Positions 1-64,000 of a DNA stretch of 64,000 nucleotides are shown piece by piece. A program made the position numbers and the translations under genes. Within the stretch, counting starts at the first letter, position 1; each line of letters begins with the position of its first letter. The DNA lies in IMG/VR virus record IMGVR_UViG_3300012003_000003, positions 7,672 through 71,671 of that record, one strand, 5' to 3'. This DNA is from a virus. A model generated the notes under the pieces. The model was not told the DNA's origin. It was given only the letters and a program-made list of their open reading frames with translations, and searched no databases.

Positions 1-91
1 TAGCCACATAGTCCCATCCGTGTTTAACCAATGACCTAATTAGTGGTTGGGCATATTTTAAATCGTGACAAACAGTGAGTACCTTAATCAT
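1..91 (-). CDS. N-terminus of a probable glycosyltransferase-like protein (runs off window)
   Basis: ATG at 91, MIKVLTVCHDLKYAQPLIRSLVKHGWDYVA..., directly downstream of a GT2 gene; function is inferred from context. Confidence 0.4.
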   Translation of the reverse strand, partial: MIKVLTVCHDLKYAQPLIRSLVKHGWDYVA

Positions 92-92
92 T

Positions 93-812
93 TTAATCTT
101 CGTAATAATATGGTAATTCGCCTTTTCTTATCAAGTCCATATACTGAGAGGCTTCCTGTAAATAAGTACCGGCTTCCCTACGCTTCCATTCGGTATAGGG
201 CGTTTCCTTCAAATCAAGGTTCTCAATACGGATATTCTTCATAAAAGCATTGCGAAACCCTGCCGCTTCTGACCTGACTGAAAAAATAGTGTCGTCAAAT
301 CCGTACCTAGGACTACATTGGCTCAAAAATCCCACCTTGTCCAGCAACAATGGGTTATACATAGTACAGGTCCCAAATATATCGTGGCTCCAAAGCAAAT
401 TGCCCTGCGGCATAAACTCGCCGTAAACATCATCCCTTTTCAATCCCAATATACCAATTTCAGGACGTTTTTTAATCTCATCTTCCATCTTTTCTACCCA
501 TCCAGGCGCATCCCAAGATAGGTCGTCGTCGCACTTAATACACGTTTCCCCGATGTTCCTTTGCCCAAGTGCGAGATTGATACCCCTTGCTGTTCCGATA
601 TTATACGATAGGTTCATAACGGTAATTACGTCTTTTGTTGCCAGTTCACTCAGCCATAACTTACACTCTAATGTTGATTTTTGGTTGATAATTATCAACC
701 GATGTTTGGTCAAATCAACCGTATCCATTAGCGATTTAATACACTTCTTGGCTATCTCAAATTTTTTATTTTCTTGTGTGGCATACACACACATTGCAAT
801 CATAGAACTCAT
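93..812 (-). CDS. Glycosyltransferase family 2
   Basis: GT-A features: LIIINQKS, NIGTARGINLAL, KCDDD (DxD), YGFDDTIFSVRSEAAGF. Confidence 0.8.
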   Translation of the reverse strand: MSSMIAMCVYATQENKKFEIAKKCIKSLMDTVDLTKHRLIIINQKSTLECKLWLSELATKDVITVMNLSYNIGTARGINLALGQRNIGETCIKCDDDLSWDAPGWVEKMEDEIKKRPEIGILGLKRDDVYGEFMPQGNLLWSHDIFGTCTMYNPLLLDKVGFLSQCSPRYGFDDTIFSVRSEAAGFRNAFMKNIRIENLDLKETPYTEWKRREAGTYLQEASQYMDLIRKGELPYYYED

Positions 813-1015
813 ATATCAAAAGTTATATTTAAAGCATATTGCAAGGCCCTGATCGTATGGGTAGAGGCATTATAGGCCACATTCTTCTCCAATTGGCTAA
901 TCGTAAACACTGACACCCGGCTACGCTCCCATAACTCCACCTGCGTCAATCCAGCCGCCGTCCTTGCCGCTTTCAGTTGGTCGCCTATGGTTAGTTTGAC
1001 TTTAATATCTTTCAT
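809..1015 (-). CDS. XRE-family HTH transcriptional regulator
   Basis: IGDQLKAARTAAGLTQVELWERSRVSVFTISQLEK; ATG 1015 follows a TATGTTTG promoter box. Confidence 0.85.
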   Translation of the reverse strand: MKDIKVKLTIGDQLKAARTAAGLTQVELWERSRVSVFTISQLEKNVAYNASTHTIRALQYALNITFDI

Positions 1016-1106
1016 TCCCCCAAACATAAATAGAATAATCTACATAGCAAAATATATTTACACTTTTCTATCAACGCCTCCTACCTTTACCTAAAAACAA
1101 ATCATC

Positions 1107-1412
1107 ATGGCATTAGCAGGAACTCAACAAGTACACTTAGCGGCAACACCATATGGCACCCTACCCGGAGTAGGTGGCTCACCGTTTCCGCCCTGCGGCG
1201 CAATTACCGCCGCTACACCCTTTCCACAATCACCATCACCCGTATTTACTTTGTTAACGCAAAACATCGTAGGCGGCCCATATCCTTACACACCCGGAAC
1301 GTACCTAAATGCGCTTACCGCCATAGACGTTGCTTACCAGGTTGGTCAGACCAAACAGCAAAGCACGATTTACGTGACCGAGGCGTATGCTACCGTGATT
1401 GCAGCGCTGTAA
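1107..1412 (+). CDS. Hypothetical protein (P/T/G/A-rich, possibly virion-associated)
   Basis: 101-aa ORF with an AT-rich leader and its own downstream terminator. Confidence 0.6.
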   Translation: MALAGTQQVHLAATPYGTLPGVGGSPFPPCGAITAATPFPQSPSPVFTLLTQNIVGGPYPYTPGTYLNALTAIDVAYQVGQTKQQSTIYVTEAYATVIAAL

Positions 1413-1427
1413 GGAAGCTAACAAATG

Positions 1428-1459
1428 AAAGCCCCAGTCTGATCAATGGGGGCTTTTTT
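1428..1459. terminator. Bidirectional intrinsic terminator
   Basis: AAAGCCCCA-gtcTGATCAA-TGGGGGCTTTTTT between convergent genes. Confidence 0.8.
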
Positions 1460-1805
1460 ATTCTTCCCCGATTTCCTCAAACACCTTTTCTAAGTATTCA
1501 GCGTGTTCTTTCAGCACATCTAAGTCAAGTCTGCAAAGAACATCTAAAATCCGCCACAGTTGCCCAATATATTCTTCGGCGTGGTCATCTGTTTTAACCG
1601 CAATTAAAGACCTTAGGCGACTTTTTATTTCTTTGGTATCCGTTCCTACCCTTTTGACAAAATTATTGATTGTGGGGCAGGAAAATCGGGTGTCCGTCAA
1701 GTATTGTTGGTACTCATATATCATTAACTCTGAAAGCACCGCCATTTTTTTGAGCGAATACATCACTTCCTCTGTTTTCCGTTCTGAAATTTCGTGTTTT
1801 AGCAT
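1458..1805 (-). CDS. Hypothetical protein
   Basis: 115-aa ORF overlapping the end of the methylase gene. Confidence 0.65.
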   Translation of the reverse strand: MLKHEISERKTEEVMYSLKKMAVLSELMIYEYQQYLTDTRFSCPTINNFVKRVGTDTKEIKSRLRSLIAVKTDDHAEEYIGQLWRILDVLCRLDLDVLKEHAEYLEKVFEEIGEE

Positions 1806-3316
1806 AATCTTTCAATTACTTGGTTAACCATATTTTCAGATATGCCGTTTTTAAAACCATCAGCAGCTATCGGTTCAGGGTTAAATAATCCCAGTTCCTT
1901 TGCCATGCGACGTTCGGCGATTTTCAGATACTTTTCATTTTGTTCAAAGCCTATAAAGTCGCGGCCCAACTTGCTAGCTACGATTGCTGTGGTACCTGAA
2001 CCCATAAACATATCAAGCACCACTGACTTTTTAACTCTGGTAATTAGATGCTTGCATGACGGTACCCATTCTTCACCAATCACTTCTTTATGCCAACCCG
2101 GTTTGTGACCATCTCGCATACGATTACTTCCCTGATCATTACCGTCGCTTTTTTCATCACGCTGATCATAGGCTGAATTATAGGATGCTTTAGCACCTGG
2201 CACTAATTCTGTAGCAATAACTCTGCGATATCCCTTTCCACATATCGGGCAGCAACCATATTCAGACGCGCCTGCCTTTATGCAATCAATAATTAATTTG
2301 GGTGGAAAGGTAGCAAAGTGTGCCTCTTTAAAACCAAATGTACCTACAGTCCACACAGATCTCTTATTTGCAAATCCAGTAGGTTCACTTTCTTTTCTGT
2401 CCAACCTATGTTGGACAGATGATTGACCATATATGGGTTCGGTGTGTTTGTGGTGTTCTCGTTTGAAACTTTGTGATTTTGAAATAGCACCCTGTCCTTG
2501 TTCAGTAGCCCATCCGACGCAGCTGTGATCGGCGCCGTCGGCCCAACCTTTTGGTTTTTTATATTTTGGCTTCAACATTCCGGTACCGCCAGACTGATTA
2601 CCAACAAACCCTCGCTCCACCCGTATATCCGAATATTCATCATTTTTCACACGGCTATCATTTTTTGTGCTATCAGCAATAGGACTAGCAATAGCGTATT
2701 GATCAAAATAGTATCGGTTGCTTTTGCTAAGTAAAAAAATATACTCGTGATTTTTAGTGCACCGGTCGTTACAACTTTCTGGCATACAATTGGTTTTATG
2801 CCAAATAATATCCTGACGTAAGTACCAACCATCTTCGCGCAAGGCAAACGCCAGCATCCAGGGGATACCCAACATATCTTTTGGTTTTATGCCATAAAAT
2901 ATCTTTGACGGCTGATCTTTACATGCTATCTGCCCATTTTTTGATCCTTTTAAATTTGATTTACGGCATGCTTGTTCTGATGTACGTTTTTTACCTGTAG
3001 CAGAATAACTATCGCCAATATTAACCCAGCAAGTACCGTCATCGGTTAATGTTTCACGTACCAACCGGTAGATATAAACCATGTGCCCTATAAATTCCTG
3101 TGGCGTTTTTTCAAGTCCCAAACAAACCGCTTGCGCCTTAATTTTTATCTTAAAGCCAAATAATGAATATTCAACTGAAGGAAAGCTTGTCGGTTCAATG
3201 CCATAATCCCTGAGCGCGTAGTATGGCGGGGATGACACGCAAGTATTAACCGATTTTGGTTTCATTAATTTCAAACCATCAATACAGTTCATTAAGTGAA
3301 TTTTGTTTATATCCAT
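1799..3316 (-). CDS. DNA N6-adenine/N4-cytosine methyltransferase (beta class)
   Basis: SPPYY catalytic motif, GWYLRQDIIWHK, HFATFP, VLDMFMGSGTT SAM-binding motif. Confidence 0.92.
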   Translation of the reverse strand: MDINKIHLMNCIDGLKLMKPKSVNTCVSSPPYYALRDYGIEPTSFPSVEYSLFGFKIKIKAQAVCLGLEKTPQEFIGHMVYIYRLVRETLTDDGTCWVNIGDSYSATGKKRTSEQACRKSNLKGSKNGQIACKDQPSKIFYGIKPKDMLGIPWMLAFALREDGWYLRQDIIWHKTNCMPESCNDRCTKNHEYIFLLSKSNRYYFDQYAIASPIADSTKNDSRVKNDEYSDIRVERGFVGNQSGGTGMLKPKYKKPKGWADGADHSCVGWATEQGQGAISKSQSFKREHHKHTEPIYGQSSVQHRLDRKESEPTGFANKRSVWTVGTFGFKEAHFATFPPKLIIDCIKAGASEYGCCPICGKGYRRVIATELVPGAKASYNSAYDQRDEKSDGNDQGSNRMRDGHKPGWHKEVIGEEWVPSCKHLITRVKKSVVLDMFMGSGTTAIVASKLGRDFIGFEQNEKYLKIAERRMAKELGLFNPEPIAADGFKNGISENMVNQVIERLC

Positions 3317-3395
3317 AATTTTTAAAGGTTAAAAAGGTACATCGTCACTTTCATCGGGTTCAAATGGTAATACATTAAACCCAAGTGATGCCTGT

Positions 3396-3800
3396 TCAAA
3401 AAGTTTCGGCTTTAATTACATTTTCGATTTGGCTTTTAAGTTCTTCATTTTCAATTTTTAATAATTTCATACTAGCATTAAGTTCTCTATTTGCCAATTG
3501 TAGTGTGTTTATGTCACCAGTAAGCGTGTTTAAAGACATAACACACAGATATAGTTCTTTAAGCCTTTTAGCTGATTTAAGAGCCTTATCTGAATTACCC
3601 TTAGATTTTATGTGATCAGCCAACTCAATCTGCATCTGTAAAACGATTTGAACAGCCTGCATACTTTTTACAGCCGGTGTTAAACTATCAATAAGTTCGT
3701 TAGCCATCATATCCAGTTCGATATCGTAAAACTTCATCAAGTTTTCAACGGCTAATTTACCAGGCGATGTAAACTGTTGGTTATTTTTAAAGTTACCCAT
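3396..3800 (-). CDS. Hypothetical coiled-coil protein; possible +1 frameshift extension to 3329 ending ...DESDDVPF
   Basis: 134-aa ORF after the helicase; ends TTT TGA. Confidence 0.65.
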   Translation of the reverse strand: MGNFKNNQQFTSPGKLAVENLMKFYDIELDMMANELIDSLTPAVKSMQAVQIVLQMQIELADHIKSKGNSDKALKSAKRLKELYLCVMSLNTLTGDINTLQLANRELNASMKLLKIENEELKSQIENVIKAETF

Positions 3801-3802
3801 GG

Positions 3803-4834
3803 TTAAAATTCAAATTCTCTTTCTTCTGGTTCATATCTTACTTGTGCCATAAATGCCTGATGGTTAATAGTTCCATCGGCTATTTTTTGTTGGTTTTCTG
3901 GTTTACAATGTTCAAAAGCGTAAAAATTATTATCACCTATCTTTTCATAATACCTATTGGTTTTCCAATCGAAATAAAGATGAGCACTGCCTTTTCTACC
4001 AGATCCCTTCGGCTTAGATTTCAAACTTAATATCAACGCCTCGTTATTACAGAATGGTATTCCGCGCTTGGGGTCAATAGCGCCTTCCTCTGCCCTCCAA
4101 ATACCCAACACATTAAATCCACGTCTACTCCATACCTGTCCACCTGCAAAGCTTTGTAGTGTGGGAATTGCGGTACAGGTTATTTTACCACCATCTACGC
4201 TTTTAAGTTCCATCGGGGGCATTTCCTTAGCATGGGTAACCACAAAGTTGTGTCGCTTATTTTTCTTAGCATCCTGCCTTACTCGTTTAAGCGCCCATGC
4301 TAAATATTTATCTTCCCTGCCACCAAAATCTGATAGGTTTTCTGTAAGATCGTTCCACGGATCAATAGATGTTGTGTTTAGCCTAATTCTGTGATCCTTC
4401 TCCAACTTCTCACAATCTTCAAAGAATGTGTTTATATCATAATCTTGCTCATCATTATCCATTGGGTAGAATGATTGTGATAGGTCGGCAATGGCATTAT
4501 AAATTTCCATTTCTGTTGGGGCGAAAGGATTGCTTGCAAAGAAAGGCCGTCTAAGGTGTTTAGATACTAATTCTGCAATAACATCTTCTATACCCCCGAT
4601 CTCCGGTGATAGGATGGCATGTTTCCATCCAGATCCAACGGTAGTATTAAAAAGTATTTCAAGGTGAAGTTCTGTTTTACCGGCCCCAGGGAAACCAAGT
4701 ATATAGGTTGAGTATCCAGTCTTTAGACTAAAAATATCATCAAGGCATTTAAATCCGACAGGTATTCCCTTTTCGGTTCCAGTTTGGTGGTGTTTAATAA
4801 CCTGTTCTGAATAGTCGGTAAGTTTTTTTATCAT
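3803..4834 (-). CDS. DnaB/Twinkle-like SF4 replicative helicase
   Basis: GIPVGFKCLDD, Walker A GFPGAGKT, IDPWND, FVVTHAK. Confidence 0.85.
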   Translation of the reverse strand: MIKKLTDYSEQVIKHHQTGTEKGIPVGFKCLDDIFSLKTGYSTYILGFPGAGKTELHLEILFNTTVGSGWKHAILSPEIGGIEDVIAELVSKHLRRPFFASNPFAPTEMEIYNAIADLSQSFYPMDNDEQDYDINTFFEDCEKLEKDHRIRLNTTSIDPWNDLTENLSDFGGREDKYLAWALKRVRQDAKKNKRHNFVVTHAKEMPPMELKSVDGGKITCTAIPTLQSFAGGQVWSRRGFNVLGIWRAEEGAIDPKRGIPFCNNEALILSLKSKPKGSGRKGSAHLYFDWKTNRYYEKIGDNNFYAFEHCKPENQQKIADGTINHQAFMAQVRYEPEEREFEF

Positions 4835-4836
4835 GG

Positions 4837-5538
4837 TTAGTACAGGTTTTGATTTTGGCTTTGGTCAATAGCGTGTTTACCGTTTACAATGGTTTTAGTA
4901 ACCGTTATCTCATCATTCCACCTTTCCTGATTTAAAAATGTCATGGGGAATGGTTGATATTGAATGTCCGAAAATTGATCTTTCCATATTGGTAATACCT
5001 CTATTATTTTTTCTCTGGTCTTATCTGACAACTTGTGCCATTTTTTTGTACAGGCATTTCTATCACCTTTTTTCTTACCATACAAATTCCAAAAAATTTC
5101 AAAATCGACATTAATTATATTATTACTTACTTCTTTTATTATACTATCATTGCTTTGTACCGTGCCTATGCAGTGCTTTGTCAAATTTTGATAAGGCATT
5201 ATACACGTTTCGTCAAGTGCCATATCAAGTGCTTTGTCAAATTTTGATAGGGCAATTATACACGCGGTGTATTGGTTTTTACTTTCGGTTATTAGTGATA
5301 TAAATTCAAGTTCAACCAATTCTGTAAATATTTTTTTATAGGTATTATAAGATTTAAGACCAATGGCCGCCATTGTTTGGGAAGCCGGAGATGCGAACTT
5401 TTCACTCCAACCCATCCTGTTATTCAACTCTACAAACCACAAATACATTGCGGTATGTCCGGGTGAAATAAGGTCGGGATTTTCAAAAGCGAAATCAAAC
5501 CAAATTTTTTGATAGTAATAACCGTTTTCCTTAGCCAT
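4837..5538 (-). CDS. Phage replication initiator protein
   Basis: N-terminal wHTH-like region (AMYLWFVELNNRMGW) and C-terminal FEIFWNLYGKKKG...PMTFLNQERWNDE; lies upstream of the helicase. Confidence 0.8.
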   Translation of the reverse strand: MAKENGYYYQKIWFDFAFENPDLISPGHTAMYLWFVELNNRMGWSEKFASPASQTMAAIGLKSYNTYKKIFTELVELEFISLITESKNQYTACIIALSKFDKALDMALDETCIMPYQNLTKHCIGTVQSNDSIIKEVSNNIINVDFEIFWNLYGKKKGDRNACTKKWHKLSDKTREKIIEVLPIWKDQFSDIQYQPFPMTFLNQERWNDEITVTKTIVNGKHAIDQSQNQNLY

Positions 5539-5591
5539 TGATAGAGTAAATATTGAAGTTTAAAACAGATTTAAGCCAAAAAAATAGGCTA

Positions 5592-5738
5592 CTATGCTAC
5601 CTTAACAAATTTTACTTTATCAATCTCAACAATCTTAATTGTTCCTTTTTTAGCCAACTCGTAAACGTGGGTGGTACTCTTTCTAATCTGATCGGCATAG
5701 GTCTTTACGCGGATTAGGTCTGTTCTTATTTCGTTCAT
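5592..5738 (-). CDS. Small DNA-binding (excisionase/Cro-like) protein
   Basis: Manual translation MNEIRTDLIRVKTYADQIRKSTTHVYELAKKGTIKIVEIDKVKFVKVA; ends in tandem TAG TAG. Confidence 0.6.
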   Translation of the reverse strand: MNEIRTDLIRVKTYADQIRKSTTHVYELAKKGTIKIVEIDKVKFVKVA

Positions 5739-5884
5739 GGTGTAAATATATTTATTACTTTCAAACTTCAAAATTTTATTTTAAAAAAATGTGCATGGGT
5801 ACCAAGCCATGCACATAAAGCGCCAAATACAACAACATTAACCTTTGACATTCATTGTAGATGGAACAAATATAGTTATTCTTT

Positions 5885-6598
5885 TTATTCCTGCAAATCC
5901 TCATCATCAGGGAACGCGGTCTCATCTGCCGGTTCAAGGCGCATACCGTGCATAGGGTGTAAATTATCCTTCGGCGTTGGTTTCTCTTTTGTCTTACCAA
6001 CCTTCTTATCAATGATTATATTGTCAACCGGGTCGAACAAATTGTCTTTTAATGAGCGTGGCTTAATATCGGTTAAGTTTCCATCAGCATCCCGATACAT
6101 ACCGTTCTCATCAGGTTGCTGCTCCGCGTACTCGCCAACGGCGTTGTTCGTTTCAATCTGCTGATGGCGGGCAATATCTTCCATGCGCAACCTTTCTTCT
6201 TCAGCATCAAAGTCTAACTTCTTTTGGAAGTCAGATGGATGAAAACTTTCATCCTTTAGGTAGTCACCAGTCTGCTTATCGAAGTAAACCCGGCGCTGCT
6301 TATCGAAGTCCCGGTAAAGCACCGTGGCCTTGTCAATGTAGGTAAAGCCATGGTTGATATTCGATGCGTGTAGGTTAATCTCACCCTATAGGGTATCGAT
6401 CTTGTTTTTAAAGACCGACATGGCCACTTTTTTGTTGTTTTCCTCCTGCTGCTTGTCGCTTACGCATTGGGCCAGCATATCAGCCTCTTGTTTTAGTTCA
6501 GCCTCGTTAAACTCGTGCTTAACGTTAAGGATAACCATGTCGGCCATCTTATCGAGGTTGTCATGATCCCCGATGTTCGTGTACTTTTGTTCTGTCAT
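5885..6598 (-). CDS. Hypothetical phage protein interrupted by an in-frame TAG (6386-6388)
   Basis: ORFs 6386..6598 and 5885..6322 are in one frame, joined by *GEINLHASNINHGFTYIDKATV. Confidence 0.7.
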
Positions 6599-6609
6599 GT
6601 TGTTTTTAT

Positions 6610-7074
6610 TTATTTGGTTTTAAAATTTAATTCAGTGTAATCGCCAGGCAGTGGTAATATCATGTTTAAAAAATCTAATGCCCATTGCCTAATTTCTTCT
6701 GTAAACGCCATCATTTCAACGGTGGATAGTTCTGTAGTGCTTTTATATCGCTTCAAAACTTCACCAGACGACTTGTCAGCCATTATCTCCCCGTTCCTGT
6801 CCAATATATCCTCCGACAAGAATTTATGCCTAAGCACCTCCTTTACGTCATCAGCACCCATTCCAGTTTCATCAGCAATAGCATTTATATACCAGTGTAA
6901 TACAGCATTTTGTTTCAATGACCTCGGTTTGCGCCGGGTAGCAACTGTTACGGTTACCTTAGCGCCGTCGCTAAACATCGCTTTAAGGTCACGGTAGCAG
7001 TATGCCTCATTGTTAAAATTAATGGTAGCATCGGCTCCGATGTGGACTATTTGGGCATCGTACTTGACTATCAT
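6610..7074 (-). CDS. NinB/YbcN-like recombination protein
   Basis: RSLKQNAVLHWYINAIA...KSTTELSTVEMMAFTEEIRQWA. Confidence 0.7.
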   Translation of the reverse strand: MIVKYDAQIVHIGADATINFNNEAYCYRDLKAMFSDGAKVTVTVATRRKPRSLKQNAVLHWYINAIADETGMGADDVKEVLRHKFLSEDILDRNGEIMADKSSGEVLKRYKSTTELSTVEMMAFTEEIRQWALDFLNMILPLPGDYTELNFKTK

Positions 7075-7238
7075 TTTTTACTTCTTTTCCATTTTTGATA
7101 TTCTTCCTAGGTCATTACCTTTACTGTGCCGGTGGAGATTAACCGTAAAGTGTTTTCAGACACTTTAAACCCGTTTAGTTTGTTTACCCTATAGTTGATT
7201 ATATGTGAAAATTCTTCGTCATTAAGGGTTACCTCCAT
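7071..7238 (-). CDS. Small hypothetical protein with in-frame TAG at 7107-7109
   Basis: MEVTLN...VKVMT*EEYQKWKRSKK; the final TGA overlaps the next ATG (ATGA). Confidence 0.6.
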
Positions 7239-7245
7239 CTTACAC

Positions 7246-7491
7246 CTACTCTGCTTCAATGCCTAAAACGGATAGGAGGGTTAAAAGCCTACCGTAGTGA
7301 GTATATTTGTCATTAATAAATAACTTCCTACAAGTTTTATCTTTTATAAATTCAGCGTACAAATGACATTCGTTTAGATAATTATCGTGATACAGTTTTA
7401 CTTCATCCTTATGGGCCAGCACCCAAGCCCATTGTTGCTCAGGGGTAGTTAGCGAGTTATACTCCGCTTCCAGTTTTTCGTATTTAGTCAT
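7246..7491 (-). CDS. Hypothetical protein (TAG stop followed by GTG TAA)
   Basis: ATG overlaps the upstream TGA; MTKYEKLEAEY... Confidence 0.65.
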   Translation of the reverse strand: MTKYEKLEAEYNSLTTPEQQWAWVLAHKDEVKLYHDNYLNECHLYAEFIKDKTCRKLFINDKYTHYGRLLTLLSVLGIEAE

Positions 7492-7688
7492 GCCGACATC
7501 TCCTCTTTGGTTGAAAAGCAAAATTTTTCATTGACGGCTTCTGAACATCCTGAAATATTGTACCTGATTTGAATATCACTATCATTAAAAACAAATACTT
7601 GAAGGTTAATAATTTCACCACTTACCGGCCCATCATACTTCATAATCCAAACGGCATCGCCTATATTAAATTTAGTTTCTACTTTCAT
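7488..7688 (-). CDS. Hypothetical phage protein
   Basis: MKVETKFNIGDAVW...FSTKEE, a common small phage protein pattern. Confidence 0.7.
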   Translation of the reverse strand: MKVETKFNIGDAVWIMKYDGPVSGEIINLQVFVFNDSDIQIRYNISGCSEAVNEKFCFSTKEEMSA

Positions 7689-7834
7689 CTTTTGGTTTTT
7701 TATTTAGCGTTTTAGTTGTTTAAAATATCAAATTATTTATGTCGGGATTGGGAATCACCCTATTGGTCCTCCGTTGTAAAAAAGCTCGCTGATAATTTTA
7801 TTCCGCGCTTCAATGTACGCTATCATGTATGTAC

Positions 7835-8332
7835 TCATGGTTTTGTTTTTGGTGGATCCCACCGTAATTTATCTTTAAATTTATTTATTCTGCTGCCCTT
7901 AAAGAAGAAGTGTGGATTGATCCATAATAAGTCGGTTATTAATCCATGCTTTGAAACATAACCACCAGTTGCCAGGTGCCCTATGGCATCTTTAAACGTA
8001 TTAATTGCGGTTATACACATGGTATCCATATATTTAACCCTGTCTATCCAAATCCAGTCCTTGCCGGATACTATATTATGCAATATGTGTAGGTAAAGCT
8101 CTTTGCTCCTAATAGGCAATTTATCTACCGGTGTGGCCCTTTCGGGAAGCGGTGCATCATATAATTTTGTAAAAGGTGTCTTTTCTAAAATGGTTTCAAG
8201 AACATCCTGATTACCGAATTTATTTATAATATGCTTGTGCTTCTTATTTATCCAAACTTCTAAATTCTGCTCAAATGGATTAGGCCCAAGTTTATCTTCC
8301 TCAATAACTGGTATTACCCTCGTTCTTCCCAT
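7835..8332 (-). CDS. RepL-like winged-helix protein
   Basis: C-terminal LWINPHFFFKGSR motif resembling the RepL family. Confidence 0.55.
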   Translation of the reverse strand: MGRTRVIPVIEEDKLGPNPFEQNLEVWINKKHKHIINKFGNQDVLETILEKTPFTKLYDAPLPERATPVDKLPIRSKELYLHILHNIVSGKDWIWIDRVKYMDTMCITAINTFKDAIGHLATGGYVSKHGLITDLLWINPHFFFKGSRINKFKDKLRWDPPKTKP

Positions 8333-9238
8333 AAATCAAATATAAGTAATATATTTTATATCGTCAACACAATGACGATAATTATTGTTTTTATCTGTCA
8401 CCATTTTGACGATATAGGTGTTTTACCGTCATTCCATTGATTCTCAAAAGTGTTATAACTTACTTATTAACAATAACTTATAACATAATTAATTTTGACA
8501 GTATATAATAACAAGTTTAAAAAACCATTTAAGGTAATAAACCATACCAATATCCCACATCCACAACTACCCATTAATTTAACCAGGGAATAAAAAAAAT
8601 AATTTAAAATTTTATACCCCATTAAATAAGTATCGGGTTTATAACCAATAAAAAAGTTTTATACCCCTATAAATTAGGTATTACCCCCTGTGTTCCCACT
8701 TACCCCGCCCCCCGCAATGGATTAAAACCAGGCAGACCGGGGTACCCTCATAAACATTTTGTAAATCTTTAAACACTGCTAAAACCATCGCTGGTCAACA
8801 ATCATCACCATATCCTTGCTTCGCCGTTACGCCGCTAACGGATATTAAGAGGTTAACAAGCATCGTTCATTGCTTGACTTGTTAACGCAAATGGATAGTA
8901 GAGTAGCAGGTAGGTAACAAGCCAATAAAACCATATGCTTAGTGTACTGAATATGCCAAATGGCATACTTTTGTAGAGGTTTAAATGTGTGGTAATTACC
9001 CTGTATACGACGATAAAAACCGCAAACAATTATAAAATAGATAACAGGATTTGAGTAGTTTATAACAAAAAGTGGTAGTGTCTTAGTTTGAAATATAATT
9101 AGTATAACAAAAAGTAATAGTGATGGATGGTAGTTTATACTTGATACTTATTAATAAAGTTATAGTGTGATATATGTGATATATGTGTTGTATGTTTGTA
9201 TTGTCAATCAGGGAGGTTGACGCGCTAAATGTACCAAC
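8333..9238. promoter_or_regulatory. Divergent control region (possible origin or packaging terminus)
   Basis: ~900 bp without ORFs; -7 boxes TATATTTG (minus, 8337-8344) and TATGTTTG (plus, 9191-9198); short direct repeats. Confidence 0.55.
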
Positions 9239-9376
9239 ATGAAAAAACTACAATCTAATCTTCAGAACGGCAATGTTAAAACTCAAAACATTGTATTTAT
9301 TGTCGGCTTTATTGCTTTGATAATAATAGTATCAGCGTTACAATTAACCGGGTTTATACACATTAAATTTAACTAA
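9239..9376 (+). CDS. Small membrane protein
   Basis: 45 aa with one hydrophobic helix (IVFIVGFIALIIIVSAL). Confidence 0.5.
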   Translation: MKKLQSNLQNGNVKTQNIVFIVGFIALIIIVSALQLTGFIHIKFN

Positions 9377-9380
9377 GGCC

Positions 9381-9602
9381 ATGAAAATATCAACAAAAGA
9401 AGTTTTTGAGTCTGATAATTGGATCATAGCTAAAATATCACAAGGATTGCGAAATAATGTTAGGATAGATGCAAAAAGAAGGTATCCGGTAGCAGATCAA
9501 AGTAGCTTTTACAGCGAATGGGTAAGCCTAAAGTATGCTAACAAATTATCTACTGATAATTACGGTAAAAAAGTAAACGAATTTAATTGTTATCAATATT
9601 AA
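9381..9602 (+). CDS. Hypothetical protein
   Basis: 73-aa ORF in the early-gene array. Confidence 0.55.
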   Translation: MKISTKEVFESDNWIIAKISQGLRNNVRIDAKRRYPVADQSSFYSEWVSLKYANKLSTDNYGKKVNEFNCYQY

Positions 9603-9698
9603 GACAATGAAAAGCATGTTAATCATTTACGGGGTTGTTATCGCAACCCTTATAGCGATAATATTTTTATTTTAAAACATACATTAAAATCTCAAATC

Positions 9699-9866
9699 AT
9701 GGAAACGATAATCAAATCAATCACGACCCAAACTAAGAAAGTAAGACTTTTATTTAATGGTTTTCACTTCGTAACCGAAGTGTTGGTTTATGATGAAATT
9801 AATAATTTTAAATTGGACTATTCAATCGACGGCAACGATTATGAGCAACAAATTTTTCAACTGTAA
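9699..9866 (+). CDS. Hypothetical protein
   Basis: Manual translation METIIKSITTQTKKVRLLF..., 55 aa. Confidence 0.5.
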   Translation: METIIKSITTQTKKVRLLFNGFHFVTEVLVYDEINNFKLDYSIDGNDYEQQIFQL

Positions 9867-9915
9867 ACATACCGAAAACCAACTAAATTTCACACACAAA
9901 CAAAACTCTGACAAC

Positions 9916-10503
9916 ATGAAAACAATAGAAATTCAACTTTATCAATTCGAGGAATTGAGCCAAGATGCTAAAGCCAATGCAATCAGTAACTACCGTGCAA
10001 ACCAATGGGCTAACGGTGATAACCTTTCTTTCTTTTCTGAAAACTGTACAGAGGTTTTAAAGGATATGGGATTTACTAACCCTAACGTGCAATGCTCTTT
10101 ATCATATTCACAGGGTGACGGCCTTAGCTTTTCGGCTGATAGCTATACAGGATTAAGAGATATTGTTATAGGCGTAATTGGTGCCCACCATCCAAAGATT
10201 GCCGACTTTATAACCGATAACTTAACCGTTAAAATATCAGGTAACACAGGGCGGTATTGCTATGCCTCTAAAAGCGATATTGATATTTATTTAGATGTTT
10301 ACGCAGCTTGCAATGAAACGCCATTAATCAACGATGTTATAGAAAAGGTGCAAGCAGGTTTAACAAGCGTTTACATGGAAATTTGCGAACAATTAGAGAA
10401 AGATGGATATTCTGAAATTGAGTATGAAGATAGCGACAAATTTATATCCGAAAGTCTTATATCAAATGAATATAATTTTACAGAGGACGGAGAACTATAC
10501 TAA
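9916..10503 (+). CDS. Conserved acidic phage early protein
   Basis: MKTIEIQLYQFEELSQDAK...SQGDGLSF...YNFTEDGELY, a recurrent phage family pattern. Confidence 0.7.
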   Translation: MKTIEIQLYQFEELSQDAKANAISNYRANQWANGDNLSFFSENCTEVLKDMGFTNPNVQCSLSYSQGDGLSFSADSYTGLRDIVIGVIGAHHPKIADFITDNLTVKISGNTGRYCYASKSDIDIYLDVYAACNETPLINDVIEKVQAGLTSVYMEICEQLEKDGYSEIEYEDSDKFISESLISNEYNFTEDGELY

Positions 10504-10919
10504 TGAGCAATTATACACCCAACGCAACCCCGGAAAACATCCGCTTAAACATCCTGCACGAAGCAGGTAACTATTGGATCAGCAATGAGGGGACGAAAAA
10601 AGCGGCCGCCTTTCATGTATGGGAAATTGGCATAACTCATAGCACTTGTGACAGCGCATACAACGATATGAGTTTAGCCGTAGCAAGGTGCAACTATTTA
10701 GCAGAAAGAAAAGAAAGTAAAATGCTATACAACGGTAAAACACTTGAATACATAGCCGGTAATTTTCCTGCTAACATGCCCGAAATACACAGGGAGCAAT
10801 ATTTAGCTAACTGCAAAGAAGTGATAAAGAACGAAAGCGAGGGTTTTAACCTGGACTATTGCCAACTTGTAAGGAATAGTAATTTTAGATTAATTGAATT
10901 TTACCTAACAAATAACTAA
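10503..10919 (+). CDS. Hypothetical protein
   Basis: 138-aa ORF, TAATG coupling. Confidence 0.65.
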   Translation: MSNYTPNATPENIRLNILHEAGNYWISNEGTKKAAAFHVWEIGITHSTCDSAYNDMSLAVARCNYLAERKESKMLYNGKTLEYIAGNFPANMPEIHREQYLANCKEVIKNESEGFNLDYCQLVRNSNFRLIEFYLTNN

Positions 10920-10936
10920 CATTAAAACACAGTCAC

Positions 10937-11062
10937 ATGAAAACCAAAGATTACACCCTTTACATATTAGCCGGCTTGCTAATAATAGCGATGTTCACCT
11001 CTTGCAGCGACAAACTTTGCCCTGCCTACGCATCCACCCGCACACATAATACACGTAGATAA
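10937..11062 (+). CDS. Small lipoprotein (CSDKLCPAY), copy 1
   Basis: MKTKDYTLYILAGLLIIAMFTSC-SDKLCPAYASTRTHNTRR: signal peptide II-like. Confidence 0.65.
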   Translation: MKTKDYTLYILAGLLIIAMFTSCSDKLCPAYASTRTHNTRR

Positions 11063-11066
11063 TAAG

Positions 11067-11240
11067 ATGAAAACAGTAAATATTTGGACTGTAATTTACA
11101 CTCCCACACAGGTAATAATAGGTAGTTATTCAAATCAGGTAGACGCTGATATATTTTTATCCAAGCAAGTAGATAAGGATAATTACAAGGCAATAGCTAA
11201 TAAATTAAGCTATTCAAATGCAGATTTAAACAGTAATTAA
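11067..11240 (+). CDS. Hypothetical protein
   Basis: 57-aa ORF from manual translation. Confidence 0.45.
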   Translation: MKTVNIWTVIYTPTQVIIGSYSNQVDADIFLSKQVDKDNYKAIANKLSYSNADLNSN

Positions 11241-11274
11241 CCAATTTATAAATTATTAATCAGTCACAAACATC

Positions 11275-11580
11275 ATGAGAACTACAGAAACACAAATCAG
11301 CCAATTAATCAAAGAAGTATGCGATTTAACAGGCTTAAAAAACAACAAACAAGCTGCAATAGCAGGCGGTCAAAAAGCCTATTTAACCTATGAGAATGCA
11401 GCCGTATATGGCGGTTATCGCTTGATAATGGTACAAGTTGCCACCGGTGCGCATTATGGTGCCTTTCAATGGGGTTCAACTGAACCACGTGTTAAGGCTG
11501 CAATATTTGCAGACAGGCTAAACGGTTTAATTGCCGGATTGCAATACGACAAGAAACAGTTTGACCAAATGGCTAAATAA
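11275..11580 (+). CDS. Hypothetical protein
   Basis: 101-aa ORF. Confidence 0.65.
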   Translation: MRTTETQISQLIKEVCDLTGLKNNKQAAIAGGQKAYLTYENAAVYGGYRLIMVQVATGAHYGAFQWGSTEPRVKAAIFADRLNGLIAGLQYDKKQFDQMAK

Positions 11581-11764
11581 AATACTCCGTAATGCCGTGA
11601 CTGTCGTTGCGGATCCCCCGCCCCGCCTCCTTAATTGGTTGCGGGGTTTCAGGGTGCCTGGATGTTCCGGCCTTAACCATTTTACACGGCCAACTCTTTA
11701 ACATTTTCGGGAGGACGTAAACATAACATACCTAAATATTTATAGACTTATTAAATAATTAATC

Positions 11765-11920
11765 ATGTCAAATTCAGAGAAACAGCAAAAGCAGATCCAC
11801 CTCGATTACGAGGTAGTAAAGGAGTTAACCCACCAGGCTATTGAGGCCGGAACCAACTTCAAAAACTATGTCGAGTTTATTTTAACAGAACAAGCCGGGA
11901 TAACACCCGTAAACAAATAG
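11765..11920 (+). CDS. Small ribbon-helix-helix-like DNA-binding protein
   Basis: KQIHLDYEVVKELTHQAIEAGTNFKNYVEFIL. Confidence 0.6.
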   Translation: MSNSEKQQKQIHLDYEVVKELTHQAIEAGTNFKNYVEFILTEQAGITPVNK

Positions 11921-11922
11921 CC

Positions 11923-12042
11923 ATGACAACAAAAGACATTATTTTACTAATTAGCATCATAGTGGTGCTACTTGCATCAAGCTGTTCAGACAAGCTATGC
12001 CCAGCCTATTCATCCACTATTACACACCACACAAAAAGATAA
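11923..12042 (+). CDS. Small lipoprotein (CSDKLCPAY), copy 2
   Basis: MTTKDIILLISIIVVLLASSC-SDKLCPAYSSTITHHTKR. Confidence 0.65.
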   Translation: MTTKDIILLISIIVVLLASSCSDKLCPAYSSTITHHTKR

Positions 12043-12046
12043 GATC

Positions 12047-12472
12047 ATGCCAACAGCATCAAACGCATTTCATACCGCCCTTAAAAACCACCTGCAGGGA
12101 CTGGCGGACAATGATGAACTATTTGCAGTGACCTATGCCAAGCCAAATAAAAATATTGTTGACTGTGCCACCTACATCATGAACGAGGTGCAGAAGTCCG
12201 GCCAGTGCGGACTGGCAGACGAAGAAGTGTACGCAATGGCCGTACATTATTACGACGAGGACACAATCGACGTCGGGAAGCCGAATAACGGCAAGGTAGT
12301 GGTAAACACTCATATTGATGCACCTAAGCCTGTGGAGTTAACCGCAGAGGAAAAGGAGGACGCCCGTAAGCAAGCCATTGAAAGGCAGATTGAAGCGCAG
12401 CAAGCACTGATCATGAAGAAGCCAGTTAAGAAAGCAGCACCCGCAGCAGATAGTCAACCATCATTATTTTAA
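12047..12472 (+). CDS. PcfK-like (AcrIIA9-family) protein
   Basis: DELFAVTYAKPNKNIVDCATYIMNEVQKSGQCGLADEEVYAMAVHYYDED...QPSLF. Confidence 0.85.
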   Translation: MPTASNAFHTALKNHLQGLADNDELFAVTYAKPNKNIVDCATYIMNEVQKSGQCGLADEEVYAMAVHYYDEDTIDVGKPNNGKVVVNTHIDAPKPVELTAEEKEDARKQAIERQIEAQQALIMKKPVKKAAPAADSQPSLF

Positions 12473-12479
12473 CAGCCAA

Positions 12480-13781
12480 ATGAAGCCACGTACCAAATCC
12501 CAAATAAAGATATACGCCTTAGCCGAAGCGTTACCAAAAATCACCGATAAGCAAAAGACCTGGGCATTTGCACATTGCCTTAAACATATCGGCTACCGCA
12601 ATAAGTCGGGCAGGATCTCCTGCCTTGACTGTGGCCACCAATGGGCCGGCATCAAAGAGGTGGCCACCTGTAAATGCCCATCCTGCAAGACTACGCTTGC
12701 CGTAGAGGACACGCAAAACCGCAATACAGCGCAGAGTGTATTCTTCTGCACACTTAGCGTAGTGGACGGCTATCAGGTCATCCGCTATTGGGAGATAAGA
12801 TCAACACATAAATCTGGCGAAAAAGCTAAAATAAATCAATGGGAAGTGGTAGTTCAGTTTGCCGATGCTGAGGGCAAGATTAAAGAGGTGGTTGCCCGTA
12901 ATCGTGGTGGCATGGGTTGGTACCAAGATAGTTTTAGCGGTTATCTTGAAATAAAAAACTGGAATAGGAATAAATTTGACATTTGGCCTGATGCTATTTA
13001 CCCTAAAATGCAAGTGTTACCAATCTTCACCCGTAATGGCTTTACTGGCGAGCATGGATGGTGTACACCGCTTGATCTATTCCACGGCATAGTATCTAAC
13101 CCAAAATGCGAAACGTTGCTTAAAGCGAAGCAATGGGGCTTATTGGCCGCATTGACAGGGGACAGGGCGAGCGCAGTGCGTGGCCACTGGAATAGCATCA
13201 AAATTTGTATGCGCAATGGCTACGTGGTGGACGATGCAATTACATGGTTAGATTATCTTGAATTGCTTACCTACTTCCAAAAAGACCTGTACAGCCCCAA
13301 ATATATCTGCATTCCCGATGTTAAGGCCGAGCACGACCGAATGGTAGCCCGTAAACGTATAATTGAAGACGAGCGCAGGAGATTGCGAACCATTGAAGAA
13401 GAACGACAACGTGCGCTTAAAGATAAGCAACTGGAAGCCGAGTTTTTAAAGGCCAAGCAAGCGTTCTTTGGTATGGCATTCGGCAATGAGAAGATAACCA
13501 TTAAGGTATTGGAGAGCATAGCCGAATTTATTGAAGAGGGCAAAATCCTGCACCATTGCGTAGGCAACAGCAACTATTGGGGCAACCATGATAGTTTAGT
13601 AATGTCAGCGAGGATTGAGGGTAAGCCAGTTGAAACTATTGAGTTGAGCCTAAAGAGCATGAAGATCATTCAAAGCCGGGGTTTGCAAAATGTAGCTACC
13701 GAGCATCACGGCGAGGTGTTGAAGCTGATGCGGCTGAATATGCACTTGATCAAAGCGAAGAAACGGGAGATTGCAGCATGA
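12480..13781 (+). CDS. PcfJ-like protein
   Basis: MKPRTK start, CLDCGH/CPSC zinc motifs, EEGKILHHCVG, ETIELSL...IIQSRGLQN; paired with PcfK. Confidence 0.88.
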   Translation: MKPRTKSQIKIYALAEALPKITDKQKTWAFAHCLKHIGYRNKSGRISCLDCGHQWAGIKEVATCKCPSCKTTLAVEDTQNRNTAQSVFFCTLSVVDGYQVIRYWEIRSTHKSGEKAKINQWEVVVQFADAEGKIKEVVARNRGGMGWYQDSFSGYLEIKNWNRNKFDIWPDAIYPKMQVLPIFTRNGFTGEHGWCTPLDLFHGIVSNPKCETLLKAKQWGLLAALTGDRASAVRGHWNSIKICMRNGYVVDDAITWLDYLELLTYFQKDLYSPKYICIPDVKAEHDRMVARKRIIEDERRRLRTIEEERQRALKDKQLEAEFLKAKQAFFGMAFGNEKITIKVLESIAEFIEEGKILHHCVGNSNYWGNHDSLVMSARIEGKPVETIELSLKSMKIIQSRGLQNVATEHHGEVLKLMRLNMHLIKAKKREIAA

Positions 13782-14137
13782 GTAAAGACAAGATTTACCA
13801 ATTCAACTGTAACGATATTTGCATCAACCCTGATACCGAAGTGCTATACGATAAGGACAAGTGTTATGTTGAATTTACCTTCGCCCGGGTTCTGAGTGGT
13901 TGGGTGTACGGCACTGAATTTTGGATGACCCTGAATACCGTTGAGTGCTATGGTGTACACGGTGATGGGTGTTATTATTACTCCGAGCCAATGTACACCA
14001 ATGACGACTGCAGAAAGGCAGCTATAAAAGAAGCCATTGAATTTTTTGAAGAAGGTGGGCGCAAGATAAGATGCGCTAAAGTACTACAGTTTTTAAACAA
14101 CTCATTAACCAAATACGACCATGAAAAAGCTATTTAA
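13778..14137 (+). CDS. Hypothetical protein
   Basis: 119-aa ORF, ATGA coupling. Confidence 0.65.
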   Translation: MSKDKIYQFNCNDICINPDTEVLYDKDKCYVEFTFARVLSGWVYGTEFWMTLNTVECYGVHGDGCYYYSEPMYTNDDCRKAAIKEAIEFFEEGGRKIRCAKVLQFLNNSLTKYDHEKAI

Positions 14138-14363
14138 AATCAACTACGAGTTTTTAGGGTTGCCAAGAACCTTTGAAACAGAACACCTTTCGGAAGCGAC
14201 TACCGAACTGGAAAGGCTTGACGCTTGCCACGAAGTGCCTAACAGCACGATTGAGATCCACACCGTCAATTTACACGTTCCAATGGAAAGTGAGCTTAAA
14301 ACGGCTGAAAATACAATTAAACAGGCTGCATACCTTTCCGAAAAGCAGGGAATAAAACCATGA
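14121..14363 (+). CDS. Hypothetical protein
   Basis: 80-aa ORF. Confidence 0.55.
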   Translation: MKKLFKINYEFLGLPRTFETEHLSEATTELERLDACHEVPNSTIEIHTVNLHVPMESELKTAENTIKQAAYLSEKQGIKP

Positions 14364-14848
14364 AGCTATCAATATTCACCGATGCCTCATTTATAACAGG
14401 CTCACCAGCTGGTTATGCTTTTTATATTGGCTGTACCAAGGGTATGATCAAGAAAGCCGGTATATTTAAATACCCCGCCAAAAGCCCGATGGTTGCCGAA
14501 CTGCACTGCCTTGCCAACGCCATACATACACTTAAGCACTGCAAGTTCAGGCCAATCACCAGTGTGTTTGTTTATTGTGACGTTATCGACGTTGTAAACG
14601 CGATAAATGGTGAACGTAACAACTTTAAGGATAAAGATCTGCGGGACATTGTGGATGAAATTAACTTCCTGATGTTGGAGATATGTATTCAGGCAGGTGT
14701 AAATATCCGCAACGTCCGCAAGTTTTTCACATTTACCCATGTTAAGGCACACACCAAGCAAAAGGATAAGTTTAGCCTTATAAATAACTGGTGCGACAGA
14801 GAGGCCGTAAAATATCGTAAACAAGCATCTAAAAATAAAAAGCCATGA
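14360..14848 (+). CDS. Ribonuclease H-like protein
   Basis: IFTDAS, AELHCLANA, VYCD, HVKAHT, NNWCDREA: RNase HI catalytic motifs. Confidence 0.85.
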   Translation: MKLSIFTDASFITGSPAGYAFYIGCTKGMIKKAGIFKYPAKSPMVAELHCLANAIHTLKHCKFRPITSVFVYCDVIDVVNAINGERNNFKDKDLRDIVDEINFLMLEICIQAGVNIRNVRKFFTFTHVKAHTKQKDKFSLINNWCDREAVKYRKQASKNKKP

Positions 14849-15028
14849 CATATACCTATTTTCTTTGCGACGATGGGGGCGAAGTTGTCACTAAATTTTC
14901 AGAGATTACGCAGGTCACCTGCGAACGAATTAAAATAAATTAATAAATAGTAAATTTAATTTGTATTTACACAAACAAAATTAATATATTCGCATTATAA
15001 TTTATAACAAACGCCAAATACCACCACC

Positions 15029-15241
15029 ATGACACTAAATCCATTAAACACCAATCCTATCCTACAGGCGCACTTCGCCCTGCGAATGGATAATTCGGGG
15101 CAACTACTCGTTAATGAAGATGTTGCCCACCTGTTACAAAACAGTTCACAGGCCATGTCTGAATGCTGCCGTCAGGAAACCTACCAAATGGACGGTAAGA
15201 CCATGTGCGGGTATTGCTACAATCAATGTAGCGCCTACTAA
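15029..15241 (+). CDS. Hypothetical Cys-rich protein
   Basis: 70 aa with SECC...CGYC...C; preceded by a TATATTCG promoter-like box. Confidence 0.5.
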   Translation: MTLNPLNTNPILQAHFALRMDNSGQLLVNEDVAHLLQNSSQAMSECCRQETYQMDGKTMCGYCYNQCSAY

Positions 15242-15242
15242 G

Positions 15243-15425
15243 ATGAACCGCCCAACAGAACAGGAAAAAGCCGCCATGCGGGCCCGTTATGCCCCACCAA
15301 CAAAGGCGAAAGCCCAGGATTTCAAGGTTAGGCATTGTGGCCAAGTGGTGTTTATCGGCCCCGTAGCCCTGTGCCAGTGGTTTATCAATAAAAACGGCCT
15401 TAAAGCTAAGCCGACTATCAAATAA
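15243..15425 (+). CDS. Hypothetical protein
   Basis: MNRPTEQEK..., starts just after the upstream stop. Confidence 0.5.
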   Translation: MNRPTEQEKAAMRARYAPPTKAKAQDFKVRHCGQVVFIGPVALCQWFINKNGLKAKPTIK

Positions 15426-15456
15426 TTAAATTTCAATAAAAAGCCAAAACAATAAT

Positions 15457-15759
15457 ATGAAAAAATCAGAAAAATTCTCGATTGTGAGAACCCATTCAGC
15501 CGGAGTATGGTTCGGCCAAATTAAATCACTTACCGGCTCAATAGCCGTTATAACCAACGCCCGTCGCTTATGGTACTGGTCTGGTGCTGCATCTTTAAGT
15601 CAGTTGGCGGTAGAAGGTGCAAAACGACCGAACGATTGCAAATTCGCAATGACCATTACCGACGAGGACGGTGTATATCTTCCGCAGGTGATTGAGGTAT
15701 TGCCGTGTACCAAAGAAGCCGTTGAAAACATTAATACTGTAAAAGTATGGAAGATCTAA
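15457..15759 (+). CDS. DUF6948-like phage protein
   Basis: IVRTHSAGVWFG...NARRLWYWSGAASLSQLAVEG. Confidence 0.8.
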   Translation: MKKSEKFSIVRTHSAGVWFGQIKSLTGSIAVITNARRLWYWSGAASLSQLAVEGAKRPNDCKFAMTITDEDGVYLPQVIEVLPCTKEAVENINTVKVWKI

Positions 15760-16607
15760 TTAAAGCATTCATGCAAATTGCGCCAGCAATTTCAGGTGAC
15801 GGTTACGGTTACGGTTACGGTTACGGTGACGGTGACGGTTCAGGTTACGGTGACGGTTACGGTTACGGTTACGGTGACGGTGACGGTTCAGGTTACGGTG
15901 ACGGTGACGGTTCAGGTGACGGTTACGGTTCAGGTTACGGTTACGGTTCAGGTGACGGTGACGGTTACGGTTCAGGTTACGGTTCAGGTGACGGTTACGG
16001 TTACGGTTACGGTTACGGTGACGGTTACGGTTCAGGTTCAGGTGACGGTGACGGTTCAGGTGACGGTTACGGTTCAGGTTACGGTTACGGTGACATTAAA
16101 CCACCCGTTTTTACCGAATATAAAAAAGGCTTTCTAACTAAAGAAATACATGGTTTTAAAACCTTTAATAAACAGCCAGTTTACTACATTGATAATATTC
16201 CTTGCATTTTTTTATCAATAGTCAATAATGTTGCAAAGGTAAATGTTATTAACGACGATATGAGCGTCAAAACAATGTACATAGCCAAGTCGGGAAACCT
16301 TTTTGCCCACGGGGATAACAAGGAACACGCCGTTAGATCGGTGACTGATAAGTTTTTCGCGTCGCTGTCGTTTGAGCAAAAAAAAACAGAATTTGTGTCT
16401 AAGTTCAAAAAAGAAATAGAATATAGTAACAGGCTGTTTTTCGCTTGGCATCATCACCTAACCGGGAGTTGCGAAAGTGGACGGATGCTGTTTGTTAAGT
16501 CACATGGTATTGATTTAGATGGTAAAATGACAACGTTAAACTTTCTTAATCTTACTAAAAACGAGTATAATGGTTCAGCAATAACAGAAATTTTAAATAG
16601 TATTTAA
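15747..16607 (+). CDS. Gly-Tyr/Gly-Asp/Gly-Ser repeat protein
   Basis: 100-residue GX repeat followed by a globular domain (WHHHLTGSCESGR). Confidence 0.8.
   Translation: MEDLIKAFMQIAPAISGDGYGYGYGYGDGDGSGYGDGYGYGYGDGDGSGYGDGDGSGDGYGSGYGYGSGDGDGYGSGYGSGDGYGYGYGYGDGYGSGSGDGDGSGDGYGSGYGYGDIKPPVFTEYKKGFLTKEIHGFKTFNKQPVYYIDNIPCIFLSIVNNVAKVNVINDDMSVKTMYIAKSGNLFAHGDNKEHAVRSVTDKFFASLSFEQKKTEFVSKFKKEIEYSNRLFFAWHHHLTGSCESGRMLFVKSHGIDLDGKMTTLNFLNLTKNEYNGSAITEILNSI
15795..16094 (+). repeat. Tandem hexamer array (GGTTAC/GGTGAC/GGTTCA) x50
   Basis: 300 bp built from only three hexamers. Confidence 0.95.
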
Positions 16608-16621
16608 TATAATAAAACGCC

Positions 16622-17002
16622 ATGACAACAATCACCAAAACCATTAACGGCAATGCCGTTACCGTAGACAAGCAGCTTGAAGATTTTGAGTTGCTAAAGA
16701 AAGCCAGTACCAACGTTGACTATTTCGGTATCCGCAGGGAAACCAGTCATCTATTTATGCAGTTCAGTAACGGCAAGTGCTTTATGTACGCCCAGGTTCC
16801 ACCCGAAGTATTGGAGGAAGCCAAGAATGCCGAAAGCATAGGCAAATTCTTCCACGCAAAAATCAGGGATAGGTACACGTACGAGGCATTATCCTCTAAC
16901 CTAATCGCTGATGCGCCAGAATTTGACTCTGATATTTTAGGTACGGGCATTGTGGATGATGATGATGATGACGATTTGTTTATAAACGACGACCTGTATT
17001 AA
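16622..17002 (+). CDS. KTSC-domain protein with acidic tail
   Basis: STNVDYFG...LFMQFSNG...YAQVPPEV...AESIGKFFHAKIRDRY. Confidence 0.85.
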   Translation: MTTITKTINGNAVTVDKQLEDFELLKKASTNVDYFGIRRETSHLFMQFSNGKCFMYAQVPPEVLEEAKNAESIGKFFHAKIRDRYTYEALSSNLIADAPEFDSDILGTGIVDDDDDDDLFINDDLY

Positions 17003-17213
17003 GTGTTCAGATGAAAGATGGCTGCACTCGCTACGCCTCGCCTCGCCTAACACGCGGGGATTTGGCGGTACAAGGCACTAACAATTAGCAAAGGAGGGTA
17101 TCATTAAATAACTAAACACAAGACGGATAAACCTGCTAAACTTATCCCGACAGATAAAACAGCCACGGGCGATCCATTGAGATCGCCTTTGGTAGTACTA
17201 AATAATATTAAAA

Positions 17214-17642
17214 ATGAAAGCGTTTAAACAACTTTGCGTAGGTGATAAACTCTATAGAGCGGTTATTGAATTGGGTAAATCAGAAGATCATGTAATTACC
17301 GAGATAACGGTAAAAGATATAGGCCGTAGCGAAAAAGGTAACCTTAAGATCAATATGAAATATGATAGTTATTACCGAGAAGAAACGTATGATTTTTTAA
17401 TTCATTTCAATGAGGCTGATGTTGATACCATTTCAGGCGTTATAGACTTTCCCGGATTTTGGTTTACCGATATTGACAAAGCAAATGAATATATCCGGCA
17501 GTTGGTAGTGGCAAGAATTGAAAGCCATTATGCGGCTATAAAAAAGGCAGAGCGTGATCACCTTTACACCATTGAGCAATTTAGGATTAGGTTTCACGAA
17601 TTACTTAATCCAACACACCATCAAAATTTCATCATTAAATAA
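17214..17642 (+). CDS. Hypothetical protein
   Basis: 142-aa ORF. Confidence 0.65.
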   Translation: MKAFKQLCVGDKLYRAVIELGKSEDHVITEITVKDIGRSEKGNLKINMKYDSYYREETYDFLIHFNEADVDTISGVIDFPGFWFTDIDKANEYIRQLVVARIESHYAAIKKAERDHLYTIEQFRIRFHELLNPTHHQNFIIK

Positions 17643-17654
17643 TCTATACATATC

Positions 17655-18779
17655 ATGCCACTAATAAAACAAAGCCAGTCGCTTCCAAAGCGCAATGTAA
17701 TTATCCTAATCCACGGCGAGCCTGGGTTAGGCAAAACCAGCCTATTCAATACCTGTAACGGGTTACTTATTGACTTTGAGGACGGTGTAGGTCGCTCACA
17801 CGGTCGTAAAGACACATTACTTGTTGATAGGTCTAAAGGATGGAAAGATGTTCTTGACGAAGAAGCCGCTGGCTCTTTTGCCGGGTATAAAACCATAGGT
17901 ATAGATACACCCAAGGCCATGTTGGATGACTTCCAGATGGCTTATGTAAAAGACCAGGACTTCGCGCTTCGTAAAAACACGCTTAAGGCTTATGGCGCTA
18001 TGGGCGAAGAAGCAAAGCAATTTTATAATCGTATTCGTGCTATGGGTGCCGATATTGTAAATATGGTTCACTCGGCAACCGAAAAGGATGGTGATAAAAC
18101 CATTAAGGTGCCGGATGTTACCGGGCAATCACTACAGTTACTTAAACGCTTCTCTGATCAGATAGGGTACATGTACTCTGAAAATGGGCAGCGGGTTATT
18201 GACTTCCGTATTCAGGACGGTGTGGTGACTAAAGATACAGCTGATCTGGGTAAATTAATAATCCCACCAATTACCCACCCGTCTTATGAGGGATGGCTGT
18301 TGCGTGAGGTTATTGACAAGGTTAAGGAACGGATTGAAAAAATGGATGAGGCTCAACTAGAAGCATTGGGTGTTATTTCCGAATGGCGAGCATCTATTGA
18401 CACCCTCACTGGCGCTGACGATGTGATGTTAGGAAAAGAAATAATGGAAAGGTATAAATCCTTAATCAAACTTGCGCCAGAGCATATCAAAAAGCAGGTA
18501 CAGGCATACTTTATGGCGCACATGGCTAAGATTGGTTGGAAGTGGGAAGGTGGCACCATTAAGGCCTTTGTAAACACCAATCCAAAGCCCGTACATGCCG
18601 AACAGCCAACGGGACAACCAGTTACTCCGCCAGTGGAAGAAAAGAAGGAAGAAACGCCGCCAGCTATTCCACCTGCAGAAAGTAACCCCAATGCGTTAAT
18701 TAACCCGGCACCGAGCACACCATCCATTAATGCGGATGCCGCGCCTGCCGGTGATATGTTTGACCCTGAAAAAGTATAG
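17655..18779 (+). CDS. AAA_24/Sak4-like ATPase (ssDNA-annealing recombinase)
   Basis: LIHGEPGLGKTS, LLIDFEDG, TIGIDT, SDQIGYM. Confidence 0.85.
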   Translation: MPLIKQSQSLPKRNVIILIHGEPGLGKTSLFNTCNGLLIDFEDGVGRSHGRKDTLLVDRSKGWKDVLDEEAAGSFAGYKTIGIDTPKAMLDDFQMAYVKDQDFALRKNTLKAYGAMGEEAKQFYNRIRAMGADIVNMVHSATEKDGDKTIKVPDVTGQSLQLLKRFSDQIGYMYSENGQRVIDFRIQDGVVTKDTADLGKLIIPPITHPSYEGWLLREVIDKVKERIEKMDEAQLEALGVISEWRASIDTLTGADDVMLGKEIMERYKSLIKLAPEHIKKQVQAYFMAHMAKIGWKWEGGTIKAFVNTNPKPVHAEQPTGQPVTPPVEEKKEETPPAIPPAESNPNALINPAPSTPSINADAAPAGDMFDPEKV

Positions 18780-18781
18780 CC

Positions 18782-19645
18782 ATGGGTAAAGAAACTGGAA
18801 TAAGTTGGACGGACGCCACCTGGAACGTAGCGAGGGGCTGTACTAAGGTGGATGCAGACTGTAAATATTGCTATATGTACCGTCAAAGCCTTAATGACAC
18901 ACGGTATAAGGCCGACCAAGTGTTAAAGACAAAATCGGTATTTACACTGCCACTTCATTACAAAGAAACCGTTTCGGGTTGTTGGGGCGGCAATCCGTTA
19001 ATCTTTACCTCGTCACTCACCGACTTTTTTCACGAGGATATAGATGCGTTCAGGGACGAGTGTTGGGATATTATACGCAAATGTCCGCACCTGACATTTC
19101 AGATATTAACCAAACGGCCAGAGCGCATTAAAGATCACCTGCCCGCCGATTGGGGTGATGGATGGGATAATGTATGGTTGGGCACATCCATAGGCAGCAA
19201 TGCAGGGTTGGAGCGCCTATTTAATCTTCATGCTGTTATTGCCAAAACAAAATTCCTGTCATTAGAACCGCTTTATGAATGTTTGGATTTAATGTATCCA
19301 GAGTGTGTGTTTCCTAACGGGCCGGAAAGGTGTTGTGATGGATATATGTGTGGGTGCATGGGGTTGCCAGTTGACCAACCAATACTTCATGGTATTCAAT
19401 GGGTTATAGTTGGCGGGGAAAGTGGTAATGATAACGGAAAATATAAATACCGTGAATGTAAGCTTGAATGGATTGAACAAATCGTATCGGATTGTAAAAT
19501 CCTCCATATACCTGTATTTGTTAAACAGGTTGGTACATACCTTGCAAAAGAATTGGGTATGAGCGAGCGCCACGGAGGTAATTTTGACGAGTTTCCTCCG
19601 TCTATTCAATTCAGAGAGTTTCCAAACATAAAATACAGATCTTAA
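18782..19645 (+). CDS. DUF5131 (Gp37/Gp68) radical-SAM-like protein
   Basis: ISWTDATWN..GCTKVDADCKYCY, FQILTKRPER, WVIVGGESG, PVFVKQ. Confidence 0.9.
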   Translation: MGKETGISWTDATWNVARGCTKVDADCKYCYMYRQSLNDTRYKADQVLKTKSVFTLPLHYKETVSGCWGGNPLIFTSSLTDFFHEDIDAFRDECWDIIRKCPHLTFQILTKRPERIKDHLPADWGDGWDNVWLGTSIGSNAGLERLFNLHAVIAKTKFLSLEPLYECLDLMYPECVFPNGPERCCDGYMCGCMGLPVDQPILHGIQWVIVGGESGNDNGKYKYRECKLEWIEQIVSDCKILHIPVFVKQVGTYLAKELGMSERHGGNFDEFPPSIQFREFPNIKYRS

Positions 19646-19656
19646 ATTTTATAACG

Positions 19657-20100
19657 ATGAAATTCTATAAGAAAAAAACAATTACCCGAAGCGAAGGTAT
19701 TCCGTACCTGATACGCTACAGCCTATTCTCCTGCCGGTTATTTGCCGTAAAGGTTCACCATATCTTAATGAGCGATGATGCGTGCCTCCACAGCCATCCC
19801 TGGCCCTTCATAAGCATTATTTTGCGTGGGGGATATACCGAACAGCGCTTTGTTAATACGCCGCCTAAACAGTACAATGCGTGGCTATCTAACCGCCGGA
19901 GAAAGACCCACACATGGTATAGGGCAGGAAGTTTCCTTTGGCGGCCTAAAGATAGTGTGCACAGATTGGTTTTGCCTAAAGGCAAGACAGCCTGGACACT
20001 GGTGATCACCTTTAAAAAGGTACAGGATTGGGGATTCTTCACGCCTAAAGGCTTTGTCAACTGGAAAGAGTATCACGAGGATGGAGGGTGTGAGGCATGA
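19657..20100 (+). CDS. Cupin-like phage protein
   Basis: LHSHPWPFISIILRGGYTE...HRLVL...WTLV..WGF. Confidence 0.7.
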   Translation: MKFYKKKTITRSEGIPYLIRYSLFSCRLFAVKVHHILMSDDACLHSHPWPFISIILRGGYTEQRFVNTPPKQYNAWLSNRRRKTHTWYRAGSFLWRPKDSVHRLVLPKGKTAWTLVITFKKVQDWGFFTPKGFVNWKEYHEDGGCEA

Positions 20101-20131
20101 GCCGTAAACGGGTTTATAAACATATTTCATA

Positions 20132-20863
20132 ATGGGAAGGCAAATACTTACATGTAGAGTTACCGTCATTGAGTCTTTTAGACAATGGATAGAATCTTCT
20201 GACCAAGAAGATAAACCATGGATAAACGAAAATTCGGTTTTGTCAAATATTAAGGGAATTGAAACATTCAATATTAAGGCAAAATTCGGTTCGGCCGGAC
20301 ACAGTATCATTGAGGAAGCGCCAAGGTATGCTACCATAGGTGGGTATGCAGTGGATGGTTTTACATTTACCGAGCACCAGGCTAAACCGATGATCAAGTT
20401 TCGTAATGACCATCCACTAATGACCCGCGAGCTGGCGCTGAGCAAGCTGTACCATACGCCATACTTTGACATTATCATTACGGGAACTACGGACCATTTA
20501 GAGGGAAATATACTCCGAGATACAAAATTCAAATTTAGTACTTATGATGTTTCTGATTTTATCAGCAGCTTTCAATGGAGATGTTATTTAGACATGATAG
20601 GGCTAGATATTTTTTGGTATGATTTTTTCAAAGTTTCTGGTTTTAACACAATTGAAGATTGTCCAAGCGCCAGGATATCGGATTGCGAAAGCATGATGGT
20701 AAAGCGATATCCCAGTATGGATGCTGATATACAGGAAACCATTAATGAGTTTGCTCAGTTTATCAATTTTAAAGGATTAGAGCAACACTTAAAAATTACA
20801 CCTGAAAAATATAAAAGAATATTAAGAGGCGACAGTAGTTTAAAAAAAATCATATCTTTATGA
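20132..20863 (+). CDS. PD-(D/E)XK exonuclease-like protein (probable Sak4 partner)
   Basis: FGSAGHSIIE, GTTDHL..LRDTKFK, QWRCYL. Confidence 0.7.
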   Translation: MGRQILTCRVTVIESFRQWIESSDQEDKPWINENSVLSNIKGIETFNIKAKFGSAGHSIIEEAPRYATIGGYAVDGFTFTEHQAKPMIKFRNDHPLMTRELALSKLYHTPYFDIIITGTTDHLEGNILRDTKFKFSTYDVSDFISSFQWRCYLDMIGLDIFWYDFFKVSGFNTIEDCPSARISDCESMMVKRYPSMDADIQETINEFAQFINFKGLEQHLKITPEKYKRILRGDSSLKKIISL

Positions 20864-20988
20864 CGCTTTACAACTCAATACAAAATGACAGCAGATCATT
20901 AACGTTTAAAAATATAATCAGCGGGCCGGTGAATCCTTCCTCTTTTGGATTGGGTTGTAAAGCACACCGCCCCCTGGTTTCTTTTTTT

Positions 20989-21543
20989 ATGCAAACAGAA
21001 ATAAATTTTGATGTTGAGGTTTGGAAAGATGTTCCAGGTTATGAAGGCTTATATCAAGTAAGTTCTTTGGGAAAATTTAGATCATACGACTCATTAAAGA
21101 TTGCTTTTGGCAAAGGATATTATACTCAAAAGGGTAGAATATTAAAACAATCAAAAGAAAAAAACGGGTATTTAAGAATTGCTCTTTTTAAGGATTTGGT
21201 TAATATAAAATACAGGGCCCATAGAATAGTAGCAGAGGTTTTTGTTCCCAATCCTGAACACAAAGATCAAGTAAACCACATCAACGGTATAAAGACCGAT
21301 AACAGAGCCGTGAATGTAGAATGGGTTACCGCTTCTGAAAATCAAATACACGCTGTAACAACGGGCCTTCGACCAATAGGTGAAGATATTTATTGCGCAA
21401 AGGTAACAGAGAATCAGGTTTTAATATTTAGGGAGGAATATGCCTCCGGATTATCTGTTCCTGAAATATTTAGAAAGCATAATGTTTCGAGACACTTAGT
21501 AAACAGAATAGTTAAAAATAAAAGCTGGAAACATTTATTATAA
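20989..21543 (+). CDS. NUMOD4-HNH homing endonuclease
   Basis: EVWKDVPGYEGLYQVSSLG (NUMOD4), HRIVAEVF..QVNHINGIKTDNRAVNVEW. Confidence 0.92.
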   Translation: MQTEINFDVEVWKDVPGYEGLYQVSSLGKFRSYDSLKIAFGKGYYTQKGRILKQSKEKNGYLRIALFKDLVNIKYRAHRIVAEVFVPNPEHKDQVNHINGIKTDNRAVNVEWVTASENQIHAVTTGLRPIGEDIYCAKVTENQVLIFREEYASGLSVPEIFRKHNVSRHLVNRIVKNKSWKHLL

Positions 21544-21636
21544 ACCATCACAGATGCTAAGCGTAAGCGCATTGCAAGAGGGGATAGTAAACTTTTAAAA
21601 TTGATATAACATTATGAAAATTCAAACAAAATATTT

Positions 21637-21644
21637 TATCTTTG
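21637..21644 (+). promoter_or_regulatory. Bacteroidota -7 promoter element
   Basis: TATCTTTG matches the TAnnTTTG consensus, immediately upstream of the structured RNA. Confidence 0.65.
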
Positions 21645-22031
21645 GTCATTGTCGGAACATGCTTCGCAGGCTGATCCCTCACTCGTCTAAAGATATTTCA
21701 TTTCTTGGCTGTACGGTGTGTACAGATTCCGGTGAAAGCCGTAAGCCCTGCGAAGCACTGTATAACAACCGTCAGCCAAGAAATGATAATTTTCATGAGC
21801 CATCGAACATAGCCACAGCACCCATAAGCGGTGTAGTGGTCATTAACACCTTAAAAGGACCGTTCCCCGACGAGGGTAGTGGTAAGTTATCCTTATTGGT
21901 TAGGGATAATATGAATAAACAGGGTGGGGCAACTTCTTCCCTGAAACTAAGCGATACGACAAGTGACCGACTGCGGAGTTTGAATAAGGGTTTGCTCTCT
22001 AACGGGGGTAGGGGGCAAACTTCTTTTCTTT
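21644..22031 (+). ncRNA. Large structured non-coding RNA of unknown class
   Basis: Many long helices, an 11-bp pseudoknot, GNRA loops, closing P1 helix, upstream promoter and downstream hairpin plus pyrimidine tract. Confidence 0.75.
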
Positions 22032-22083
22032 CGCTCCTCAACTTCGTTCACTCTTGCGGTTGAACAATTAAAAAGTTAATAAA

Positions 22084-22635
22084 ATGAAAGTTATCTGTCC
22101 AGTTTGTAAAAAAGAGTTTGACGCCTTTCGAGGCGAAATAAACAGGGCTTTGAAAAATGGGTATGACGTAAGATGTAGTCAAGCATGTTCAGGACTTGCA
22201 AGGCGTAAAAACATAACCCCCGAACAGTTTAAAGCCAATAAAGCGGCGTATGATAAAAAGCGGAGAGAAGAAAAGTATTTAACCCATATAAAACCACAAA
22301 AACAAGCCTATGACAAAACCGAAGCAGGCAGGGAAGCCCAAAAACGAAGGCGACAAACAAGGATGCCAAAACACGTTGAATATTGCAGACAGCCACACTA
22401 TAAAGTTAAAAAAGTTGAGTACGATAAACGGCATAGATCCGAAAAGAATTATGGTGAATTTGCCGAAGTCTTTTTATTAACCGAACAAATTTTTACCCAC
22501 ATAGATAATAGAATAGTTAAATATCATCACGGATTAACAAATAAATCACAAATTAGAAAACGAAAATGGAAAACGCAACTAAACAGCCAAAACTTACCGC
22601 AGATGCCCTCAAAAGCGCTCTTTGGGAAACATTAA
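22084..22635 (+). CDS. Basic Zn-ribbon protein
   Basis: CPVC...CSQAC followed by a K/R-rich helix. Confidence 0.7.
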   Translation: MKVICPVCKKEFDAFRGEINRALKNGYDVRCSQACSGLARRKNITPEQFKANKAAYDKKRREEKYLTHIKPQKQAYDKTEAGREAQKRRRQTRMPKHVEYCRQPHYKVKKVEYDKRHRSEKNYGEFAEVFLLTEQIFTHIDNRIVKYHHGLTNKSQIRKRKWKTQLNSQNLPQMPSKALFGKH

Positions 22636-22793
22636 ACGATTTACGCACCGACAAGTGCGAACCGGGTAAGGCCGATAGTATCGCTACTCAGGCGAGAGAG
22701 ATACTAAGAACTGTAAACACCCAATTAAAGGTAGCCTCGGTAACCGGGCGCAAGGTATCGGTAGATGTTACCGACTTTGCGGAGAATAACTAA
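22566..22793 (+). CDS. Hypothetical protein
   Basis: 75-aa helical ORF. Confidence 0.65.
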   Translation: MENATKQPKLTADALKSALWETLNDLRTDKCEPGKADSIATQAREILRTVNTQLKVASVTGRKVSVDVTDFAENN

Positions 22794-22820
22794 CTTAAAA
22801 TCCGCAGAAATGCGGATAAT

Positions 22821-22891
22821 GCACCTATCGTTCAATGGTAGGACTACGCTTTTGTAATGCGTGTATTGGGGTTCGAATCCTCATAGGTGCT
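22821..22891 (+). tRNA. tRNA-Thr(UGU)
   Basis: Acceptor GCACCTA/TAGGTGC, D-arm GTTC-AATGGTA-GGAC, anticodon loop TTTGTAA, T-arm TGGGG-TTCGAAT-CCTCA; CCA not encoded. Confidence 0.85.
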
Positions 22892-22948
22892 CAAAAATAT
22901 ACTCTATATGGTATATAATGTTAAAATATACACTGATTAGCATATAAT

Positions 22949-23206
22949 ATGGAACAGATAAAAGCACCGTTTACGGACGAACAGGTTAAGGGATTAAATG
23001 AATATCAAAACTCGGGCGTATTCCACGAATTTACCTGTGGTAATTCTAAACATCCTGCAGATAAGGGGCGAACATTGGTAGCCTATAACGAGGGTTGGAA
23101 GTGCCCAAATTGCGATTATACCCAAAATTGGGCGTTTGCAAGCATGACAGACGGCAAGATGATTGAGGCGGGTAAAAAGTGGCTGTCCGATAAGATAAAA
23201 ACATAA
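22949..23206 (+). CDS. Hypothetical Zn-binding phage protein
   Basis: FHEFTCGN...GWKCPNCDYTQNWA. Confidence 0.7.
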   Translation: MEQIKAPFTDEQVKGLNEYQNSGVFHEFTCGNSKHPADKGRTLVAYNEGWKCPNCDYTQNWAFASMTDGKMIEAGKKWLSDKIKT

Positions 23207-23280
23207 TTCTGGCTTATACTTAAACAGGTTCAAACTTTGTAAGAAAAATAACAAGTATTTATAACAAAAACGCCAATACG

Positions 23281-24384
23281 ATGCAAAACGAAACCATTGA
23301 CCCTTATTATGAAGCCGAAGCCGCACAGGCATCCGACTACGCCGAGTATTTGGAAGAAGCCAGTAAGCCCCGCAAGGGAACTATTCATTATGGCTTTGGC
23401 GCTGAATACCTTCCTAAATGGGGCATCAAAGAAGCCCTGAGAGAGATTTATCAAAACTTCCTTGATTATGGCTATTATGAGGAAGAATATCAGATTAAGG
23501 ATGGCATAGTAAGCGTTAAACTAACAAATGCGTGGGCACCAGATAACCTCGAATACCTACGTATCGGAAATACCGGTAAAACCAATGGCAATTCTATTGG
23601 CCACCACGGCGAAGGTTTAAAAATGGCATTTCTGATTTTACACCGCAGCGGGTTTACCAGCATGATCTTTACCAACCGGTATGCTGTTTACCCCGAATGG
23701 TATAGCGACACCGAGATTGGCGATTGCTTTTGCTTTAATTACGAGATACACGAAATTCACGAATCACCCTATACGCTGGTGTTCGACTGCCCTGCCGAAG
23801 ATTGGCAGGCGTTTAAGGATAACCTGGTTAAACCTTCAGATGTGATTTACGCCCATCCCCAATATGGAGATCTATTAAGCAAGCCAGCTGGCAATATATA
23901 CTCAGGTGGATTGTTTGTGGCGTGTTTAAAGGGAATAAGCAGATCTTACAACATCAAACCATCCTTTATGCCGCTTGACAGGGATAGGTGCGTACCGCAA
24001 GCCTTTGACGTTGAATATTACAGCGCACAGATACTGGAAGCCTCCGCGGTTCTTACCGTAAAAGATTTGGGATATAGCGACACAAAGTATATCCGAAAGC
24101 TGCCCGCTAAAATGTATGATGATGTTAAACCGCGAAAGGTGGGTAACAGTATTGAGTTTACCATAAAGAATGAAGCCGGTAAGGACCAGCTCATAACCAA
24201 CGATGGTTTAAAGGAGCATCTTAAATCACACAGCCTATTCGCCAAGGCGATTGCCAGGCTAAAAAAGATGTTGGTTAAACATTTAGGGGTGTATGAGCTG
24301 CTGATTGCCTTTCGGGATAAGCACGTCAGGGGAACCGAAGCCCTGCAAGATTTTGAAATAATTTTAAACAAAATAGATAAATAA
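23281..24384 (+). CDS. GHKL (HATPase_c-like) ATPase
   Basis: WGIKEALREIYQNFLD, IGNTGK, IGHHGEGLKMA. Confidence 0.8.
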   Translation: MQNETIDPYYEAEAAQASDYAEYLEEASKPRKGTIHYGFGAEYLPKWGIKEALREIYQNFLDYGYYEEEYQIKDGIVSVKLTNAWAPDNLEYLRIGNTGKTNGNSIGHHGEGLKMAFLILHRSGFTSMIFTNRYAVYPEWYSDTEIGDCFCFNYEIHEIHESPYTLVFDCPAEDWQAFKDNLVKPSDVIYAHPQYGDLLSKPAGNIYSGGLFVACLKGISRSYNIKPSFMPLDRDRCVPQAFDVEYYSAQILEASAVLTVKDLGYSDTKYIRKLPAKMYDDVKPRKVGNSIEFTIKNEAGKDQLITNDGLKEHLKSHSLFAKAIARLKKMLVKHLGVYELLIAFRDKHVRGTEALQDFEIILNKIDK

Positions 24385-24388
24385 CGCC

Positions 24389-25432
24389 ATGCCAATTACC
24401 AAAGAACAAGCCGTACCAGGCACCACCGTTATGTACGGTGAACACAAATGCACCATACTACAAGGTGGATATGAAGATGCAGAATTAGGATTTATGGTTA
24501 AAACCTCCCGTTTCCCCGGCGGAATGCCACTTGACAAATATTCATTGTCTAATACTCAACAGTTAACCATAGTTGACAACGAACCACAAACGCAGACCAT
24601 TGTGTTTAAAGGCAAAATTGTCGGCGAATTAGAGGAAACTATCTTTACACCCGAATTAATTGCCGAAAGGTCAAAGCCATTATTAGCACTAAAGATAAAA
24701 GGTGTCTTTGATAGTAAAGGCGCCGAGGAAGTAAAAAAAGCCATTAATAAGGCGGTAAAGATGAGAACAGCTGTCGAAGGCATTGAAGAACCCATAATTA
24801 AAAACATCAATAGCCAAGCTAAAAAGGCGGTTGCGGCAGTCAGGGAAGTATCTAAGCCAATATATGAAGCCTGCTACGCCACGCAAAATACCTTACAGGC
24901 AACTTATGATGCGTGGGTGTTAGAAGTGCAGAAAGCCGAGAAAAAGGCGGCCGAAGAAGAATTGGCAAAGACGGTTGAAAGAGAAAATAAAATGTACGAG
25001 TTGGGTATGACTTTTAACGGGCAGGCATTCGTTGGGTACGGTAAGGCTATTACCAAAAACTCACTGTACAGCCTGGATGATGATAGCTTCAAGGGTATTG
25101 TAACAGAAATTGAAGGGTTGAATATTGAGCAGGATGTTACCGGGGAAGTGAAAGAAGCGCCAATTCCACCAATGTCTGTTGCGTCAATGACCGACGAACA
25201 ACACCGTAATTTCATTAATAATGGTGGATATGCAAAATCGACACAGTTGCCACCTTCAACGCCCATACCGCAGCCAAAGCGCTTTGAGAACCAGGTTTAC
25301 ACCTGTAGTGCCGGTGACTATTCTTTTCATCTAACTAAGGGAGTTGTTAATTCTGTTACCAATCAGGTGATCATTAACGAACGGGTTATGGAATCTGCAA
25401 TATATGTGCAGGTAGTTTATAACGGAATTTAA
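24389..25432 (+). CDS. Hypothetical coiled-coil protein
   Basis: 347-aa ORF. Confidence 0.7.
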   Translation: MPITKEQAVPGTTVMYGEHKCTILQGGYEDAELGFMVKTSRFPGGMPLDKYSLSNTQQLTIVDNEPQTQTIVFKGKIVGELEETIFTPELIAERSKPLLALKIKGVFDSKGAEEVKKAINKAVKMRTAVEGIEEPIIKNINSQAKKAVAAVREVSKPIYEACYATQNTLQATYDAWVLEVQKAEKKAAEEELAKTVERENKMYELGMTFNGQAFVGYGKAITKNSLYSLDDDSFKGIVTEIEGLNIEQDVTGEVKEAPIPPMSVASMTDEQHRNFINNGGYAKSTQLPPSTPIPQPKRFENQVYTCSAGDYSFHLTKGVVNSVTNQVIINERVMESAIYVQVVYNGI

Positions 25433-25435
25433 GAT

Positions 25436-25735
25436 ATGAACGAGGTAAAATTTAAACAATGGGAATGCACTGTTACTAAGGCCATGTATCAAAGCGGTAA
25501 CATTGCTTTAAGGCTTATTGGCAAAGATCTTCCTGTTTATGATAATCTTGTAGCTACGGGAACGGTTAATTTACCGGGACTTGCAGATAATGAGATAGCC
25601 ATTAAAGATTGGAGTGAAAACGAAGGCATGTACATTGCCCTATTGGGTGCTGATATTATCACCACTGCCCACCGATACGAAAAATCAGGATGGATAGAAG
25701 CAATCCCAGTTTGTTATTTAAAAGACGAGATATGA
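25436..25735 (+). CDS. Hypothetical protein (DUF4313-like)
   Basis: ATGTVNLP...AIKDWSENEGM. Confidence 0.6.
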   Translation: MNEVKFKQWECTVTKAMYQSGNIALRLIGKDLPVYDNLVATGTVNLPGLADNEIAIKDWSENEGMYIALLGADIITTAHRYEKSGWIEAIPVCYLKDEI

Positions 25736-26040
25736 ACAGATCAGTAGCAAAGGAGTTATCTTATACGGTAACGGGCGAACAGATTGAGGCAATGTTGTTA
25801 AATGCTAAAAACAGCATTACAGACTGGACTAAAGCATCGCCATTAAATAAAGGCTTGTCTTTAGGTAAGTCATATAATATATTTAGTGCTATTGACTGGA
25901 AGGGTGAAAAACATTGGCTGATTAAAAGGAATGCCTTATGCACCTTCGGTGATTATTTACCTGGCTATGTTAAAGAAGTTAAAACTAAAAAAGTTATTCC
26001 AGTTTATCACGAAAAACCAAATTTTAAAAATCATGGATAA
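25732..26040 (+). CDS. Hypothetical protein
   Basis: ATGA-coupled ORF. Confidence 0.6.
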   Translation: MNRSVAKELSYTVTGEQIEAMLLNAKNSITDWTKASPLNKGLSLGKSYNIFSAIDWKGEKHWLIKRNALCTFGDYLPGYVKEVKTKKVIPVYHEKPNFKNHG

Positions 26041-26206
26041 ATCAAATGAACAATTAGAATATGAAGATCAACAACGACTTCGTAGGCTTTATGACCAACA
26101 AGAATCCTATGACTATTCACTGGATGAAGATGGCATAAGAGAACGTTGTGACGATTGCGGCAGGTTTATTAATTCACATGGGCATTGTCCCAATTGCGAT
26201 TACTAA
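26033..26206 (+). CDS. Small Zn-finger protein
   Basis: CDDCGRF...HCPNCDY. Confidence 0.55.
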   Translation: MDKSNEQLEYEDQQRLRRLYDQQESYDYSLDEDGIRERCDDCGRFINSHGHCPNCDY

Positions 26207-26212
26207 GATAAT

Positions 26213-26289
26213 GGTTGGTATGGGTGCCGTTGTTGGCAGAATTGATAAGGACCATCAATTGCAGAGCGAATCTGCCCCATACCCCAACC
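26213..26289 (+). ncRNA. Four-way-junction (cloverleaf) structured element
   Basis: Four helices with a single unpaired junction base; intergenic. Confidence 0.55.
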
Positions 26290-26320
26290 TATGTGCTAAT
26301 AGGTTTTAATAATTGGTTAG

Positions 26321-26359
26321 AACCGGGTGAAAAGCGCAAGGTGTAAGCCCGGTTTTTTT
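26321..26359 (+). terminator. Intrinsic terminator
   Basis: AACCGGGT...GCCCGGTT followed by a T-run. Confidence 0.65.
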
Positions 26360-26379
26360 AAAAATGTAAAAAGTTAATT

Positions 26380-26712
26380 ATGGACATACAATATATAATA
26401 AAAAACTTCGGCGCTATCTTAAAGAAGATACGCCTTGAAAGGGGTTTAAAGCAGGGAGAGGTTGCCGGCGGCGCCGGAATGCACAAAAGTTCATACTGCC
26501 TTTTAGAGCAGGGTACCAGGTATCTAAATTTACACGATATGACAAAGTTGGCATCGTTTTACAATATGAACCTTTCCCAGCTAGGAGAGCGCCTGCAGCA
26601 ATCGCCAGCAGAACTTAACGAGATAGAGAAGCTGCGCATGGAGTTGGAAACTGCGCTTAAACAAAACGCCTGGTTAAAACAGGAATTGCAAACATTAAAG
26701 GAGGGTGTATAA
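26380..26712 (+). CDS. XRE-family HTH regulator
   Basis: FGAILKKIRLERGLKQGEVA...SYCLLEQG. Confidence 0.85.
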   Translation: MDIQYIIKNFGAILKKIRLERGLKQGEVAGGAGMHKSSYCLLEQGTRYLNLHDMTKLASFYNMNLSQLGERLQQSPAELNEIEKLRMELETALKQNAWLKQELQTLKEGV

Positions 26713-27302
26713 TGGCAAAAAATACAAGGTGGAGCTCTGATGACTTCCGTAAACAGGGATTAATAGAAACACCTAATGGCTTTATAAAGGCTGCTAAATT
26801 GGTTAATACCGGTAAGGTGGATAAGATAAAACTGCCCCCCGAATTTGTGTCGGTTAAAAATATTAATGCCCTATATCCGGATGGTAGGGTTGAGCCCGTT
26901 TTGCCAAAGGCTAACCGTAAAATTAAGAACGCTGTTAAATCAGAGGTTGACGGTGTTAAGTTTGATTCAAACCTCGAAAAATACATGTACGGGCTTTTAA
27001 AAGGCGCAGGGATAACGTTTGAGTTTCAGGTCGAGTATTTACTACAGGAAAAATTTCGTTATGGCAAAGAGGCTATAAGGGCCATTACATTAACCGTGGA
27101 TTTTTGGTTGCCAACCCGAAACATGATAATTGATACTAAAGGGTATGCAAATGACCGAGCGCCTATGAAGTATAAAATGCTTAAATGGTATTTATTTCAG
27201 GAGGTTAAACGGGCCGGTGGCGATTTACCAATAATTGAAACCCCGTCAAATAAAAAAGAGTGTGACTTACTGTTAAACAAAATTTTATACTGTAAATTAT
27301 GA
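26712..27302 (+). CDS. DUF1064-like PD-(D/E)XK endonuclease
   Basis: EVDGVKFDSNLE, FEFQVEY, VDFW..IIDTKG. Confidence 0.8.
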   Translation: MAKNTRWSSDDFRKQGLIETPNGFIKAAKLVNTGKVDKIKLPPEFVSVKNINALYPDGRVEPVLPKANRKIKNAVKSEVDGVKFDSNLEKYMYGLLKGAGITFEFQVEYLLQEKFRYGKEAIRAITLTVDFWLPTRNMIIDTKGYANDRAPMKYKMLKWYLFQEVKRAGGDLPIIETPSNKKECDLLLNKILYCKL

Positions 27303-27538
27303 TAATGGATATAGGCGGAATATACGCATCGGGCTTATTGGACGAATTGAAAAACTATTCTTGCGGTCAATCGATGCGTAACAACAGAATTTTAAGGCTA
27401 TATAACAGATTAATGAGAACTGGGCACCCATTTATAGCCCAACGTCTGGCTGATAAGTACCCTAATGCTATTCACATAAAGTCGGATGCTGTTATGGCTT
27501 TTGCTATGTCGCTGATGGCACAAGAAAATAATAAATAA
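27299..27538 (+). CDS. Hypothetical protein
   Basis: 79-aa coupled ORF. Confidence 0.5.
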   Translation: MIMDIGGIYASGLLDELKNYSCGQSMRNNRILRLYNRLMRTGHPFIAQRLADKYPNAIHIKSDAVMAFAMSLMAQENNK

Positions 27539-27541
27539 ACC

Positions 27542-27757
27542 ATGCTAAAAACACACTATAAAACCCTGCTAAATAAAAACATAATGTATAAAGATATTCT
27601 TTGCAAAATAGTTAAAGTGCCAGATCCGCCTGTTTATAACGCACTGCTTATTTACCCCGGCCGCTGTGATCAAAATATCGGCAACGGCAATGGAAGGAGC
27701 GTTGAGTTGTCGCCGTTAGAATTTGAGGTTGAAGTTTTTCAAACCGTAACACTATGA
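27542..27757 (+). CDS. Hypothetical protein
   Basis: 71-aa ORF. Confidence 0.5.
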   Translation: MLKTHYKTLLNKNIMYKDILCKIVKVPDPPVYNALLIYPGRCDQNIGNGNGRSVELSPLEFEVEVFQTVTL

Positions 27758-28128
27758 GGGGAATACTATTCATCCAAAAACCAAAGCCAACATATTCGCT
27801 GGCCAAACTGCAGGAAGTGCTTGAAAACAGGAAGTATCATAAGATTAAATTTATAAAGGATAACTGGAACACCATGAGAGCAGAAGATATTGCGGTAAAG
27901 CTTAATATTAGCCTACGTCATGTGTTTAAACTAACAAAGGGACAAATGCCACAGAAAAAACATATCGTTGTTAAGCCGAGGGAATATGAAACAACGTTGG
28001 TCATCGACCTTGAAACAGGTATTTATTATGGAACAATAGCCAGGGCGGCATCTGCGTATAATATGCCAGCATCCACATTGAGGGATTTAATGTCATTTAA
28101 CCGTACCAATAGATTTAAAAGAGCATGA
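27754..28128 (+). CDS. DNA-binding protein with NUMOD1-like C-terminus
   Basis: VIDLETGIYYGTIARAASAYNM. Confidence 0.6.
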   Translation: MRGILFIQKPKPTYSLAKLQEVLENRKYHKIKFIKDNWNTMRAEDIAVKLNISLRHVFKLTKGQMPQKKHIVVKPREYETTLVIDLETGIYYGTIARAASAYNMPASTLRDLMSFNRTNRFKRA

Positions 28129-28268
28129 GAAAAGATGATCAGTTATTACCGCACCAAGATGGTGTAAAAGCCGGGCGCCGGATCAGGCTTGCAGTTGTCA
28201 GGGCAAAAATAATGTGGCTGGCTCCGGTGGGCTGGTTTAAAAGTAAAACAATTTAAACGTTATATAAA

Positions 28269-28475
28269 ATGATGATTACCGGTGACCAACTTTTCATTCC
28301 TACCGAAACCAGATGCAAATGTGGTATGAGTTTTTTAGAGCAATATAGGAGTTTATTGACCTGTCCAAGTTGCGGATATTATCTAATTGCCAATCCCCCC
28401 CCCATATCAAAAAATGAAAATGAGGTATATTTGGATGAGCAGACTGGAAAATTTACTTTTAATAAACCAATATAA
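28269..28475 (+). CDS. Small Zn-ribbon protein
   Basis: CKCG...CPSCGY. Confidence 0.5.
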   Translation: MMITGDQLFIPTETRCKCGMSFLEQYRSLLTCPSCGYYLIANPPPISKNENEVYLDEQTGKFTFNKPI

Positions 28476-28600
28476 CCGTAATTAAATATGAGAAGCCATG
28501 GAAGCATTTATCATTTTTTTTGTATTAGCCGATGGGTTGGCTATTTACTGCAATTATTTAGCTAACAAAAGTCTTAACCAGTATTTTAAAAAGGATTGAA

Positions 28601-29353
28601 ATGAAAGTTTTAAGCGACGATACAGGGTTGGTCGGAAGAGAAATTAACCCTTATTTTGAATTCGGCGGAGTTGATGCTCAACAAAACCCATTTCTAAATG
28701 AAGAATATTTAGAATTTGAAAAAAACAATAAGCCATTCCATTTTACCGCACCCCAACAACCAAACACAGTTATAGAGTGTGAGTTGGTATGGCAGATTTT
28801 TAATGAAAGAAACAATTTGTGGCATATAAATTGGGATCCCGGATTTAAAACATTTAAAGAATTTTCGGCCTATTGGGCAAGCGGTAACTTTACTGCAAAA
28901 TCCCGCCAAGCCTTCGAACCAAAGGATACCCTAAAACAAGGCATTATTAATGAAGACACGGTTTGCCCAACGTGCAACAAAGAGAAAAATTTCAAGTTTT
29001 GCTCAAATGCTTTTCATATCATACCAGAATTAAAAGATGAAACAGTTGGAAGTGGCTTAAATTTATCACAACTTGAAAAAGATGTTGATATATTTATTTC
29101 CAATATAACCGATAAAGATTTTAATGAATTTTTAGATAAAAGAGAACATACCGTTGAGCAACTGGCCGAAATGTATGCAGACAGAAAACCCGCATTATTT
29201 ATAGACTTAAACGATGCCTTTAAATCGGGCTATTACAAAGGACACCAGGCAACTATTGATAAAGTATTGCGCATAATTGAAGATGCTCCAATACCAAACG
29301 ATTGGGGTCAACAAACAGATTTAATTAACCAAATCAAAGAACTTAAAGCGTAA
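28601..29353 (+). CDS. Hypothetical protein
   Basis: 250-aa ORF. Confidence 0.65.
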   Translation: MKVLSDDTGLVGREINPYFEFGGVDAQQNPFLNEEYLEFEKNNKPFHFTAPQQPNTVIECELVWQIFNERNNLWHINWDPGFKTFKEFSAYWASGNFTAKSRQAFEPKDTLKQGIINEDTVCPTCNKEKNFKFCSNAFHIIPELKDETVGSGLNLSQLEKDVDIFISNITDKDFNEFLDKREHTVEQLAEMYADRKPALFIDLNDAFKSGYYKGHQATIDKVLRIIEDAPIPNDWGQQTDLINQIKELKA

Positions 29354-29454
29354 AGATAAAATGCTAAATCACATTCAAAAACACTTCTGGTGGGCAGTAT
29401 GGGTAGCCCTAATAACCCTAATTTTAATTGTAAATTACTTTAAACACTAATAAC

Positions 29455-29814
29455 ATGAAAAAAATATTAACTCCTGAAATACTAGAAATATTAAACAAAC
29501 CGGAAAACACTTCAGTTGAAAATGCGTTTTTTGCCGGTGCTGAATATAACAAGGATCAATCTTTCCCCCCTATTTTAGCAGCATTATTCACACTATTTGC
29601 GACGTTTCTTGTTTTTGTACTTCTTAACTTATTCTTTAACGTTGAGTTTTCCGGGGATTATAAAGATGAAGCCACGCGCGATACATATTACAAAAGTGTC
29701 GCTATGAAAGACAGCGCTATGGCGCATGTAAACGATGCTAAAAATTATAACAGATACTTAGATAGTGCCAATAAATACTACGAAATTCAAAATTATATCA
29801 TTAACCATAAATAA
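29455..29814 (+). CDS. Hypothetical membrane protein
   Basis: One transmembrane helix. Confidence 0.6.
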   Translation: MKKILTPEILEILNKPENTSVENAFFAGAEYNKDQSFPPILAALFTLFATFLVFVLLNLFFNVEFSGDYKDEATRDTYYKSVAMKDSAMAHVNDAKNYNRYLDSANKYYEIQNYIINHK

Positions 29815-29816
29815 TC

Positions 29817-30212
29817 ATGCAACAAAAAACAATCGCAATCATCGTAGCTTTCATCCTGGGGATGGGACTACTAAGCGCAAATGCGCAAAACAAAAAAGTT
29901 TATCAGGCAGATGCCACCACAAAACTATCCGTCCAGGTTAACGTCACCTCCGGCCAACTGCAAACTTACCTGTTCGTTTTACAGAAGGGTGGCCCGCAAG
30001 CATTGTCCCAGAGTAAGGATATGTCAGCGTATGACGTTACTCAAACAATAGCCGTTTACCAAATAGTGACAGATAGCGTAAATTTGTCCGGTTTCCGCGC
30101 CTATAATCAATTTTATAAGGTTGGTGAGGCCAAGTGGGCGGCTGATACATTAAAAGCCTTTAAACAGGCCAAAATTGATCCCATTAAACCGGTTACACCA
30201 ATTAAACATTAA
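29817..30212 (+). CDS. Secreted/periplasmic hypothetical protein
   Basis: Sec signal ...GLLSANA-Q. Confidence 0.65.
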   Translation: MQQKTIAIIVAFILGMGLLSANAQNKKVYQADATTKLSVQVNVTSGQLQTYLFVLQKGGPQALSQSKDMSAYDVTQTIAVYQIVTDSVNLSGFRAYNQFYKVGEAKWAADTLKAFKQAKIDPIKPVTPIKH

Positions 30213-30217
30213 TACCT

Positions 30218-30436
30218 ATGCCGCCAAATCTTATCAAGGGAAACTGTTTTATCTTTTCTGTTTTATTTATAGTAAAACATCCATCGGCTCAGTTATTGAT
30301 GCGCTGGAATAAACAAAGTAAGACGGTTTCCTTTCAGGTGGCTTATGGTGGTAAGATATACAGATACCGGCGCAAAGATCGCCTTCAAAGTAAATACTGG
30401 TTTAACGGCCACGTAGTAACAAGTAAATTAACTTAG
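30218..30436 (+). CDS. Hypothetical protein
   Basis: 72-aa ORF. Confidence 0.5.
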   Translation: MPPNLIKGNCFIFSVLFIVKHPSAQLLMRWNKQSKTVSFQVAYGGKIYRYRRKDRLQSKYWFNGHVVTSKLT

Positions 30437-30472
30437 AACCTTAATGGTGTATAGGCAACCATACCAATCAAA

Positions 30473-30646
30473 ATGACAAAATTTGAAGCAATCAAATCAC
30501 ACGTATCAACCCTAGATGACGATGCAAAAAAGTTTTATGAAAACGGCAATAAAGCAGCCGGGACCAGGTTACGAAATGGACTGCAGAAATTAAAAACACT
30601 TGCACAGGAAGCACGTATCGACGTTACACAGGCTAAAAAAGCCTAA
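30473..30646 (+). CDS. Histone H1-like protein (Hc1 family)
   Basis: Manual translation MTKFEAIKSHVSTLDDDAKKFYENGNKAAGTRLRNGLQKLKTLAQEARIDVTQAKKA. Confidence 0.85.
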   Translation: MTKFEAIKSHVSTLDDDAKKFYENGNKAAGTRLRNGLQKLKTLAQEARIDVTQAKKA

Positions 30647-30706
30647 CTTTAACCAGGCAAAGAGCCTAACAGTTTATTTATCAACTTCTATTAAACAATT
30701 AAAATC

Positions 30707-31360
30707 ATGTTTTTTCTCACTAAAATTTTAGAAAGTATCCTGCCATTCCTTTTCTCAGCTTTAAAACGCTCATGGGACAATCTTAACGAAAACCAGCAAC
30801 AGGCTTTAGTTAACTCAGGCGTAATTGGCCAGTATATTAAAAACAATCTTACTGCATTAAGCGGGGACCTTGTGACAGCGATATCTACAAGTACGGGACT
30901 TCCATCGGATGTTATTGAACCCACCCTAATAACCATTGCAGGAGAACTGGGGTTAAAAACTACCAGCGTTGATGATGCTGTAAAACATATACAGTCATTG
31001 CTAACAGTCGCAAAGGGATCAACACTTTGGAATGGCATCCTGCAAACAGCATTAAGCGTAGGTGCCACCGCGTTATCTGGAGGTACTTTAAATTGGGTAC
31101 ATATTGGATTAGGGTTGGGTGAATATGTTTATCAAACGTTTATTGCGCCAAAAGAACTACCGGCTATTGCAGCCATTGTAACCCCTATTGTTAACCAGAT
31201 AACATCTTCTATAGATAAAGCAGCACCAGCCTTGCAAGCAAGCAATGTTCCGGGCGGTGTGTTATCACAATCGGCAAATCAATACGTGGCTCCTATGCAA
31301 GATAATGCGATTTCGGTAGGTGATACAACAACTATTACCGATACAACACCGGGCAGCTGA
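30707..31360 (+). CDS. Hypothetical membrane-associated protein
   Basis: 217 aa with hydrophobic segments. Confidence 0.65.
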   Translation: MFFLTKILESILPFLFSALKRSWDNLNENQQQALVNSGVIGQYIKNNLTALSGDLVTAISTSTGLPSDVIEPTLITIAGELGLKTTSVDDAVKHIQSLLTVAKGSTLWNGILQTALSVGATALSGGTLNWVHIGLGLGEYVYQTFIAPKELPAIAAIVTPIVNQITSSIDKAAPALQASNVPGGVLSQSANQYVAPMQDNAISVGDTTTITDTTPGS

Positions 31361-31431
31361 CTGCCACGGTGGGTTAAAACCCTACCTGCCCGTTTATGGG
31401 CGGCTTGGGAAAGGGTAAATTCTGCGTAATT

Positions 31432-31464
31432 AAAAAGCCCCGGTGATCAAGTCGGGGCTTTTTT
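31432..31464. terminator. Bidirectional intrinsic terminator
   Basis: AAAAAGCCCCGG-TGATCAAG-TCGGGGCTTTTTT at the convergence of the two genome arms. Confidence 0.85.
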
Positions 31465-31610
31465 GTGATTAAAATACCGTGGTAAGGTGCTGCACAGGTT
31501 CTTATGTTGTACTGCCAGCCTCGCTCTCTTTAGCTACGCTCTGAATTTAAATTTATTCATTGTGACGGTTGCAATTGCTTATATAAGTATATATGCTTTC
31601 AGGTTACACC

Positions 31611-31907
31611 TTACTTTATAGCATCTACCTTAACATCCAAACTATCAGTACTGATCACCTTTTCGGTAACAGTACCGTCAGCGGTTGTTGTGGTTACTTC
31701 GGTTGGGGTTCCAGGACTTAGAAAGTTCTTAACCAGATATGCAATAAACCCGGCTATCGCGGCCATACTTATTGACTTCCAATTAAAGGTAAGCGATCCG
31801 TTATGTGCTGTTTGTTGAATAAGGAATACTACCGGAGTTAAAATAGCCATAACAGCGCCTTTGATGGCATCGTTCCAGTTTAGTGAGAATAAGGGTGATT
31901 GTTTCAT
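31611..31907 (-). CDS. Putative holin
   Basis: Two transmembrane helices, coupled to the endolysin. Confidence 0.7.
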   Translation of the reverse strand: MKQSPLFSLNWNDAIKGAVMAILTPVVFLIQQTAHNGSLTFNWKSISMAAIAGFIAYLVKNFLSPGTPTEVTTTTADGTVTEKVISTDSLDVKVDAIK

Positions 31908-32575
31908 GATAAAATGTTTGCTAGTTGATTTAATTGTTCTTGGGTGCCGGTGAAAAAGTCACCATCCAGATCAGTGTTTTGATACCGGTAAGTATTTTGC
32001 CAAAATTCTGGTTGTTTACCAGTATCATATCTTACCGGGCAGCTAGCCTGTAGTGATGATAACCATAAATAATTATCAGGGAAACCGTGGCCATGGAAAT
32101 ACTCTTTTGGAAAGTTATTGTAAGTATATATCACACACTTTTTACCTGTTTGTGCCTGAATATAATTAATACAGTCAGTTAGTCGTTGCACCACCATCTG
32201 CCAATTGGCTGCAACCCATTGATTAGCCTGATCAGTCAAAGCCTTATTTATTTTTCCATCCTGAAATACAACCAAATCTTCAACATCAATAGTCGGAGGT
32301 AATACACCAGGCAACGAAAAGTCAAAACCTTGTGAAAGATAAAACCTAGCCTGAGCCACACCATCAAACCTGCCATCAAAAAATAAATAAGCTCCAACAC
32401 TAAAATTAGGCCCCCTAAGCGGCTTTGCAGCCTGCCAGTACTTTTGGAACATTGAATCCAGTAATGTTAACCCCTGCGTTGCTTTTATCCATACAAAACC
32501 AAGTCCCTGACCCGGTAATGAAGCTACATTAATAGATGGACTATTATTATGGCTGATGTCGATTCCTTTTATCAT
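31904..32575 (-). CDS. GH25 endolysin (muramidase)
   Basis: KGIDISHNN, FVWIKATQG, GAYLF, PPTIDVE, FWQ. Confidence 0.9.
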   Translation of the reverse strand: MIKGIDISHNNSPSINVASLPGQGLGFVWIKATQGLTLLDSMFQKYWQAAKPLRGPNFSVGAYLFFDGRFDGVAQARFYLSQGFDFSLPGVLPPTIDVEDLVVFQDGKINKALTDQANQWVAANWQMVVQRLTDCINYIQAQTGKKCVIYTYNNFPKEYFHGHGFPDNYLWLSSLQASCPVRYDTGKQPEFWQNTYRYQNTDLDGDFFTGTQEQLNQLANILS

Positions 32576-32592
32576 GGTTTTATTGTTTATAA

Positions 32593-33084
32593 TTATGGTT
32601 TTTGTTTAAAAGTAGGATCATCACCAGGTTTATTCCTATGCTCAATTACCCATGAACCCCCATACTGCAGTTTATCGAATTTATTATTTATAGCCCTTAA
32701 CGAAAAATCGTGAGTATCTAAACGGCGGTTAATATTAATAAAGTCGTTTTTGTCTATCACCTGGTTGATTAATTGCCTGTGGCTGATATTATTTATGCTA
32801 TCTGATTGAACTTTAAGTATAATATCAATATGCTTTCGTAGTTCGATCACATCATTATGGTTATTAGCCCCGTCTGTATTGGTTTTGAATACAAACATGG
32901 CCAGATACCAAATAATAGCACCGATGCTAAGTAAGCCGCCAAAAATTGACATTACAAATAGTACATTATCTTTAAATTTTTTGAAATCACTATCCCTGAA
33001 ACTGTCAAAAGCGTCCCGTACCTCTTTAATGTGTGTAGTATTTTCCTGTGTTTTTGAAACTATTTCGTCATGTCCCATTTTCAA
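32593..33084 (-). CDS. Membrane protein of the lysis cassette
   Basis: One transmembrane helix plus coiled coil, upstream of the lysin. Confidence 0.6.
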   Translation of the reverse strand: MKMGHDEIVSKTQENTTHIKEVRDAFDSFRDSDFKKFKDNVLFVMSIFGGLLSIGAIIWYLAMFVFKTNTDGANNHNDVIELRKHIDIILKVQSDSINNISHRQLINQVIDKNDFININRRLDTHDFSLRAINNKFDKLQYGGSWVIEHRNKPGDDPTFKQKP

Positions 33085-33236
33085 TAATGTGTTATAATTT
33101 TTTCTTCCCTTAGTTTACTCTTTTGCTCATCTTCACTTTCCCTTAAATATTTTAAGTACTGCTCATATTGGGCAAGTTCCGTTTTAAGTTCCCTGATTTT
33201 GTTGTCAAGGTCCGTAATTAGGTCTTGCTTGTCCAT
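33081..33236 (-). CDS. Small coiled-coil protein
   Basis: MDKQDLITDLDNKIRELKTELAQYEQYL..., manual translation. Confidence 0.45.
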   Translation of the reverse strand: MDKQDLITDLDNKIRELKTELAQYEQYLKYLRESEDEQKSKLREEKIITHY

Positions 33237-33324
33237 GCTATTTAGCTATATATAAAGGCTAAAACCATAGCCAAAATAAAGTAAATGGCTATGACGATTG
33301 GAAATAAAAAGATTAGTTTTTTCA

Positions 33325-36300
33325 TTATGGTGTTATGTTGTAGTCAAAATTAATAGTACCTGTCAAAGCCGATATAAAAGTAACCGTAAACGTGGTTGTT
33401 GTTTTCGCGCTTATGTAATAATTAACCGCTGTTAAAACGTCTTGTGGAGATATATCTACGAAGTAATTAGTATTAGCTAGCGTACTACCTATCGTCACTG
33501 TTACCGCCGTTGTTGCTGCCCCTGTAGTCGTTGAATTACCGTGTATGGTGGTGGCCAATAACCCTCCATTAGCAGGAAGATACGTTGCAACGCTGCTTGT
33601 TAATGTCGGAGGGTTTATATGATCTAAAAACCCTGAATTTGAAAATACTATAGTATTACCGAAATACGCATTTTGAGAATTATCCAGCGTAAGCGCGGAT
33701 GTTGAATTGGTGCTAAATTGAAGTCCCGATGTTGTAGAACCTGTTATAGCAGGATTAGCACCACCGTATACACCGTTAAAACTGATTGCGTTACCATTAG
33801 CAACAATTAAGTTGCCGAAATAGGCATTGTAACCACTGTGTAAATCGCCAGTTAATGTCCCGCCTGTTAAAGCTAAATAATTAGCCCCATTTGCAGGTGT
33901 ATACCCATATAGGGCATTTATTCTGGCAGTCGTTTCATCACCTGTGTTTGTTCCTGATAAGTTTGAGGCTGATAGAGTTCCTGTAAAAGTTCCAGTTCCA
34001 TTAAAATAACTATTACCATTAACGGCAAATAGGTTACCAGATGTTGGGTCGGCTGTGTAACCGATACCAACAAAACCACTGCTGCTTATACGCATACGTT
34101 CCCCGCTAGTGCTACCTGCGGGATAAAATAATATCCCATTAGCTCCACCTGAAATAGCTGGAATACCTGCTCCATACACACCCCCCCATGTGAGGTTATA
34201 GCCAGTTGTAAGATTAATACTACCATTAACGTCTAAGGCCACTACTGGACTTACTCCTATACCAAGATTACCGCTTAATGTGCCTCCTGTTAATGGTAAA
34301 TAAGCAGTTGAAGTGAAAGCATTAGAGCCTAAACCTAAGAATGATTGTATTTGGGTATTACTAGCATAATGCCAATTACCATCAGTTGCCGAAAAGGTCA
34401 TTAAAAATTCAGGCACGTTTGAACCTAACGCACCCGCATAAAGGTTACTACTCCATGCCGTAGAATTATCAGCTAACCCATGTAAACCTAAATACCTTGT
34501 ATCAAACCCTGTATAAGAACCCGTTAAATATCCCGCATCATTTGTGAATGTGCTAACATTAGTTGGCGCACCCGTCAACTTTGAATAAGCTAATGAGGTA
34601 AGCCATGTAGGATCGGAATAACTGCCAGTAGTATAAACCCCGTTACTTACCGTTGCTGCATTCCCGCTGATATTAATACCCGCTATACCCGCACTTATGT
34701 TAGCTGCTGTCAAAGCTGTCAAGCCACTACCAACACCTGTAGGGGTTAAATAATCAGTCCCCGCTGTCAAAGGTGTCTGCAAAGCAATATTTCCAGACCC
34801 CAACAACGAAGCGGAATTAATCGTTTTGATATTTGTACCACTAACCAACAGGGGTTGATAAGTTGAATTATCATAAGTTAATGTTGTGCCTGTAACTTTA
34901 ACAAATCCAGTTCCATTTATAGGATTAATATCTGCTGTACCATTAAACGCAACTCCTTGAATATTACGAGAGGTGGTTAAAGAAGAAGCACTCCCTGTAG
35001 TATTTTGATTTAGAGTTGGAACATCAGTAGGTACTAAAGATCTAAAAGATGGAGCTCCTGTTATTGTGGCTGGGGATGCAAACACCTGCCCTGCTACTTG
35101 ATTATTTAGTGTAAATCCTATACTAGCATTTGGAGCACTTGAAATACCAGTTGAGAAAAATCCTGCGATACCAGTACCGCTAAAACTTTGTACTACTGTT
35201 TTGTAGGTTTGATCTCCAAACAATGCTGTTGTAGATGATGCAGTTCCTGTACCTAATTTAGCTGTTGGAACAGTATTATTATAAGAAGTAGTATTTCCAA
35301 CACTTGTTATATCTCCTGTAAGATTAGCATTAGTAGTAACAGTTGCAGCATTACCCCCTATTGATAGAGAAGCTGCTGTTCCAGTTAATCCCGTTCCTGC
35401 ACCAGAAAATGCTGTTGCGGTTACATTAGCAAATGTAGGTGAATTTGTTGTACTCAAACGCTGATTTTCTAAGGGTTGATAGGTTGTTGACAACCCCAAA
35501 AAAGTACCTAAAGTAGCCGCTGTTAATTTACGCTGATAAGCAATCCCCGCTGATAAATCATAACCATAAATACCGCTAGGTGTTGTACTATAAGGGATAA
35601 ATCCATTATCTGAAATTGGATTGGTAGCATTAGATACATCAATTCCATAACCGCCCATTGATAAATAACCAGCATTTACCCTGGCACCTACAGTTATTGA
35701 GCCAGTTAGATTAAGATTAGTAGGTACTTGTACAGTACCGCCTCCATTTGCGCCTATAGTAACGTCACCAACACCATTATTTATGCCGGGTGCCGCAATC
35801 TGATTGGGGGTGGTTAGAGTACCTGAAAATACTGAATTAACACCTGTTATGGTAAGAGATGCCGAAGCCCCTGCATTTGCAGAAATCATTAATTTTGATT
35901 GTGTGTATATTACACCGTCACCAGAACTTGACCCATTTATCCAATTATCTGTACTTGTTGATTGACCAAAAGCAGTTTTATCTACTCCCGAAGTTTGTAA
36001 AGTAAGAGCATTTGTAAATACTGAATTAATATGTATTGGATATGTCGTTGTAATATAATTAGTCCAAGTATTTGCATTATTTAAGTTTAAACCAATTGTC
36101 TGTGCCGCTGCCCCATAATAACTACCCGAAAAAGTTAATGTAGAATTTGTAGCTGTTAAACTGGCAAGATTATTACCTAAAGCAATCCCACTTATAGTTG
36201 AGTTATTTAGTGCTGAATTAGGAATAGCACTCAATCCACTACCAATTCCTGTTATAATTCCACCAAAATTTGCATCACCATTTCCAAACAAAGTTGTTTT

Positions 36301-37023
36301 AAGAACGCTTGACGTATTATATATTGTTAAGGCACTTGCATCAGCCTTAATTGTTACACCGTTGCCTGTACCTGCCGCTGTGTTGTAAAAACTTCCGGCA
36401 TAATTACCGCTATAGCTACCCCCTATATTTAAACTACCGCCATAATAGCCGTTAACTCCGATATTAAGGTCAGTATTTTCATTGCTGCCGTCAAGTTTTA
36501 GGTAGGTGGATGCGGCGGTAGTTACTGCAAGTTTGCTATCTATCTGTGTTTGGGTAGATGTGCCTGTATTTGCATTGAAATAGGTCGCTGTTATACCATC
36601 TGTAATACCGTATCCTGATAGGGTAGTTGGTGTACCTGTAATCTTACTCCAGACTAAACCGGTAAGCCATGCAGGATTAGAATAGCTTCCTAAAAGCGAT
36701 ACACCATTTAAATTACTCAGTGACGTACTTGCATTAGATACATCTGAAAGGTTATTGGCCCTTAATAAGGCAGCTCCCAATGGGATTGAATTATGGGTAA
36801 AATAATAGGGTGTAATGTAGTAGGCGCTGTCAGCCCTATTTAAAGGCCACACCCATCCATAGGTAGCGCCACGGTAAACAGGAAACCGATGTGTAGACGG
36901 TTCATAATATACCGTATTTGTTGTTACCGGACCTACAGGGCTAACGGGGGTCTGCGCCAATGTGGCCTCGCAACCACCAGCCAAGCAACTTAAAAATAAA
37001 ATAATGTTTTTTATCTGTTTCAT
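33325..37023 (-). CDS. Tail fibre/spike protein
   Basis: G/T/S/N-rich mosaic with YLPLTGGTLSG, ANNLSDVSN, PTTLSGYGITD and ERMRISSSG fibre motifs. Confidence 0.85.
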   Translation of the reverse strand: MKQIKNIILFLSCLAGGCEATLAQTPVSPVGPVTTNTVYYEPSTHRFPVYRGATYGWVWPLNRADSAYYITPYYFTHNSIPLGAALLRANNLSDVSNASTSLSNLNGVSLLGSYSNPAWLTGLVWSKITGTPTTLSGYGITDGITATYFNANTGTSTQTQIDSKLAVTTAASTYLKLDGSNENTDLNIGVNGYYGGSLNIGGSYSGNYAGSFYNTAAGTGNGVTIKADASALTIYNTSSVLKTTLFGNGDANFGGIITGIGSGLSAIPNSALNNSTISGIALGNNLASLTATNSTLTFSGSYYGAAAQTIGLNLNNANTWTNYITTTYPIHINSVFTNALTLQTSGVDKTAFGQSTSTDNWINGSSSGDGVIYTQSKLMISANAGASASLTITGVNSVFSGTLTTPNQIAAPGINNGVGDVTIGANGGGTVQVPTNLNLTGSITVGARVNAGYLSMGGYGIDVSNATNPISDNGFIPYSTTPSGIYGYDLSAGIAYQRKLTAATLGTFLGLSTTYQPLENQRLSTTNSPTFANVTATAFSGAGTGLTGTAASLSIGGNAATVTTNANLTGDITSVGNTTSYNNTVPTAKLGTGTASSTTALFGDQTYKTVVQSFSGTGIAGFFSTGISSAPNASIGFTLNNQVAGQVFASPATITGAPSFRSLVPTDVPTLNQNTTGSASSLTTSRNIQGVAFNGTADINPINGTGFVKVTGTTLTYDNSTYQPLLVSGTNIKTINSASLLGSGNIALQTPLTAGTDYLTPTGVGSGLTALTAANISAGIAGINISGNAATVSNGVYTTGSYSDPTWLTSLAYSKLTGAPTNVSTFTNDAGYLTGSYTGFDTRYLGLHGLADNSTAWSSNLYAGALGSNVPEFLMTFSATDGNWHYASNTQIQSFLGLGSNAFTSTAYLPLTGGTLSGNLGIGVSPVVALDVNGSINLTTGYNLTWGGVYGAGIPAISGGANGILFYPAGSTSGERMRISSSGFVGIGYTADPTSGNLFAVNGNSYFNGTGTFTGTLSASNLSGTNTGDETTARINALYGYTPANGANYLALTGGTLTGDLHSGYNAYFGNLIVANGNAISFNGVYGGANPAITGSTTSGLQFSTNSTSALTLDNSQNAYFGNTIVFSNSGFLDHINPPTLTSSVATYLPANGGLLATTIHGNSTTTGAATTAVTVTIGSTLANTNYFVDISPQDVLTAVNYYISAKTTTTFTVTFISALTGTINFDYNITP

Positions 37024-37601
37024 GAGTTTTGTACTCCGCTAAGTAAAATAAATCCGGTTGTTGGTATTGCATAAGTCCACGTTATTGATACGATACCACT
37101 TGACGGTACACCCGATGTAACATACACATAATCTGGCGACGTAGTATAATCCGGCGTAAACCCACCCATCCCGTCAGAAACATATATTTGACATACCAAT
37201 GGCGTTTTACCGTAAGTTGGCGCGTATACTGTATTATAATTAGATAATATTACGGTGGTTGCATTAACAAATGTTATAATAGTGGTATTTACCATACTCC
37301 CAGATACCGTAATGTTGATTTGCCCTATAGCGCCACCCTGTGCGAAAGGGTTTATAGCGCCGATACCCAAAGTACCAACCAACTGCAAAAGCTTGTCATA
37401 CGCCTTTATAAACGGTACTGACACATAATCTGCAAGGTTATATTGGCGCTGAACACAATTGATAGCCCGTTGCATGTAGTTGATATATCCCCATTGTACG
37501 CTAAGCGCCCCGCCGGTGAGTGAAGTATAGTTAACCAATACTAAATTAGCCACCTTTAACGAGGCAGCTAATAACGTGTTTTGAACCTGTGCCTGTGTCA
37601 T
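37020..37601 (-). CDS. Virion/tail structural protein
   Basis: Position in the tail module and composition. Confidence 0.6.
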   Translation of the reverse strand: MTQAQVQNTLLAASLKVANLVLVNYTSLTGGALSVQWGYINYMQRAINCVQRQYNLADYVSVPFIKAYDKLLQLVGTLGIGAINPFAQGGAIGQINITVSGSMVNTTIITFVNATTVILSNYNTVYAPTYGKTPLVCQIYVSDGMGGFTPDYTTSPDYVYVTSGVPSSGIVSITWTYAIPTTGFILLSGVQNS

Positions 37602-38050
37602 TACTGTTCAAGGTTGATATATATATTAGCGGCAATTATACAGTTGTTGGCGGCCACAAAATTACTTGCCAGGTTAAACCTTATAGCGGCATTATAAAAA
37701 TTCTCCGCTTTCTCCATGTTGCAATTGCTGATAGGCAATATAGAACCGCCGGTAAAGGCATTTAAATAAGCGGAAGTGTAAAAACCCGCAGCAATGAAAT
37801 CAACCGTGGATGTGAAGGTGCCCGTGTTATCAACCACAACGCATATAAATTGGTAAAACCCGTCTGCAGTGATATTGTAGGTGTACGTTGTTGCCGTTCC
37901 AAGAGATACTGTCTGCAATACAACTCCGTTACAATCGTATATGGTAAGATTACGGGAAACCATTGTCCCATAAGACCCGGTATCGGTCCACAGCAATTGT
38001 GACCCGATAAGGTTTGCTTGTACTACGACGGCTGATGCGGTGCTTGGCAT
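37601..38050 (-). CDS. Virion/tail structural protein
   Basis: Beta-rich N-terminus, helical C-terminus; tail module. Confidence 0.6.
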   Translation of the reverse strand: MPSTASAVVVQANLIGSQLLWTDTGSYGTMVSRNLTIYDCNGVVLQTVSLGTATTYTYNITADGFYQFICVVVDNTGTFTSTVDFIAAGFYTSAYLNAFTGGSILPISNCNMEKAENFYNAAIRFNLASNFVAANNCIIAANIYINLEQ

Positions 38051-38053
38051 GGC

Positions 38054-38629
38054 TTAGTGATAATAAATTGCGTAAACAGAACTTCCCGTTTCGGGGGCCG
38101 TATTCATAGTAATCGTATTCCCCGAAACCGTAAAGTCATTACCATATTGTAAAAGTTGTGATGGGTCGGCAGTAGGCACATACGCCAATGTTATGGCCCC
38201 AACTATCGGCGTATTAGCCAATGTAAATGTTTTATTTACCCCGTCTATCGTTCCTGTTACCGCTTCTCCGCTAACCAATGTCCCCGGCGTTCCCGCCGAA
38301 GCACTTGCCTGCTTTTGTTGCAGGGATAGTATGGATTGATTTTGTGGTATATCCAAAAGCAGATTCAGCGTATCCGATCCCGCAGCACCCGCAGGAAGCC
38401 GCGTAAACAGGTAAATAAATATCGGCAACCCGTTTGATCTAAACCAGGCAAATTGATTTTGGCTTGACAGCGGGGTTATGTAACCATTCGCCGTAATATC
38501 ATAACATTTCCTGATTGAACTAAAGTCAATTGGAAAATTGTTTATGCCAGCGATCGTAATAGTTTTGCTTGTGGTGTTGAATGATACACTATAAATGTCG
38601 TTCGATGTCGAGTTTAATAAAATTTCCAA
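38054..38629 (-). CDS. Tail-associated protein (Ig-like C-terminus)
   Basis: GTIDGVNKTFTLANTP...DFTVSGNTITMNTAP; TTG start. Confidence 0.65.
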   Translation of the reverse strand: MEILLNSTSNDIYSVSFNTTSKTITIAGINNFPIDFSSIRKCYDITANGYITPLSSQNQFAWFRSNGLPIFIYLFTRLPAGAAGSDTLNLLLDIPQNQSILSLQQKQASASAGTPGTLVSGEAVTGTIDGVNKTFTLANTPIVGAITLAYVPTADPSQLLQYGNDFTVSGNTITMNTAPETGSSVYAIYYH

Positions 38630-38782
38630 AATAACCTCCTTTAAATTTTAGATAAAGATAATTATTTTTCGTATATTCGCATATAAAAATACAACATTGC
38701 GGGTTGTAGTAAGAAATTTAATTATCCCATTTGGGGGAGAGTGCCGCAATCGCTTGAACCCTGATGGGATTTTTTGTTTTAT

Positions 38783-39466
38783 ATGACACTAAAAGAACGA
38801 TTTGAAAGCAAGTTTAAAATAAACGAAGAAACTGGTTGTTGGGAGTGGACAGGATCTGTTAGTAAATTTGGATATGGTAGAATATCGGTTAATAACAAAC
38901 CCCTTTTAGCACATAGGATTTCCTATTCGCTATATAAAGCTGACTTAATGGACACCCGTTTAGTTTGCCACACTTGTGATAACCCGCCGTGCGTAAATCC
39001 AAATCATTTGTTTTTGGGAACCCACAAAGACAACGCATTAGATGCAAGTAAAAAAGGGCGAATGGATAAAAACACTCACGAAATGGGGTGGTATAGTCGC
39101 GGGTGTAGGTGTGATGGTTGTAAGAAAATACAATCTGAAAAAGCAAGAATAAGTGCATTAAAGCATCCCGAAACAAAGAAGCGACACTCTAAAAAAATGG
39201 CTGAAAATCCCGAAATTAGACGTGTTTACTATCTTAAAAATCAAGAAAAGATGAAAGCAAAACAACGGCTTTATAATAAAACACACAGCGAGGAAATTTG
39301 TAGGAAGAAAAGAGAAAGATACGACCCTATATTAGAAAGAGGGAAAAGGCAAAAAGATTGGGATAAAAAAAAGGCGGCTATTTATAAATGGGTTGAGAAG
39401 AATAGGGATGAAATTAATAGGAAACGCAGAGAAACCAATAAAAATAAAAAGGTCGGCTTAAATTAA
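38783..39466 (+). CDS. HNH homing endonuclease (antisense to the virion module)
   Basis: [41 protein letters not shown]. Confidence 0.92.
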
Positions 39467-39471
39467 TTTTT

Positions 39472-40737
39472 CTAAAAAATAGCACCGAGTTTTTTGCCTT
39501 TTTCAATCTCTTTTTCCATATCAGAGATTACCGCACAGGAAACTGTAACCCGGTGCCCTTTAATTTGGGAAGCGTATTTGTTTATTTTTTCGGCACAATC
39601 CTCTAATGACTTTCCTATCGATACAACACATCCAATACAATCATCCTTATCAATAAGGTTGGGGATTATATAATATACCCCATCAACTACGGTGTAGTTT
39701 CTTAGTTTAACGTTTTTTGCTATCTCTTTTGGGAATAGAATACATTGACCGTTTTCCCTTGACCAATCGGAGGTTATGGTTAAAGTCATACCGTATTCGG
39801 CGGCATATATTGGCTCTATAAATTCATTATTGCCACCGTGCCAAATTATTTCTGAAAAATTAGAAATCAATTCGTAATAAACCTCACTAACCGGGCTTGG
39901 GAATCTCATGCAAAAATCTGTAAGGTAGCAACCTGTTTTATCGCACCTCATTTCAGTTGACATAAAATTGGCATACCCATTTAATTTTAAGGTAGGCGAT
40001 ATTTTATCCATTAGTTCGATTACTGGCTTGAATATTTTGCCGACAGGTTTTACGTGCCCTATCCAGCCGCAATCTTTTATTTCAATGCCGTAGACTACGT
40101 TTGACGGATATTTTCCAGCCACAGAATACCCATCGAAGCCAACTTCAATTCCAGTTATAGGTGTAAAAACAGAAAACTCCATTTCATCCTTTACAAAACT
40201 AAGTTCGGCTTCGAGTTTATCAAGAACGGGAACTATTAAATCATAATTGAGGCTATGGAACGTTTCAAAAGACCCTCTAAAAACGTTCGTCTTTACATAA
40301 ACATCCTCGTGCGCTTTCAGGTATTTACGCAAATTAGTCAAGCCCCTTACCTCAGTGTACTTCGGCACTTCAAGCCCCAATTCTTTCAGGTACTCCAACG
40401 TTTCAGTACGTTCAAGTTCCAACTGATCCGCCTTACCCGAAGCCCACACCCGCTTACCAATTGATTTGAGGTAATCCGACCAGTCAGCAAATCCGCAATC
40501 GGGAAATACAAATAAGTCAATTTCATCAATGTAGTCCCAAAAGTTGTTGATCTTGGTTACCCCCTCTGTTTCAAGCAATCCCTCGCCAATTGCGTTATCG
40601 GTAAATTTAGGAAATGTGGTACGGTAAAATGGGTTATGATAATAAACGGTTTTAAAATCACGGGCAAGCCTTTCGCATATAGCCATGTACATACCTGGAC
40701 TTACTACACACACCACTTTCGTTGCTAAATACTCCAT
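39472..40737 (-). CDS. PurD/GARS-like ATP-grasp enzyme
   Basis: ADQLELER..LKELGLEVPKY, VYVKT, GIEVG, LTDFCMRFPSP. Confidence 0.75.
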   Translation of the reverse strand: MEYLATKVVCVVSPGMYMAICERLARDFKTVYYHNPFYRTTFPKFTDNAIGEGLLETEGVTKINNFWDYIDEIDLFVFPDCGFADWSDYLKSIGKRVWASGKADQLELERTETLEYLKELGLEVPKYTEVRGLTNLRKYLKAHEDVYVKTNVFRGSFETFHSLNYDLIVPVLDKLEAELSFVKDEMEFSVFTPITGIEVGFDGYSVAGKYPSNVVYGIEIKDCGWIGHVKPVGKIFKPVIELMDKISPTLKLNGYANFMSTEMRCDKTGCYLTDFCMRFPSPVSEVYYELISNFSEIIWHGGNNEFIEPIYAAEYGMTLTITSDWSRENGQCILFPKEIAKNVKLRNYTVVDGVYYIIPNLIDKDDCIGCVVSIGKSLEDCAEKINKYASQIKGHRVTVSCAVISDMEKEIEKGKKLGAIF

Positions 40738-40741
40738 TATC

Positions 40742-40858
40742 TTATTTATAAAATTCAGTTTGAGGCTCATCATCAAACGCCTCGTCATCATCTTCTAAAG
40801 GTTCCGTGTCAACCAATATCTCCCCATCCCTTTCGGCATCATAATCTTCGGGATCCAT
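40742..40858 (-). CDS. 38-aa highly acidic peptide
   Basis: MDPEDYDAERDGEILVDTEPLEDDDEAFDDEPQTEFYK; fills the gap between flanking genes almost exactly. Confidence 0.6.
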   Translation of the reverse strand: MDPEDYDAERDGEILVDTEPLEDDDEAFDDEPQTEFYK

Positions 40859-40859
40859 A

Positions 40860-43800
40860 TCAATGCTTTTTAGGTACGTTTTTCCTTAATCCAGGTACTC
40901 CGCTTTCCAACATCTGACCTACATACTTCATAAACCCATGGCGTTTTAGTTTCGGGGCACGTTTCTGTTGGGTATGATCAGAAAATGCCAATCCCGGAAT
41001 TGTGGTTTTAGCCCCCTCCTTAACATCTGTTATCTCTGCCAACTGTTGTAAAGCAGCGGGTTCAATTTCACCCTTTACTGTTTCTGCACCAAATTTCGTT
41101 AACTTTTTCATTACCCCGCTACCACCTGTTGTTAAATCAACTAACCTTTTTATTTCATTGGCCTGTGGCACTTCATACCCCAACCCCGATATTGTTCCCC
41201 ACGCAGCAGCCGGTATCCTGCCGTCTACATGTCGGTATTTATCCAATAACTGCCTGAAATTGGCCCCTACCTGTGCCGCAATAAATACAGGGTGCTCAAC
41301 AAGGAACGCCGGTATATTAACCCCATCTACTTTGATACGACCCGGAGCTACCTTCTCCTTTTTACCCGGTTGATAAAACCCGCCAAACATTTTAGGGTTA
41401 AAGAAACCAAGTGCCAACGCCGCGCCGCCTATGCTGCCCTTTTTCAAGTGTTCAAGTATTATATCTGCTTCTTCTGGTGACAGGTTATCCATTCCCTTAC
41501 TCATAGCGCGTCCCAACCTGGCTAAACCTGATACACTACCAAACGAATATTTAGCGCCCTCCAACACGATATTTGACGGCACCTTAACGAAGGGAAGTAA
41601 AATACGGAAAGCAGCCCCCGCCGTCCTGCTTATGGATGACTGGCTTTTTTCAAGCGAGCCAACATTATTTTCGTAAATCTTAGATAGGGTATTATCACCC
41701 ATAAAAATAGCCTTTTCAGCATCCTTATAGGCGTTTAACCTGTTTTGAGCATCATTAACGGGGTCAAGAGGATCAAGTCCGGCATCAATCATTTTAGCGG
41801 TTCTTTTTGCATAGGATAGTTCCCATGCAAAGCGTTTAACAGGCGCTTTAATGGCTGAGTGTATGTGACCAAAAAATTCTTTTGCTTCTGAAGGTAGCGT
41901 AGCACCCCTTTCTTTGTACAGGTTAGTTAGGTTGCTTCCCGCACCGGTAAGTTCCTGGTAAGCATCTTTCATGCCGATGGTAAACGCGCGGGAATATGCT
42001 TCGGATATTGATTTTACCGCCGCGCCGTCAGTTAGCCTATTTGCTTCACGCATAGCACTACGGCTTACACTACCCTCAATAGATGATTTAGCCGAAACTT
42101 TGGGTAGTATAGCCGAATATCCTTTCCCTAATCCCTCCTGTATGGGCTTAATACCCATTGTAGCCAACCCCGTTGAAGCAAGTTTACCTAATACAGTTAC
42201 AGAGGCCAACTTAGCCTGTCTGCCGTATTTAACGGCTATATCAACAGCTTTCCTATTCCATGACTTTTTAGAGTTTTCAATATCGGCAATCTTTTTATTC
42301 ACCTTTTGCTGTTCCCTGTTTATCTCTGCCCTTATATTCAGGTAATCATTATCAACCAATATTTTAGCGTACGTCTTTTGCTCAAACGTTCCCGATTTAA
42401 GTTTTTCAAGTTTTGTAGCCTGTAACTTCTTTGCCCTGCCTAATCGTAACTCATTTTGTTCGGTAAGGTACTTATCAAAGTTTTCCTTAACTATACTTGC
42501 AATATCTTCTTTATCTAATCCGTCAATGTGGTCTTTCAGGTCGTTGTAAAGTTTATCAACTACGGAAGCCAATGACGTAGCGCCATCCAATACATAGTTC
42601 CTGGCCAGTTTAGTTAACGGCACGATCATGTCAACGGGTATCTTGTTAGCACCCGCATTGCTACGTGCTTTTTTAGCCAATAGATGCAAGTCAGCCAATA
42701 GCCCCTCACGTTCTTTACGCAGGGACGCTTTAGTTACTTCCCGTTTCGCCTGCCGTTCCTCGTGATTAGCGGTACGGTTCACCTTGTCCACCAAACTATT
42801 TTCAGACTGTTTTTTTAGCTTTTCAACAAGGTCGTCCCTTTGATTTTCGAGTTCTTCAATACGCTTTGTTCGCTTTTCAAGTTCTGCCTTATCACTCGGG
42901 TCAAGTTCTTCCCCGCCGTTAGCTACTTTAGCCCTACCAATAATCGTTTCGGTAGAGTAGTCCTCGTTCATTAGTTGCGTACGATAACCCAAACCTGAAC
43001 CGAGCTCACTACCGCCAATATCCGTAGCCTTTTGATTTAAAGCTATCTCGTCGGTTATCTTAGCGATTTTAATTTCGTTATCCGAAGCATTTTCGGGATC
43101 GGTATCTTTTAATATTTTTCTACGCTGGTTTTTTAATTGGGTTTTACGGTATTCTAAGGCCGCCTGTTCCACATCAGTAGCGGGGCGCTCTTTATCAATA
43201 ATATCATTAGCGGTACGGTTGGCGTAATCAGGATCATCGTCAACCAATTCTTTCCCTTTAGCATCAATGGTTTCCCTACGCCTGTCTTTTTTAGCCACAT
43301 CGGATTTGGTACCGGCTTCTTCACGTTCCTTTTCGGTATCAGCATGGCGTATGCCCGTTTTTTCGGGTTTATCCTCATCGGTTATCCCGGCATCTTTAAG
43401 GTCTTTAGTGATGGCACTACGTATCTTATCCCTATCCTTTTCTTCCGAGTTGGCAAGTATATGCTTAACTGCGGCATCAATGGCATCGATCAGTTTACCA
43501 CCGTTTTCAATCACGGTAGCCGCCGTTTCAAGGGCACCATCATAAATTGCCACCCCTACGCCCTGTAAGCCACCGTGTAGCGAGTTTTTATCAGATTTGA
43601 GGCTACGTATCTTATCGGCTAAAGTCTTTGCCTGTTCGCTTATTTTGACAGGCGGTTTCTTAAACGTTGTTTTGCCTGTGCTGCTTTTTGGTCTTTCAGC
43701 TTTTTCGCCTGGTCTATTTTCTCCATCATTTCCAGTGCCGTCATTTTTGGGTTGTTGTGCGCCTTTCTCATCATTTTGGTCAGCAACTTTCGGTACGCCG

Positions 43801-45737
43801 ACTGTTTCATCTGCCGGTTGTTCAGCAGGTATCTCCGTATTTGGTTTGGTTTGTTCATGTATAGGTTTTTTAGCTTCTCGTTCTGTAGTTTCCAAATCAT
43901 ATCGACTTGGCGTAATTTCTTCCATCTTGCCACCAATGGTTTTAAAAAACTTCCCCTCTTCGTTATTTATAGCCAACCCTTTTGAATAGGTTGGTTTTTG
44001 GTCTTTAACCAAACCCATAAGTTTATCATTTGCCTGTTCTATCTTATCAGTCAAATATTGTTCCTTAGCTGATGGCATCTCGGCATAGACAGGATCAAGG
44101 TTTTTACGTTCACCTGCCGACTTATCTAATTCAGTCTGCAATTCGTTCCTATCCAAAATAAGCCCTACTGCTTTGGTTTTATTCTTAACAGTTGCAGGTA
44201 ATGATTTTACTGCTTGGGATATTTTATCAATATGGTCGTGCGTAGCTTTTATCTCGTCGCTGTTCCATCCATTTTCATGGCCGTGCTGTTCTATGTTATA
44301 CTTAATATTATCAATATTAGCTTGCGATGGGTTATTAATAACAGCCTTGGTTATCTCGTTCTCATAACCTGAATTTGGAAGCAATTTAGAGGCAGCATCC
44401 AAAGCGCCAATGCTACCGAATAATGGGACCTGTTTAGTAAGACTATTACTTTCGTTTTCTGCAAGGTTGCCCAGGTTCTCGTTAAATACTGGTTTGTCGC
44501 CTTGTGAAGTTTGCAAGGCATCTACCGCCTTATGAACAGCATAATTACCAACATTTAATTTAGTAAACGTTTTTGCAGCATCGGTATAGTGTTTTAGTAT
44601 CTCGCTTGGTGAACGATCTAATTTTTCAACAAACGACTGTGTTTTACCTGTTAATAGGTTTTTATAGCCATCTTCGGATAACCCTTTTTCTGCTGCCTCT
44701 TTTAAAGCATCAGTAGCTATTCCCTGAACAACTTTATCTTTTACAGCACTTGATACACCCTTACCAAAAATCTTGCCTCCAAAATCAGCTAATGCCATAT
44801 TAACGACACCACCGCCCTGTATTAGTGCTTCTTTTGCCAATGGGTTCAGATCGGGCATCTTATCGGCCATTTCTTTAGCCTGTCCTAATCCCTGTAAGTA
44901 TAATAGCGTTTTTGGTAATCCTGCCGCTTCACCAGCCGCAATAGATGGAGCAAAGTTAGCCATTTGACCTACGGCGGCCACTCCGGCTCCAACGCCTACT
45001 CTATGTCCGTTAACGGTGGGTACGGACATATTTTCTATTGTCGCCTTATCGTTATCTGTTAATCCATAATCGGCAAATTTATCTGCTTCCTTAAATGCTT
45101 CATCAGTAGGCTCAATACCCATCATAGAACCTGCTGGGTTATTAGCCATATTGGCTACATGGGCAAGTCCCTTGGCGATTTGTATGGTTCCGTGGGTAGC
45201 CTCACTGCCTATATACTTTGCAGCCCCGATAAGTTTACCAGCAGGCGTTTGCATATAGTTATAGTGATCTATATTTTCTTTAGAAGGCACACCCAACTGA
45301 TCGGGGTGTGAATTACTACCCATTTCTAAAGCCTTGTCAAATCCTTTTTGCGCCTCTTTTGGCAACTCAGAACGTAACTGTTTAAAATGGTCGGTAACGG
45401 CTTGTTGTTTTGCCAGTTGATCTTTTTTATACGCCTCCCGGTGTTCGGGTAGTATGGGCGTTAAATCACCGCTTTGGGGGATATTTAGGAAAGGATCTGA
45501 GCTGGGCGATTGTGGCTCTGATCCACCGCCCAATTTGGTAAATGAACTCTCCAAATCTGCCATAGCCCGCTTTTGATGTATATCTTCGGCAGTAGGCCGA
45601 TAATCGTTCGTAGGAAATGGTGAAGGTGTAGTACCATCTTTTTTTTTTACGGGCATATCAGGAAGCTCATTAGATGGTGCTTTTTTTGCCTTTGGCATAT
45701 CGGGTAGTTGGTCAGTAAGGGTTTCTTGTCCGTCCAT
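40860..45737 (-). CDS. Large internal virion (ejection) protein
   Basis: 1625 aa, helical, ILLPFVKVPSNI motif; last of three ejection-like genes. Confidence 0.7.
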   Translation of the reverse strand: MDGQETLTDQLPDMPKAKKAPSNELPDMPVKKKDGTTPSPFPTNDYRPTAEDIHQKRAMADLESSFTKLGGGSEPQSPSSDPFLNIPQSGDLTPILPEHREAYKKDQLAKQQAVTDHFKQLRSELPKEAQKGFDKALEMGSNSHPDQLGVPSKENIDHYNYMQTPAGKLIGAAKYIGSEATHGTIQIAKGLAHVANMANNPAGSMMGIEPTDEAFKEADKFADYGLTDNDKATIENMSVPTVNGHRVGVGAGVAAVGQMANFAPSIAAGEAAGLPKTLLYLQGLGQAKEMADKMPDLNPLAKEALIQGGGVVNMALADFGGKIFGKGVSSAVKDKVVQGIATDALKEAAEKGLSEDGYKNLLTGKTQSFVEKLDRSPSEILKHYTDAAKTFTKLNVGNYAVHKAVDALQTSQGDKPVFNENLGNLAENESNSLTKQVPLFGSIGALDAASKLLPNSGYENEITKAVINNPSQANIDNIKYNIEQHGHENGWNSDEIKATHDHIDKISQAVKSLPATVKNKTKAVGLILDRNELQTELDKSAGERKNLDPVYAEMPSAKEQYLTDKIEQANDKLMGLVKDQKPTYSKGLAINNEEGKFFKTIGGKMEEITPSRYDLETTEREAKKPIHEQTKPNTEIPAEQPADETVGVPKVADQNDEKGAQQPKNDGTGNDGENRPGEKAERPKSSTGKTTFKKPPVKISEQAKTLADKIRSLKSDKNSLHGGLQGVGVAIYDGALETAATVIENGGKLIDAIDAAVKHILANSEEKDRDKIRSAITKDLKDAGITDEDKPEKTGIRHADTEKEREEAGTKSDVAKKDRRRETIDAKGKELVDDDPDYANRTANDIIDKERPATDVEQAALEYRKTQLKNQRRKILKDTDPENASDNEIKIAKITDEIALNQKATDIGGSELGSGLGYRTQLMNEDYSTETIIGRAKVANGGEELDPSDKAELEKRTKRIEELENQRDDLVEKLKKQSENSLVDKVNRTANHEERQAKREVTKASLRKEREGLLADLHLLAKKARSNAGANKIPVDMIVPLTKLARNYVLDGATSLASVVDKLYNDLKDHIDGLDKEDIASIVKENFDKYLTEQNELRLGRAKKLQATKLEKLKSGTFEQKTYAKILVDNDYLNIRAEINREQQKVNKKIADIENSKKSWNRKAVDIAVKYGRQAKLASVTVLGKLASTGLATMGIKPIQEGLGKGYSAILPKVSAKSSIEGSVSRSAMREANRLTDGAAVKSISEAYSRAFTIGMKDAYQELTGAGSNLTNLYKERGATLPSEAKEFFGHIHSAIKAPVKRFAWELSYAKRTAKMIDAGLDPLDPVNDAQNRLNAYKDAEKAIFMGDNTLSKIYENNVGSLEKSQSSISRTAGAAFRILLPFVKVPSNIVLEGAKYSFGSVSGLARLGRAMSKGMDNLSPEEADIILEHLKKGSIGGAALALGFFNPKMFGGFYQPGKKEKVAPGRIKVDGVNIPAFLVEHPVFIAAQVGANFRQLLDKYRHVDGRIPAAAWGTISGLGYEVPQANEIKRLVDLTTGGSGVMKKLTKFGAETVKGEIEPAALQQLAEITDVKEGAKTTIPGLAFSDHTQQKRAPKLKRHGFMKYVGQMLESGVPGLRKNVPKKH

Positions 45738-45739
45738 AA

Positions 45740-47248
45740 CTATTGCTTATTTAACCAGTTTATATATTCCTGATCGCTCACACCCGCTTTAACGGCTTTT
45801 TCATGTATAGCACTTGACGGATGAGTACCCTTAAAATTGCCTGTTGTTACAGTATAGGATTTAGGCTGTTGCTTATCGGGTTGTTTAATTTGTGCCTGCG
45901 GTAACTGCCCGTGGCCACCCTTTACACCCTCAATCTGGTTAAGTTGACTAAGATTAACATTTTGTTCCTTTGCCATCTGAGCAAAATCAGCCAAATAAGT
46001 AGGTGAAGCAGGATTTAGGGGATAATCCTTTTTAGGCTTTATTTCTTCCTGTTTTAACTTATAATCCTTGTCTGTGGGGTCAAATGGTTCGCCAGGATTT
46101 TCCTTGGCCCATTTAGCCTTTTGTTCCTTATTAAATTCAACAGCCTTTTGATCTATTTGGGGCGGGAATTGAATTGTCTGAACGCCGTTTGAAGGGTCTA
46201 TGTTAACATGGGGTTTTGCACCACCATATTGGCCCTTTGGTAGTAAACTGAAGAACTTGTCGCCGCCCGCAGCGTCTCCACGTGCCATTGCTTGTGCAAG
46301 GAACTGAGCAGGTGTTGGCTGATTTGAAGCTTCTGTACCTGGCCGTGGATGTGCCAACTCATATTGATAGTGGGCATAGAATAATTTATCGGGTGCTTCC
46401 GGCTTGTATGATTCATGAAACACGGGTTTAGTCTGGTCATAAAAACCAACACTATCCCCCATATCAGCCATATACTGCTTAACCCGCAACCCTAACTCCT
46501 TTTGCGGGTTAGGGTCTTGTATGTTGGGGTAACGGTCAGCCAATGATTTTTGTACGTCTGGCTGTGATGTAGCCCAGTGCATGGTACTTTCAAGGGCACC
46601 ATTGTCACCATCCATGGGAATACCACGGCTTTGAACTACGTAAGCACCCTTTTTACCCGCAACGGTAGCAGGTGTTTGTGTCCCGTTATCATATTGCAGG
46701 TTCTTTGTCAATAAGTCTTTATGGGCCTGATATAGCTTATCCACCTTGTCGGGGTCAACCCTGCGTTGTTGCGTAGTGAAATCCTGTATGGTGTCTGGGC
46801 TATTTACCTCACTGTCCTTACTTTTACGGTACGCATCAAGGGCTTTATCATCCCAGTTATTAGGGTTTTGCTGATAGGCGGTAGCCCATGCATGCTCCTG
46901 TAGTCCCTGTTTCTTGCTCTTTTCAGCATAGGTGCCCAAATCATTTAACGACTGCCTCACCTGTGCGAGTGCCATAGCCTTTTTCATCGGGTCTTTCTCA
47001 TTCTCGCTGTCTATAGCTGTTTGCTTTATCGTGGCATATTGTTTCAGGTAAGACTGCCTGTCGGCGTCATTACGTAACCCGGACGGGTCATACCCCTTGG
47101 CCAGTGTATCAGCAAGGTACTTGTTATCGGCGTCCTGCTTGGTTTTACGCTGCGCCAGCATTTGCCCATACATCTGTATGGCAGGGGACGGATTAAACGC
47201 CTTGGCATCGCCAATTCCTTCGCCAATATCTAAATGACCAACTCCCAT
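45740..47248 (-). CDS. Internal virion (ejection) protein
   Basis: Q/K/D-rich ~500 aa; synteny. Confidence 0.6.
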   Translation of the reverse strand: MGVGHLDIGEGIGDAKAFNPSPAIQMYGQMLAQRKTKQDADNKYLADTLAKGYDPSGLRNDADRQSYLKQYATIKQTAIDSENEKDPMKKAMALAQVRQSLNDLGTYAEKSKKQGLQEHAWATAYQQNPNNWDDKALDAYRKSKDSEVNSPDTIQDFTTQQRRVDPDKVDKLYQAHKDLLTKNLQYDNGTQTPATVAGKKGAYVVQSRGIPMDGDNGALESTMHWATSQPDVQKSLADRYPNIQDPNPQKELGLRVKQYMADMGDSVGFYDQTKPVFHESYKPEAPDKLFYAHYQYELAHPRPGTEASNQPTPAQFLAQAMARGDAAGGDKFFSLLPKGQYGGAKPHVNIDPSNGVQTIQFPPQIDQKAVEFNKEQKAKWAKENPGEPFDPTDKDYKLKQEEIKPKKDYPLNPASPTYLADFAQMAKEQNVNLSQLNQIEGVKGGHGQLPQAQIKQPDKQQPKSYTVTTGNFKGTHPSSAIHEKAVKAGVSDQEYINWLNKQ

Positions 47249-48075
47249 TATTGCCCCCAATTATAAGGTAAGCCCGGATAAGGTTGTTGACCCCGATATG
47301 GGTTTTGGCGTTGGTAAGGTACGCCCGATGGTAACCCCGTGCCTGAAAATTGTGGTGTCTGAAAATTAGCGCCCATTACACCGTTATTGTTTTGTTGTGA
47401 CTGTCCCGCCAAATAGCTATTAAAACCACTTGCTGTATTGTTCATCTGATTTTGGGTTGCCGAAATATCTGCCTGTGCTGCGCCATTTGTCGCTGCTACA
47501 TTACCAACGGGGGAAGTGTTTGGGTTGTTTGAAGCATAGTTTAACGCCGTCATACCTAATTGACCTGCACCAGAAATAGTGTTGTTCATACCCGTTTCTG
47601 CCGCACCCTTATAAGCCTGCATCTGGTTAAAATCACGGGTATATTTATCAAAAACATCTGACTGCTGTTTAGCCAGTTCCTGATTACCCAACTGCCCGTT
47701 TTGACCTATAAAATATCGTTCATTAGCCTGCCGTGCCTGCGCATCTTCGGCGGTTAGGCTATTCATGGCATTATCCGACTGCCGGGTAACAGCGGCTACG
47801 CCCGAGCCTGGGTTTGCTGATCTGCTTAATGTAGCCAGACCCGCAGCGTTATTTTGGTTGATACCATTTACGGCGTTATTATATTGCTGCTGTGGCAAGC
47901 CAAGCGTAGCCATTTGACGGGCTATCTCCCGGTTTTGGTAAAATTCGCCTGGTATATGATATACCGGGTCTTTCAGGTTTTTCTGAATGGCATTTGCCTT
48001 TGCACTGTTGCGCTCGGATTTATAGGCTCCGTAAGCCAAACCTGCACCGGCTATTACTAATCCTCCGAGGGGCAT
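47248..48075 (-). CDS. Internal virion protein (T7 gp14/P22 gp7-like)
   Basis: N-terminal GGLVIAGAGLAYG, Q/N/A/G-rich. Confidence 0.65.
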   Translation of the reverse strand: MPLGGLVIAGAGLAYGAYKSERNSAKANAIQKNLKDPVYHIPGEFYQNREIARQMATLGLPQQQYNNAVNGINQNNAAGLATLSRSANPGSGVAAVTRQSDNAMNSLTAEDAQARQANERYFIGQNGQLGNQELAKQQSDVFDKYTRDFNQMQAYKGAAETGMNNTISGAGQLGMTALNYASNNPNTSPVGNVAATNGAAQADISATQNQMNNTASGFNSYLAGQSQQNNNGVMGANFQTPQFSGTGLPSGVPYQRQNPYRGQQPYPGLPYNWGQ

Positions 48076-48086
48076 CGTCTTAGGTT

Positions 48087-48476
48087 TTAAATTGTTAACA
48101 CTATTAACTGTTCTTTTACTTGCATTCCCTGCCTGATAAGATGTTTAATAGCCCGGCTATTTTTACCATGCAAGACACATTCAAATGTAGGTAAAATATT
48201 TTTTATTGAAAGGAACCAATTTTTCAGTGTTTTTTTATCGCGGTGACCAACATTTATACCAAAGCTATAAAGCAACCCATCCGACAAAACAGTAAACCCA
48301 AAGTCTCCAACACGGTAACAAGTTAACGGCATTATTTCAGCTGTCTTGCATATCTCATTATACGTATGATTAGCATAATCGGTATCTGAAATATGGTAAA
48401 CGGGTAAATCAGTATCACCCTCAAAGGCAATCTGTATAAAGGGCAATAGTTCGGTGATTGATATTTCTTCTATCAT
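48087..48476 (-). CDS. GNAT-like protein (T7 gp13-like position)
   Basis: LYSFGIN...LHGKNSRAIKHLIRQGM. Confidence 0.55.
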   Translation of the reverse strand: MIEEISITELLPFIQIAFEGDTDLPVYHISDTDYANHTYNEICKTAEIMPLTCYRVGDFGFTVLSDGLLYSFGINVGHRDKKTLKNWFLSIKNILPTFECVLHGKNSRAIKHLIRQGMQVKEQLIVLTI

Positions 48477-49387
48477 GGTCTTGCGCCCGTAAATACCACT
48501 TTTGTGCGTACTGCAATACTAAATATCTGTAATGGGGTTGACGCATCAACCGTTACTAATTCCACAATTAGCCAGTTACCACGCATACCAGCACCGTTTA
48601 CAATATTTTCATCGTTCTCATCACCCAATATGGAGGCTGAATAAACATTATCAACCTGATAGTTGGTAACACTTAGTCCGTTAGCCGCCAATTTCTGCTT
48701 TATAAAATCGGTATCGATCAGCGTTGATACCTGCCCGTTTGATGATTGTATCCCATCTATAGCGGTTATCAGCAGCATATTGGCCTGATAATTCAACACC
48801 TCGTAGTCCTTTACAATGCCAGGGTTCTTGGCTGACACAATCTTAATCTTAGATTGAAACTGCTGCCCAAAGAAATTATTGGTTGAATTGGTGGCCCCGT
48901 TTTGTGCTGAATAAAGCGACCCCTGATAACCTACAATGGTTTTCTCATCTATGGACCACCCAAAATCAGGATACATATTTCTGAAATCACCCCACTTTTT
49001 ATTTATGGCCGACCAGATAATTGTTGTTCCTATGTTATTGGTGATATTCCTAACATTAAACCCGGTGATCACGCAGTTGGCATTGGAGTAAAATTTAACA
49101 AAGCCGTTGCCTGTAGGTGACAGCGTTTCAACATAAATATTGGGCGTTGTTTCCATGGCCCCATTTGAGCCGGGTGTCTGGGATTGTACGTACCCACCCG
49201 ATATACTCAAAACAGAATAAGACACCTGGTAGGTTTGGCCTGCCGTAACGGGGTAATTGGTTAACGTACACAACCCGCTGTTACAGGCCACGTGCGTAGC
49301 ATCAACACCGTCTACCGACCAACCAGTGTCATTGCATGCGGTTAACAGGTTTACTACAATTGCCGTATTTTGGATTGCTGAGTACAT
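48473..49387 (-). CDS. Tail nozzle/stabilisation protein, C-terminal part
   Basis: TIIWSAINKKW..F..YPD, NNFFGQQF, GMRGNWLIVEL. Confidence 0.6.
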   Translation of the reverse strand: MYSAIQNTAIVVNLLTACNDTGWSVDGVDATHVACNSGLCTLTNYPVTAGQTYQVSYSVLSISGGYVQSQTPGSNGAMETTPNIYVETLSPTGNGFVKFYSNANCVITGFNVRNITNNIGTTIIWSAINKKWGDFRNMYPDFGWSIDEKTIVGYQGSLYSAQNGATNSTNNFFGQQFQSKIKIVSAKNPGIVKDYEVLNYQANMLLITAIDGIQSSNGQVSTLIDTDFIKQKLAANGLSVTNYQVDNVYSASILGDENDENIVNGAGMRGNWLIVELVTVDASTPLQIFSIAVRTKVVFTGARP

Positions 49388-49389
49388 GG

Positions 49390-52300
49390 CTAATAGGTTG
49401 TTGTTGTTATAGAATCAGGTGTTATGCCTACTGCAAAAGTATAGATAATATCAAGTACTGGCGAACCTACGCCTGTGCCAACTGTTCCATCAGCACCGGA
49501 TGTAATATGACTTGATACACCCACTGGCGTTGTCGTTCCTGCCGATACTGCCGGTATCCTTGCTCCTGTAGTACCGTTAAGTTCAAGATAACCTTGGGTA
49601 ATAGGCCTTGCACCGTAGCTAAAGTTACATACACCGCCAACCGTATCACGGCCCTGTATCCTTAATGTAACCGATAATAATGAGGTGCCACCGTATTTAG
49701 CTGTAAAATAAGCAGTATTGATACCGAAACGCCAGCCTGGTGCGGTTGTACCCAATTTATCAGATGATAGTAAGAAACAGTTTGACGGATCGGTTCCATT
49801 ATTTGGCTGTAAAAGTGGGCCGCTTGGACTTTCTATGGTTCCCGTAACAATTTGCCCTGTTTCAGACAATCCTGCTGTTTGTACGAAGCAACATAAATCA
49901 GCATTTACATCGGTCAGATAATCCACCAGAACTGTAGATATTGTAGCATCAATCAGGCAGGTTCCCGCTGCATTCGCTTCCGACTGTGCTGCAGCCTGCG
50001 CCTGACTGTCTGCATCTGCCTGACTAATAATACTGGTGTATGCGCCCGCCGGTATACTCACATAAACAAAAGTACCTGATTGACCGCTTGGGCACCCCAT
50101 TTTTCTGTAATTGGCATTTATAGCCACATTTTGATAAAGCGCCGTGGTTACATCAAATGTACCACTCTGATTAAGTATGGTTAAGGTACAACTGGTTAAC
50201 GCATCCCCAGAAGCCGAGCTCATAACCTGAACCTTTACCGTATCGCCAATACTAACGGTACCTGGCAATGAAGTATAAGCGCCGCCGTTAACAGAATAAT
50301 TACCACCTGTAATACTGATGGCAACTGGCGTAGCCGAAACACCAGAAACGGTATTAGTATTTGATATTATTTCAGTAGAGAACGCCACTCCTGTTTGAGG
50401 TGTAAAGCTAAAGGCATCTACATATTGTGTCGTTACATTAAAGGTTGATGATTGCATGTCTACGGTTAATGTTGAGCTGGTTAATGTATCATACGACGCC
50501 GAGCTCTCTGTTTTTACCGTTACGATATCCCCTGCGTTAACAGTCCCCGGCGAAGTGGTATATGAGCCCCCATTTTTGGAATAACTGCCGCCGGTAATAC
50601 TGATAGATGCTGGTAGTGTATTTCCGACAACGGTTATAGAATTAGAAATAACATTGGTATTTAACAATTGCCCGGTAAGTGGGTTTAACGTAAATGGATT
50701 AACCGCGGTAGTACCAGTCGTAATGTCGAAAATAGCCGTTGTCGGCGGCGTTCCGATAGATAATGTCGCGCCTGTTTCGGTATCGTTGGCCGCCGAACTT
50801 GTCTGCTGTACCTGCACAGCATCGTATTGATTAACGATGCCAGGTGATGAAGTAAACGCCCCGCCGTTAATAGAATATTCTCCCCCTACGATACTTATAG
50901 CAACGGGCACGTTATTGCCAAATACACCAATTACATTTGAGGGTATACTTGTGCTTTTTGGCACATTTATTTGTGGTGCAAAAGAAAATTCACTAACTGC
51001 AGTTACACCCGCTGTCCAATTCAGGCAGTTATTCTTTGTCACAGCGCCTGTCCCCGGATTAAAGGTAAATATCGCGCTATCCCCACCCACATAGTTTAAT
51101 GTCGGCGTATAGGTTACCAAACCTGTTGTTGCATCATACGACGCGGTACAGTTAGCACCGTTTGCCGTTGCCGATACATCGGAAGGCACAATAGTATAGC
51201 CATCGTTAGGATTCCAGTTATCAGGTGAGAATGGGAATAAAATCAATATCCCAGCAGGCGTTTGGATACACACCAAAACCTCCTCGTAAAAGTCATTATA
51301 AAACTGGTATAGCTTTTTACCCAACTGGTAAGCAGCATTCAGCGTTGACTTAAAGTATTTAGATCGTTTTCCGGATATGCTATCAATTCCAGATAATGTC
51401 AATTCGTACGGTTCTGATTTAAACGGGTCAATAAACCCGGCCCTGTTATAGCGCCTCCAAAAGCTTTCCTTAGCTGTGCCTATGCCAATATTTTCAGTCG
51501 CATACCGCCCATTGTTTAATAGCTTTTCTGATATACTTTGCCCGGTTAACTGGTCATTTAATATAGTGTAGGCCATATTAACGGGTATATAAAAGGTATT
51601 CAGTTCCTGGATGCAAACCAATACATCACCACGTTGCCACATAATCTGTATAGCGCCCTGTGACGACGATATCTGCCCGTCACCATCCCCATATATGTTT
51701 GCGGGGTAAAACCTGTTTAACCCGTTGTTTTTGCTTCCCTCTATGTAATTTTGAGAGGTAATTATATTAGCCCTTCGCTCTGTCTGTTCCAACACATCAT
51801 AGTAGGTTCTTGCCCTGCCAAATGAATAGTATTGTGACGGGTAAAAATCACTGTAATTTAAGTCGGTAGCCAATACCTGAACCGGCGTGTTATGGTATGG
51901 TAATTTACCATCTGCATACTGCCTTGTTTTATAATAAGCGCCGCCATCAAACAGATCAATGGTAGTGGACTCAAGTAACCCGTTGTTGATCAATATCTGA
52001 TCACCTATTTCAAACCACTCTGTCGTGCTTTGCACCGCCGATGTTGCCTGATTAGCCTGTGTTGGTGAGTATAGCCTGAAAAATATGTTTCTTGCATTGA
52101 TCTGTTGCCCATTATAAAATAGGTTTCCACCCGAATACGTTAAGGCATTTGATTTTTCTACCTTAACAATATATGTCCCGGGGTCATACCCTAAAACGGC
52201 AAGGTTAATACACGGATTATTAAAATAGTGAATATTACCGGTGTCGTCAATCCAGTAATGGAAGGTACACCTATCCCCAACGGCGTAGTCGTATGCCAAT

Positions 52301-54375
52301 ATGGTATTAACACCCTCCTGCGCATAGTCGGTATTAAACAGGAACAGTGTATTTAGAGACAGGCATAAAACGGCATTACCTGCTATGTCGGCAAATGTTT
52401 TTTGTAATACGGCATAGGTTTGCCCAAAACCCACACTTGAACTACCGCCAACATTGGTTACGTAATCTCCTGTATTATAGGTGGCGAAATTTCCAAGATT
52501 TGTATATCCGGATACATCCTGTGTTGGGCTATCGGGTGTGGTGATCTGATAGGTGTCGCCAATATCGCCAGAATTTATAGCCAGGCCTGGGGTATTGCTA
52601 CGGGCATCCCATGTCCCTTTATATGCCAATACAATACCCAATACATCAAGAACCTTTATAACGGGTGGTTTAGTTATAACTACCTGGCAATACACGGCCC
52701 CTGCCGGAACTATGGCGCTGGGTATAGTTAGGGTTATTTTAATGGCCTGTCCCTGTACCTGTGCATACGATGGGGTATTAACAATGTAATTATTGTTGGT
52801 ATCCAATGGGAATGGCCTAATCTTACCGTCAAACCATTCTATAGCGAGTTGATACGATGTATTGTCAAGTACCGTTGGTATTGAGTTAGCAACCGATGCA
52901 CCTGCAAAATATAGTTCAACCGAAAATGTTTGCAGTTCATAATAGGGTTGCCCAATAAATTTGATACCATATAATCCGCTTCCATAACTTTGTATGCTTG
53001 CACTTGGCAATGTCTGTGCTATGGATTGAACCACAGCCAGTAAATTACCAGCCTGACCAGACGGAACAACATAGGTATAGTTATTGGTTACCGAGGCATT
53101 ACGCAAATCGTAGGTAATTAACACAATGGTATCTCCTGTATTGGGACTTCCGCTTAAAAATACCTGTATTATCCTTTTATGGTTTCCGGCCCCACTACCG
53201 CTTGAGCCCGGTAAATTACCCCTGTCTGTTAACGGATTGGAATATGTTCCCGATGGGATAGCGATATTGGGATTATAGCCAACCGCTACGGCTGATACCT
53301 GTGTTGATGGGCGCGCATAAAGTAATTTCCAGTCGCCCAATCCTATAATATTGCCATTAATTTTTTCTGCGGCATTGGCAGGCCAGATATCATCATAAAG
53401 CAAATCTGTCTCATTCGGGTCAATGGGTATTGGTATCTCGTTGCCGTAAGAAACATAATAGTAAATGTTCGTAGTTGGATTATAAGCCTCAAAAATAAGG
53501 GTTGAGACGTTAACTGCCGTGTTTGGTAGCGCTATAATATATGACCGGTCTACTGATTTTATAATTGAAAAGTCAGTTTGTCCCCCAATGTTTCTGCCTA
53601 TGTTTACTGTTGTAGCCCTTATTGAGCCAATATTAACGCCGATGATAATATAGTTGTTCTGCCCTACATCGTTTCCTAACGTTGGGGTGTTTTCCTGATA
53701 TGGCACAATACGTTTACTGCGGGTACTCCACGCTGAATGGTTGTAATCAGCGTTTACGTACTGTACAATGAACTGTGGCATATTACCATACCAATAGTTA
53801 GCCGGTTGCCCGGGGTCGCTTCCGTACGTTCCTGTGGGTGGATAGGGGCACTGTGGCTTTAAGAGGGATAGGTCCTCTGGCAATACCGTACCGTATCCAC
53901 CAGAAGCAAGGGTATTCAGGTTGCAATAACCCACTTCAAGGTCTTTGGCCCACCACACGGCGTATGTTTTATTGATTAGGATTGCAAGTACGGTATTTTG
54001 TGGATTAAGCGGTAAAATGGGGATCCCGTTACTGTCTGTTATGTCGGTAAAAATAACTTTATATGTATTAGTAACCGAGTTGTATAGCAATATCTGGTTG
54101 TTACCGGCGCTATTGTATCTAAAAGCTAAAACACTGCTTATATCATCAAACTTTCCGCCACCTATAATATCGTTTATACCGGGCAATAATGAACCCGATA
54201 ACAGGGTTAAGCTTTCAATATTGGTGTTGTATCCGAGATCCTGGCCTTGTGAGCCTGTATTGCGCAGATTCCAGGATTCTAAAAAATCTCCTTCAGCGTC
54301 AACGTCCTCATAGGCATCGTCACCGTTGCTACCTGAGCCCTTACCATACCGTTTTAGTTCATCATCCTGTGCCAT
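49390..54375 (-). CDS. Tail nozzle/stabilisation protein with Ig-like repeats and a DUF5977-like module
   Basis: 1661 aa; GLNRFYPAN, YATENIGIG, GAYTSIISQADADSQAQ, repeated ISITGG.YS.NGG units. Confidence 0.7.
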   Translation of the reverse strand: MAQDDELKRYGKGSGSNGDDAYEDVDAEGDFLESWNLRNTGSQGQDLGYNTNIESLTLLSGSLLPGINDIIGGGKFDDISSVLAFRYNSAGNNQILLYNSVTNTYKVIFTDITDSNGIPILPLNPQNTVLAILINKTYAVWWAKDLEVGYCNLNTLASGGYGTVLPEDLSLLKPQCPYPPTGTYGSDPGQPANYWYGNMPQFIVQYVNADYNHSAWSTRSKRIVPYQENTPTLGNDVGQNNYIIIGVNIGSIRATTVNIGRNIGGQTDFSIIKSVDRSYIIALPNTAVNVSTLIFEAYNPTTNIYYYVSYGNEIPIPIDPNETDLLYDDIWPANAAEKINGNIIGLGDWKLLYARPSTQVSAVAVGYNPNIAIPSGTYSNPLTDRGNLPGSSGSGAGNHKRIIQVFLSGSPNTGDTIVLITYDLRNASVTNNYTYVVPSGQAGNLLAVVQSIAQTLPSASIQSYGSGLYGIKFIGQPYYELQTFSVELYFAGASVANSIPTVLDNTSYQLAIEWFDGKIRPFPLDTNNNYIVNTPSYAQVQGQAIKITLTIPSAIVPAGAVYCQVVITKPPVIKVLDVLGIVLAYKGTWDARSNTPGLAINSGDIGDTYQITTPDSPTQDVSGYTNLGNFATYNTGDYVTNVGGSSSVGFGQTYAVLQKTFADIAGNAVLCLSLNTLFLFNTDYAQEGVNTILAYDYAVGDRCTFHYWIDDTGNIHYFNNPCINLAVLGYDPGTYIVKVEKSNALTYSGGNLFYNGQQINARNIFFRLYSPTQANQATSAVQSTTEWFEIGDQILINNGLLESTTIDLFDGGAYYKTRQYADGKLPYHNTPVQVLATDLNYSDFYPSQYYSFGRARTYYDVLEQTERRANIITSQNYIEGSKNNGLNRFYPANIYGDGDGQISSSQGAIQIMWQRGDVLVCIQELNTFYIPVNMAYTILNDQLTGQSISEKLLNNGRYATENIGIGTAKESFWRRYNRAGFIDPFKSEPYELTLSGIDSISGKRSKYFKSTLNAAYQLGKKLYQFYNDFYEEVLVCIQTPAGILILFPFSPDNWNPNDGYTIVPSDVSATANGANCTASYDATTGLVTYTPTLNYVGGDSAIFTFNPGTGAVTKNNCLNWTAGVTAVSEFSFAPQINVPKSTSIPSNVIGVFGNNVPVAISIVGGEYSINGGAFTSSPGIVNQYDAVQVQQTSSAANDTETGATLSIGTPPTTAIFDITTGTTAVNPFTLNPLTGQLLNTNVISNSITVVGNTLPASISITGGSYSKNGGSYTTSPGTVNAGDIVTVKTESSASYDTLTSSTLTVDMQSSTFNVTTQYVDAFSFTPQTGVAFSTEIISNTNTVSGVSATPVAISITGGNYSVNGGAYTSLPGTVSIGDTVKVQVMSSASGDALTSCTLTILNQSGTFDVTTALYQNVAINANYRKMGCPSGQSGTFVYVSIPAGAYTSIISQADADSQAQAAAQSEANAAGTCLIDATISTVLVDYLTDVNADLCCFVQTAGLSETGQIVTGTIESPSGPLLQPNNGTDPSNCFLLSSDKLGTTAPGWRFGINTAYFTAKYGGTSLLSVTLRIQGRDTVGGVCNFSYGARPITQGYLELNGTTGARIPAVSAGTTTPVGVSSHITSGADGTVGTGVGSPVLDIIYTFAVGITPDSITTTTY

Positions 54376-54596
54376 TATAAACGTTGTATATCCGATGAAA
54401 TATTTAATTCTTTCATTAAGTCTTTCTTAGATGAAATTTCAAAATCATAATGGTCACTTGACGCTGAACCACATGCTAAACTATACAAAATATCTCCCTT
54501 TGTTATTGTTATTTTGTGGCAAATCCTTTCAAGTTGTTCGGGATCTGTTTTTAAAAACAAAATATCACCAATGTTATATAGATTGTTTATATTCAT
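54375..54596 (-). CDS. Hypothetical protein
   Basis: YNIGDILFLKTDPEQ...HYDFEIS. Confidence 0.65.
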   Translation of the reverse strand: MNINNLYNIGDILFLKTDPEQLERICHKITITKGDILYSLACGSASSDHYDFEISSKKDLMKELNISSDIQRL

Positions 54597-55369
54597 TACG
54601 CCCTCGCAGTTAACTTTATATGACGGCGATATTCCAATTCCATTTCAGATATACGTACGGGGTTCAAACGCATTTTTGCCATTTTCTTTTCTGCCGCCCA
54701 GTCCAATTTTAATCCCCGTATAGTGGCTTGACTAACACCTTTCTTGTCAATATTATCTTTCCACCGCAACCATGCCATAAAAGCATCGGCGGCAAACGTA
54801 TGTATCATGTAGTTATTGCACTCGCAATCGAAGCCGTTAGTAAGGTACTCCACCAATATAGTGTCATACGGAAATGATGGATTTATAAGGAAGCACCTTG
54901 CATTATCATCTACACTAAATTCACCTACCGTAGCCGGGCCGCCACCAACGCCGTACAAATGAAAGTACTCGCTACCGTTTTGATAGTTCAACCAAAAGAA
55001 CGGGCCCCCAGGTACGCCAAACTGTTGTACGGTGTTTGGTAATGTGGGTACGCCAACTACTGCGTTTTGGCTTGCTAAAAAGGCTTGTTTTATGGGTACA
55101 ATATCTTCGTTGTGTTTTAGTGGTACGCCCTCTCCGCAACTGTTTACAACGCCAATCATAGAATAATCCAAATAATCTTCGGGGAATGGTACGGTGTGGT
55201 TTGGGGCGATTGAGAGTAATTGTGTGCGGAAAGTGCCCGTTACATCCATCTGAAATTTACGCATACCCTGCAAAGTGGCGATGCGGTATAACCGCCTGAA
55301 TTTATCATCTCCCTCATCTTTTGAGTTCAAATATTCCAAACACAACTGTTTAATGCTTATTTTACTCAT
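54596..55369 (-). CDS. Tail ring/adaptor protein
   Basis: VPFPEDYLDYSMIG, ILVEYLTNG, AKMRLNP; synteny. Confidence 0.6.
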   Translation of the reverse strand: MSKISIKQLCLEYLNSKDEGDDKFRRLYRIATLQGMRKFQMDVTGTFRTQLLSIAPNHTVPFPEDYLDYSMIGVVNSCGEGVPLKHNEDIVPIKQAFLASQNAVVGVPTLPNTVQQFGVPGGPFFWLNYQNGSEYFHLYGVGGGPATVGEFSVDDNARCFLINPSFPYDTILVEYLTNGFDCECNNYMIHTFAADAFMAWLRWKDNIDKKGVSQATIRGLKLDWAAEKKMAKMRLNPVRISEMELEYRRHIKLTARA

Positions 55370-56004
55370 GACGGTTCACCTGTTGAAATAGTTTGCGGTT
55401 GTATTCGATAATCCTGCGCTAATTCATTCAAAATTACAGTAAAAATTTCATCTTCAACATCTTTTGGAATTTGAAGTACGGAATCTAACAGCGTAGTTCC
55501 TGGTGGTACTGCGCCGACAAGTTTTAAATTAACGGTAGAATTTATAATAGCGGGTAAATCTCTGAATACCACATTGCCATTTTCAATTTTAAACAACTGT
55601 ATGCCACTTTGTGTCGGGAACGGCGGTAAACCACTCTCTACAAAATCAGACCTGTTTTGCATCTGCACACACCAAACATTTGGGAACCCTGAAAAAGACA
55701 CCTGCGCTATTTCTCTTCCATTGGGTAATCCCGCAGGTGTTGCTGGCATCACTACATATTTATCTTTGGTATCAATATCGGTTAATAATGGACAATTCTT
55801 AAATACACTTATGAACTGATCATTGGCATACGTTGCTTCGGCGAGGTTAGAATTACCAAAAGCTGATTTAACGGCCGCCCTTGCTACCAACATGGCTATT
55901 CTTTCAGCCACAAAGCGTTCCGTTATGCCAACTTCGGGTACTGGCACACCGTTGTAGTGTGCGTCAATTATCTCCTGACTAAGTTTCCGATATGTGGTTT
56001 GCAT
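55366..56004 (-). CDS. Tail ring/adaptor protein
   Basis: Synteny; C-terminal LQIPKDVEDEI. Confidence 0.55.
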   Translation of the reverse strand: MQTTYRKLSQEIIDAHYNGVPVPEVGITERFVAERIAMLVARAAVKSAFGNSNLAEATYANDQFISVFKNCPLLTDIDTKDKYVVMPATPAGLPNGREIAQVSFSGFPNVWCVQMQNRSDFVESGLPPFPTQSGIQLFKIENGNVVFRDLPAIINSTVNLKLVGAVPPGTTLLDSVLQIPKDVEDEIFTVILNELAQDYRIQPQTISTGEPS

Positions 56005-57164
56005 TATTGTAATGTTTTAGAAGCGTTATTGGCAAATGAAGCAAGTTCTTTATCTCTACTTGCGATGCTTGCATCGGCAAGGGCCAAATCAACAATTGTT
56101 GAAATATCATCATCATTCCATAATGGCTGAATTGACGTTATGGGGTTATATATCGGCCTTATAGAACCGGGGACAAGGCTTGACACGGTTATGCTAAACC
56201 CGCTACCACTTCCACCCACATTTAAATTACTTGCCGATAGTATATCGCCATTAAGGTAAACTTTTCCAGGATTTGTTAAAACCACAGAGGTTACAATGTT
56301 TCCAAATACGGTTATAGTGGCTAAAGCCGAATTTCCGCTTCCTCCCAAAAGTGGAACATTTGCATAAACCCCATTAACATATCCACTGCCGCCCACAAGC
56401 CCCGTGAGCGTCGAAATGTAACCGTTGAGGGTATAACCCCATACAGACCAAACGGGCTGTTTAAGGTACACTATATTGGCTAATTGTATGTTGGTAGGGT
56501 AGAACTGAAATGATGTTGCAAACTGCGTGTAAATTTGAAACTCACTTGACGGCGCATCATAGGTGCTTGACAGGTTTTTAGCTATCCTGCTTTTCTCCAC
56601 CCTTTTTATCGGGTATGGCGTTGTGCCCGTTAACGAAAGTATGTTTAGGTAAAACCCTGAACCACCTGCCAGCGCCGCCGACACCACGTTGTTTGTCAAA
56701 TCGTAACCTATGCCGGGATTAGTAAGGGTAACACTTGTTACTATACCACCTGCTACTACTATTGTTGCCGTTGCGCCTGTTCCTGTGCTACCTGTTAAGG
56801 GCTGATTAATAAACGTACCGTTAGTATATCCACTCCCAGGAGTTATGTTGCCTAATGATGCAATGGCTGTTCCCCCACCTAACAGGTAGCCACTCATGCT
56901 ATCTACGTGTAAAAGGTTAAAGCCTGATGGGAAAGTAAAGATACCGTTGGCGGGGATAACGATGTAAAGAGCATCCGACATCCACTTCGAGATGCTATCT
57001 GATATTTCTTGACTTTTGGCATACTGATCAAAAATTCTGTTAAAAAACTTAATCTCTGCCGAGTTCCACCACCTTATAAATTTTTCTGGCGATACGTTAC
57101 TACTCACGCCGCGTGTACCGGCCCGGTCATTGAATAAACGCTTGGCATCATCAATCGTGTACAT
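56004..57164 (-). CDS. Head-tail ring protein with two inserted beta-rich modules
   Basis: VSPEKFIRWWNSAE, FQFYP..VYLKQP, two GSGY.NG...VTSV.LTNPG repeats. Confidence 0.6.
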   Translation of the reverse strand: MYTIDDAKRLFNDRAGTRGVSSNVSPEKFIRWWNSAEIKFFNRIFDQYAKSQEISDSISKWMSDALYIVIPANGIFTFPSGFNLLHVDSMSGYLLGGGTAIASLGNITPGSGYTNGTFINQPLTGSTGTGATATIVVAGGIVTSVTLTNPGIGYDLTNNVVSAALAGGSGFYLNILSLTGTTPYPIKRVEKSRIAKNLSSTYDAPSSEFQIYTQFATSFQFYPTNIQLANIVYLKQPVWSVWGYTLNGYISTLTGLVGGSGYVNGVYANVPLLGGSGNSALATITVFGNIVTSVVLTNPGKVYLNGDILSASNLNVGGSGSGFSITVSSLVPGSIRPIYNPITSIQPLWNDDDISTIVDLALADASIASRDKELASFANNASKTLQ

Positions 57165-57196
57165 GGTATCAAATGTAATAATAAATTTCGTTCAAA

Positions 57197-57230
57197 TAAA
57201 AAAGCCAACTCTTTTTTAGGAAGTTGGCTA
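57197..57230 (-). terminator. Intrinsic terminator after the RNA ligase gene
   Basis: AGCCAACT..AGTTGGCT hairpin with a T-run on the minus strand. Confidence 0.7.
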
Positions 57231-57253
57231 ATAGTCCAATGAGAAATTCTCAC

Positions 57254-58306
57254 TTAACTCACATTCGTATTTTCAAATGTCTTTTTATTTAAAAACTCAA
57301 AAAACATCGGTCGTACTTTATTAGATACGTATTTACCTATTTCTTTTGGTTCAAGCCCATTGGCTACCATTGTATCGCTTTCTTCCTTAAGAATATCACC
57401 AACCATCCAACGCATAACATCGGCTATCCCTTTTATGTCGGGTTCATTTTCGCCAAATACAGATTGAATAGCCTGATTAAAGCGATTTTCTGTAACCGAA
57501 TATTCAATAAATTCGGCGATGTTATTTAACTTTTCGGTATCTACCGAATTAAGCGTCTTTACCTTAGATATAGAGTGTTTTTCGCCTTTTGATTTAAAAC
57601 GATAAACTATACCATTGTAGTCACAGGTAAATACGATACCCTCACCAGTTCCCTTAAAGCCAAAATCAGCCGCTACAGGACATTCATTCTCTACGCCGAT
57701 AGTCATATCAATTAAATCGTTTTGTATTAACTGCGGCATATTAAAATCAATATCAACACTAAAGGTTTTGTAATCCTCAATGTTGTAAATCTTGTCAGTT
57801 GGCGACCGCAACCCAGTTGTTTCTAACCAATATGATTTTTGCTCATTTTCGGGGTCTGAAATCTTTGCCCCAAATATGAAAAACGACTTTTCAATATTAG
57901 ATATAGCTACCGACTTTTGAATGCCCTTACCAACCCACTCGCCAAAAATAGTCAAGGTGTAGCTATTAAGGTCAAGTTTATTATTTGTAACCAATCGGTC
58001 AAATAAAGCAATAAAAGCGTTGGTATGTGTTTCTACAAAAAAAGCAAACCCGGCGTTATCTTTTAGGGGGGTGATTATATTTTCCCGGCTTTGCGCCCAC
58101 AGCCCGTCATTGTAATTATAAGACACCCCGGCGTTGGTGCCGTGTAGTTTTACTGTGCCCTTAAATGTTAACGTTGGTTTCGTTGCTAAGTGATTATAAA
58201 TAGGATTATTTTCCTCATCATAACCCGCAAACGATACGTGCCTGATAATAGATGAACAGATATTACGAAATTGTTCAATGGATGGGTAAGAAATGTGTTT
58301 TTTCAT
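57254..58306 (-). CDS. RNA ligase (Rnl2-like nucleotidyltransferase)
   Basis: Motif I KLHGTN, FGEW, GEGIV, FKSK. Confidence 0.85.
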   Translation of the reverse strand: MKKHISYPSIEQFRNICSSIIRHVSFAGYDEENNPIYNHLATKPTLTFKGTVKLHGTNAGVSYNYNDGLWAQSRENIITPLKDNAGFAFFVETHTNAFIALFDRLVTNNKLDLNSYTLTIFGEWVGKGIQKSVAISNIEKSFFIFGAKISDPENEQKSYWLETTGLRSPTDKIYNIEDYKTFSVDIDFNMPQLIQNDLIDMTIGVENECPVAADFGFKGTGEGIVFTCDYNGIVYRFKSKGEKHSISKVKTLNSVDTEKLNNIAEFIEYSVTENRFNQAIQSVFGENEPDIKGIADVMRWMVGDILKEESDTMVANGLEPKEIGKYVSNKVRPMFFEFLNKKTFENTNVS

Positions 58307-58408
58307 TTTTGTGAGATTTTACTCCCGTATGAATTACAGGAAGCACAAACATAAAAAATCCCATTCACTTTCGCAAATAGGATTTTTAAAAACAAATTAT
58401 GAACTATC

Positions 58409-58834
58409 TTATATCAATCCAGCCTGCGCATCCAGCTGTTTTTCAATATGCGGGTCTAACGCCGAACGTTGTTTTAAACTGTTGTACGCGGATAATAGCC
58501 TATTATACGCATCCTGTGTAACTTCTACGGGTTCACCAAAACGGTGGCCTTGTAGGTGAAGTGACCCGGCTTCTGCGCTTGTTAGGGTTTTTTCGGGTGT
58601 ACCATTGGCAACAGGTTCGCCTACTACTCCTGCAGCAGGTATGTTATTTTCCACAAGTGGCGTGTTGTCAACTGTGTTTAAAGTAGGGTTATGTTCCCCG
58701 TTATGGTAGTTTGGCGATGCATTTTCAATGCGGGTTCCGTCAACCAAACCCTGTTGCGTATTATCGCCCTGTACTGCATCAATTGGTGCCACATATCCCT
58801 CGTCTCCCGGTTGTAAATTGCCTTGTTCGTCCAT
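58409..58834 (-). CDS. Hypothetical acidic protein
   Basis: 141-aa ORF. Confidence 0.6.
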   Translation of the reverse strand: MDEQGNLQPGDEGYVAPIDAVQGDNTQQGLVDGTRIENASPNYHNGEHNPTLNTVDNTPLVENNIPAAGVVGEPVANGTPEKTLTSAEAGSLHLQGHRFGEPVEVTQDAYNRLLSAYNSLKQRSALDPHIEKQLDAQAGLI

Positions 58835-58873
58835 GATTTTTTTATTTAAATAACCAAACTATCCACTAATTGT

Positions 58874-59989
58874 TTATTTAATCTGCGTTTCCAATTCCGC
58901 AAACAATTCTAATACAACCTTCTCCTTATCAGTAGCCCGTGCGGTCAACTCATCGGCAGTATGTAACTTGCCTACCAGGTCTAGTATCGGCGCATCCATT
59001 TTCGCCCAGGTCAATTTACCCGGTTGCTGTATGGTTGATAAAACGCCCCTTAAAAGTGCCTGGTTAACTAAATACTTGCGCTTGGTATCGGGATTGTTGA
59101 TGATGGCCGAAAATTGTTCCAACGCCTCTTTTGCTTTCGGGTTACGGGGATCATACTTGGCTTTACCTAAAAATGCAAACTTAATTCTATTCAAGCCAGC
59201 CAATGTCGTATCGCTAATATCTATTCCCATTAAAGCGGAAACAGCCAACATTTCTGTTGTAGTGCAACGCCTTGCCCGTGATTCGGTAGCGAACGCCAAA
59301 TCCGAAAGGTCAATACCTTCCTCAACAACTGTATCGGGGTTATTCAATTTAAACTGATACATAGACGGCCTTTTGGTACGTGGCTTTTCGTTATCCACGA
59401 AATAGTCAGACAGGTACATGGCTTGAAGCCGCAACTTACCTGTTTCGCCACCGGGTACAAGCATACGCCCATCACGAAACTCCAAATCGTTTTCGGGGTT
59501 TCCTAACAGCCTGTCAATTTCTTTTGGTTCATATTCATCCAATTCGGTCTGTTCACTCACCCAACAAGAGGGTTGCCCCTCGATGTACCGCCAATTTTCA
59601 AACTTGGAGGTTTTTTTGTTCCATGCGCTACCCCTGTTAGGGACGCTGAAAGACGGCTGAAACCCTGTACCAATAGGCAGTCCAGATTGTTTGTCAACAG
59701 GGCGGCTTTCTTCGCGTTTTGTGCAGAGTTCAAACTCGTACATCTTGCCCTCATCCACTACTAATGTACCTTTTTTGGTTCTGTACGGTTTAAGGTCCGC
59801 TACCGTTTCTGCTGTTTGATCCATGTTATGTATTATTGATGGTTGTTGTTTGGTGATTGTTTGTACCGCTTCCTGTTGCTGTGTTAGGTATGGAGCCTGT
59901 ACCGGGGCTTTTTTGTGTAATGCCGCAAATTTAGCCCTTGCGGCTAACTGCTTTTCGGTAGGTGATTTCTTTTCTTTGGTAACTGGCAT
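58874..59989 (-). CDS. Hypothetical protein downstream of the capsid gene
   Basis: 371 aa; WRYIEGQPSCWVSEQ...LEFRDGRMLV. Confidence 0.7.
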   Translation of the reverse strand: MPVTKEKKSPTEKQLAARAKFAALHKKAPVQAPYLTQQQEAVQTITKQQPSIIHNMDQTAETVADLKPYRTKKGTLVVDEGKMYEFELCTKREESRPVDKQSGLPIGTGFQPSFSVPNRGSAWNKKTSKFENWRYIEGQPSCWVSEQTELDEYEPKEIDRLLGNPENDLEFRDGRMLVPGGETGKLRLQAMYLSDYFVDNEKPRTKRPSMYQFKLNNPDTVVEEGIDLSDLAFATESRARRCTTTEMLAVSALMGIDISDTTLAGLNRIKFAFLGKAKYDPRNPKAKEALEQFSAIINNPDTKRKYLVNQALLRGVLSTIQQPGKLTWAKMDAPILDLVGKLHTADELTARATDKEKVVLELFAELETQIK

Positions 59990-60039
59990 ATGGTAATTTA
60001 TTAATAAGGGAGCGACCCTACGCCGCCCCCTATTTTATT

Positions 60040-61386
60040 TTAACCTTTTTGGATACGGATAAACTGGTTCGCGCCTTGTACGGTCAAACCAGGATACTCG
60101 ATCTGTGCAGTGTTTTTCTGCATAGTGCCTGTTTTACCGTTAGCTGATAAAGCACCAAACTCCCATGCGTACACCATTTGCCCCTCGATAAGCTGATACC
60201 TCTTTATCATTTGCGGCATATCGTCTTTCGACATATCGCCGTTAAGGTCACGCTTGCCGGTTGGGATGATGTAGCCTGAATTTTGGTTCAGGTTTCCCGC
60301 AGCTACCGATCCGTACATGGTTTCATCCGAAATCGGTACATACTTGGTGATGCTGAACTCGCGGAACATCGGGGTGTATTTCTTAAACCCACGACGCAGG
60401 TCGTTCATATCATAAACAATAGCGCCATTGATAAACTCGTTGCCCAACGACAAGTTAAAGTCGATGTTTTGATAGGTATCCTGTAACCAATCGGCACTCA
60501 TCGGTGCGCCCTGGGCGGATAGTTTACGCTCAATATCAGCAAAGGTGCTTTGAACATTGAAGGATGGGTAAATGATGTTTATACCGTAGTTCTGTATCCA
60601 TTGCTTTAACCCCATTGTACCGCTATCGGCGGTCATGTTGGTAGCAAGGTTAGAATCTAACAGGTACAATTCACTTTCTTGTATCCACCTGTCACGGTCA
60701 TTCCTTTTCATCATGGCTAAGTAATACTTTTGCCCGTTGAACATAAGGTCTGTTTGTTCCATCAATGCCAAATCGGTGATGATATCATCAATACGGTGCT
60801 GTGAGCAGTAGTTGATGTATTTGGCGATGTTACGTACCTGCGGAGTTGTTGGCGTTGATGCCTCACCCAGGTATTTGTAACCGCGTGATTGCAGTTCCTG
60901 ACCGGCAAGACCTGTAACGTCCGTCCCTGCAACGGTTGGCGCAATAACGAAGCTAAATGCAAACGGTGTGGTCGTATTAACCGATACAACGTAGCACTCA
61001 ACGCCTGTTTGAGCGTTATACATTACTAACTTCGGCGCAGGCAACATACGTGTGCCATTAGCCGAATAGGATCCTGTAGTGATGTTTACAGTTGCGGTAG
61101 TGTTTACACCGCTTGACGTAAAGTTACCCGAAGCCGTAACATAGCCAAGTGCCCGGCCAAAGTCCTCGTAATGGTAAAATTGTTTGTTAGTCGTTTCTTT
61201 CGACTTTATCCTTAGCTTACCGCCGCCCAACTGGACAAGCAGCATATATGGGTTCCAACCGAATTTTTGGAAAAACTCCAGGTGGTTGGTAACGTTGATA
61301 ATATTTAACTCGCTGATAAGGGTACTGCCCCGTGTTATATCGGGGGATGAATACCCATTGGGAGTGGTAACTGGTGTTTCTGCCAT
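60040..61386 (-). CDS. Major capsid protein
   Basis: 448 aa after scaffold and portal; QFYHYED, GTMGLKQWI; biased codon usage. Confidence 0.75.
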   Translation of the reverse strand: MAETPVTTPNGYSSPDITRGSTLISELNIINVTNHLEFFQKFGWNPYMLLVQLGGGKLRIKSKETTNKQFYHYEDFGRALGYVTASGNFTSSGVNTTATVNITTGSYSANGTRMLPAPKLVMYNAQTGVECYVVSVNTTTPFAFSFVIAPTVAGTDVTGLAGQELQSRGYKYLGEASTPTTPQVRNIAKYINYCSQHRIDDIITDLALMEQTDLMFNGQKYYLAMMKRNDRDRWIQESELYLLDSNLATNMTADSGTMGLKQWIQNYGINIIYPSFNVQSTFADIERKLSAQGAPMSADWLQDTYQNIDFNLSLGNEFINGAIVYDMNDLRRGFKKYTPMFREFSITKYVPISDETMYGSVAAGNLNQNSGYIIPTGKRDLNGDMSKDDMPQMIKRYQLIEGQMVYAWEFGALSANGKTGTMQKNTAQIEYPGLTVQGANQFIRIQKG

Positions 61387-61418
61387 GACAATGTTTTTTT
61401 AAATGTTGGTGTGTTTAA

Positions 61419-62636
61419 TTAATCTGCTTCTTCATACTCCACATTCTTTTTCTTTGCTCTTGCCCTGTCAATTGCGTCATGTGCCGCTTCTTCAAGGGTA
61501 TTGAACTTTTTAGGCGTATCGTCAGGGGCGCGATAATTGGGGTCAATCCCTTTTATCTTGGCCATTGTTGCCTTTATGGCATCGGTTTTAACCTGTGAGG
61601 CTACGGATGCGATAATTTTCTTATGGTCACGCAACAACCGCACACCTTCGGCGATTTTGTCAGGGTTCCATGTATTATCAGCATTTGTCCACCCCTCGGA
61701 TTCCATCCATTTAAAGATGTTGAAGTCTTTCATTTCTGCCACCTGTGCGGCTTTCTCGTCGTCAGTCCAAACATATTCCACTCCCTTGTCGTCTATGTCC
61801 ATCTTGAAGTTTGAAAGCCCCGGTACGGTTTCTTCAACTCTTTTTTGCCATGCGGCGGTACGTTCGGCTATCTCTGCTTCGGTAGGCTGCGTGTTTTGTG
61901 CGGGTATTTCTGCTTTTTTTATTTCTGGTAATGTTAATTTGCTCTGTTTATCTACAAGGTCAACGCGCTTGTCAAAAGCGTGCATCTGTAATAGTTCAAG
62001 GTTCTTTTCAACCTCTTTATTGTGCGCGTTAGCCTCTTTTATCTCGTCGGCATCATCTTCGGGATCAAGCCCGCTGGTATCAATTTTCTCCAAATTTGTG
62101 CCGTATTTATGGCGCAGTTCAAGGTTGATACGGTTGCTGTCCCATGCAGGGTTTTCAGCCCTTAGCGCATTTTTCATAATGTCCACATCGGACATCGTTT
62201 TATAGTCTTTTTCCTTTTCGGATATGTAACTCTTTAGTATAGCCGTGCCATCTTCCGATTGCACCAGGTCAAACCATTGCCTTGCTTCCTCGTTCTTAAA
62301 CTGCGGGACTTTGGTTTCCAGGTCTTTTGCCTTTGTTTCAAGGGTATCATAGTTCTTAAACTTTTCTAAAGCGGCGATAAACTCATCCTCTGTTTTAAAT
62401 AGTCCACCCGATTTAGTTGTTAGGTATTCGGCGTAGTTTGGTTCAGCTGCGGTTATTGCTGCTGGCGATGCTGCTGGTGCTGGTGTCGCTGCGGGTTCTT
62501 CCACCGGAGCGTCATCCCCAATAACCAAATCCTTAATATCATCGAAATTTGGTTGTGTTATTACCGGCGCTGTCTTAGCCGTTTCCGCAGCCGCCAAAAA
62601 ATCCGGGTTATCAAGGTCTATTTCAAAATCAGGCAT
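61419..62636 (-). CDS. Capsid scaffolding protein
   Basis: Acidic, helical, between portal and capsid genes. Confidence 0.65.
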   Translation of the reverse strand: MPDFEIDLDNPDFLAAAETAKTAPVITQPNFDDIKDLVIGDDAPVEEPAATPAPAASPAAITAAEPNYAEYLTTKSGGLFKTEDEFIAALEKFKNYDTLETKAKDLETKVPQFKNEEARQWFDLVQSEDGTAILKSYISEKEKDYKTMSDVDIMKNALRAENPAWDSNRINLELRHKYGTNLEKIDTSGLDPEDDADEIKEANAHNKEVEKNLELLQMHAFDKRVDLVDKQSKLTLPEIKKAEIPAQNTQPTEAEIAERTAAWQKRVEETVPGLSNFKMDIDDKGVEYVWTDDEKAAQVAEMKDFNIFKWMESEGWTNADNTWNPDKIAEGVRLLRDHKKIIASVASQVKTDAIKATMAKIKGIDPNYRAPDDTPKKFNTLEEAAHDAIDRARAKKKNVEYEEAD

Positions 62637-62715
62637 AAATGAATATTTTTTATAAAACTAAATACAAAATCTCGTTATTCCAAAAACTTTTTTATAGGTG
62701 ATGCGTTAACCCTAC

Positions 62716-62877
62716 ATGAATATAACAGTAGTTTACATCATTGTCAGTACAATAGTTTTTGTGCTTTCGATATTCAGCTATCCTAATTCGTTACCATATT
62801 ACTGGTATTACAGGGGAGTTTCAATTATATTAGCCCTTATTGGGTTAGCGTTAAGTTATCAGATTTTGTTTCATTAA
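62716..62877 (+). CDS. Small two-TM membrane protein
   Basis: MNITVVYIIVSTIVFVLSIF...VSIILALIGLALSYQILFH, manual translation. Confidence 0.45.
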   Translation: MNITVVYIIVSTIVFVLSIFSYPNSLPYYWYYRGVSIILALIGLALSYQILFH

Positions 62878-64000
62878 GCGGCTACGGGTTGCCCCTGTTG
62901 CTGTTGTTGCTGCGCCTGTTGGGCCATAGCCCGCTGTTGTTCCTCTTGCTTCTGTTTAGCCTGTGCGTTTAAGAAGCCTATAACCGATTGCTTCTGTGCT
63001 TCCTCGGTAATTCCCAACCCGTCCCAAAAAAATGAAGGGATATCGCTTAATTTAGCATCTGGTTTAGTAATTATTGCTTCCATCACCTTAGCTTTTGCTA
63101 TCCCTAAAAATTCTGAATTTTGCTTCAACATGGTGCCATTTTGCTCCTCTTTCATTTGGTCAAGCTTGTTTTTATGTGCTTGTTGCTCCAAATCCATGTC
63201 ACCCTTAGCTTTACTTTCTGCAGCGGCCTTGGCTTGTTCTAAGTTATTTTGGGTATTCTGTTTAGCCTGTTCGGCCTCGTCTGCCTTTTTTTGTTTGGCG
63301 TACTGCGCCAACATAAACGACCTCAAAGTAGCATCCTCAATCAAATCAAGCTCAGCTACCGCCTCTAATCCTATTTGTCCTTGTTCAAGTGCAATCTCGA
63401 TACGACGATCCCATTTTTCCTGATCTGCCTTATCCAGCACAACATCAATCTTCGTGTCAAATATTATCTGCCCAATATCATCACCCAAACTACGCATATA
63501 CTCAATATCATCCTCGCCCAAAGCCATGTTATACCCGTCAAAGCTATCTTCTTTCAGGAAAAATTTGTCCAGTAGCAACAACTCAATATTTTTAGCCACC
63601 CCTTTTTTAACGTTCAATACAGTCTTATAAACGAAGTTACTCGGCTCGGCGGCTATTTCCCTTGCATCGTTAAGGGTGCTGTTAGCGGTTGCCTGATTAG
63701 TAATGTTACCACTAGCCAGGTTATTATCCCCGGTAATGATTTGTAACTTTTTATATGTAGTCCAAAACTGCTCATCCAACTCTTTTAACTTTTGGCTTGC
63801 CTGTCCTACATTTGGCTTAATCGGCGGTTCCTGCCTGCGCCCATCACCCTCAACATCTTCACCCATGAAATACCAGTTACCAGTTTGCAGGGCAATGCCA
63901 AACAACTGCATAGGGGACACTACGCCCACGCCCTGACCCATATCAATATTGGACAACCCCAACATATCAATCGTAAAGCCATCCGGCGCTATCATAGCGA
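62874..64000 (-). CDS. Portal protein (C-terminal part; 5' end outside window)
   Basis: APDGFTIDM..LSNI, QTGNW, ITGDN, Q-rich coiled-coil tail typical of podovirus portals. Confidence 0.75.
   Translation of the reverse strand, partial: AMIAPDGFTIDMLGLSNIDMGQGVGVVSPMQLFGIALQTGNWYFMGEDVEGDGRRQEPPIKPNVGQASQKLKELDEQFWTTYKKLQIITGDNNLASGNITNQATANSTLNDAREIAAEPSNFVYKTVLNVKKGVAKNIELLLLDKFFLKEDSFDGYNMALGEDDIEYMRSLGDDIGQIIFDTKIDVVLDKADQEKWDRRIEIALEQGQIGLEAVAELDLIEDATLRSFMLAQYAKQKKADEAEQAKQNTQNNLEQAKAAAESKAKGDMDLEQQAHKNKLDQMKEEQNGTMLKQNSEFLGIAKAKVMEAIITKPDAKLSDIPSFFWDGLGITEEAQKQSVIGFLNAQAKQKQEEQQRAMAQQAQQQQQQGQPVAA

What the first reader, a model, noticed from the sequence alone, without database searches (positions are those of the whole stretch)
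21637..22031. Large pseudoknotted phage ncRNA with its own promoter and terminator
Seen: promoter TATCTTTG (21637-21644). Closing helix GGTCATTGTCG (21644-21654) with CGACAAGTGACC (21957-21968). A long arm 21698-21725 with 21758-21786, including a perfect 14-bp TCATTTCTTGGCTG/CAGCCAAGAAATGA. Its loop holds a GAAA tetraloop hairpin and CCTGCGAAGCA (21747-21757), which forms a perfect 11-bp pseudoknot with TGCTTCGCAGG (21660-21670). A second long-range pair CTCGTC (21682-21687) with GACGAG (21869-21874). Further hairpins at 21812-21840, 21887-21909 and 21920-21943 (GCAA loop), then a hairpin 21990-22020 plus pyrimidine tract. I do not recognise tmRNA, RNase P or group I/II intron hallmarks. It is followed by a very basic Zn-ribbon protein and a tRNA. 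Inference: a possibly undescribed ribozyme-sized RNA, perhaps forming an RNP with the 22084-22635 protein.
Basis: partly seen in the sequence, partly recalled or inferred. Interest (0 to 1): 0.88.

Follow-up and report, generated by a model that had tools for sequence, protein, structure and literature searches.

The report
Hidden pseudoknotted phage RNA under an ORF
A roughly 420-base stretch of an uncultivated phage folds into a conserved, pseudoknotted RNA that matches no catalogued RNA family and has been annotated as a hypothetical protein because an open reading frame runs across it.

Summary
The described helices are all in the sequence. The + strand folds far better than shuffles (z -5.56, against -2.05 for the - strand). 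Relatives exist only in metagenomes: one partial JGI contig, short Logan contigs from four runs, and 18 ORF translations. They show compensatory changes in the 11-bp pseudoknot, the long arm, the GAAA hairpin, hairpin 21886-21910 and the 3' hairpin. Homology starts at 21634/35 and ends at about 22059, with unlike flanks.

Rfam 15 gives no match. No copy turned up in GenBank phages, or in IMG/VR and GTDB by pattern scans. I therefore read it as a real, apparently uncatalogued structured RNA on the + strand.

- The CTCGTC/GACGAG long-range pair is broken in relatives.
- The TAnnTTTG box is no commoner in the window than chance, and no transcript ends are shown.
- Twelve relatives of the basic 183-aa protein lack the RNA next to it, and five of their whole records lack it entirely, so an obligate RNP is not supported.

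One complication remains. The 149-codon frame is open in every relative found (133-182 aa), although the residues drift, 7 of 19 relatives match two frames, and AlphaFold2 gives no fold.

Function is unknown. My best guess is a discrete phage ncRNA nested in a pass-through ORF.

The parts
21634..22059 (+). Conserved block, the whole RNA element. Homology to relatives begins and ends here and the flanks are unlike.
   Evidence: loose ends lie before 21634/21635 (X5) and behind 22059 (X7) and 22063 (X5); the X4 piece ends at 22072. ORF relatives match up to 22045-22069.
21637..21644 (+). TATCTTTG, a promoter-like box of TAnnTTTG type. It is the most conserved piece of the family at the 5' edge. 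No transcription start is shown.
   Evidence: motif present but not enriched. F10 is nearly invariant over 19 ORF translations. F8-I9-F10 (codons TTT ATC TTT) are invariant in the first 7.
21646..21654 (+). P1 closing helix, 5' strand. It pairs with 21957-21966, with G21963 bulged.
   Evidence: 123 of 144 codon-derived cells are compatible in register, against 71-105 of 141-145 with the partner slid. The strands are invariant in the DNA relatives, so there is no direct covariation.
21660..21670 (+). Pseudoknot, 5' strand. It pairs with 21747-21757 over 11 bp.
   Evidence: 2 pairs changed on both sides in L014. X5 has 21668 A>T with 21749 T>A; codon-level covariation C-G/G-C/U-A at 21665:21752.
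21700..21784 (+). Long arm (21700-21725 with 21758-21784). Its apical loop carries the GAAA hairpin 21730-21741 and the pseudoknot 3' strand 21747-21757.
   Evidence: G-C to C-G at 21708:21776 in L014. G-C, A-U and C-G inferred at that pair in 16 sequences. The GAAA stem covaries.
21812..21840 (+). Hairpin in the almost invariant core 21788-21878.
   Evidence: Searches show no variation in L014, X4, X7 or X8, so the pairing is untested.
21859..21883 (+). Local hairpin that holds GACGAG in its loop and stem.
   Evidence: 21879 G>A in X4 and X8 turns U.G into U-A.
21886..21910 (+). Hairpin with covariation.
   Evidence: X4: 21887 T>C with 21909 A>G (U-A to C-G). Five further one-sided changes are all G.U-compatible (21886, 21893, 21902, 21903, 21906).
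21920..21943 (+). Hairpin CAGGG/CCCUG whose predicted inner hairpin is capped by GGCAAC (GCAA). It lies in the invariant stretch 21913-21981.
   Evidence: One search shows no variation in X4, X5 or X7.
21957..21966 (+). P1 closing helix, 3' strand.
21975..22037 (+). Long 3' hairpin (core 21988-22023) followed by a U/C-rich run. It looks like an intrinsic terminator.
   Evidence: X7 inserts TA behind 21994 and TA behind 22015, which adds 2 bp. 21987 A>G and 21999 C>T are G.U-compatible. 21982 G>A breaks one outer pair.
22038..22059 (+). Conserved tail beyond the terminator-like hairpin. Its role is unknown.
   Evidence: no differences listed between 22004 and 22059 in X4, X5 and X7; relatives match it in two reading frames.
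21614..22063 (+). 149-codon open frame across the whole RNA. It is kept open in all relatives found, but its residues are weakly constrained.
20860..21543 (+). Neighbour: free-standing NUMOD4 + HNH_3 homing endonuclease. It is present here but not upstream of the RNA in L014.
22084..22635 (+). Neighbour: basic 183-aa protein with CxxC...CxxxC. It is not linked to the RNA in its relatives.
22821..22892 (+). Neighbour: tRNA-Thr(tgt).

Best explanation
Window 21634-22059 (+ strand) encodes a conserved, compactly folded RNA of about 400 nt.

Architecture:
- a closing helix P1;
- a 5' domain, in which an 11-bp pseudoknot ties the segment after P1 to the apical loop of a long arm that also carries a GAAA-capped hairpin;
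- a nearly invariant core with four hairpins;
- a long 3' hairpin with a U/C-rich run.

Shown: the base pairing is under selection on the + strand, the element is a self-contained module with varying neighbours, and it belongs to no Rfam 15 family.

Inferred: it is made as a discrete transcript. That transcript would start a few bases after the conserved TATCTTTG box (about 21650, downstream of the ATG at 21614, so it would not be translated). It would end at the 3' hairpin. It would act as a folded RNA in trans during the early or replication phase, like the other large phage RNAs of unknown function (GOLLD, ROOL).

Also inferred: the open frame laid over it serves operon read-through transcripts. 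Ribosomes starting at 21614 would translate across the element and through the terminator hairpin, letting transcription and translation pass on to the downstream genes. This would explain why the frame is kept open while its residues drift.
For: 1. Thermodynamics and strand. z is -5.56 on + and -2.05 on -. The block has 46.5% GC against 40.9% for the window.

2. DNA covariation against L014. Of 59 pairs, 96.6% of cells are paired, against 32-50% with slid partners. Four pairs are changed on both sides (2 in the pseudoknot, 1 in the arm, 1 in the GAAA hairpin) and 6 are changed on one side, all staying standard pairs.

3. Logan contigs.
- Pseudoknot pair 21668:21749 goes A-U to U-A.
- Pair 21887:21909 goes U-A to C-G.
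- Two base pairs are inserted in the 3' stem.
- About 13 one-sided changes in helices across searches are G.U-compatible only on the + strand.

4. Codon-derived test on 15 ORF translations. 441 of 464 cells are compatible in register, against 297-332 of 462-465 with slid partners. Residue pairs R/E, G/Q, C/K, A/Q and D/Q track C-G, G-C and U-A at 21665:21752. Residue pairs G/P, D/S and A/A track G-C, A-U and C-G at 21708:21776.

5. Nucleotide-level rather than protein-level conservation.
- The runs 21788-21843, 21845-21878, 21913-21981 and 22004-22059 show no listed change in contigs whose flanks are unalignable.
- The variants fall 11/11/7 on codon positions 1/2/3 (my count).
- 7 of 19 relatives match the window DNA in two frames.
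- AlphaFold2 on 19 rows gives pLDDT 50, pTM 0.11 and no secondary structure.
- Pfam and PHROGs give nothing.

6. Module behaviour. Homology has sharp ends. The upstream genes differ in L014, where a 221-aa and an 81-aa ORF (the first RusA-like by my reading of the sequence, no scan run) replace the 243-aa ORF (phrog_34697, unknown function) and the HNH gene.

7. TTTATCTTT is the most conserved piece at the 5' edge.
Against: - No transcript data: no RNA run was listed, so the start, the end and even expression are not shown.
- TANNTTTG is not enriched in the window (74 against 82.8 expected), and the host is not identified.
- The frame 21614-22063 has no internal stop, while the other + frames have 10 and 17. 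Only 6 of 20000 shuffles keep frame 0 open.
- All 18 relatives found by protein search carry ORFs of 133-182 aa, and at least 8 align in one frame over about 150 aa.
- Between the window and L014, 8 of 20 changed codons are synonymous in frame 0, against 0 of 20 and 3 of 21 in the other frames. Some coding constraint is therefore likely, and the RNA could be an mRNA feature rather than a separate transcript.
- About 35 nt beyond the 'terminator' are as conserved as the core, which a simple terminator end does not explain.
- Full-length DNA of relatives was not obtainable. Most covariation beyond L014 and the short Logan contigs is inferred from codons.
- Four cells in the middle of the arm are unpaired in L014.
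Confidence: 0.5

Rival explanations
1. It is first of all a protein-coding gene. A small, basic, largely disordered 149-aa protein is the functional product. The conserved RNA structure is a feature of its mRNA, serving stability, translational control or protection from host nucleases.
For: - The frame is open, with p about 3e-4 for frame 0 and 1e-3 for any + frame.
- It is open in all 18 relatives, and many keep one frame over the whole length.
- Synonymous changes are in excess in frame 0 (8/20 against 0/20 and 3/21).
- The gene fits the tight same-strand packing: it starts 70 nt after the HNH stop and ends 20 nt before the next ATG.
Against: - 7 of 19 relatives switch frame over conserved nucleotides.
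- L014 carries a -1/+1 indel pair that rewrites 12 codons.
- The 'conserved' Cys and other residues change exactly as base pairing predicts.
- Stretches of up to 69 nt are invariant at all codon positions while the flanks are unalignable.
- There is no Pfam or PHROG family, no usable Atlas hit, and pLDDT is 50 with no secondary structure.
Confidence: 0.2
2. It is a cis-acting leader or attenuator. A large sensing domain (for a ligand, a tRNA or a protein) decides whether the 3' hairpin terminates transcription before the downstream genes, as in riboswitches, T-boxes or leader-peptide attenuation.
For: - The order is promoter-like box, structured domain, terminator-like hairpin, then a gene 46 nt further on.
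- The terminator stem is itself conserved, with a compensatory 2-bp insertion.
- An ORF reading through the terminator recalls attenuation.
Against: - The downstream sequence differs between relatives. X5 runs on unlike after 22063.
- Relatives of the 183-aa gene have no such leader, and their upstream gaps are not unusually structured (z -1.0, +0.5, -2.2).
- No riboswitch or T-box model matches even at E up to 10.
- I did not look for an antiterminator alternative, and none stood out.
Confidence: 0.15
3. It is the RNA of a mobile element, for example a degenerate or ORF-less group I-like intron, or an RNA carried with the neighbouring HNH homing endonuclease.
For: - A NUMOD4/HNH_3 endonuclease gene lies directly upstream.
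- The block has sharp homology borders and unlike flanks.
- It has a pseudoknot and GNRA loops, as self-splicing introns do.
Against: - No group I, group II or HEARO model matches at E up to 10.
- No host gene is split: complete ORFs lie on both sides.
- L014 has the RNA without the endonuclease.
- There is only one copy in the genome.
Confidence: 0.05
4. It is a chance fold of ordinary intergenic or coding DNA.
For: Single-sequence folds can look ornate. The promoter and terminator scans are at background level.
Against: - z is -5.56, with 0 of 100 shuffles as good.
- Perfect inverted repeats of 14 nt and 11 nt were seen in 0 and 8 of 500 shuffles.
- Compensatory changes occur in five helices.
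Confidence: 0.02

Closest known systems
GOLLD and ROOL RNAs (large ornate RNAs of phages and prophages)
   Same: - Phage-encoded, several hundred nucleotides long, with multiple helices and pseudoknots.
- No known protein partner and unknown function.
- Often near tRNA genes. [quoted passage not shown]
- Here a tRNA-Thr lies about 760 nt downstream, and the 3' two-thirds are far more conserved than the 5' domain.
   Different: - Neither covariance model matches, even at E up to 10.
- The size is about 400 nt, against about 580 nt for ROOL (recalled) and more than 800 nt for GOLLD.
- Multimer formation is untested.
- An open reading frame kept across the whole RNA is, as far as I recall, not described for them.
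Group I self-splicing introns of phages
   Same: - Size of 250-450 nt, a core pseudoknot and GNRA-capped peripheral hairpins.
- Frequent neighbourhood of homing endonuclease genes (established knowledge).
   Different: - No match to the Rfam intron models.
- It does not interrupt a gene.
- The pseudoknot topology differs: a strand after P1 pairs with the apical loop of one arm, which is not the P3/P7 arrangement. No guanosine-binding helix was identified.
HEARO / IscB omega RNA (HNH-endonuclease-associated RNA)
   Same: A structured, pseudoknotted RNA of a few hundred nucleotides beside a gene with an HNH domain.
   Different: - No model match.
- The HNH protein here is a 227-aa NUMOD4/HNH_3 homing endonuclease lying upstream, not an IscB.
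- The endonuclease is absent beside the RNA in L014.
Dual-function RNAs and leader-peptide attenuators (SgrS/SgrT, RNAIII/hld, trp leader; recalled)
   Same: One transcript region carries both a functional RNA structure and a translated frame. In attenuators, translation decides whether a terminator forms.
   Different: - In those cases the frame covers a small part of the RNA and encodes a conserved peptide or a short leader.
- Here the frame spans the whole 400-nt fold, terminator included, and its residues drift.

Membership tests
Any Rfam 15 family (including GOLLD, ROOL, HEARO, group I and II introns, RNase P, tmRNA, riboswitches, T-box) | Match to the family's covariance model | tested here: not met
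   at gathering scores only tRNA matches in the 64 kb; with E up to 10 on 21300-22400 there are only 3 noise hits (11.7-15.4 bits against gathering scores of 40-64). ARAGORN finds no tmRNA or tRNA here.
Group I intron | Interrupts a host gene whose exons join to an intact frame | tested here: not met
   a complete HNH ORF ends at 21543 and a complete 183-aa ORF starts at 22084; other complete ORFs lie upstream in L014.
Group I intron | P3/P7 pseudoknot with a guanosine-binding site, and self-splicing | not testable with these tools
   The topology seen differs from P3/P7 by my reading. Catalysis needs a bench assay.
GOLLD/ROOL-like large phage RNA (a kind, not a homologous family) | Phage-encoded, large, multi-helix with a pseudoknot, near a tRNA | tested here: met
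   (virus record). (fold, pseudoknot with covariation). (tRNA-Thr at 22821).
GOLLD/ROOL-like large phage RNA (a kind, not a homologous family) | Accumulates as a discrete RNA and forms homo-oligomers | not testable with these tools
   No RNA run was available (see Tried and rejected). No structure method for RNA is on hand.
Intrinsic terminator | G+C-rich stem followed by a U run | tested here: met
   14 pairs, 5 G-C, loop of 7, tail CTTTTCTTTC. The scan as a whole is near background (4 found against 2.7 expected); the stem is kept by a 2-bp compensatory insertion. Actual termination is not shown.
TAnnTTTG-type (-7) promoter | Motif at the 5' edge, used genome-wide, with a mapped start | tested here: inconclusive
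   The motif is present and the best conserved piece. It is not enriched in the window (74 against 82.8 expected). No 5'-end data exist.
Riboswitch or attenuator leader | Constant association with the regulated downstream gene | tested here: not met
   the downstream sequence is unlike in X5; relatives of the 183-aa gene lack the element.
Protein-coding gene | Open frame kept across relatives | tested here: met
   the frame is open in the window and in 18 of 18 relatives (133-182 aa). Relatives were found through called ORFs, so the sample is biased.
Protein-coding gene | Purifying selection on residues, a known or foldable domain | tested here: inconclusive
   For: 8 of 20 changed codons are synonymous in frame 0, against 0 of 20 and 3 of 21. 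Against: 7 of 19 relatives match two frames, the variants fall 11/11/7 by codon position (my count), pLDDT is 50, and there is no Pfam or PHROG hit.

The most novel reading that the evidence does not exclude
A nested, translation-gated RNA gene. A ribozyme-sized ncRNA with its own start and terminator sits inside an operon. A sequence-unconstrained 'pass-through' ORF is kept open across it solely so that ribosomes on read-through transcripts melt the fold and its terminator, or shield the RNA from Rho, and carry expression on to the downstream genes. Transcripts from the internal start lack the ATG and fold into the active RNA. If so, long always-open 'hypothetical protein' ORFs could be hiding structured RNAs from intergenic-only screens in many phages.
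Probability: 0.2. Interest if true: 0.8.

Novelty: new variant of a known kind. Interest (0 to 1): 0.62.

Why it matters
Large RNAs with tertiary structure are rare, and each new class has tended to reveal new biochemistry, as ribozymes, riboswitches and RNA nanocages did. This one has a well-supported pseudoknot, GNRA loops and invariant stretches of up to 69 nt in phages from soil, wastewater and lake or fresh water. It is nevertheless absent from Rfam 15 and from GenBank phages, and pattern scans of IMG/VR and GTDB found no other copy.

It also shows a blind spot. The published IMG/VR screen for structured RNAs searched only regions left intergenic by MetaProdigal (passages of PMC10690425). 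Here gene callers place a 149-aa ORF over the RNA.

The coexistence of a selected fold with a permanently open but drifting frame is a testable puzzle about how phages embed RNA genes in translated operons.

Tried and rejected
- **Search for relatives by DNA.**
  - blastn in distant mode against 50,697 GenBank phages found no match. tblastn with P0001 and P0008 also found none.
One search (query: the 183-aa protein) gave 12 loci, none with the RNA.
  - Four exact strings from the element gave 0 hits each.
  - A degenerate string gave 4 loci that proved to be chance hits in coding DNA, three of them the same sequence.
  - P0012 and alignment A6 gave no relative.
  - The GTDB genome scan gave 2 chance hits.
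  - The JGI metagenome scan gave 225 pattern hits but only 1 relative, L014, which breaks off at window position 21892.
- **RNA-protein link.** nhmmer found nothing in the 12 loci with relatives of the 183-aa protein. MAFFT of the three long upstream gaps showed no homology. Those gaps fold at z -1.0, +0.5 and -2.2. Five whole records gave only 14-17-nt noise. I did not run complex prediction, because nothing suggested binding.
L014 has a deletion and two substitutions in the 5' strand while GACGAG is unchanged. X5 carries 21686 T>A. The local hairpin 21859-83 is supported instead.
- **Other pairings: rejected.**
  - The MFE helices 21682-86/21794-98 and 21690-94/21788-92 are broken in L014.
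  - TATCTTT with AAAGATA (21689-95) fails because 21694 T>C occurs in L014 and both X5 contigs without a partner change.
  - 21674-82 with 21899-907 fails because 21674 A>C is uncompensated.
  - The tail against the body by RNAduplex is no better than shuffles (244 of 300 as good).
- **Complementarities near chance level, not followed.** The 9-nt complementarity of the ORF start (21614-22) to 21788-96, and the 12-nt, 92% complementarity of 21785-96 to the start of the 183-aa gene.
- **Expression.** No RNA holder was listed. All four runs laid were DNA contigs.
- **Host.** A Sak4-like neighbour gave only hits of 25-29% identity to Acinetobacter, Aggregatibacter/Haemophilus and Bacteroides phages. 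The host was not assigned. A Bacteroidota host is only suggested by the motif type.
- **P0016.** This 1011-aa protein is a repeat protein and a chance hit.
- **Literature.**
  - Three full-text searches found no description of this RNA.
  - For PMC10690425 I saw the outline, abstract and passages.
  - For PMC12286853 I saw passages only.
  - PMC5737381 and the other papers appeared in search listings only.
- **Recalled, from no call.** The ROOL size; the group I, IscB and dual-function RNA features; the position of the transcription start relative to a TAnnTTTG box.
Full report
**Setting.** The window is bases 7672-71671 of a 71.7-kb IMG/VR virus record that is 96% complete by CheckV and has no taxonomy. 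The finding lies in a same-strand block of recombination and replication genes. In order these are:
- a Sak4-like annealing protein;
- a DUF5131 protein;
- a 147-aa protein;
- a 243-aa protein;
- a free-standing NUMOD4/HNH_3 endonuclease (20860-21543);
- the region in question;
- a basic 183-aa protein with CxxC...CxxxC (pI 10.1);
- an overlapping 75-aa ORF;
- tRNA-Thr(tgt) at 22821-22892.

- The + strand of 21637-22040 folds at -140.9 kcal/mol, against -112.3 +/- 5.2 for shuffles. That gives z -5.56, with 0 of 100 shuffles as good. The - strand gives z -2.05.
- A perfect inverted repeat of 14 nt or more never arose in 500 dinucleotide shuffles, and one of 11 nt or more arose in 8 of 500. The region has both.
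- The promoter box and the terminator are only consensus matches. TANNTTTG occurs 74 times in the window against 82.8 expected. The terminator scan finds 4 sites against 2.7 expected.

**Known families.** cmscan against all 4227 Rfam 15 models gives only the tRNA at gathering scores. With permissive filters and E up to 10 it gives three noise hits of 11.7-15.4 bits. ARAGORN sees no tmRNA.

**Relatives.**
- The element occurs once in its genome.
- It has no match in GenBank phages.
- IMG/VR gave nothing by seven pattern scans for the RNA or its ORF. GTDB genomes gave only two chance hits.
- Because gene callers put a 149-aa ORF over it, relatives could be found as 'proteins'. The word-indexed search found 6 and the exhaustive search found 17 real ones. 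With one further cluster member, P0021, that makes 18 distinct relatives. All are from ENA, Logan or JGI metagenomes.
- DNA of relatives therefore comes from two sources only. One is JGI contig L014, about 86% identical, which breaks off at window position 21892. The other is short Logan contigs from four runs (wastewater, lake water and two freshwater runs), laid on the window at 80% likeness or more.

**Structure under selection: DNA evidence.** On the window/L014 alignment, my model has 59 pairs (pseudoknot, arm, GAAA hairpin and two core hairpins).
- 96.6% of cells are paired, against 32-50% when partners are slid.
- Four pairs are changed on both sides: 21665:21752 C-G to G-C, 21667:21750 C-G to A-U, 21708:21776 G-C to C-G, and 21732:21739 G-C to A-U.
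- Six are changed on one side, all staying standard pairs.
- Four cells are unpaired: three in the middle of the arm and one at the base of the GAAA hairpin.

The Logan contigs add the following:
- Pseudoknot pair 21668:21749 goes A-U to U-A in one X5 contig.
- Pair 21887:21909 goes U-A to C-G in X4.
- Five further one-sided changes in hairpin 21886-21910 all keep pairing.
- 21879 G>A turns U.G into U-A in hairpin 21859-83.
- In X7, TA is inserted behind 21994 and TA behind 22015, which adds two base pairs to the 3' stem.

The one-sided changes make or remove G.U pairs on the + strand. On the - strand they would be A.C mismatches. Together with the z-scores this fixes the strand.

**Structure under selection: codon-derived evidence.** The ORF translations allow an indirect test.
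- For the 15 relatives alignable in frame over residues 1-57, I turned each residue into its possible bases. I left out P0001 as the reference. I dropped P0004, P0007 and P0015 because their 5' halves do not align.
- Over 31 pairs of the 5' domain, 441 of 464 cells are compatible with pairing in register. With partners slid by 1-3 the figure is 297-332 of 462-465.
- The residue at codon 21665 and the one at codon 21752, thirty residues apart, change together. The combinations are R/E, G/Q (4), G/R, C/K (5), A/Q (3) and D/Q. These correspond to C-G, G-C and U-A.
- Codons 21707 and 21776 give G/P (2), D/S (5) and A/A (6), corresponding to G-C, A-U and C-G.
- These are inferences from codons. L014 confirms two of them directly.
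- For the closing helix the same test gives 123 of 144 against 71-105 of 141-145. Its strands hardly vary, so it is supported mainly by conservation.

- The CTCGTC/GACGAG pair is broken in L014 and in one X5 contig while its partner stays unchanged.
- Arm pairs 21698:86 and 21699:85 are incompatible in 12 of 17 relatives.
- In the closing helix, the outer pairs 21644:68 and 21645:67 overlap the promoter-like box and are each incompatible in 3 of 17 relatives. Pairs 21654:57 (7 of 18) and 21647:65 (5 of 17) fit worst.

**Extent and modularity.**
- Homology in the Logan contigs begins at 21634/35. It ends at 22059-22063, with the X4 piece running to 22072. Unlike sequence lies beyond these points.
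- Inside the block, the 5' domain differs by 6-14% between relatives.
- The runs 21788-21843, 21845-21878, 21913-21981 and 22004-22059 show no listed change.
- The last of these runs extends about 35 nt past the terminator-like hairpin, which I cannot explain.
- Upstream genes differ. L014 has a 221-aa ORF and an 81-aa ORF, the first RusA-like by my reading, and no HNH gene.
- The 183-aa protein has 12 IMG/VR relatives, none with the RNA nearby. Five of their whole records, two of them 100% complete, lack it entirely. The long gaps upstream of three of these genes are not unusually structured.
- An obligate RNP with that protein is therefore not supported.

**The ORF problem.** Evidence for real selection on the frame:
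- Frame 0 (21614-22063) has no internal stop, while the other two + frames have 10 and 17.
- Only 6 of 20000 shuffles keep frame 0 open, and 21 keep any + frame open.
- All 18 relatives carry ORFs of 133-182 aa, and at least eight align in a single frame over about 150 aa.
- Between the window and L014, 8 of 20 changed codons are synonymous in frame 0, against 0 of 20 and 3 of 21 in the other frames.

Evidence against a conventional protein:
- 7 of 19 relatives match the window DNA in two frames.
- L014 has a -1/+1 indel pair that rewrites 12 codons over conserved nucleotides.
- The Logan variants fall 11/11/7 on codon positions 1/2/3 (my count).
- The apparently conserved Cys and charged residues change as base pairing dictates.
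- No Pfam or PHROG family matches.
- AlphaFold2 with the 19-row alignment gives pLDDT 50, pTM 0.11 and no secondary structure.

The sample is biased towards open frames, because relatives were found through called ORFs. Even so, the window itself, the frame retention and the synonymous excess suggest that openness is selected while the residues are hardly constrained.

**Most likely mechanism.**
- Shown: a selected RNA fold on the + strand, modular, and of no known family.
- Inferred: a discrete ncRNA. The conserved TATCTTTG box sits at the 5' edge of the block, downstream of the ATG. A transcript started there (about 21650, by recalled spacing rules) could not be translated from 21614. It would fold and end at the 3' hairpin.
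- Inferred: read-through transcripts from the upstream genes contain the ATG. Ribosomes crossing the element, terminator included, would let the operon continue. This would select for an open but otherwise free frame.
- The trans function of the RNA is unknown. Its ornate fold, invariant single-stranded runs, phage location and nearby tRNA place it beside GOLLD and ROOL in kind (passages of PMC12286853). It is not in either family.
- Rivals are a real small protein with a structured mRNA, a cis-acting attenuator, and a mobile-element RNA.

**Novelty.**
- I found no description in three literature searches.
- The IMG/VR-wide screen for structured RNAs used only MetaProdigal intergenic regions and required three IMG/VR copies (passages of PMC10690425). 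That design would have missed this element.
- I rate this a new family of a known kind (large phage ncRNA), with an unusual overlay of a maintained ORF.

Noticed in passing
window 21614-21622 / 21788-21796 and 21785-21796 / 22084-22095: The invariant segment GATAATTTTCAT is perfectly complementary over 9 nt to the start of ORF149. It is 92% complementary over 12 nt to the start of the 183-aa gene. That is near chance level for AT-rich sequence, but it could sequester start codons.
   Followed up: partly
window 22566-22793, and L002 4492-4713, L003 1533-1754, L005 4501-4719, L006 4483-4713: The 183-aa basic protein gene is followed, with an overlap, by an ORF of 72-76 aa in the window and in at least four related phages. 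This looks like a conserved two-gene unit independent of the RNA.
   Followed up: no
window 20860-21543 and 21544-21609: A NUMOD4/HNH_3 homing endonuclease lies directly before the RNA but is absent in L014. The highly conserved RNA gene could be the homing target. I did not test this.
   Followed up: no
window 22800-22817: A hairpin ATCCGCA(TTTC)TGCGGAT sits just upstream of the tRNA. It scores as terminator-like on the - strand only, although all the genes here are on the + strand.
   Followed up: no
window 21634-22059: G+C of the RNA block is 46.5%, against 40.9% for the whole window. This is the usual signature of a structured RNA in an AT-rich genome.
   Followed up: yes
L019, L020, L022: Three IMG/VR contigs from different samples share an identical 472-nt stretch around a chance match to my degenerate pattern. 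They are the same or nearly the same phage sampled three times and are unrelated to the finding.
   Followed up: no
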